Both the position numbers and the translations under genes were made by a program. Positions 1 through 24,000 of a DNA stretch of 24,000 bases are shown here, piece after piece. Source of the DNA: Anaerolineales bacterium (GTDB lineage: Bacteria > Chloroflexota > Anaerolineae > 4572-78 > J111); assembly GCA_020634855.1 (NCBI GenBank), contig JACKAU010000008.1, positions 360,503-384,502 on the forward strand, written 5' to 3'. A model generated the notes under the pieces. The model did no database searches. It saw only the letters and a list, made by a program, of their open reading frames with translations, and had not been told where the DNA came from. Within the stretch, counting starts at the first letter, position 1. Every line of letters starts with the position of its first letter.

Positions 1-822
1 CTAGCCCTTAATAAACGCCAGCAAGTCGGCGTTGAACTGATCCTGATGGGTCACCGTCAGGCCGTGCGGTGCGCCCGGATAGACTTTTAGCGTCCCTTGG
101 GGGACAAGTTCGATGGTACGCATGGCCGACGCGCCGATGGGCACGATCTGGTCGTCGTCGCCGTGGATGATCAACGCCGGTACATCCATCCGCTTGAGGT
201 CCTCGGTAAAGTCCGTTTCGGAGAATTGCTTGATGCAGTCATAGGCCCCCTTGATGCCGCTCATCATGCCTTGCAGCCAGAAGTAATCGCGGACGCCCTC
301 CGATACCTCCGCCCCGTCCCGGTTGTAGCCGTAGAACGGCAGGGTCAGCTCTTTGAAGAACTGCGACCGGTCGTTGTAGACCCCCTGACGAATACCGTCG
401 AACGCCTCAAGCGGCAGACCTCCCGGATTATCTTCCGTCTTCAACATCAGCGGCGGCACCGCCCCCACCAGCACCACCTTGGCCACCCGCGAGGTGCCGT
501 GGCGGCCGACGTAGCGAGTCACTTCCCCGCCGCCCGTCGAATGCCCAACCAGCACCACGTCCTGCAAATCCAGCGCTTCGATCAGCTCGGCCAGGTCGTC
601 GGCGTAGGTGTTCATGTGGTTGCCGTGCCAGGTCTGGTCCGAGCGACCGTGACTGCGCCGGTCGTGGGCGATGACCCGATAGCCTTGCTGCCCCAGGAAC
701 AGCATTTGCCCGTCCCAGGCGTCGGCGCTGAGCGGCCAGCCGTGGCTAAAGACGACAGGTTGACCAGACCCCCAGTCTTTGTAATAGATTTGTGTACCGT
801 CTTCTGTAGTGATCCTGCTCAT
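1..822 (-). CDS. alpha/beta-hydrolase, non-heme haloperoxidase / arylesterase family
   Basis: Complete 273-aa ORF with TAG stop at 1-3. AAGGAG lies 7 nt upstream of the ATG at 820-822. Nucleophile elbow GHSTGG is present, with C-terminal [10 protein letters not shown] and PGAPHG motifs. The N-terminus [19 protein letters not shown] is typical of the cofactor-free chloroperoxidase/esterase family. Confidence 0.9.
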
Positions 823-928
823 TTTTTGTCTCCTTTGATAGACACTAACCTAATAGCTTATTTCAAATAGCGATTGACCAGATCGCCATTTCTAAACCTT
901 AGTTCCTTACTCCCTCCTCCTGACCGCC

Positions 929-1909
929 CTATCGAGCAAACGCATGGCGTAGCGCTGCCCCGACCTGAACCGTAGCCGCCCGTGTGGCCGGAGTCTCCGC
1001 CAGAGCGTTGAGTACCATAAACCCGTGGATGGTGCCGAGATAACGGGTGGCGGTGACGACAACGCCCGCTTCGATCAGCTTGCGGACATAGGCCTCACCC
1101 TCATCACGTAGCACATCATTTTCGGCGGTGATCACCAGAGCCGGGGGCAGCCCCTGCAACTGCGTCACCGACGCATGTAAGGGCGAAACGGTCGGCTGCT
1201 GGCGTAGATCGGCGGCTGCATAGCTATCCCAGTAGTAGGCCACGCTCGCCGCTGAGAGCCAGTAACGGCCATCGCCATACTGGTGATAGGAGGCATAGCC
1301 CGGTAGTTGGGCGTCGGTTGCCGGATAGAATAAAGCCTGAAAATCGATCTTAGGCCCTTGGCGCTCCTTAGCCAGCATCGTCACTACAGTCGCCAAGGTG
1401 CCGCCCGACCCATCACCGGCCACCGCCAGCCGCGAGCTGTCAACCCTGATCGTCGCGCCGTGTTCCGCCACCCATTCGATGGCGCTGTAAGCTTGTTCAA
1501 CCGCTATGGGATACCGTGCTTCAGGCGAACGATCGTAGTGGACAAAAATGATGGTCGTCTGGGTGATGTTCACCAGCTCGCGTATCAGCCGATCGTGGGT
1601 ATCCGCATCGCCCATGACCCAGCCGCCGCCGTGGAAGTATATCACCCCCGGCAGCAGGCTTGAATTACCGGGCGGGCGAACGATCCGCAGTTCGATTGAC
1701 CCGGTCGGGCCGGTCTGAATCGTCATATCCTCAATCGTCGCCGGGAGCTTACCAACGTGGCTGTCGGCCTGAAGCTGCAAGAACCTACTGCGGGCATCCG
1801 CCGGGTTCAGCCTATGGAGCGGCGCACTACTCTGCGCTTCAAGAGAGCGTAAGAATGCCAGAGTACCGGATTCAAGGAAAGCCGATCGGCCATCGCTGCT
1901 ACTATTCAT
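929..1909 (-). CDS. alpha/beta-hydrolase fold-3 (HSL / family IV) esterase-like protein with atypical nucleophile elbow
   Basis: Oxyanion motif FHGGGW, acid motif ENDVLRDEG and HGF histidine motif are present. The elbow reads GDGSGG instead of GDSAGG. The track ORF extends to 2002, but the ATG at 1907-1909 (MNSSSDG...) is preceded by AAGGTGG, so I prefer that start. Confidence 0.85.
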   Translation of the reverse strand: MNSSSDGRSAFLESGTLAFLRSLEAQSSAPLHRLNPADARSRFLQLQADSHVGKLPATIEDMTIQTGPTGSIELRIVRPPGNSSLLPGVIYFHGGGWVMGDADTHDRLIRELVNITQTTIIFVHYDRSPEARYPIAVEQAYSAIEWVAEHGATIRVDSSRLAVAGDGSGGTLATVVTMLAKERQGPKIDFQALFYPATDAQLPGYASYHQYGDGRYWLSAASVAYYWDSYAAADLRQQPTVSPLHASVTQLQGLPPALVITAENDVLRDEGEAYVRKLIEAGVVVTATRYLGTIHGFMVLNALAETPATRAATVQVGAALRHAFAR

Positions 1910-2021
1910 GTATACCACCTTAAGACGGAAGGTGTCTTTATCCGTCGTCGCCGTCTCACATCCTAAACCGCATAGGACGTGGTCGTGAACGCAATCGAGC
2001 ACACTTCCCGGTTAACGAAAA

Positions 2022-2051
2022 TTGGACGAAACATCTGCCTGTAACTACAAT
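2022..2051 (+). promoter_or_regulatory. candidate sigma70-like promoter for the giant STAND gene
   Basis: TTGGAC (2022-2027), 18-nt spacer, TACAAT (2046-2051). Pattern match only. Confidence 0.25.
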
Positions 2052-2109
2052 ACTACATGATAAAAAGGCCGTTGTCAGTGTGTCCAAGTACGCACTTGAC
2101 CGAGCCTTG

Positions 2110-2130
2110 GGTGTGCAATAGGTGTGCAAT
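2110..2130 (+). repeat. tandem direct repeat GGTGTGCAAT x2 at 11-bp spacing, possible operator
   Basis: GGTGTGCAAT occurs at 2110-2119 and 2121-2130, separated by one A. It lies about 40 nt upstream of the start of a gene whose first domain is an XRE-type HTH. Confidence 0.3.
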
Positions 2131-2157
2131 TTGACGCCTCCTCACCAGAGGCGTCAA
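2131..2157 (+). promoter_or_regulatory. leader hairpin abutting the Shine-Dalgarno sequence
   Basis: TTGACGCCTC (2131-2140) pairs with GAGGCGTCAA (2148-2157), a 10-bp perfect stem with a 7-nt loop. AGGGGAG and the ATG at 2169 follow immediately. Confidence 0.35.
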
Positions 2158-2168
2158 GGGGAGTGGAT

Positions 2169-5100
2169 ATGGCATCGAAGCAAGCTTACCCAAGCCGCGA
2201 CTATGCGGTTAGTCAATATTTGCTGACGCTTCGAAGCCGAGGCCAGCTAACCCAAGCGGCGCTGGCCGACCGGATCGGCGTCCACCGCCGCAGTGTGCAA
2301 AAGTGGGAAAGCGGCGAGACTTACCCCACCGCCGACAACCTGCGCACCCTAATTGCCGTCTTGCTGCCGCTAGGCGCATTTACACCGGGCCGGGAACGGG
2401 CTGAAGCCGCCGACCTGTGGCAGCAGGTCAGCCAAAATGCGCCGCAGCCTCTACCCTTCTTTGATACGGCCTGGTTCGACCAACTGATGACCGGTTCCCC
2501 CGCCCCCGGCCGCGGCCCCGCCTCAAACACCGCCACCTTTCCGCCGCCGCCTGATCAAACCCCGGCGCGCCGCGAACGGCAGATAACTCCGCCCCTCCCT
2601 TTTGTACCAACTCCGTTGATCGGCCGCAGTAATGAGTTGGCCAAGATAGCCCAAATTCTGGACAATCCGGCCTGTCGCTTACTGACCCTGCTGGGGCCGG
2701 GCGGCATTGGCAAAACGCGTCTGGCGCTGGAAGTCGCCGCTGGCCAAACCGGCGTCTTCAGCGATGGCATCGCCTTTGTGCCCCTCGTCTCCGTCGGCAA
2801 TCCCCACCAGATCGTCTCGGCCATTGGCGACGCGCTTAATCGCTCCTTCGCCGGGCCGTCCGACCTGCTCGCCTACCTGCGCGAGCGGCATATGCTGCTG
2901 CTGCTCGATGACTTCGAGCATCTGCTGGACGGAGCCGATCTGATCGCCGGCATGCTCCAGGCGGCTCCCCGGCTGACAGTTCTCGTCACCTCCCGCGCCC
3001 GGTTGAACCTCCAGGCGGAATGGCTGTTTGACGTGGAAGGACTGTCCTACCCGCCCGCCGAATCGTTTGGCTGGAGCATCTGGCACAGTGAGACGGACCC
3101 GACCGACTATGGCGCGGTTCAGCTATTTGTGCAGCGAGCCACCCAGCTTCAGCCGGGCTTCCCCCTCACCGAAGCCAGCCTGACGCCGATTATCCATATC
3201 TGCCAGCACGTGGCCGGCATGCCCTTAGCCATTGAACTGGCCGCCGCCGGGGTGCGCTTGCTGCCGGTGACCGACATCGAGCAGCAGATTCGCTCCAATC
3301 TGGACACGCTGGCCACCACCCTGCGCGATGTGCCGCTGCGCCATCGCAGCATGCGGGCCGTGTTCGACCACTCCTGGAACCTGCTGAATGAGCCGGAGCA
3401 GGCGGTGTTTAGCCGGCTGGCGGTCTTTCGCGGCGGTTGGGATCAGATGGCCGTGGAAGGCATCTGTGCGGAGGTAACCGGACACACCGTCGCCGATAAA
3501 CATGAGGCGCGAGATATGCCGTTTTTGTCTCACACGGTTTCCCCGGCGCTATTGGCCTCACTGATCGACAAATCACTGGTCCGACGAAGTAACGGATCGA
3601 CTGGACCGGCCGGCGAGTCCGGCCGGCTGAACGCCTCAGTTGGGGCGCGCTTCGTTTTACTGGAGCCAATCCGCGAGTACGCCCTGGAGCAGTTGGCGGC
3701 TCGGGGCGAGGCCAAGACGCTGCGGCGCGCCCATGCCCACTACTACTTGGCGCTGGCCGAAGCGGTAGACGCTCACTGGGATAGCCCCACCGCAGACACG
3801 GCCATCGAGCAGATTGATCGCGACTACGACAACCTGCGCGCGGCCTTGCAGTGGGCCAGTGACAGCGGCGACGTGCTGCTGGGGCTTAAATTGGCCGGCG
3901 CGCTGTGGCGCTTCTGGCGGCGTCGGGGCTACATTAATGAGGGACGGACCTGGCTGGAGGAGCTGTTGGCCGTAGCCGGCGATCCGCCCGACGCGGCGGC
4001 GGCGGCCGTCTGGCTGCGGGCGATAAACGGCGCCGCCTGGTTAGCCTCTTACCAGCACGATTTTGCCCACGCCGCCCAAATCTTTGAGCAGAGTATGGCT
4101 CTGCGCCGGGAGTTGGGCGAGCTAAAGGGCGAGACGAGTCTGCTCGACAACGCGGCCCGCGCCTGGCGCTCCGCCGGGCAGTACCGGCGCGCGATCCCGC
4201 TGATGGAAGAAGCGCTGGCCCAACACCGCGCGCGGGGCAATCGGGGCAGCCTGGGCGCCGGCGGCCTCGGTTTTTCGCTCTATGAGTTGGGCTTAGTGCT
4301 GCGGGAGCAGGGTGACTTTGCCCGCGCCGCCGATCTATTTGATGAGTGTGTTACCTTTCACCGCACCCTGGGTGACCGCGAGGGCATGGGCATTGCCCTG
4401 CTGGGGCTGGGCGACGTCGCCCGGGACCAGGGCGACATCGCCCCCATTCGTAAGTATAGCCAGGACAGCCTGACCATCTTACGAGAGCTGGGGGTGCAGT
4501 GGGCCGTCGGTTTTGCGCTCAATAACCTGGCTGTGGCCGCTTATTTGGAGGGCGACTTGCCCCAGGCGCTGACCCTGGTCAACGAAAGCATTACGCTGTA
4601 CCGGGCCCAACAAGCCGAGGCCAGTCTGGCCGAAATATTGGTCACCTTGGGCCATATTCTACGGGCGCAGGGTAACGTGGCTGCCGCTCACGCCGCGCTG
4701 ATTGAGGCGCTGCGGCTGGCTCAGGCCGTTGGCCCGCGCCTGTTTGTAGCGGCGGCCTTGGAAGGGCTGGCCGGCCTGGCCAGCCAACCGGGCCAGTCGG
4801 CGCTGGCGGTCCGCCTTCTGGGGGCAGCGTCCGCTTTGCGAGAGCGCATGGGCACCCCGGTGCGGCCGGTCGATCAACCCGACCTGGAGCGGCGGCTAGC
4901 CGCGACGCGGGCGCACCTGGGCGCCGATGCCTTTGCCGAAATATGGGCTGAGGCCGAGGCCCTGCCTTTGGGCCAGATCATTATTCCCGACGCCGCCGCG
5001 TTTGCCGCCGGCGCTCTCCCCTCCGATGCGCCCCAGCAAGGGATCAAACTCACCCACTATGGCCGGCAGCGGGTCGATTGGGGGCTGGCCCAGGACGCAC

Positions 5101-8100
5101 CGACGTTGTACGGCCGGGCAACGGAGTTGGCTATGCTGACCCGCTGGGTGATCGAAGACGACTGCCGGGTCATTACTCTGGTGGGCATTGGCGGCATCGG
5201 CAAGACCAGCCTGGCCGTTGCCCTGGCCCGGCAGGCGGCCCCTCACTTTGAGGCCGTCGTCTTTCGCTCTCTGGGCGAAGCCCCCCCGTTCCCGGAACTG
5301 CTTGACCAGCTCATCCACCGCGTCGCGGCCCAGCAGATTGTGCCCCCGCCGCAGCCGGCCGATAAGCTGGCCCTCCTGGTCGATTTGCTGACCGAGACTC
5401 GCTGCCTGCTCGTTCTGGACAACCTTGAATCGCTGATGAAGGCCGGCACCGCGACCACCCAATATCTGGCCGGTTATGAGGATTATGCCGTCCTCTTCCG
5501 GCAGTTGGGCGACGCCGCTCACCAAAGTTGTCTAATCCTGACCAGCCGCGAACGGCTCAGCGAATTGGCCGCGCTGGAAGGCCCCCACGCCCCGGTGCGC
5601 ACCCTGCGGGTAACCGGCCTGCCGGAAGACGCCTGCCGGGCGCTGCTGGCCGACCAAGCCCTGACCGGCACCACGGGGGATGCCTCGGCGCTGGCCCGGC
5701 GGTACGGCGGCAACCCACTGGCCCTCAAGCTGGTGGCCGAGCCGATCCGGGCCGTCTTTAACGGCGACATCGTCGCCTTTTTGACCGAGGGGACGTTGTT
5801 TTTCGAAGGGGTCAGCCAACTGCTGGAACAGCAGATCAGCCGGGCGTCGGCCCTGGAACAGGCGCTGCTGGCCTGGTTGGTTATTGGCCGCGAACCGGTG
5901 ACGCTGGATCAGTTGATGGCAGATTTGCTCGACGGCCCCAGCCGGGCCGCCGTTCTGGCCGCGCTGCACGCGCTGTGGCGGCGCAATCTGGTTGAACGGG
6001 GTCCGCAGAATTTGACCTTCACCCTCCAGCGGGTGGTGATGGAGTATCTAACCCAGCGCCTGATCGAGCGCGCGGCGGACGAGATCGAGCAGGGGCGCTT
6101 CGATCTACTGGTCAGCCATGCCCTGAGCCAGGCCACCGCTAAGGATTATGTGCGGCGCAGCCAGGAGTGGCTGATCGTCACGCCCTTGCTAAAACGCCTG
6201 ACGACGCTCTACGGCAGCCCGGAGCAATTGGATCAGCAGCTCCGCACCCGGCTGGCCGCTCAGCGTGACCGGCCGCTGGAGGCCCAGGGCTATGGACCCG
6301 GCAACCTCATCAACCTGCTGCGGCTGCTGCGCGGTCACCTGCGCGGCCTCGATCTGGCCCGGTTGGCTATCCGGCAGGTCTACCTGCAAGGCGTGGATCT
6401 ACACGATACCAGCCTGGCCGAGGCAACCATTCAAGACAGCCCCTTTACCGAAACCTTTGGGGCGATGACGGCCGTGGCCATCAGCAGTACCGGCGCTTAC
6501 TGGGCCGCGGCCAGCCGGTGCGGTGAAATCCGCATCTGGGCCGCGGCCGGGCAGACGCCCTACCGCGTCTGGGAGGCGCATACGGCCAGCACCTGGGACC
6601 TGGCCTTCAGCCCGGATGGCCGCACCCTGGCCACCGGCAGTTGGGACGGCACGGTTAAGTTGTGGGATATTGTCACCGGGGCGTTGTTGTGGTCAAGTGG
6701 CCATACCGGCCACATTCAACGGGTGACGTTTACCCCGGACGGCCACCGGCTGGCCGCCAGCGGCGGCGAGGCCACCGTCTGGATTTGGCATACCCAGGCC
6801 GGCATGGAGCCGCAGCTTCTAACCCATCCGGGAACGGTGACGGGCATCGCCTGGAGTCCGGACAGTCAACTCCTGGCCACCGGCGACCGGCGCGGAACCG
6901 TTCGCTTATGGGCCATGCCCGAGACAGAGCCACCCGTCTGCCGGCGCACGCTCACGGGCCACACCAACGCCATCACCGGGCTGGCCTTTGCCCCTGACGG
7001 ATACACTCTGGCCAGTAGTAGTTGGGACGGCACGGTCAAACTGTGGGATATGACGGCCCTCCTGCCGTCGACGTCGCTCGGGGCAGACCCGTCGGCGTCA
7101 CTGCATGAGGACGGGGTCGATGAACCACTGCTGCAGACGCTGACCGGACACACCGACCGGGTGATCCAGGTGGCCTGGAGTCCCGACAGCCGCATCCTGG
7201 CCACCGGCGGGCATGACCAGACGATCTGGTTGTGGGATGTCGAGCGGGGCCGCTATCGAACCGTGCTGCAAGGCCACACCGGCGGTATCTGGAGCCTGGC
7301 CTTTACTCCTGACAGCCGCAGCTTGCTGAGCGGCGGCGAAGACGGCACGCTGCGGCAGTGGGACGTGGCCAGTGAACAGTGTATTCGCATCATCCAGGGC
7401 TACACCGTCTTGCTGTACGATGTTGATTGGAGCCCGGACGGCGGGCAGTTGGTCAGCGGGGGCGCCGATGCGGGGGTTACTATTTGGGATGCCGCCGGCC
7501 AGACGCCACCCCACCTCTTGTATGAACAGCGTGGCAGCGTGTTCGGCGTGAGCTGGAGCGCCGACGGCCGGTGGATCGCCAGCAGTGAGTGGGGCAGTAC
7601 CATCCATTTACGGGACCCGGTATCGACTGAGCAGCAACTGTTAACCGACCCGAATGATGAGGGCAACTGGCTCTATGGATTGGCCTGGAGTCCGGATGGG
7701 CAGCGACTGGCCTGCGGCACGTACCGCCAGGGCGTCCATGTCTTTGAGCCGGCCGCGAACCGTCCACCCTGGGCCGGCACGCCGTTACCGAGCTGGATCC
7801 GGCTGGTGGCTTGGAGTCCGGACGGCCGGCAGTTGGCCGGCGGGGGCGATGACGGGATGGTTAACATTTGGGATGCGACCGACGGCCGGCTGCTCCAGCG
7901 GCTGGCCGGCCACGACAACTTGGTGACCGGTCTGGCCTGGAGCCTGGATGGCGCGCTGCTGGCCTCGGCCGGCGGCGGCCCGGCGGGCGGTGAGTTATGG
8001 GTATGGGATATCCGGCGCGGTGAGCGCCGGCAAACCTTTGAGGCTCCTTCCGGTCTGGTGTCAGCCGTGGCCTGGGGTCTCAATGAGGCGATGATCATTA

Positions 8101-8399
8101 GCGGCGGCGGCGACGGCATGCTGTGCTGGTGGGATTTACAGCGGGGCGAGCGCCGGCACATCCGCCAGGCTCATAAAGGCACAGTGCAGTCACTCAAGCG
8201 CAGCCCCGATGGAACCCAGTTGGCCAGTTGCGGCAACGACGGCGCGATTGTGGTGTGGGATTTGCACCGGGCCGAGCCGCTGCACACCCTCCGCCGCGAC
8301 CGCCCCTACGAACGGCTCAACATCACCGGCAGCCACGGCCTGACCGAAGCCCAGCGCACCACTCTCCGGGCGCTCGGCGCGGTTGAGTTCCAACGGTGA
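2169..8399 (+). CDS. giant STAND-class protein: XRE-HTH / NB-ARC-like NTPase / TPR array / second NB-ARC-like NTPase / pentapeptide-like linker / 14 WD40 repeats
   Basis: Single uninterrupted frame. The track starts at GTG 2124, but ATG 2169 has an AGGGGAG SD, so I prefer it. HTH (LTQAALADRIGVHRRSVQKWESGE) is at about nt 2202-2369. Module 1 has Walker A GPGGIGKT at 2694-2717, Walker B LLLLDDFE at 2895-2918, LVTSRARL, and GMPLAIELAA. TPR-like helical repeats span about 3711-4973. Module 2 has Walker A GIGGIGKT at 5184-5207, Walker B LLVLDNLE at 5406-5429, LILTSRERL, and GGNPLALKLVA. WD40 blades span about 6459-8288, with 14 units of the type SPDG...GTVKLWD. Confidence 0.9.
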   Translation: MASKQAYPSRDYAVSQYLLTLRSRGQLTQAALADRIGVHRRSVQKWESGETYPTADNLRTLIAVLLPLGAFTPGRERAEAADLWQQVSQNAPQPLPFFDTAWFDQLMTGSPAPGRGPASNTATFPPPPDQTPARRERQITPPLPFVPTPLIGRSNELAKIAQILDNPACRLLTLLGPGGIGKTRLALEVAAGQTGVFSDGIAFVPLVSVGNPHQIVSAIGDALNRSFAGPSDLLAYLRERHMLLLLDDFEHLLDGADLIAGMLQAAPRLTVLVTSRARLNLQAEWLFDVEGLSYPPAESFGWSIWHSETDPTDYGAVQLFVQRATQLQPGFPLTEASLTPIIHICQHVAGMPLAIELAAAGVRLLPVTDIEQQIRSNLDTLATTLRDVPLRHRSMRAVFDHSWNLLNEPEQAVFSRLAVFRGGWDQMAVEGICAEVTGHTVADKHEARDMPFLSHTVSPALLASLIDKSLVRRSNGSTGPAGESGRLNASVGARFVLLEPIREYALEQLAARGEAKTLRRAHAHYYLALAEAVDAHWDSPTADTAIEQIDRDYDNLRAALQWASDSGDVLLGLKLAGALWRFWRRRGYINEGRTWLEELLAVAGDPPDAAAAAVWLRAINGAAWLASYQHDFAHAAQIFEQSMALRRELGELKGETSLLDNAARAWRSAGQYRRAIPLMEEALAQHRARGNRGSLGAGGLGFSLYELGLVLREQGDFARAADLFDECVTFHRTLGDREGMGIALLGLGDVARDQGDIAPIRKYSQDSLTILRELGVQWAVGFALNNLAVAAYLEGDLPQALTLVNESITLYRAQQAEASLAEILVTLGHILRAQGNVAAAHAALIEALRLAQAVGPRLFVAAALEGLAGLASQPGQSALAVRLLGAASALRERMGTPVRPVDQPDLERRLAATRAHLGADAFAEIWAEAEALPLGQIIIPDAAAFAAGALPSDAPQQGIKLTHYGRQRVDWGLAQDAPTLYGRATELAMLTRWVIEDDCRVITLVGIGGIGKTSLAVALARQAAPHFEAVVFRSLGEAPPFPELLDQLIHRVAAQQIVPPPQPADKLALLVDLLTETRCLLVLDNLESLMKAGTATTQYLAGYEDYAVLFRQLGDAAHQSCLILTSRERLSELAALEGPHAPVRTLRVTGLPEDACRALLADQALTGTTGDASALARRYGGNPLALKLVAEPIRAVFNGDIVAFLTEGTLFFEGVSQLLEQQISRASALEQALLAWLVIGREPVTLDQLMADLLDGPSRAAVLAALHALWRRNLVERGPQNLTFTLQRVVMEYLTQRLIERAADEIEQGRFDLLVSHALSQATAKDYVRRSQEWLIVTPLLKRLTTLYGSPEQLDQQLRTRLAAQRDRPLEAQGYGPGNLINLLRLLRGHLRGLDLARLAIRQVYLQGVDLHDTSLAEATIQDSPFTETFGAMTAVAISSTGAYWAAASRCGEIRIWAAAGQTPYRVWEAHTASTWDLAFSPDGRTLATGSWDGTVKLWDIVTGALLWSSGHTGHIQRVTFTPDGHRLAASGGEATVWIWHTQAGMEPQLLTHPGTVTGIAWSPDSQLLATGDRRGTVRLWAMPETEPPVCRRTLTGHTNAITGLAFAPDGYTLASSSWDGTVKLWDMTALLPSTSLGADPSASLHEDGVDEPLLQTLTGHTDRVIQVAWSPDSRILATGGHDQTIWLWDVERGRYRTVLQGHTGGIWSLAFTPDSRSLLSGGEDGTLRQWDVASEQCIRIIQGYTVLLYDVDWSPDGGQLVSGGADAGVTIWDAAGQTPPHLLYEQRGSVFGVSWSADGRWIASSEWGSTIHLRDPVSTEQQLLTDPNDEGNWLYGLAWSPDGQRLACGTYRQGVHVFEPAANRPPWAGTPLPSWIRLVAWSPDGRQLAGGGDDGMVNIWDATDGRLLQRLAGHDNLVTGLAWSLDGALLASAGGGPAGGELWVWDIRRGERRQTFEAPSGLVSAVAWGLNEAMIISGGGDGMLCWWDLQRGERRHIRQAHKGTVQSLKRSPDGTQLASCGNDGAIVVWDLHRAEPLHTLRRDRPYERLNITGSHGLTEAQRTTLRALGAVEFQR

Positions 8400-8408
8400 C
8401 CGTCACTT
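8393..8408. promoter_or_regulatory. palindromic motif ACGGTGACCGTCACTT (core GTGAC-C-GTCAC) overlapping the STAND stop codon
   Basis: The core is an 11-bp perfect palindrome. The TGA stop (8397-8399) lies inside it. The identical 16-mer recurs at 22230-22245, and a one-base variant in the opposite orientation lies at 22298-22311. Confidence 0.3.
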
Positions 8409-8449
8409 ATTATCGCTAAATCAACTGATTGTCATCTTTGGCGTAGAGA

Positions 8450-8545
8450 CATGTCATTTCGGAACTGAAGGCAAAAAAATCCCTGAGATGGCTGTTGGCC
8501 AAGTAACTCCGCAGGGATTTCTCGCTATTTACTCGAAATGACATG
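8450..8545. repeat. 96-bp nested inverted-repeat element (structured RNA or MITE-like)
   Basis: Outer 12-bp perfect arms are CATGTCATTTCG (8450-8461) and CGAAATGACATG (8534-8545). Inner 9-bp arms are AAATCCCTG (8477-8485) and CAGGGATTT (8512-8520). The palindrome TTGGCCAA (8495-8502) sits in the apical loop. Confidence 0.6.
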
Positions 8546-8560
8546 ATGTGGGCGGCCGCC

Positions 8561-8806
8561 AATCACCTGTCCCGACTAGTAGGAAGCCCTCATTGAGCGC
8601 CAATCACCTGTCCCGGCTAGTAGGAAGCCTTCATTGGCCGCAAATCACCTATCCCGACTAGTAGGAAGCCCTCATTGGCCGCAAATCACCTGTCCCGGCT
8701 AGTAGGAAGCCCTCATTGGCCGCAAATCACCTGTCCCTGCTAGTAGGAAGCCTTCATTGGCCGCAAATCACCTATCCCGGCTAGTCGGAAGCCTTCATTG
8801 GCAATC
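8561..8806. repeat. tandem direct-repeat array, 6 x 41 bp, head to tail with no spacers
   Basis: AATCACCT unit starts at 8561, 8602, 8643, 8684, 8725 and 8766. Consensus is AATCACCTGTCCCGGCTAGTAGGAAGCCYTCATTGGCCGCA. Only 4-5 variable columns are seen. A 10-bp palindrome GGCGGCCGCC (8551-8560) precedes the array. Confidence 0.95.
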
Positions 8807-8810
8807 GATG

Positions 8811-8830
8811 TCAAGACCTCATAGGTTCTG
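8811..8830. repeat. solo copy of dispersed repeat family AGACCTYATAGGTTT
   Basis: TCAAGACCTCATAGGTT (8811-8827) is identical to 11511-11527. Confidence 0.7.
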
Positions 8831-8985
8831 TTGTGGTTTTAGAAATTAATGTTGCTGCGGCCAGGTTGTTTTGTCCATACATCGCTCCTATATTGAGGAG
8901 GACAGATCGCTGATTTGTCCGGGGTGGGAACAAGTCAGCGACTTGTGCTACGGATGCTGTCACCGCACCGCTTGACCGAACCGCT

Positions 8986-11334
8986 TTATTGGAGACGGTC
9001 TTTGATAGGTCTGCTCGACCACCCGAACCAGTTGCGCAAACCAAATTTAACCAAGTCATGACTTTTGACCATAATCACGGTCGTCAGCGCCTCTTCGGCG
9101 ACGCGCTGCGGAATAGACCCAAACAAGGATTGCTCCAACAGCCCCTCCTTGGTAGCCCCGATGATAATCTGGTCAAAGCTGGCGGCTTCATCCAAAATAC
9201 CGCGAACAATATCATCGGCCTGCCTTAAGCGTAATTCAAGAGGCAAGGTATCGATGTCAAACTCGTGGATCAATGCCTGGCGGCGCTGTTCCAGGCTGTC
9301 GCCGTTGGCCCCATCCAGGATAAGATTGAGGGCGACCACCTCGGGTCGTTTGCCGTCGCGCTGCTCATAAGCATCGGCCTGGGTGACCGCTAATTCCAGC
9401 GCCAGCCGGGTATTCGGCCCGCCGGCGACCGGCACCAAGATGTGGGCGGGCGGCCCGGTTCGCCGGATGCGCACCACGGCCAGATCGCAAGGCGGGTTCT
9501 TGGCCATCAAATCGATGATCGTTCCGAAGGCTTCTTCCTTTTGGTGCGGAATGTGAGCCGGCCAACCCAGGACCATCAAATCGGTTCGGCGCTCACGGGC
9601 GACGCTGATGATCGAGTCGCCCACATTGCGCCCCAGGCGCAGCATAGACCTGACCGGTACGTGATAATCTTGAACAATGTCGCTGATTTCTTCCAGAAGC
9701 GGCCGGCCCTGCCGCAAAAAGGTCCGACCATCATTGATGCCAATCTGGCGGGGTACGCGGATGACATGCAGGGCAAACAGCTCGCCGTGGTTGGCTTGAG
9801 CCACCAGCGCCCCCAACTGGGCTAACGGGCGGGCGGCGGCCACGTTGGCCACGGGCAGCAAGACGGAATAATCGCGGGCCACGACGGTCTCTTCATACAA
9901 GACCGTGTCTTCGGTTTTGCTGGCCTCTTGCACCGCGCCGTGCTGCCGATACACGAATATCCCCAACAGCAGCCAGAAGATGGTCACCACCCAGGCCAGC
10001 GGGCTTAGTTGAAACAGCTCAACGGCCAGAACCAACATCACGGCGATACTAAAATATTGCAGCCAGGGGACAAACGGCGCCCGGAACGGCCGGGGCAGAT
10101 TAGGGTGCGTCTTGCGCATCCGAATCAGGGCGATGTTGACCATCAGGAAGAGTAACAAAAAGGTAATCGACGCTCCGGACGCCACATCTTCGATGGGCAG
10201 CCAGATGGCCATAAAGATGATCAGCAGGCCGCTAAGCCAAATGGCCCAGTGCGGCGTTTTATTGCGGGGGTGAATGCGGCCAAAGACGGCCGGTAAATCG
10301 CGGTCGCGCCCCATGGCAAACGAGACCCGGCTGCTGGAGTAGACGGTGGCGTTCAAGGCCGACATCGTCGAGGCCAACCCGCCCAGGATCATAATCAGCG
10401 CGCCATACGGCATAATGGACCGGGCTGTTTCGATCATCGCCCGTTCGCCGTTTTCGCCCAAATAGACCCAGTTGGGCAGCCCGGTATCTTGTTGGAGCGC
10501 GCCGATCGAGACAAAGGCCACCGCCAGATAAACCACCACCACAATGGCGATGGCCAGGAAGATAGCCCAGGGAATATTGCGGCCGGGTTCCTTCACTTCT
10601 TCACCGCTCTGAGCAATGATTTCGTAGCCTTCAAAGGCTACAAAGGTCAGGCCCATAGCCAAAATCACCCCGCCGATACCGTGGGCCAGTGGACTGGGAT
10701 CGTTCAAGAAATTATCGCCCCAGTTGGGGATGTTGCGCATGGCCAGCAGACCAAACAGTACCAACAGGCCCAGCACCACAATCTTGAAGACCGTAATAAT
10801 GTTACCCACCAGGCCCGTTTCTGATGAACCCCGCACGTTGATCAGGATAAACGTCAGCGCCACCAGCGCCGCCAACAACTTTACGGCCAACGCTTCCCCG
10901 CTCAGGCCCAGAGCTATCGCCTCATCGCCAAACTCCAGACCGGCCAATTCGATCAGCTCGATGAAGAAGGTGCCAAACAGAACGGCGTACAGGCTGCACG
11001 CCACCGAGTGGGAAAACCACGACACCCAGCCGGCGTAGAAGCCAAAGATCCGGGCCAGCCCTTCTTTGACCCAAGCGTAACCGCCCCCGGCCTGCGGGAA
11101 GGCCGCCCCTAATTCGGCATAGGTTAAGCCGGTCAGGCTGGTGACCAGCCCATTGAGAAAGAAGGCCAGCAGCAAGCCCACCGGCCCGGCCTCCCCGGCG
11201 GCGATACCGGTCAGGCCGAAGATGCCCGCCCCGATCATCGCCCCCACTCCGATCATGGTCACATCGAATAAGCCCAGGTTTCGGCTAAGCGAAACCTGAA
11301 ACCGTTTTGAAGTTGTTTCTTCAGACATCGTCAT
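8986..11334 (-). CDS. APC-superfamily amino-acid permease fused to two C-terminal universal-stress-protein (Usp) domains
   Basis: The N-terminal ~480 aa are polytopic and hydrophobic, with a GVGAMIGAGIFGLTG motif. The C-terminal ~300 aa contain two Usp-like units (VLLPVANVAAARP... and ILVPVAGGPNTRLALELA...). The track ORF begins at 11388, but ATG 11334 (MTMSEE) follows GGAGA by 9 nt, so I prefer it. Confidence 0.85.
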   Translation of the reverse strand: MTMSEETTSKRFQVSLSRNLGLFDVTMIGVGAMIGAGIFGLTGIAAGEAGPVGLLLAFFLNGLVTSLTGLTYAELGAAFPQAGGGYAWVKEGLARIFGFYAGWVSWFSHSVACSLYAVLFGTFFIELIELAGLEFGDEAIALGLSGEALAVKLLAALVALTFILINVRGSSETGLVGNIITVFKIVVLGLLVLFGLLAMRNIPNWGDNFLNDPSPLAHGIGGVILAMGLTFVAFEGYEIIAQSGEEVKEPGRNIPWAIFLAIAIVVVVYLAVAFVSIGALQQDTGLPNWVYLGENGERAMIETARSIMPYGALIMILGGLASTMSALNATVYSSSRVSFAMGRDRDLPAVFGRIHPRNKTPHWAIWLSGLLIIFMAIWLPIEDVASGASITFLLLFLMVNIALIRMRKTHPNLPRPFRAPFVPWLQYFSIAVMLVLAVELFQLSPLAWVVTIFWLLLGIFVYRQHGAVQEASKTEDTVLYEETVVARDYSVLLPVANVAAARPLAQLGALVAQANHGELFALHVIRVPRQIGINDGRTFLRQGRPLLEEISDIVQDYHVPVRSMLRLGRNVGDSIISVARERRTDLMVLGWPAHIPHQKEEAFGTIIDLMAKNPPCDLAVVRIRRTGPPAHILVPVAGGPNTRLALELAVTQADAYEQRDGKRPEVVALNLILDGANGDSLEQRRQALIHEFDIDTLPLELRLRQADDIVRGILDEAASFDQIIIGATKEGLLEQSLFGSIPQRVAEEALTTVIMVKSHDLVKFGLRNWFGWSSRPIKDRLQ

Positions 11335-11445
11335 AGGTGTGTATCTCCATTTTTGGCTTGGTGCGGTCCGGTTGTCCGAAACCGGCATGTTTGGGGAATG
11401 GCAGCGCCGTGATGACCGCGGTCACGGTCGATTGACGCTGAAGAG

Positions 11446-11474
11446 ATGATAAACCAAGAGGGGTAAATCATCAA
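11446..11474 (-). promoter_or_regulatory. candidate sigma70-like promoter for the permease-Usp gene
   Basis: The minus strand reads TTGATG (plus 11469-11474), a 17-nt spacer, then TATCAT (plus 11446-11451). This predicts a leader of about 105 nt containing two short hairpins. Confidence 0.3.
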
Positions 11475-11512
11475 GTCCCACTCTCGGCGACATTGTGCTT
11501 ACGGAAAGTCTC

Positions 11513-11547
11513 AAGACCTCATAGGTTTTGGAAACCTATGAGGTCTT
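11513..11547. repeat. perfect 16-bp-stem palindrome of the AGACCTYATAGGTTT family
   Basis: AAGACCTCATAGGTTT (11513-11528), TGG, then AAACCTATGAGGTCTT (11532-11547). Confidence 0.9.
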
Positions 11548-11683
11548 ACCGCTTCGGCAACGGGGGCGGATGGCGGCGGTATTGTAGGGCATGGCGGGGT
11601 TCTCCCTGTCTCCTATCTGCTTCTCCAGCAGTCACAAGCCATTTGCTGTTTCAAGCTGGGCAACGTACGCAGCTCTCTACTGA

Positions 11684-11740
11684 CAAACTCGCATTACACC
11701 ACGTCAAAGCCCTGTTCTCAGCCGGTGTAATGCGAGTTTG
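11684..11740. repeat. 17-bp perfect inverted repeat with 23-nt loop
   Basis: CAAACTCGCATTACACC (11684-11700) pairs with GGTGTAATGCGAGTTTG (11724-11740). Confidence 0.85.
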
Positions 11741-11761
11741 ACCGGGGCAAAGTATTAGTTT

Positions 11762-11792
11762 CACCCGGTCAAAGCAATACTTTGACCGGGTG
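11762..11792. repeat. 13-bp perfect hairpin with 5-nt loop
   Basis: CACCCGGTCAAAG (11762-11774), CAATA, then CTTTGACCGGGTG (11780-11792). A competing upstream partner TTTGACCGGG lies at 11737-11746. Confidence 0.85.
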
Positions 11793-11853
11793 GACTCGGC
11801 TGGGTTTCGCTATGGTGTTGGCTATAGGCTCAACTCAACCTACAACTACCATA

Positions 11854-11950
11854 AGACCTTATAGGTTTCCAAATGGCCTTTGAGACAACGCAATTTTCCA
11901 ATTGGAATAGGAGCATTATGGAAATTAGCACTCAGAAACCTATAAGGTCT
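11854..11950. repeat. 97-bp MITE-like element bounded by 16-bp perfect inverted repeats of the AGACCTYATAGGTTT family
   Basis: AGACCTTATAGGTTTC (11854-11869) pairs with GAAACCTATAAGGTCT (11935-11950). The 65-nt core contains the 12-bp palindrome TTCCAATTGGAA (11896-11907). Confidence 0.6.
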
Positions 11951-11964
11951 GGCCTCAGTCTCCG

Positions 11965-12729
11965 CTACGCCAACAACTGATACCCGCCATCAATGGTAAT
12001 CGTCTGGCCGACGATCATGGTGTTGGCTTCGGAGCAGAGGAAGGCGACGGTGCGGGCGATGTCTTCGGGGGTAACTAAGCGGCCGGCCGGGGTGCGTTCG
12101 GTGGCGATGTGGATGATGGCTTGCAGATCAACGGGGAAGGCGTTGATGGCGTCGGTCTCGACCAGACCGGGCGAGAGGGCGTTGACAATGATACCCTTGG
12201 GGGCCAACTCGACGGCCAGGTAGCGGGTCAGCGACTCGACCACGGCTTTGGACAGGCCGATGGCGACATAGTGCGGCAGCACGCGCCGGCTACCGGGGCT
12301 GCTGATGGTCACAATGCGGCCCCAGTGGTGGCGATCCATCAATGGTATGATGCGTTGGATGCAGTGCAAAATCGAGCGGGCGTTGACGTCCATGGTCCAG
12401 TCCCAATGCCGGTCGGTTAACTCCAGCGCGTCTTTGGGCGTGCCGGTGGCAGCGTTGCCGATAAAGATATCGCAGCGACCAAAGGTCTCATCGACCGTTT
12501 CGAATAGTTGGTTGACTTTGTCGATATCGGCCAGGTTGGCGCTGACGGCGATGGCTTGGCGGCCCATCCCTTCGATTTCGGTTACGACCTCGTTGGCCGC
12601 ATGTTTTTTGCGCAGGTAGTGAACCACGATGTCGGCCCCTTGCCGGGCCAACTCCAGGGCAATGGCCCGCCCGATACCTCGGGACGAACCGGTGATGAGA
12701 GCAACTTTGTTTGCAAAGGGTAAATTCAT
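11965..12729 (-). CDS. fabL: classical SDR oxidoreductase, FabL-like enoyl-ACP reductase (NADPH)
   Basis: 254 aa with cofactor motif ITGSSRGIGRAIA. The stretches ETFGRCDIFIGNAATG, RHWDWTMDVNARS and LTRYLAVELAPKGIIVNALSPG closely resemble my recollection of Bacillus subtilis FabL. That recollection was not checked by alignment. Confidence 0.6.
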   Translation of the reverse strand: MNLPFANKVALITGSSRGIGRAIALELARQGADIVVHYLRKKHAANEVVTEIEGMGRQAIAVSANLADIDKVNQLFETVDETFGRCDIFIGNAATGTPKDALELTDRHWDWTMDVNARSILHCIQRIIPLMDRHHWGRIVTISSPGSRRVLPHYVAIGLSKAVVESLTRYLAVELAPKGIIVNALSPGLVETDAINAFPVDLQAIIHIATERTPAGRLVTPEDIARTVAFLCSEANTMIVGQTITIDGGYQLLA

Positions 12730-12765
12730 AGCAGTTATAGGATCGAGGACTTATTAGCCTCAAGC

Positions 12766-12820
12766 TAGGGCGTAGGGCGTGGTGCGTATTGACCGCAGCA
12801 AAACTACGCCCTACGCCCTA
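12766..12820. repeat. 15-bp perfect inverted repeat between the pmm-like and fabL-like genes
   Basis: TAGGGCGTAGGGCGT (12766-12780) pairs with ACGCCCTACGCCCTA (12806-12820). Each arm is itself a tandem TAGGGCG heptamer. No U-tract follows on the minus strand. Confidence 0.8.
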
Positions 12821-12862
12821 CACGTTATTCATATTAAACCACGAGAAGAGACAGGTTCACCC

Positions 12863-14209
12863 CTAAGAGCGGATGATCTCCACTACCTGATCTCGCTTCT
12901 CTTCCATAAGCGCTTTCGATTTGGCTTCGAGGTTGAGGCGGAGGAGGGGTTCGGTGTTGGAGGGGCGGGCGTTGAAATGCCAGTCGTCGTACTCAACGGA
13001 GACGCCGTCTTGCCAGGAGATTTTGGCGTCGCTGAAGGTTTCGGCCAGCTCTTGCATCTTGGCTTTGGGATCGCCGCTGATGCGGGTGTTGATTTCGCCG
13101 GAGATGAAGTACTTGGCTTCCAGCGGCGCGAGCAACTCGGACAGCGACGCGTTCTTTTTGGAGAGCATCTCCATAATAATGAGCGACGGCACGATGCCGG
13201 AGTCGGCAAAGTAGAAATCTTTGAAGTAGTAGTGGCCGGTCACTTCGCCGCCGTAGACCGCGCCTTCATCGGCCATGCGGCGCTTGATAAAGGCGTGGCC
13301 GACGCGTTCCATCAGCGGGATGCCGCCCTTGGCTGTAATGAGGTCCGGTACGGCCCACGAGCCACGCACGTCGTAGACAATTTTAGCGCCGGGGTATTTC
13401 TCCAGGTAGTATTGGCCCATCAGCGCGGTCATAAAGTCGCCGGAGACGAACTCGCCCCGGTCGTCGATGGTGAAGAAGCGGTCGCCGTCGCCGTCAAAGG
13501 CGAAGCCGACATCGGCCCCTTCATCTTTGACCCGCTGCTGGAGTTCGGCCCGGTTTTCCGGCTGAAGCGGGTCGAGGCCGTGGTTGGGCAGGCTGCCGTC
13601 GGGGTCGAGGTACATGCCGGTCAAATCGACGGAAGGCAGGCGCTCGTACACTCGCTTGAGGATGGGACCGACCATGCCGTTGCCGGTGTCGGCGATGACT
13701 TTGAGCGGGCGCAGGTTTTCGCCGTCGATCAGGGTTAAGACCATGTTGACAAAGTCCTCGCTGAAGTCGATTTCAGTCATCGTCCCCTGGCGGGTGGGGG
13801 TGTCGTAAGCGTCATTTTCGACGATGCGGCGCAAATCCTGAATGCCTTCATCGCCGCTCAACAGTTGGGGCATTTTCTTGACCATCTTGAAGCCGCTGTA
13901 TTGGGCCGGGTTGTGCGAGGCCGTGACCATCATCCCGGCGTGGCCCAGGTTGGCGCAGGCGTAGTAGTACTGGTCGGTGCTGACCATGCCGATGTTGATG
14001 ACATCGGCGCCTTGTTTCATCAAGCCGCGGGTGACGGCATCGAATTGAGCCGGACTGGACAGGCGCATATCGCGCCCGACGATGACGGTATCCACTTTAA
14101 GAAACGAGGCAAAGGCGCGCCCAATGGCGTAGCCAACTTCCTCATTCAGGTCATCGGGGTAGATGCCTCGAATGTCATAAGCCTTAAAGATACCAGGGTT
14201 GACTTGCAT
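12863..14209 (-). CDS. phosphomannomutase / phosphoglucomutase (alpha-D-phosphohexomutase family)
   Basis: 448 aa with active-site TASHNPAQYSGFK, metal loop FDGDGDR and sugar loop GGEVTGH. GAGGAGGAAC lies upstream of the ATG at 14207-14209. Confidence 0.92.
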   Translation of the reverse strand: MQVNPGIFKAYDIRGIYPDDLNEEVGYAIGRAFASFLKVDTVIVGRDMRLSSPAQFDAVTRGLMKQGADVINIGMVSTDQYYYACANLGHAGMMVTASHNPAQYSGFKMVKKMPQLLSGDEGIQDLRRIVENDAYDTPTRQGTMTEIDFSEDFVNMVLTLIDGENLRPLKVIADTGNGMVGPILKRVYERLPSVDLTGMYLDPDGSLPNHGLDPLQPENRAELQQRVKDEGADVGFAFDGDGDRFFTIDDRGEFVSGDFMTALMGQYYLEKYPGAKIVYDVRGSWAVPDLITAKGGIPLMERVGHAFIKRRMADEGAVYGGEVTGHYYFKDFYFADSGIVPSLIIMEMLSKKNASLSELLAPLEAKYFISGEINTRISGDPKAKMQELAETFSDAKISWQDGVSVEYDDWHFNARPSNTEPLLRLNLEAKSKALMEEKRDQVVEIIRS

Positions 14210-14355
14210 GAGTTCCTCCTCATAAATATTGACTTAGTTCGACTGATTGTTAGGTTGTAGGCGTTGTCCAAGAATAACGGCGCCCCTTTTGGGCAGATGA
14301 TAGGTGCCTGGACAAACCCATAGGTTTACGTTGAAGATATAGCTTTGGCCCTCAG

Positions 14356-14384
14356 ATTGTACCCCACGCGGCTGTATTGCACAA
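14356..14384 (-). promoter_or_regulatory. candidate promoter for the phosphohexomutase gene
   Basis: The minus strand reads TTGTGC (plus 14379-14384), a 17-nt spacer, then TACAAT (plus 14356-14361). Pattern match only. Confidence 0.25.
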
Positions 14385-14545
14385 GCGGCTTAAGTAGACC
14401 GCCGACTGATGACCGCTGACCGCCGATGGGAGTAACTAGGGAATGGAGATAGGAGATTAGAGAGGGGGAGATTGTCCTTAGAAATCGTCTAATCGCCTTA
14501 TCTCCCCATCTCCGTTTTGAGCATTGTGAATGTTTTTGATGGATG

Positions 14546-14727
14546 TTAACTAAACACATCCAGGTCGCGGCTGTAGACGACCGGGCCGTTGTAGCGGCTG
14601 GTCAAGCCGGCCAGCAGGTCCTCGATGGTGTGGTCGTCCCAGATTAACTGGTGGTTGAGGATGAGCAGCTTGGGGCGGGTATCGGCTGAATGGACGAGTA
14701 TACTACCGCTTTTCCTGCCCGCGAATC
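14546..14727 (-). pseudogene. C-terminal remnant of a metallo-beta-lactamase-fold hydrolase gene
   Basis: The frame reads ...SILVHSADTRPKLLILNHQLIWDDHTIEDLLAGLTSRYNGPVVYSRDLDVFS*. This resembles the last strand-helix-strand of MBL-fold proteins (xxLxLxH ... G.V..A.D). There is no ATG/GTG/TTG start between the lactonase stop (14728-14730) and this segment. The upstream part of the 105-aa track ORF is out of frame inside the lactonase gene. Confidence 0.45.
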
Positions 14728-15573
14728 TTAACCCAGGCGATAAAAACGCGCGGCGTTGTGGCTGAAGATATGGGCCTGGTCTTGGGGCGAGAGGTGACTC
14801 ACGGCCCGGATGGCCGTTTGAACCCATTGCTGGTACGTTGCGGCCAGTTCGACGACCGGCCAATCACTGCCAAACATGACACGGTCACAGCCAAATACCG
14901 TCAGAACGTGGTCGATATAAGGCTTTAACGCTTCAGGACGCCACACCGACCAATCCGCTTCGGTGACCAGCCCCGATAACTTGCACGCCACGTGGGCGTT
15001 TTCAGTTAATCGAGTCAAGTCGGTCTGCCAGGGTTCCTGGCTGTTCTCTTTGATATTCGGCTTCCCACAATGATCCAACACAAACGATACGTCCGGACAG
15101 GCGGCGACCAGTTGCCGCACCTCGGCTAATTGGTGGTGGATGATACAAATATCGAAGCTGAAGTTAAATTCGGCCAAGCGCCGCACGCCCCGGATAAAAT
15201 TCGGCCGGACGGCAAACCCCGGACCCTCTGATTGAATGAGCCGGCGAACGCCCTTGACCAGGGGGAAGCGGGCCAACTGTTCAAGATAAGCCGGCATCTC
15301 AGCCTCATGTTCCAGAGGCGCGAAGGCGACAATCGCCTGAATCCGAGGCTCGTTTTGGGCCAGTTCACTGACCCAGGCCACTTCTTTTAAGCCCTCCTCC
15401 GGGGCGCAGTCGGCTTGGACAAATACAATTTGCTGTAGGTCAAGTCCGGCGGCGGCCTGGCTCAACTCCGCCGGTTGGTGAGGGCGGTTGATGGCCGGCC
15501 GATCGGCCAGCCACTCGTACCGTAAGTGGGCGGGCTGCCAGAAATGGACGTGGCTGTCAATGATGGCCGGCAT
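14728..15573 (-). CDS. amidohydrolase_2-family lactonase, L-fucono-1,5-lactonase-like
   Basis: 281 aa with IIDSHVHFW at the N-terminus, plus VLDHCGKP and FGSDWPV motifs. Its start overlaps the fuconate dehydratase stop by 17 nt, suggesting translational coupling. Confidence 0.8.
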   Translation of the reverse strand: MPAIIDSHVHFWQPAHLRYEWLADRPAINRPHQPAELSQAAAGLDLQQIVFVQADCAPEEGLKEVAWVSELAQNEPRIQAIVAFAPLEHEAEMPAYLEQLARFPLVKGVRRLIQSEGPGFAVRPNFIRGVRRLAEFNFSFDICIIHHQLAEVRQLVAACPDVSFVLDHCGKPNIKENSQEPWQTDLTRLTENAHVACKLSGLVTEADWSVWRPEALKPYIDHVLTVFGCDRVMFGSDWPVVELAATYQQWVQTAIRAVSHLSPQDQAHIFSHNAARFYRLG

Positions 15574-16882
15574 GGGCTAACACCTCCTGCCAGACCGGGC
15601 CTTGGGGATATTCATAGCGGTCTAAACTTTCAGGAAACATCTGAATGCTGTACCCCGGCCGCTGGGGAGGGACGTAATGGCCATTCTTAATGACGCATGG
15701 GTCAAGAAAATGTTCATGCAGATGGTCGACATATTCGACAATCCGGTTCTCTAATGAGCCGCTAATATAGATGTAATCGAGCATGGCCAGATGCTGAACG
15801 TATTCGCACAAGCCCACCCCACCGGCGTGGGGACAGACCGGCACGCCAAATTTGGCCGCCATCAGCAACACGGCTAAGACCTCATTGACCCCGCCCAGGC
15901 GACAACTATCAATCTGACAAAAGCGAATGGCCTGGGCTTGAAACAGTTGTTTGAAGATAATCCGATTGTGACACATCTCACCCGTGGCCACGCCGATGGG
16001 GGCCACCGCCTGGGCAATCCGCGCGTGACCCAGCACATCATCGGGGCTGGTCGGTTCTTCAATCCACCAGGGTTGAAACTCGGCCAGATGCGACATCCAC
16101 TCGATCGCCTCGTCGACCGACCAGACCTGATTGGCATCAACCATCAATTTGCGCTCAGGGCCAATAATCGCCCGGATCAGACGGCAGCGACGGATGTCAT
16201 CGGCTAAATCGCGCCCGACTTTAATCTTGAAGTGAGACCACCCCTGAGCGAGGCCCACTTCACAGGCTTGTTTGATCTTGTCATCGGGGTAGCCTAACCA
16301 CCCGGCCGACGTGGTATAAGCCGGATAACCTTCGGCGGCCAGATGGGCGATGCGTTCGGCGCGGCTGGCGGCATTGTGCCGGAGGAGTTCCAGAGCCTCA
16401 GCGGGCGTAATGGCGTCGGTGATGTAGCGAAAGTCGATGCATTGGACCAGTTCTTCGGGCGACATATCGGCTAACAAACGCCACAGCGGTTTCCCCTCGA
16501 CTTTAGCGTACAAATCCCACACGGCATTGACGACGGCCGCGGTGGCCAAGTGGATGACGCCTTTTTCAGGCCCCACCCAGCGCAATTGACTATCCCCGGT
16601 GATATGCTGCCAAAAAGCCCCCATATTGACCGTGAACGAGGCCAGAGTATGGCCGACAATATGCGGCCGCAGGGCCTCGATAGCCGCGACACATAACTCA
16701 TTGCCCCGGCCAATGGTAAAGGTGAGACCATGCCCTTCTAGCCCGGCGGGGTGATCCGTATGAAGAATGACGTAAGCCGCCGAATAGTCGGGGTCAGGGT
16801 TCATAGCGTCGGAGCCATCTAACGCGTGGGAGGTTGGAAAACGAATATCTCGAACCGTAATATTGGTGATTGTTGTCATCAT
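15557..16882 (-). CDS. fucD: L-fuconate dehydratase (enolase superfamily, mandelate racemase subgroup)
   Basis: 441 aa. The N-terminus VRDIRFPTSHALDGSDAMNPDPDYSAAYVIL...GLTFTIGRGNE is nearly identical in pattern to characterised Xanthomonas FucD. FKIKVG, MVDANQVW and WIEEPTSPDD metal-ligand motifs are present. Confidence 0.88.
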   Translation of the reverse strand: MMTTITNITVRDIRFPTSHALDGSDAMNPDPDYSAAYVILHTDHPAGLEGHGLTFTIGRGNELCVAAIEALRPHIVGHTLASFTVNMGAFWQHITGDSQLRWVGPEKGVIHLATAAVVNAVWDLYAKVEGKPLWRLLADMSPEELVQCIDFRYITDAITPAEALELLRHNAASRAERIAHLAAEGYPAYTTSAGWLGYPDDKIKQACEVGLAQGWSHFKIKVGRDLADDIRRCRLIRAIIGPERKLMVDANQVWSVDEAIEWMSHLAEFQPWWIEEPTSPDDVLGHARIAQAVAPIGVATGEMCHNRIIFKQLFQAQAIRFCQIDSCRLGGVNEVLAVLLMAAKFGVPVCPHAGGVGLCEYVQHLAMLDYIYISGSLENRIVEYVDHLHEHFLDPCVIKNGHYVPPQRPGYSIQMFPESLDRYEYPQGPVWQEVLAHAGHH

Positions 16883-16893
16883 AACCTTTACAG

Positions 16894-17865
16894 TTAATTG
16901 TTCTTGGGTAACCGATTATCCGCCAGGGCGGTTTTAAAACAATCAATGGTTTGAGCCACCCCTGCGGCGAGGGGGGTATGGGGAATCTCGCCCAGCAATT
17001 GGCGTAGGGCGGTATCTTCCGCGCCGTCGGGAAAGGAAAGGGGCTGGTCATCAAAGGTGATCTGGCCGGCCATGGCCGGCTCAGCCGCCTCGATGGCGGC
17101 GATGACGTCTTGTACATGCACGACATCACCTTTAATATTGAACACATCAGCGCCGGCAAAGGGGGTTCGCGCCGCCTGAATAAAAATCTTGGCCACATCA
17201 TCAACGTATTGGAACCCGTTTTTGCCCCCATACGGGATGTGAAACGCTTCACCGCGAGCCGCAGCCAACATAGCTTGCGTTGGGGTTGAGGTCAGGCCCT
17301 GATCACGGCCCGGGCCATAAATAGTGTAGGGGCGTAAGCCGATGCTGGCCAGTCCATCATCCTGCCAGTAGACACGGGCGGTGTCTTCATTAGCCTGCTT
17401 GTACACCCCGTAGAGGGTATGCGGTCGGCGCCGGGCTTGGTGAGGCATTAAGGGTTCAACATATTCATCCTTACGGCCGTACACGGCTACGCTGCTGGCG
17501 TAGACAACCTGTTTCAGGTCCATTTTTTTGGCGGCCTCAAACACGTTAACCGTACCCACCACATTTACGGCCGCGCCCAGGGGTGGATCGGCCTTGCAAA
17601 ATGGCACTTGTAGCGCCGCCAGGTGAATAATGTGAGTGGCCTCGGCGGCTTCAACGGCCTCAAGAAGCGTAGCTGTTTGGGTCAAGTCACCCTGGATGAA
17701 ACGAACCTGGGCTAATTCATCCGGCTGCATAATTAATTCCAGCCGATGTTTATGGGTTCCTAAATCAAACACCGTGGTGTTGATCTGGTCTTGAACCAGT
17801 TTGCGTACCACCCACGCCCCCAAACAGCCCAGCGCGCCGGTAATTAAAAAATTCTGCCTAGACAT
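16894..17865 (-). CDS. extended-SDR NAD(P)-dependent epimerase/dehydratase-family oxidoreductase
   Basis: 323 aa with Rossmann motif ITGALGCLG and catalytic YGVYK (YxxxK). The size and C-terminal substrate domain are typical of extended SDRs. Confidence 0.8.
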   Translation of the reverse strand: MSRQNFLITGALGCLGAWVVRKLVQDQINTTVFDLGTHKHRLELIMQPDELAQVRFIQGDLTQTATLLEAVEAAEATHIIHLAALQVPFCKADPPLGAAVNVVGTVNVFEAAKKMDLKQVVYASSVAVYGRKDEYVEPLMPHQARRRPHTLYGVYKQANEDTARVYWQDDGLASIGLRPYTIYGPGRDQGLTSTPTQAMLAAARGEAFHIPYGGKNGFQYVDDVAKIFIQAARTPFAGADVFNIKGDVVHVQDVIAAIEAAEPAMAGQITFDDQPLSFPDGAEDTALRQLLGEIPHTPLAAGVAQTIDCFKTALADNRLPKNN

Positions 17866-17893
17866 GCAAGCTCCCTAATCATTATACTCTTAC

Positions 17894-18922
17894 TTAACCT
17901 TTGACCGCGCCGACCAATAAGCCCCGGGCAATGTAGCGTTCGAGGACAATGGCCATCGCGATAACCGGGATAATCATAATCAGAATCAGAACCGACATAT
18001 TCCACCATTGTGGTCCACGGGTGGCATTTTGGCTGGAGATGACGTAGGGCAGTGTTTGCGCTTTGGCCCCGGACAAGAACAGCGCCAGCAGATACTCATT
18101 CCAGGTGAAGACCAGGACAAACAGAAACGTAGCGACCAGGCCAGGAACGGCTAACGGCAGCACAATAGACCAGAAGATGCGATAGCGTGACGCCCCATCG
18201 ATGGCGGCGCACTCTTCCAATTCAATCGGAATTGAGCGTAAATAATCGCGCATAAGCCAAACTACAATGGGCAAGTTAATGGTCACATAAGTGATAATCA
18301 ACGCGGTTCGGGTGTCTAATAGGTTCAATTGTTGGAACAAGATATAGATGGGGATGACTACAGCAATGGGGGGTAACATACGCTGCGAGATCATCCAGAA
18401 AGCAATATCGTCATTACCCATAGAGCGCTTGAAGCGGCGGCCAATGGTCGAGAGCAAGAGAAAAAAGATGACCAGCGCAGAAATGATGGCAACCAGCCAG
18501 GGTACGCCAAAAGCAATGGCCACAATGGCCAAAGCGGCGCAGCCGATAAAGGTAAAAATCGCTCCCAGACGAGGCTGGTAATTAAAGCGGGTCAGGGCGT
18601 AGGCGCTGGCTGTGCCGAGGATTAGGGTTATGACAGCGCTGATCGGCGCGACAATCACCGTATTCAGGTAGGTGCGCCAGGTATCTTTGCTCAGGTCGCC
18701 GGCCACAATGTAATACCAGGCATCGAGGGAGGGTTGAAAGTCGACAAAGGGGAGGTAAAACGGGCCTTCGTGAACCTGAATGGGCAGCTTTAAAGAGGTT
18801 ACAACCAGCCAGTAGAGCGGAAACAGGACAATGAATGTCCAGATACCCAAGGCCACATAGGACAAGGCCATACTGGCCGGCGAAGGACGCAAGATTGATT
18901 TTCGTTGAAATAAACGGTTCAT
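17894..18922 (-). CDS. carbohydrate ABC transporter permease (MalG-like)
   Basis: 342 aa and polytopic. EAA loop ECAAIDGASRYRIFWSIVLP is present. Confidence 0.9.
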   Translation of the reverse strand: MNRLFQRKSILRPSPASMALSYVALGIWTFIVLFPLYWLVVTSLKLPIQVHEGPFYLPFVDFQPSLDAWYYIVAGDLSKDTWRTYLNTVIVAPISAVITLILGTASAYALTRFNYQPRLGAIFTFIGCAALAIVAIAFGVPWLVAIISALVIFFLLLSTIGRRFKRSMGNDDIAFWMISQRMLPPIAVVIPIYILFQQLNLLDTRTALIITYVTINLPIVVWLMRDYLRSIPIELEECAAIDGASRYRIFWSIVLPLAVPGLVATFLFVLVFTWNEYLLALFLSGAKAQTLPYVISSQNATRGPQWWNMSVLILIMIIPVIAMAIVLERYIARGLLVGAVKG

Positions 18923-18929
18923 GATCTAG

Positions 18930-20102
18930 CTATACCTTTTCCACAACGCGGTCTCGAATCAGCATGACATAGGAAACAGCGATGAAGGTCACTAAAAAGA
19001 GCAGCATATAAGCAATGGCGGCCGACTCGCCCAGATTGAGGGCGCGCCAGGCAATGAAGGATTGTAAGGTTAATGACTCGGTGGCTGTACCGGGGCCGCC
19101 ATTGGTCATGACGTTGGGCAAATCGATAATTTTAAACGCTTCAATCATCCGAATGAGGATCAGGGTCAGGCTGACCGGTAAGATGGCCGGCCAGGTGATA
19201 TGGCGAAAGATTTGCCGGTGGTTAGCGCCGTCAACGGTGGCAGCTTCGATTACGTCAGTGGCCTGACTTTCTAAAGCTGCCAGGAGGACAATAAACATAA
19301 AAGGGGTCCATTGCCAGGTATCGGCCAGCAAAATAGCGACCCGCGCCCCCCAGGGGCTAGTCACCCACGAAAAATCGGTTAGCCCCGCACCCTGCCACAA
19401 GGGGGCAAAAGGCCCCTTGCTGGTATCGGTCACCATCCGAAACATATAAGCCGCGCCCACCGGCGTAATCATCATCGGCAACAGGAACACGACTCGAAAG
19501 AAGCGGCGGCCCGGCAACTTCTGCACCACCAGCAAAGCCAGGCCCAGGCCCAACGTATACTGAAAGAAGATGCCCACAAACACATAAATGAGGGTTACGG
19601 CTACGGTACCGGGCCGGCCATCCGGCCCCAGAGTATGCACCAGTATCCAGACCAGCGCCGCCACGCCTATGACCAGCACGCCCCGGCCTAACAAACCGCC
19701 CAGTGAAACGGACGAACTCCGTATGTATCGCACCAAAAATACGGCCAACCCGACCACCACCAAACCAAAAAGGAACAAACTCAGCGGTGTAGGCGGAGCC
19801 ATAAGGCCCAAAAAGTGGGTCTGTTCCCGCCCAAACAACAGGCGATTATAGTTGTCCAGCCCCACAAATTTTAACTCAAACCCACCTAAAGCGATGCTAA
19901 AGCGGCTTAATGAGATGTAGAACGACACAATCAACGGGAAGATGGATAAAAAAAGCAGCGCCAGCACTGCCGGCCATAGAAATATCGATCCCGAGGTTCG
20001 TTCTAGCCAGTTACTTAGCTTGGACCAGGTGCGGGATAGAAATGTCATTTTATCGTTTGGTTCGATCTGGGTTTGAGGTTTAATGTCAATTTGCACTTTC
20101 AC
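18930..20102 (-). CDS. carbohydrate ABC transporter permease (MalF-like)
   Basis: 390 aa and polytopic. EAA loop EAATVDGANHRQIFRHITWPAI is present. It has a GTG start at 20100-20102, and an SD-like GAGG nearby leaves the start uncertain by about two codons. Confidence 0.88.
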   Translation of the reverse strand: MKVQIDIKPQTQIEPNDKMTFLSRTWSKLSNWLERTSGSIFLWPAVLALLFLSIFPLIVSFYISLSRFSIALGGFELKFVGLDNYNRLLFGREQTHFLGLMAPPTPLSLFLFGLVVVGLAVFLVRYIRSSSVSLGGLLGRGVLVIGVAALVWILVHTLGPDGRPGTVAVTLIYVFVGIFFQYTLGLGLALLVVQKLPGRRFFRVVFLLPMMITPVGAAYMFRMVTDTSKGPFAPLWQGAGLTDFSWVTSPWGARVAILLADTWQWTPFMFIVLLAALESQATDVIEAATVDGANHRQIFRHITWPAILPVSLTLILIRMIEAFKIIDLPNVMTNGGPGTATESLTLQSFIAWRALNLGESAAIAYMLLFLVTFIAVSYVMLIRDRVVEKV

Positions 20103-20177
20103 CTCTTTCTCATATCGGACAGTTCTTGAAAAATAAGTTAAGATGCCACCGATGTGTCTAAATCGGGGAGTAGGGAG

Positions 20178-20277
20178 TAGATTGGTCCAGTTTTCTTACG
20201 CGGGTCGTATTTCCACCAACGTAGTCTGCCTATTTGAGCCGATTCCTCGATCAAATAGCGAAAACTGGACCAATCTA
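20178..20277. repeat. 100-bp intercistronic element bounded by 18-bp perfect inverted repeats
   Basis: TAGATTGGTCCAGTTTTC (20178-20195) pairs with GAAAACTGGACCAATCTA (20260-20277). The inner 8-bp IR is CTATTTGA (20230-20237) with TCAAATAG (20251-20258). It sits between the binding-protein and first permease genes. Confidence 0.85.
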
Positions 20278-20306
20278 TTGTTCAGATCAGTTGAAACACA
20301 TCCAAA

Positions 20307-21914
20307 TTAATTGGCGCCAATCGTGGCCCGATAGGCTTCGAGTTGTTGCTCACGGCCGGCCTCATCCGTGATCTCGTCCCAGGCATCATTGATTTCCTGA
20401 GCGGCTTGATCGGTATCAAGTTCACCGGCCAGATACTGAGCCAGAATACGATCCAACTCTACCTGCTGATAACTCTGGTTTTGCGGAATGCGCAGGTCCA
20501 AAACCATGTTGGGGCTGTTCAAGCTGGCCTCGATAGCGCCCAAATAGTTGGCGGCGGCTTCCGGACTCATCCCGTTCTTAACCCAGAGTTGGCGGTTGAG
20601 GAATTGGGAGAAACGGTAGGGGTTGTACCCCGTCCGGCCGATGGTGACATCCTCATTAGCCTGGGCCGGCTGAGACATATAGGAGAAAAAGGCATAAGTG
20701 GCATCCTTCACCGTGTCGTCGGCGGCGGCATTGACCGCACCGGCCCAACCGCCAAAGGAGGCATAGGGGGCATAGTTTACGCCATCTACAGCGTAGGGGC
20801 AGGTGGTTTCATCGCAATCCACCAACTCGCCGGTTTCCCAATCCAGCACTTGGGTCGAGCCAGGGGTAATCACAGCGCCGACTTTATCCTGCACGTTTGA
20901 GTTTTCCGGGTCAATGGCCAGGGTGCCAATATCACCCCAATCCAACGAAAGGGCGCACCGGCCGGAGGTGAACAGGCCCCGCGTGTCGCCAACACCCAGA
21001 TTCAACTCGTCGGGCGGGCCATAATCGGTGGTTTCTTTGTAAACCTCTAAAGCCCGTTTGAAGGCATCGTTATTGACCAGCGGTTCCATCGTTTCCGTAT
21101 TGAAAAAGGCTCCCTGCGACGTGCCTTGGCTTTGAATAAAGGGGGCGGCAATCGAGTAGATCCACCAGTAAGATTGTTGGGCGCGAGCTTTGGCAATACA
21201 GGAACCATAGTCGCCTTCGCCGTCGCCGTCAAAGTCCTGACCGTTTAGGGTTTTGGCGATGTTCAAGTAGTCATCCCAGGTGCGGGGCGGCTCCAGTCCG
21301 GCCTCTTCTAATAGGTCGGTTCGATAATAGACCATATGGAAATCACCGTCGAGCGGAATACTATAAACTTTGCCATCGTAAGAGTTGAAATCTTGGAAGA
21401 AGGGGGCGATGTCATCCCACTCCAGGGCTTCGTCGTTATGCACCCGGTCGGTCAGGTCTTCCAAAAAACCGGCGGGGGCAAAATCAACGATCCATTGTGG
21501 CGCAAACAAGAACCCGTCGAAGCTATTGGTGCCAGTGGCCAGATCGGCCAGGGCTTTTTGGTATAGCTCGGCATTGGGCACCGTCACCACGTTAACGGTC
21601 GCGCCGGTGAGTTCCGTAAAATCGGGGCCACGGCGTTGGAGCGGTTCGGCGACTTGCGGGCCAACAAAGGTCAAAATGTTGACTTCTACGCCCTCAAATG
21701 GCTTAGCGGCGGCCTCGGCTTCAACCTCGACTATTTTTTCAACTTCCTTGACCACCTCGACCGTTTCCACAACGGTTACCGGCTCGCTCTCTTTTTCCAC
21801 CACAACGGTTTCAACGACGGTGACTGTTTCAGGCGTTGGGGGGGCGCCACAAGCGGCAACAACGGCCAGAAGTACAAACAGTACCAAAATACCTACAGGT
21901 TTAATAAAATTCAT
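20307..21914 (-). CDS. ABC transporter extracellular sugar-binding lipoprotein with a Val/Glu/Thr-rich tether
   Basis: 535 aa. The signal peptide has lipobox VAAC (Cys22), followed by about 50 aa of low-complexity ETVTVVETVVVEKESEPVTVVETVEVVKEVEKIVEVEAEAAA, then a family-1 solute-binding fold. AAGGAGG lies upstream. Confidence 0.88.
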   Translation of the reverse strand: MNFIKPVGILVLFVLLAVVAACGAPPTPETVTVVETVVVEKESEPVTVVETVEVVKEVEKIVEVEAEAAAKPFEGVEVNILTFVGPQVAEPLQRRGPDFTELTGATVNVVTVPNAELYQKALADLATGTNSFDGFLFAPQWIVDFAPAGFLEDLTDRVHNDEALEWDDIAPFFQDFNSYDGKVYSIPLDGDFHMVYYRTDLLEEAGLEPPRTWDDYLNIAKTLNGQDFDGDGEGDYGSCIAKARAQQSYWWIYSIAAPFIQSQGTSQGAFFNTETMEPLVNNDAFKRALEVYKETTDYGPPDELNLGVGDTRGLFTSGRCALSLDWGDIGTLAIDPENSNVQDKVGAVITPGSTQVLDWETGELVDCDETTCPYAVDGVNYAPYASFGGWAGAVNAAADDTVKDATYAFFSYMSQPAQANEDVTIGRTGYNPYRFSQFLNRQLWVKNGMSPEAAANYLGAIEASLNSPNMVLDLRIPQNQSYQQVELDRILAQYLAGELDTDQAAQEINDAWDEITDEAGREQQLEAYRATIGAN

Positions 21915-22132
21915 TCTCTTTAGACCTCCTTGTCCTTAAAATTACATCAGATGCTATTATTTAAACCGGTATTACTTCCCACACGAATAAATGGCCACAA
22001 CAGGCAATAAGCAATTAAATTATTTGCACCTCCTTACCATCCCTTATGGTCCGAAATAGTGAGAGACGGATGTTATAAACAAACTTGTAGTAGTATTGCG
22101 TATTGGATAACGTTATGATATGATTGGGGAGA

Positions 22133-22166
22133 AGTTGTATATATAAAACTCAGTTCTATATATAAC
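22133..22166. promoter_or_regulatory. two adjacent AT-rich palindromes, candidate IclR-type operator overlapping promoter elements
   Basis: AGTTGTATATATAAAACT (22133-22150) has 8 of 9 symmetric pairs. AGTTCTATATATAAC (22152-22166) follows with a 19-bp offset. Both lie inside the divergent control region. Confidence 0.3.
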
Positions 22167-22229
22167 GGTTTATACTATACAAATTGTTATCTGTCAAGAA
22201 TAAGAACCTTTGTACTTATATATTCGAAC

Positions 22230-22311
22230 ACGGTGACCGTCACTTCTTGTCGGAGATGAACGTCCGTTTAGCCCAAACAAGTCGACTTATCACGTCTAAG
22301 TGACTGTCACC
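22230..22311. promoter_or_regulatory. pair of GTGAC-N-GTCAC palindromes upstream of the IclR gene
   Basis: ACGGTGACCGTCACTT lies at 22230-22245 and AAGTGACTGTCACC at 22298-22311, with centres 67 bp apart. The second centre is 50 nt upstream of the iclR-type start codon. Confidence 0.35.
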
Positions 22312-22354
22312 TTTTGAACTTCTTTTATCTTTACAAAACAAATCAACGAGTAAG

Positions 22355-23173
22355 ATGTCAATGATATCAGCTAAAGCACAGGATGCCTCGGAAAAGTTTC
22401 AAGTCCCTGCCCTGGCCAAGGGATTAGATATTTTGGAGACGTTGGCTTTTGCCCTAGAGCCGCAATCGCTGACCGATTTGGCTCGGACTTTGGGGCGAAG
22501 TAAAAATGAAATTTTCAGAATGTTGGGCTACCTCGAAGCGCGTGGCTATATCGTCAAAGAGGAAAGATCGGGGAATTATTATTTATCGTTAAAACTTTAT
22601 GAACTGGCCCACACCCATACTCCCATGGAGCAGCTCTTGAAGGTAGCTACCCGCCCGATGGAAGAACTGGCTCGAGAATTGGCGCAAACCTGCACCCTAA
22701 ACGTACTACACCACTATCATGTCATCGCGGTTGCTCAGGCCCTTAGCCCCAGACGAGTGCGGTTATCTTTTGATTTAGGCCGACCTTTTTCTGTCGTCTA
22801 TTCTGTATCAGGGCGATTGCTTTTGGCTCAGTTTTCAGAGGATGATCAGACGGCATTTCTTGACCGGGTGCCCGATTATCAAGCACTAGATAAAATGGAG
22901 CAAAAAGCCTATAAAGCCAAACTTCATGACATACAGGAAAAGGGCTACGCCTTCGCGGTGAGTGAATGGTATGAGGGGGTTGAAGACATATCGGTTTTAG
23001 TTGGCAATGCCAACGCGGGTCTAATGGCGGCTTTAACCGTGCCCGGCTTCAAGTCAACCCAACGCCCCTGGGATTTTGATAAAATACTCGATGCGTCACA
23101 GCAGTGCGCCAATAGGATCATCGAGGCCGTTGGCCTAACCCCAGGTTCGCCCGTATTTAGTCAGGTCGGCTAA
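22355..23173 (+). CDS. IclR-family transcriptional regulator
   Basis: 272 aa. The N-terminal winged HTH reads LAKGLDILETLAF...QSLTDLARTLGRSKNEIFRMLGYLEARGYI, followed by a C-terminal IclR effector-binding domain pattern. Confidence 0.9.
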   Translation: MSMISAKAQDASEKFQVPALAKGLDILETLAFALEPQSLTDLARTLGRSKNEIFRMLGYLEARGYIVKEERSGNYYLSLKLYELAHTHTPMEQLLKVATRPMEELARELAQTCTLNVLHHYHVIAVAQALSPRRVRLSFDLGRPFSVVYSVSGRLLLAQFSEDDQTAFLDRVPDYQALDKMEQKAYKAKLHDIQEKGYAFAVSEWYEGVEDISVLVGNANAGLMAALTVPGFKSTQRPWDFDKILDASQQCANRIIEAVGLTPGSPVFSQVG

Positions 23174-23230
23174 ACGGGGTTGTCAAGCCAAGTCCCAACT
23201 GTAATTATTATACAGATAGAGGAGTAAATC

Positions 23231-24000
23231 ATGGAGTATCGTCAACTGGGCAAAACAGGGCTGAAGGTATCGACCTTAAGTTATGGGGCGTCGTCGCTGG
23301 GCGGGGTTTTCCATGAGATTGACGAACAGGAAGGCATCAAAACCGTTCATGCGGCTCTGGACTTGGGTATCAACTTCATCGATGTTTCGCCTTACTACGG
23401 CCTGACCAAGGCTGAAACCGTGTTAGGTAAAGCCCTCAAAGGCATCTCCCGCGACCGCTACTACCTGGCCACCAAAGTTGGTCGCTATGGCGGGGATCAG
23501 TTCGACTTTTCAGCGAAGCGAGTGACGGCCAGCGTGGACGAAAGTTTGGCCCGGCTGGGCGTTGACACCATTGACCTGATCCAGTGCCACGACATCGAGT
23601 TTGGCTCATTGGATCAAATCGTTGAGGAAACCCTGCCGGCCCTGCGCCAAATTCAAGCTCAGGGTAAAGTTCGGTTTGTGGGCATTACCGGGTTGCCGCT
23701 GAAAGTTTTCGAGTGGGTGCTGGATCGGGCGGAGATTGATACTATTCTGTCTTACTGTCGTTATTCGTTGAATGACACCTCGCTGGCCGAGCTAATCCCG
23801 GCCTTGCAGGCCAAACAGGTCGGCATCATCAGCGCCTCGCCGTTGAGCATGGGGCTGCTGACCGAACGCGGCGCGCCGGCGTGGCATCCCGCGCCCGCCG
23901 AGATCAAAGAAGCCTGCGCCCAAGCCACGGCTTATTGTCGCAGCCAGGGCGTGGACATTGCCCAATTAGCCATCCAATTTAGCCTGTCTAATCCGGATAT
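23231..24000 (+). CDS. aldo-keto reductase, L-fucose / L-galactose dehydrogenase-like (3' end outside window)
   Basis: This ORF is not in the supplied track because no stop is reached. My own translation from ATG 23231 (AGAGGAG SD) gives MEYRQLGKTGLKVSTLSYGASSLGGVF...FDFSAKRVTASVDESLARLGVDTIDLIQCHDIEFGSLDQIVEETLPALRQIQAQGKVRFVGITGLPL... This matches the pattern of plant L-galactose dehydrogenase and bacterial D-threo-aldose 1-dehydrogenases. Confidence 0.85.
   Translation, partial: MEYRQLGKTGLKVSTLSYGASSLGGVFHEIDEQEGIKTVHAALDLGINFIDVSPYYGLTKAETVLGKALKGISRDRYYLATKVGRYGGDQFDFSAKRVTASVDESLARLGVDTIDLIQCHDIEFGSLDQIVEETLPALRQIQAQGKVRFVGITGLPLKVFEWVLDRAEIDTILSYCRYSLNDTSLAELIPALQAKQVGIISASPLSMGLLTERGAPAWHPAPAEIKEACAQATAYCRSQGVDIAQLAIQFSLSNPD

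Follow-up and report, generated by a model that had tools for sequence, protein, structure and literature searches.

The window, a 24,000-nucleotide stretch of DNA from an Anaerolineales bacterium, contains a STAND gene that is transcribed away from a pair of alpha/beta hydrolase genes, with a conserved DNA element between them. The features are listed by window position.

1–822, minus strand: alpha/beta hydrolase of the Abhydrolase_1 type (Pfam E 2e-33), its 3' part lying beyond the window start
929–2002, minus strand: alpha/beta hydrolase of the hormone-sensitive-lipase (Abhydrolase_3) family (Pfam E 4e-68)
2046–2127, plus strand: conserved cis-element, with 11 instances of common geometry on nine contigs including the window
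2131–2157, plus strand: perfect 10-bp inverted repeat, TTGACGCCTC-N7-GAGGCGTCAA, directly 5' of the Shine-Dalgarno sequence
2169–8399, plus strand: whole STAND gene, 2076 codons and a stop
2208–2384, plus strand: XRE-type helix-turn-helix (HTH), DNA-binding (aa 14–72); Pfam HTH_3 (aa 27–65) E 5e-9, HTH_31 E 9e-7
2601–3803, plus strand: NTPase module 1, NOD1 (aa 145–545); Pfam NB-ARC above cut-off
3804–4973, plus strand: TPR sensor 1 (aa 546–935), about 9–10 helical hairpins; Pfam TPR_12 E 4e-25, TPR_10, TPR_MalT
4974–5090, plus strand: inter-module linker (aa 936–974), Pro/Ala/Ser-rich and poorly conserved
5091–6320, plus strand: NTPase module 2, NOD2 (aa 975–1384); Pfam NACHT and NB-ARC above cut-offs
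6321–6443, plus strand: conserved bridge from NOD2 to the propellers (aa 1385–1425); mean identity to the query 61% in 40 homologues
6444–8303, plus strand: WD40 sensor 2 (aa 1426–2045), 14 blades; Pfam WD40 E 2e-103, with matches to many beta-propeller families
8304–8396, plus strand: conserved C-terminal tail, RPYERLNITGSHGLTEAQRTTLRALGAVEFQR (aa 2046–2076); mean family identity 64%

The ORF scan of the window finds no stop within the frame at 2124–8399 on the plus strand. The STAND gene likely starts at the ATG at 2169, which is preceded by a Shine-Dalgarno sequence, AAGGGGAG. Both signals are kept in L081, the locus of a 69%-identical orthologue, and the aligned ATG is the start of orthologue P0001. 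A sequence-only reading of this DNA had described one uninterrupted frame of about 2076 residues, and the stop-free frame with its 2076-residue product confirms it. The protein is composed of an XRE-HTH, an NB-ARC-type NTPase 1, a TPR region and a Pro/Ala-rich linker, followed in the second half by an NB-ARC/NACHT-type NTPase 2, 14 WD40 blades and a conserved C-terminal tail. Pfam was scanned with the protein in pieces.

The recognition helix of the HTH is GVHRRSVQKWESG. NOD1 is built from a P-loop nucleotide-binding domain, a helical domain and a winged-helix domain, and scores 25.5 bits against the Pfam NB-ARC profile (cut-off 23.5). It carries Walker A at G176–T183 (GPGGIGKT from aa 176, with K182), Walker B LLLLDD at 243–248 (LLLLDDFE from 243), the sensor-1 TSR at 274–276 (LVTSRARL from 272) and GxP at 350–352 (GMPLAIE from 350). 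The AF2 model of NOD1 contains low-confidence stretches, and the top PDB match of the N-terminal-half model is PH0952 (6mfv), a STAND NTPase-TPR protein. TPR sensor 1 is modeled with a pLDDT of about 90 and matches the TPRs of LGN/Pins, KLC and NprR in Foldseek; the NCBIfam AfsR profile also matches the TPR part (E 4e-20). The HTH_3 and TPR_12 matches bear out the XRE-type HTH and the TPR region noticed in the sequence-only reading.

The linker has a mean identity of 27% in 40 homologues, against 49–64% for the domains, and an AF2 pLDDT below 50. Its length varies from about 20 to 80 residues in these homologues, in frame every time, and it runs into a conserved (R)VDWGxAxxVPxLYGR. Its coordinates match the module junction previously placed at nt ~4970–5090. 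In NOD2, Walker A lies at G1006–T1013 (GIGGIGKT from aa 1006, with K1012), Walker B LLVLDN at 1080–1085 (LLVLDNLE from 1080), the sensor-1 TSR at 1125–1127 (LILTSRERL from 1122) and GxP at 1181–1183 (GNPLALK from 1181), so that all eight NTPase motifs originally quoted are present in the two modules. The second P-loop region had been taken for an NTPase domain, and profiles agree: Pfam NACHT scores 34.5 bits (cut-off 26.7) and NB-ARC 32.0 (cut-off 23.5). Profile searches match NOD2 to plant CNLs (Sr35, MLA13, ZAR1), AfsR and PH0952. Its AF2 model (pLDDT 75.7) matches plant NLR NB-ARCs, CED-4, ORC/Cdc6 and MalT in Foldseek.

The bridge following NOD2 looks pentapeptide-repeat-like in sequence. 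Fourteen WD40 blades, the number counted earlier, are located between aa 1439 and 2012 by their [ST]PDG-type motif and suffice for two 7-bladed propellers. Pairwise identity between blades averages 27% and reaches 50% at most, which marks them as old rather than as products of recent amplification. The tail motif, NITGxxGLTxAQxxxLxxLGA, terminates 22 of 74 single-module NOD2-WD40 proteins. Proteins of permuted module order keep it internally, between WD40 and NOD1.

Full-length homologues of the same order number at least 40, are independent, share 45–69% identity and come from Chloroflexota MAGs. The order is permuted to HTH-NTPase2-WD40-NTPase1-TPR in at least 21 more homologues, and relatives with three to four modules exist. 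Five larger relatives (P0097, P0101, P0107, P0115, and P0119) combine a SARP/BTAD domain with three NODs. The double-module architecture is no isolated case and belongs to a populated family. The literature searched yielded no report on bacterial STAND proteins with tandem NODs. Across 62 sequences of 45–70% identity, conservation of Walker A, Walker B, sensor-1 and GxP is 90% or higher in each of the two modules. Conservation across orthologues is 49–56% for the sensors (WD40 49%, TPR 56%) versus 51–63% for the NTPases. P0069, P0071, P0073, and P0079, with at least two origins, contain only the P-loop domain of NOD1 ahead of NOD2-WD40, and L014 apparently lacks any NOD1.

As had been supposed, the two joined architectures are each common alone: NOD2-WD40 proteins of about 1200 residues are abundant in filamentous cyanobacteria, and NOD1-TPR proteins of about 900–1200 residues in soil metagenomes. 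NOD1 and NOD2 are only distantly similar (~1e-8 over the P-loop region), which argues for a fusion of two lineages and against a recent duplication. Judged by sequence, the STAND gene arose when an HTH-NTPase-TPR regulator was fused end to end to an NTPase-WD40 protein.

The cis-element in the window consists of TACAAT at 2046–2051, the invariant TGTCAGTGTG at 2073–2082 and four GTNYGC direct repeats at 2078–2083, 2088–2093, 2111–2116, and 2122–2127. In its consensus, TGTCAGTGTG is followed by four direct repeats of GTGYGC at spacings of 10, 23, and 10–11 bp, the repeat sites lying at +5, +15, +38, and +48/49 from the anchor in all 11 instances. The minus strand of TGTCAGTGTG provides a CTGACA −35-like box that is followed, after 17 nt, by TAGTAT and directed towards the hydrolase gene; these boxes are consensus matches, Chloroflexota promoters being poorly characterised. 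The repeats sit just upstream of the −35-like box, one helical turn apart. Of the 11 STAND genes examined that are same-order or truncated derivatives, 10 have the element upstream, and two further copies precede cluster genes without an adjacent STAND start (L169 at 12024 and L167 at 8019). The 10-mer TGTCAGTGTG is expected 0.02 times per 24 kb and was not found in 163 other loci. Examined as RNA, the element has no Rfam match and no covariation. The subgroup of 45–50% identity (L084, L085) lacks the element and has another conserved block upstream instead.

We propose that the element is the promoter and operator of the hydrolase genes and also a site of autoregulation. The usual targets of XRE HTH domains are inverted repeats, which they bind as dimers; direct repeats are uncommon for them. 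The recognition helix tracks the repeat sequence. The window protein and eight element-carrying relatives share the helix HRRS.QKWE; seven of these relatives have GTGYGC at all four sites or at most of them, and the sites of P0004/L168 are degraded. The helix is SRRS in P0043, whose sites are altered, and SRR(S/A)VGEWE in the subgroup without the element. The inverted repeat at 2131–2157 may act as a leader hairpin or as a further operator. Among the loci compared, it was found only in the window and, in a shorter form, in L081 (a GATGCC/GGCATC pair with a compensating change).

The gene at 929–2002 is transcribed divergently from the STAND gene and probably has its true start near 1906. Its product matches the NCBIfam LipP1-like family with E 4e-88 and 295 bits, under the cut-off of 350, and its orthologues adjoin the STAND genes of L081 (85% identity) and L084 (48%). 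The product of the second gene of the divergent pair, at 1–822, is 68% identical to L082_274, which adjoins a homologous STAND gene. A divergent alpha/beta-hydrolase cluster lies opposite the STAND gene in nine of ten same-order loci (the window, L081, L082, L083, L084, L085, L168, L169, and L170) and also in the permuted-order L001, and the hydrolases sort into three orthologue groups common to the loci. The link is weak or absent in the permuted-order L086 and L087. Downstream of the STAND gene, the genes differ in every locus; synteny on that side has fully decayed, but the hydrolase linkage is kept. Because the loci are homologous, element copies and gene linkage are not independent observations. 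The immediate divergent gene in four loci encodes a small HTH protein that resembles the N-terminus of the ISAzo13 transposase and might itself bind the element. In the window, the STAND gene has metabolic genes and transporters as neighbours. The absence of co-oriented partners noted at first holds, since the genes upstream are divergent and the gene downstream is convergent, but partners do exist on the divergent side. Near L084 there is a TIR_2 gene, and near L083 an Mrr gene.

We give a probability of about one half to reading the gene product as a transcription factor of the STAND family (NLR-like, NB-ARC clade) that has two sensor-switch modules and is akin to MalT, GutR and AfsR. It most likely controls the adjacent esterase/hydrolase genes through the four-repeat DNA element. 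In the resting state, both NTPases would be ADP-bound, each kept closed by its own sensor. Ligand at the TPR and/or WD40 sensors would lead to ATP binding and NOD oligomerisation, gathering several N-terminal XRE-HTH domains for cooperative binding to the four same-face direct repeats. This binding would activate the hydrolase promoter and, because the repeats lie within the STAND gene's leader, would also dampen the gene's own transcription. Two sensor-switch modules per chain could integrate two signals, and the two-input or two-stage switch suggested in the sequence-only reading would fit the intact motifs of both modules. As the HTH keeps its N-terminal position whichever way the modules are ordered, both NODs probably belong to one assembly and do not act in series.

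The sequence-only reading had offered a transcriptional or an immune sensor. The former is favoured because the operator-like element and the divergent hydrolase cluster are conserved. As an NLR-like immune or conflict sensor, the protein would detect invader proteins by its WD40 and TPR repeats and induce, through the HTH, lipase/esterase-type hydrolases as cell-damaging effectors, a transcriptional output replacing the fused enzymatic effector. STAND proteins that sense through TPR or WD40 repeats are a typical component of conflict systems in multicellular bacteria, and HTH domains are counted among the non-enzymatic effector modules of such systems (PMC7159879; PMC8195603). The family is limited to filamentous-type Chloroflexota, with relatives in cyanobacteria, and the TIR_2 and Mrr genes would also suit this role. 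However, the PADLOC defence models give no specific match, only generic HTH, TPR, repeat and P-loop ones, and the window neighbours are metabolic. The sensors are close to the NTPases in conservation and not hypervariable, the WD40 blades are old, and the gene occupies a single conserved orthologous locus, not a variable island. An immune role is thus unlikely, if the least so of the alternatives.

Slightly less probable still, one NTPase alone might be a working switch for one input, the other module being structural or regulatory (a pseudo-switch or docking platform). The tolerated truncations of NOD1, its apparent loss in L014 and the low-confidence stretches of its model fit such a protein, but all four motifs and overall conservation are equally maintained in both modules, and both orders persist. 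We rate as similarly improbable that another regulator binds the element, or that it is a plain strong promoter, the STAND protein acting elsewhere or on itself and the linkage being inherited synteny from one ancestral locus. Small HTH proteins (ISAzo13-N-like, HTH_23, GerE) are encoded beside the element at several loci, and direct repeats are atypical for XRE domains. Yet the STAND gene is the sole regulator common to all nine element-carrying contigs, no small HTH gene occurs in the window, L081 or L170, the recognition helix differs where the repeats differ, and the hydrolase linkage outlasts downstream synteny. Finally, the junction is GC-rich and of low complexity, but no positive support was found for adjacent genes joined by mis-assembly, a frameshift or a lost stop. 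The earlier concern about such an artefact is dispelled for the family by the same fusion in 40 independent assemblies (ENA, JGI, NCBI, Logan), in frame with differing linkers, and by the reverse-order fusion in at least 21 proteins, leaving it a negligible chance.

The transcription factor favoured here resembles several known systems in part. MalT, the E. coli maltose regulon activator, is likewise a STAND NTPase that senses through helical repeats; after inducer and ATP it binds arrays of repeated boxes cooperatively, much as in the proposed mechanism. NOD2 matches its structure (8bob) in Foldseek, and Pfam TPR_MalT matches weakly. However, MalT belongs to another STAND clade and has a C-terminal LuxR-type HTH and one NOD. 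The NOD of Streptomyces AfsR (SARP-NOD-TPR; PDB 8k60, 8jke) is homologous (NOD2 profile match E 6e-7). AfsR recognises direct repeats separated by 11 or 22 bp, of which the upstream one overlaps the −35 (PMC10936776), and the element here has the same geometry, with repeats one or two helical turns apart. AfsR contains a SARP/OmpR-type DNA-binding domain in place of the XRE-HTH, a single NOD and no WD40.

The C-terminal half is arranged as in Apaf-1, where an NB-ARC-type NOD precedes two WD40 propellers, but Apaf-1 has a CARD effector, 7+8 blades and one NOD. Cyanobacterial NB-ARC/NACHT-WD40 proteins, abundant in filamentous species, are 37–44% identical and have the NITG...LGA tail in common; these and other bacterial ones differ in having one NOD and a short N-terminal domain, in some cases with an HTH. 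Two NB-ARC modules per polypeptide also occur in the plant NLRs WTN1 (wheat) and Pib (rice), but these eukaryotic proteins have LRR sensors, adjacent duplicate NB-ARCs without a sensor between, and an immune output instead of DNA binding. By architecture, the N-terminal half is laid out like GutR, the Bacillus subtilis glucitol regulator of the HTH-NB-ARC-TPR class, which is activated by inducer and then ATP, as cited in PMC10936776. Its activation of an adjacent catabolic gene set resembles the role predicted here. GutR has one NTPase and one sensor, to which the protein described here adds a second complete NTPase-WD40 module.

The STAND gene (2169–8399, plus strand) lies in a single stop-free frame that is open from 2124 to 8399 of the window. 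Its ATG at 2169 is preceded by the Shine-Dalgarno sequence AAGGGGAG. Because both are conserved in the closest orthologue locus, where the called protein begins at the aligned methionine, the product is assigned as 2076 residues. Pfam was run on separate pieces of the protein as well as on the whole, since the WD40 repeats swamp a whole-protein scan. The N-terminal piece contains HTH_3 (aa 27–65), NB-ARC and TPR_12 (E 4e-25). The XRE-type helix-turn-helix (HTH_3/HTH_31, aa 16–65), with a family conservation of 53%, is fused to an NTPase module (NOD1) and its TPR sensor, as DNA-binding domains are in STAND-type transcription activators of the MalT/GutR/AfsR kind. NOD1 scores 25.5 bits for NB-ARC, above the cut-off of 23.5. 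The second module (NOD2, in the piece aa 961–1420) scores 34.5 for NACHT and 32.0 for NB-ARC, with cut-offs of 26.7 and 23.5, and is followed by its WD40 sensor, in which 14 blades are placed from aa 1439 to 2012. The HTH is the sole domain that is neither NTPase nor repeat, and the Pfam scans of the protein returned no fused enzymatic or pore-forming effector domain. A C-terminal tail, RPYERLNITGSHGLTEAQRTTLRALGA (window 8304–8396, aa 2046–2076), is 64% conserved, above the propellers, and is covered by no Pfam family in the scans made. The sequence-only reading had described one uninterrupted HTH–NTPase–TPR–NTPase–WD40 polypeptide with 14 blades and no enzymatic effector. Every particular of that description is borne out by the ORF, motif and Pfam analyses, including the eight quoted NTPase motifs, found at aa 176, 243, 272, 350, 1006, 1080, 1122 and 1181.

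Both modules were examined for the features of the NB-ARC clade, namely a Walker A motif (GxxxxGK[ST]), a Walker B motif (hhhhD(D/N)), a sensor-1 arginine and a GxP motif in the helical domain. All are present:

Module 1: GPGGIGKT at aa 176, LLLLDD at 243, TSR at 274 and GMP at 350; a STAND NTPase of the NB-ARC (AP-ATPase) clade.
Module 2: GIGGIGKT at aa 1006, LLVLDN at 1080, TSR at 1125 and GNP at 1181; a STAND NTPase of NB-ARC/NACHT type, with the motifs kept family-wide.

Across 62 sequences of the two main architectures (types A and B, below), conservation in each module reaches at least 90% for Walker A (GxGGxGK[ST]), Walker B (hhhhD-D/N-x-E), the TSR sensor-1 and GxPLA. An AlphaFold2 model of the N-terminal half (aa 1–975) has a mean pLDDT of 72, with a patchy NOD part and a TPR part of about 90. 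Its best Foldseek match in the PDB is 6mfv, the archaeal STAND NTPase-TPR protein PH0952 (E 6e-9), and module 1 is thus predicted to adopt an NBD–helical–winged-helix fold followed by a repeat sensor. The NOD2 model (pLDDT 75.7) matches WRR4A, RPP1, NRC2, Roq1, CED-4, ORC/Cdc6 and MalT with E values of 3e-6 to 3e-5. Searching the solved structures with single sequences was unproductive; a NOD2 profile was needed, and it matched the plant CNLs Sr35, MLA13 and ZAR1, together with AfsR, RPP1 and PH0952. Module 2 is therefore predicted to share the NBD–HD–WHD fold of Apaf-1, CED-4 and plant NLRs. With conserved motifs and these profile and model matches, both modules satisfy the sequence and fold tests for a STAND NTPase, which supports the second P-loop region as an NTPase domain, as the sequence-only reading had proposed.

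A search of 5.8 billion proteins, with ENA, JGI, NCBI and Logan assemblies among the sources, retrieved dozens of full-length relatives of about 2000–2125 residues at 100% coverage and 45–69% identity. The named ones come from Chloroflexota MAGs of the Anaerolineae, Caldilineaceae and Roseiflexaceae. The window protein itself, looked up by exact sequence in public assemblies, gave no record. Five segments of the query were mapped onto the best 120 matches, and the following architectures were found among them:

Type A: HTH-NOD1-TPR-NOD2-WD40, the order of the query; at least 40 full-length proteins.
Type B: the permuted order HTH-NOD2-WD40-NOD1-TPR; at least 21 full-length proteins, nearly as common as type A. 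Members are P0009, P0010, P0016, P0018, P0019, P0022–P0024, P0027–P0030, P0051, P0055–P0060, P0062, P0077 and P0078; loci L001, L086 and L087.
Type C: HTH, the NOD1 P-loop domain only, then NOD2-WD40; four proteins, P0069, P0071, P0073 and P0079.
HTH-(NOD1-TPR)x2: one protein.

In type C, the NOD1 P-loop domain of about 155 residues directly precedes NOD2-WD40, so that the two Walker A motifs are about 180 residues apart. P0079 (locus L082, 5038–9285) occupies a locus orthologous to that of a full type A gene.

The junction between the halves (aa 936–974) was aligned in forty type A proteins. It is a Pro/Ala/Ser-rich linker of about 20–80 residues with a mean identity of 27%, and it leads into a conserved (R)VDWGxAxxVPxLYGR. 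Since these linkers vary and yet always stay in frame, loss of a stop codon and chimeric assembly are both ruled out, and for the family the idea that the gene is an artefact of two mis-joined genes is refuted. The similarity of NOD1 to NOD2 is no stronger than about 1e-8 over the P-loop region. An origin of the two NODs by internal duplication was rejected on this ground, and the protein is therefore regarded as a fusion of two STAND lineages. That each half is a common stand-alone architecture also holds. Most of the matches listed in a scan of genome contigs with the NOD2 alignment are single-module NOD2-WD40 proteins of about 1200 residues from filamentous cyanobacteria (37–44% identity), and most of those listed in a metagenome scan with the N-terminal-half alignment are distant single-module NOD1-TPR proteins of 900–1200 residues, abundant in soil metagenomes (31–39% identity). 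The contig listing bears on the fusion argument rather than on the number of double-module genomes. The tail NITGxxGLTxAQxxxLxxLGA forms the C terminus of the query and of 22 out of 74 NOD2-WD40 proteins with a single module from cyanobacteria and Chloroflexota. In type B (P0009, P0010) the same tail is internal and links WD40 to NOD1, the trace expected if whole genes had fused end to end. Neighbor-joining trees group the NOD1s of types A and B in a single clade that excludes their single-module relatives, and likewise the NOD2s of all three types. The trees are rough; in them type C seems to have arisen at least twice, and the number of module-order swaps lies beyond their resolution.

Other combinations occur among the relatives. 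Giants of 2800–3400 residues with three or four NODs are found among P0063, P0083, P0096, P0097, P0101, P0106, P0107, P0115, P0119 and P0113–P0116; P0096 and P0106 have four NOD1-TPR units each. Some giants carry a SARP/BTAD or protein-kinase N terminus, and others end in a cyclase. In further relatives of about 2060 residues, HTH-NOD1-TPR occurs in one chain with a second P-loop plus an adenylate-cyclase domain. The gene at 90–4880 of L014, from an Anaerolineae MAG, appears to encode HTH-TPR-NOD2-WD40 with NOD1 absent, the HTH ending at aa 105 and the TPR starting at aa 109.

The STAND gene is monocistronic in the window and is flanked by the following genes:

1–822, opposite strand, upstream: alpha/beta hydrolase (Abhydrolase_1).
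929–2002, opposite strand, upstream: alpha/beta hydrolase (Abhydrolase_3), LipP1-like, of the hormone-sensitive-lipase family.
8986–11388, minus strand, convergent, downstream: 800-aa amino-acid permease with a fused universal stress protein (Usp) domain.

Sugar-metabolism and ABC-transporter genes lie beyond the permease-Usp gene. The window was compared with three type B loci and nine further type A loci, the type C derivative in L082 being counted with the latter. In nine of the ten type A loci the STAND gene has divergent alpha/beta-hydrolase genes upstream; in the tenth (L167) the contig ends 0.9 kb upstream of it. The type B locus L001 has them as well. Among the hydrolases, three orthologue groups (Abh3, Abh1 and Abh5/6) recur between loci, and the genes downstream of the STAND gene are different in every locus compared. 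Five related loci contain a small ISAzo13-N-like gene (158–198 aa), which in several loci is the one immediately divergent from the STAND gene and which is absent from the window:

L083, 9256–9753.
L168, 6273–6794.
L169, 2683–3279.
L082, 4224–4700.
L167, 8245–8742.

It matches only the first ~140 residues of ISAzo13-family transposases (E 1e-18 to 1e-21) and, lacking the DDE domain, looks like a domesticated transposase DNA-binding domain. In a subgroup of 45–50% identity, small divergent HTH_23 (136 aa) and GerE (82–84 aa) genes precede the hydrolases, and in L085 a single-module HTH-NB-ARC-TPR gene (908 aa) lies on the same strand directly upstream of the STAND gene.

Base composition was also inspected. 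The GC content of the STAND ORF (0.66, against 0.55–0.60 in the flanks) suggested horizontal transfer, which was dropped: its GC3 of 0.78 is in line with that of the neighboring genes (0.73–0.80), and the excess is thus attributed to amino-acid composition. At 21500–23000 of the window, GC falls to 0.43–0.45, compared with about 0.55–0.60 elsewhere, and the ORF at 22355–23173 (+) has a GC3 of only 0.51.

Upstream of the STAND gene, the non-coding stretch up to the divergent gene is conserved even among loci with protein identities of only 49–69%. It contains an invariant anchor, TGTCAGTGTG (window 2073–2082), with GTNYGC repeats at +5, +15, +38 and +48/49 from it (spacings of 10, 23 and 10–11 bp) and a ATACAATAC block 22–30 nt upstream. 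By consensus match, CTGACA, 17 nt and TAnnnT on the minus strand constitute a −35/−10-like promoter towards the divergent gene, and the four direct repeats lie immediately upstream of its −35-like box. The anchor 10-mer occurs 11 times in nine related contigs, including the window, with 0.02 expected per 24 kb, and was not found in 163 other loci examined. GTRYGCA is at chance level in the window as a whole (13 against 13.3 expected); only clustering and cross-locus conservation carry weight. Two copies of the element are followed by no STAND gene: one in L169 upstream of an Abh5/6-Abh1 operon, the other in L167 upstream of a 179-aa cluster gene. The element therefore appears to belong to the hydrolase-cluster promoters, and the four GTGYGC repeats abutting a −35-like box, conserved in 11 copies, represent a candidate binding-site array at the presumed target promoter. 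An RNA element in the leader was considered and rejected in favor of a DNA element, because Rfam returned no match and the 12 pairs given by RNAalifold showed no compensatory change.

Further features were noted around these promoters. In L082 (5038–13993), type C P0079 and the type A-like P0074, which stops inside NOD2, are in tandem with a DUF6174 gene between them, and each has its own upstream element copy. A class II lanthipeptide synthetase-like gene (DUF4135 + LANC_like, 1082 aa; L167, 9530–12778) lies a few kb 3′ of the STAND gene, directly after the second element copy. A perfect 10-bp inverted repeat, TTGACGCCTC-N7-GAGGCGTCAA (window 2131–2157), abuts the ribosome-binding site; in L081 the pair is shorter, GATGCC/GGCATC, and carries a compensating C>T/G>A change, and the other loci have none.

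No regulator other than the STAND protein is encoded in all nine element-bearing contigs. The window protein and eight element-carrying relatives share the recognition helix HRRS(V/I)QKWE; in one of them (P0004, locus L168) the element is degraded. P0043 has the helix SRRSIQKWE, and its repeats are altered to GATCGC, GTTCGC and GTACGC. The 45–50% subgroup has the helix SRR(S/A)VGEWE and a different upstream block in place of the element (ATTAGCRATCARTGCAGC...; L084 7827–8000, L085 4829–5003 and 7731–8000). This co-variation, confounded by phylogeny, is suggestive of the STAND HTH reading the element. Another protein may possibly bind there, as small transposase-derived HTH genes adjoin the element in some loci; three loci are without any such gene.

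The predicted role in transcription has to be weighed against an immune one, since an NLR-like immune sensor had been left open by the sequence-only reading and such proteins are typical of multicellular bacteria. The protein may be such a sensor, but PADLOC returned only generic matches for it, to HTH (RmrA), TPR, HEAT-ARM_XIII (on WD40) and P-loop (TRIP13, IetA) models. No curated defence-system model was matched, and the immune option was not upheld. The chain also lacks an effector domain, and its neighbors in the window (hydrolase, permease, sugar-metabolism and ABC-transporter genes) are not a defence island; defence-type genes are limited to scattered Mrr and TIR_2 in two related loci. 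Nor are the sensors hypervariable. Identity in the type A alignment is even among domains, with 63% for NBD1, 56% for TPR, 51% for NBD2 and 49% for each WD40 half. A different rival reading is that one of the two switches is dead and a single NTPase does the work. The conservation of the NTPase motifs in both modules argues against a dead switch; the truncations in type C and L014 show that loss can be tolerated.

The architecture, the intact motifs, the linkage to the hydrolase genes and the geometry of the element were observed directly; beyond them, a mechanism can be drawn by analogy. AfsR recognizes direct repeats with a spacing of 11 or 22 bp, and the upstream one overlaps the −35 box (PMC10936776). 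In the window protein, ligand binding to the sensors would permit ATP-dependent oligomerization. The N-terminal HTH domains would then cluster and occupy the four same-face repeats, and the hydrolase promoter would be activated. As the repeats sit in its own leader, the STAND protein would also limit its own expression. Both NODs are taken to enter one assembly, because the HTH stays N-terminal whichever module follows. Their joint logic may be that of an AND gate or an OR gate, or they may form a sensor–helper pair. A bolder reading, a natural single-chain NLR-type switch pair whose NODs co-assemble in a stacked double or mixed ring and pass two inputs to transcription, is tentative, with a probability of roughly 0.3. 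If it is true, the relatives with three or four modules would extend the same logic.

This conserved bacterial family places two complete switch-sensor modules in one chain, and its relatives as many as four, an architecture masked in Chloroflexota genomes by generic labels such as "AAA family ATPase" or "tetratricopeptide repeat protein". The literature searched holds no account of two different NOD-sensor modules in one bacterial chain, of permuted or multi-module forms, or of the predicted operator and regulon. For tandem NODs or tandem NB-ARCs it yielded only plant tandem NB-ARC NLRs, key subscription reviews lying outside the search. The two module orders and the natural deletion variants provide a ready-made series for dissecting NOD cooperation, and with the predicted operator and target genes they make a tractable, immediately testable system. 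STAND transcription factors are already known, and the candidate regulon of three alpha/beta-hydrolase groups with a four-repeat element would add to the few non-immune bacterial STAND regulators, MalT, GutR and AfsR. In the current picture a STAND/NLR protein has one switch, one sensor and one output, and the question whether one oligomer integrates signals has been pursued chiefly in plants, in NLR pairs and tandem NB-ARC NLRs. On the bolder reading, the two-module chain would be a bacterial counterpart of the paired sensor/helper NLRs.
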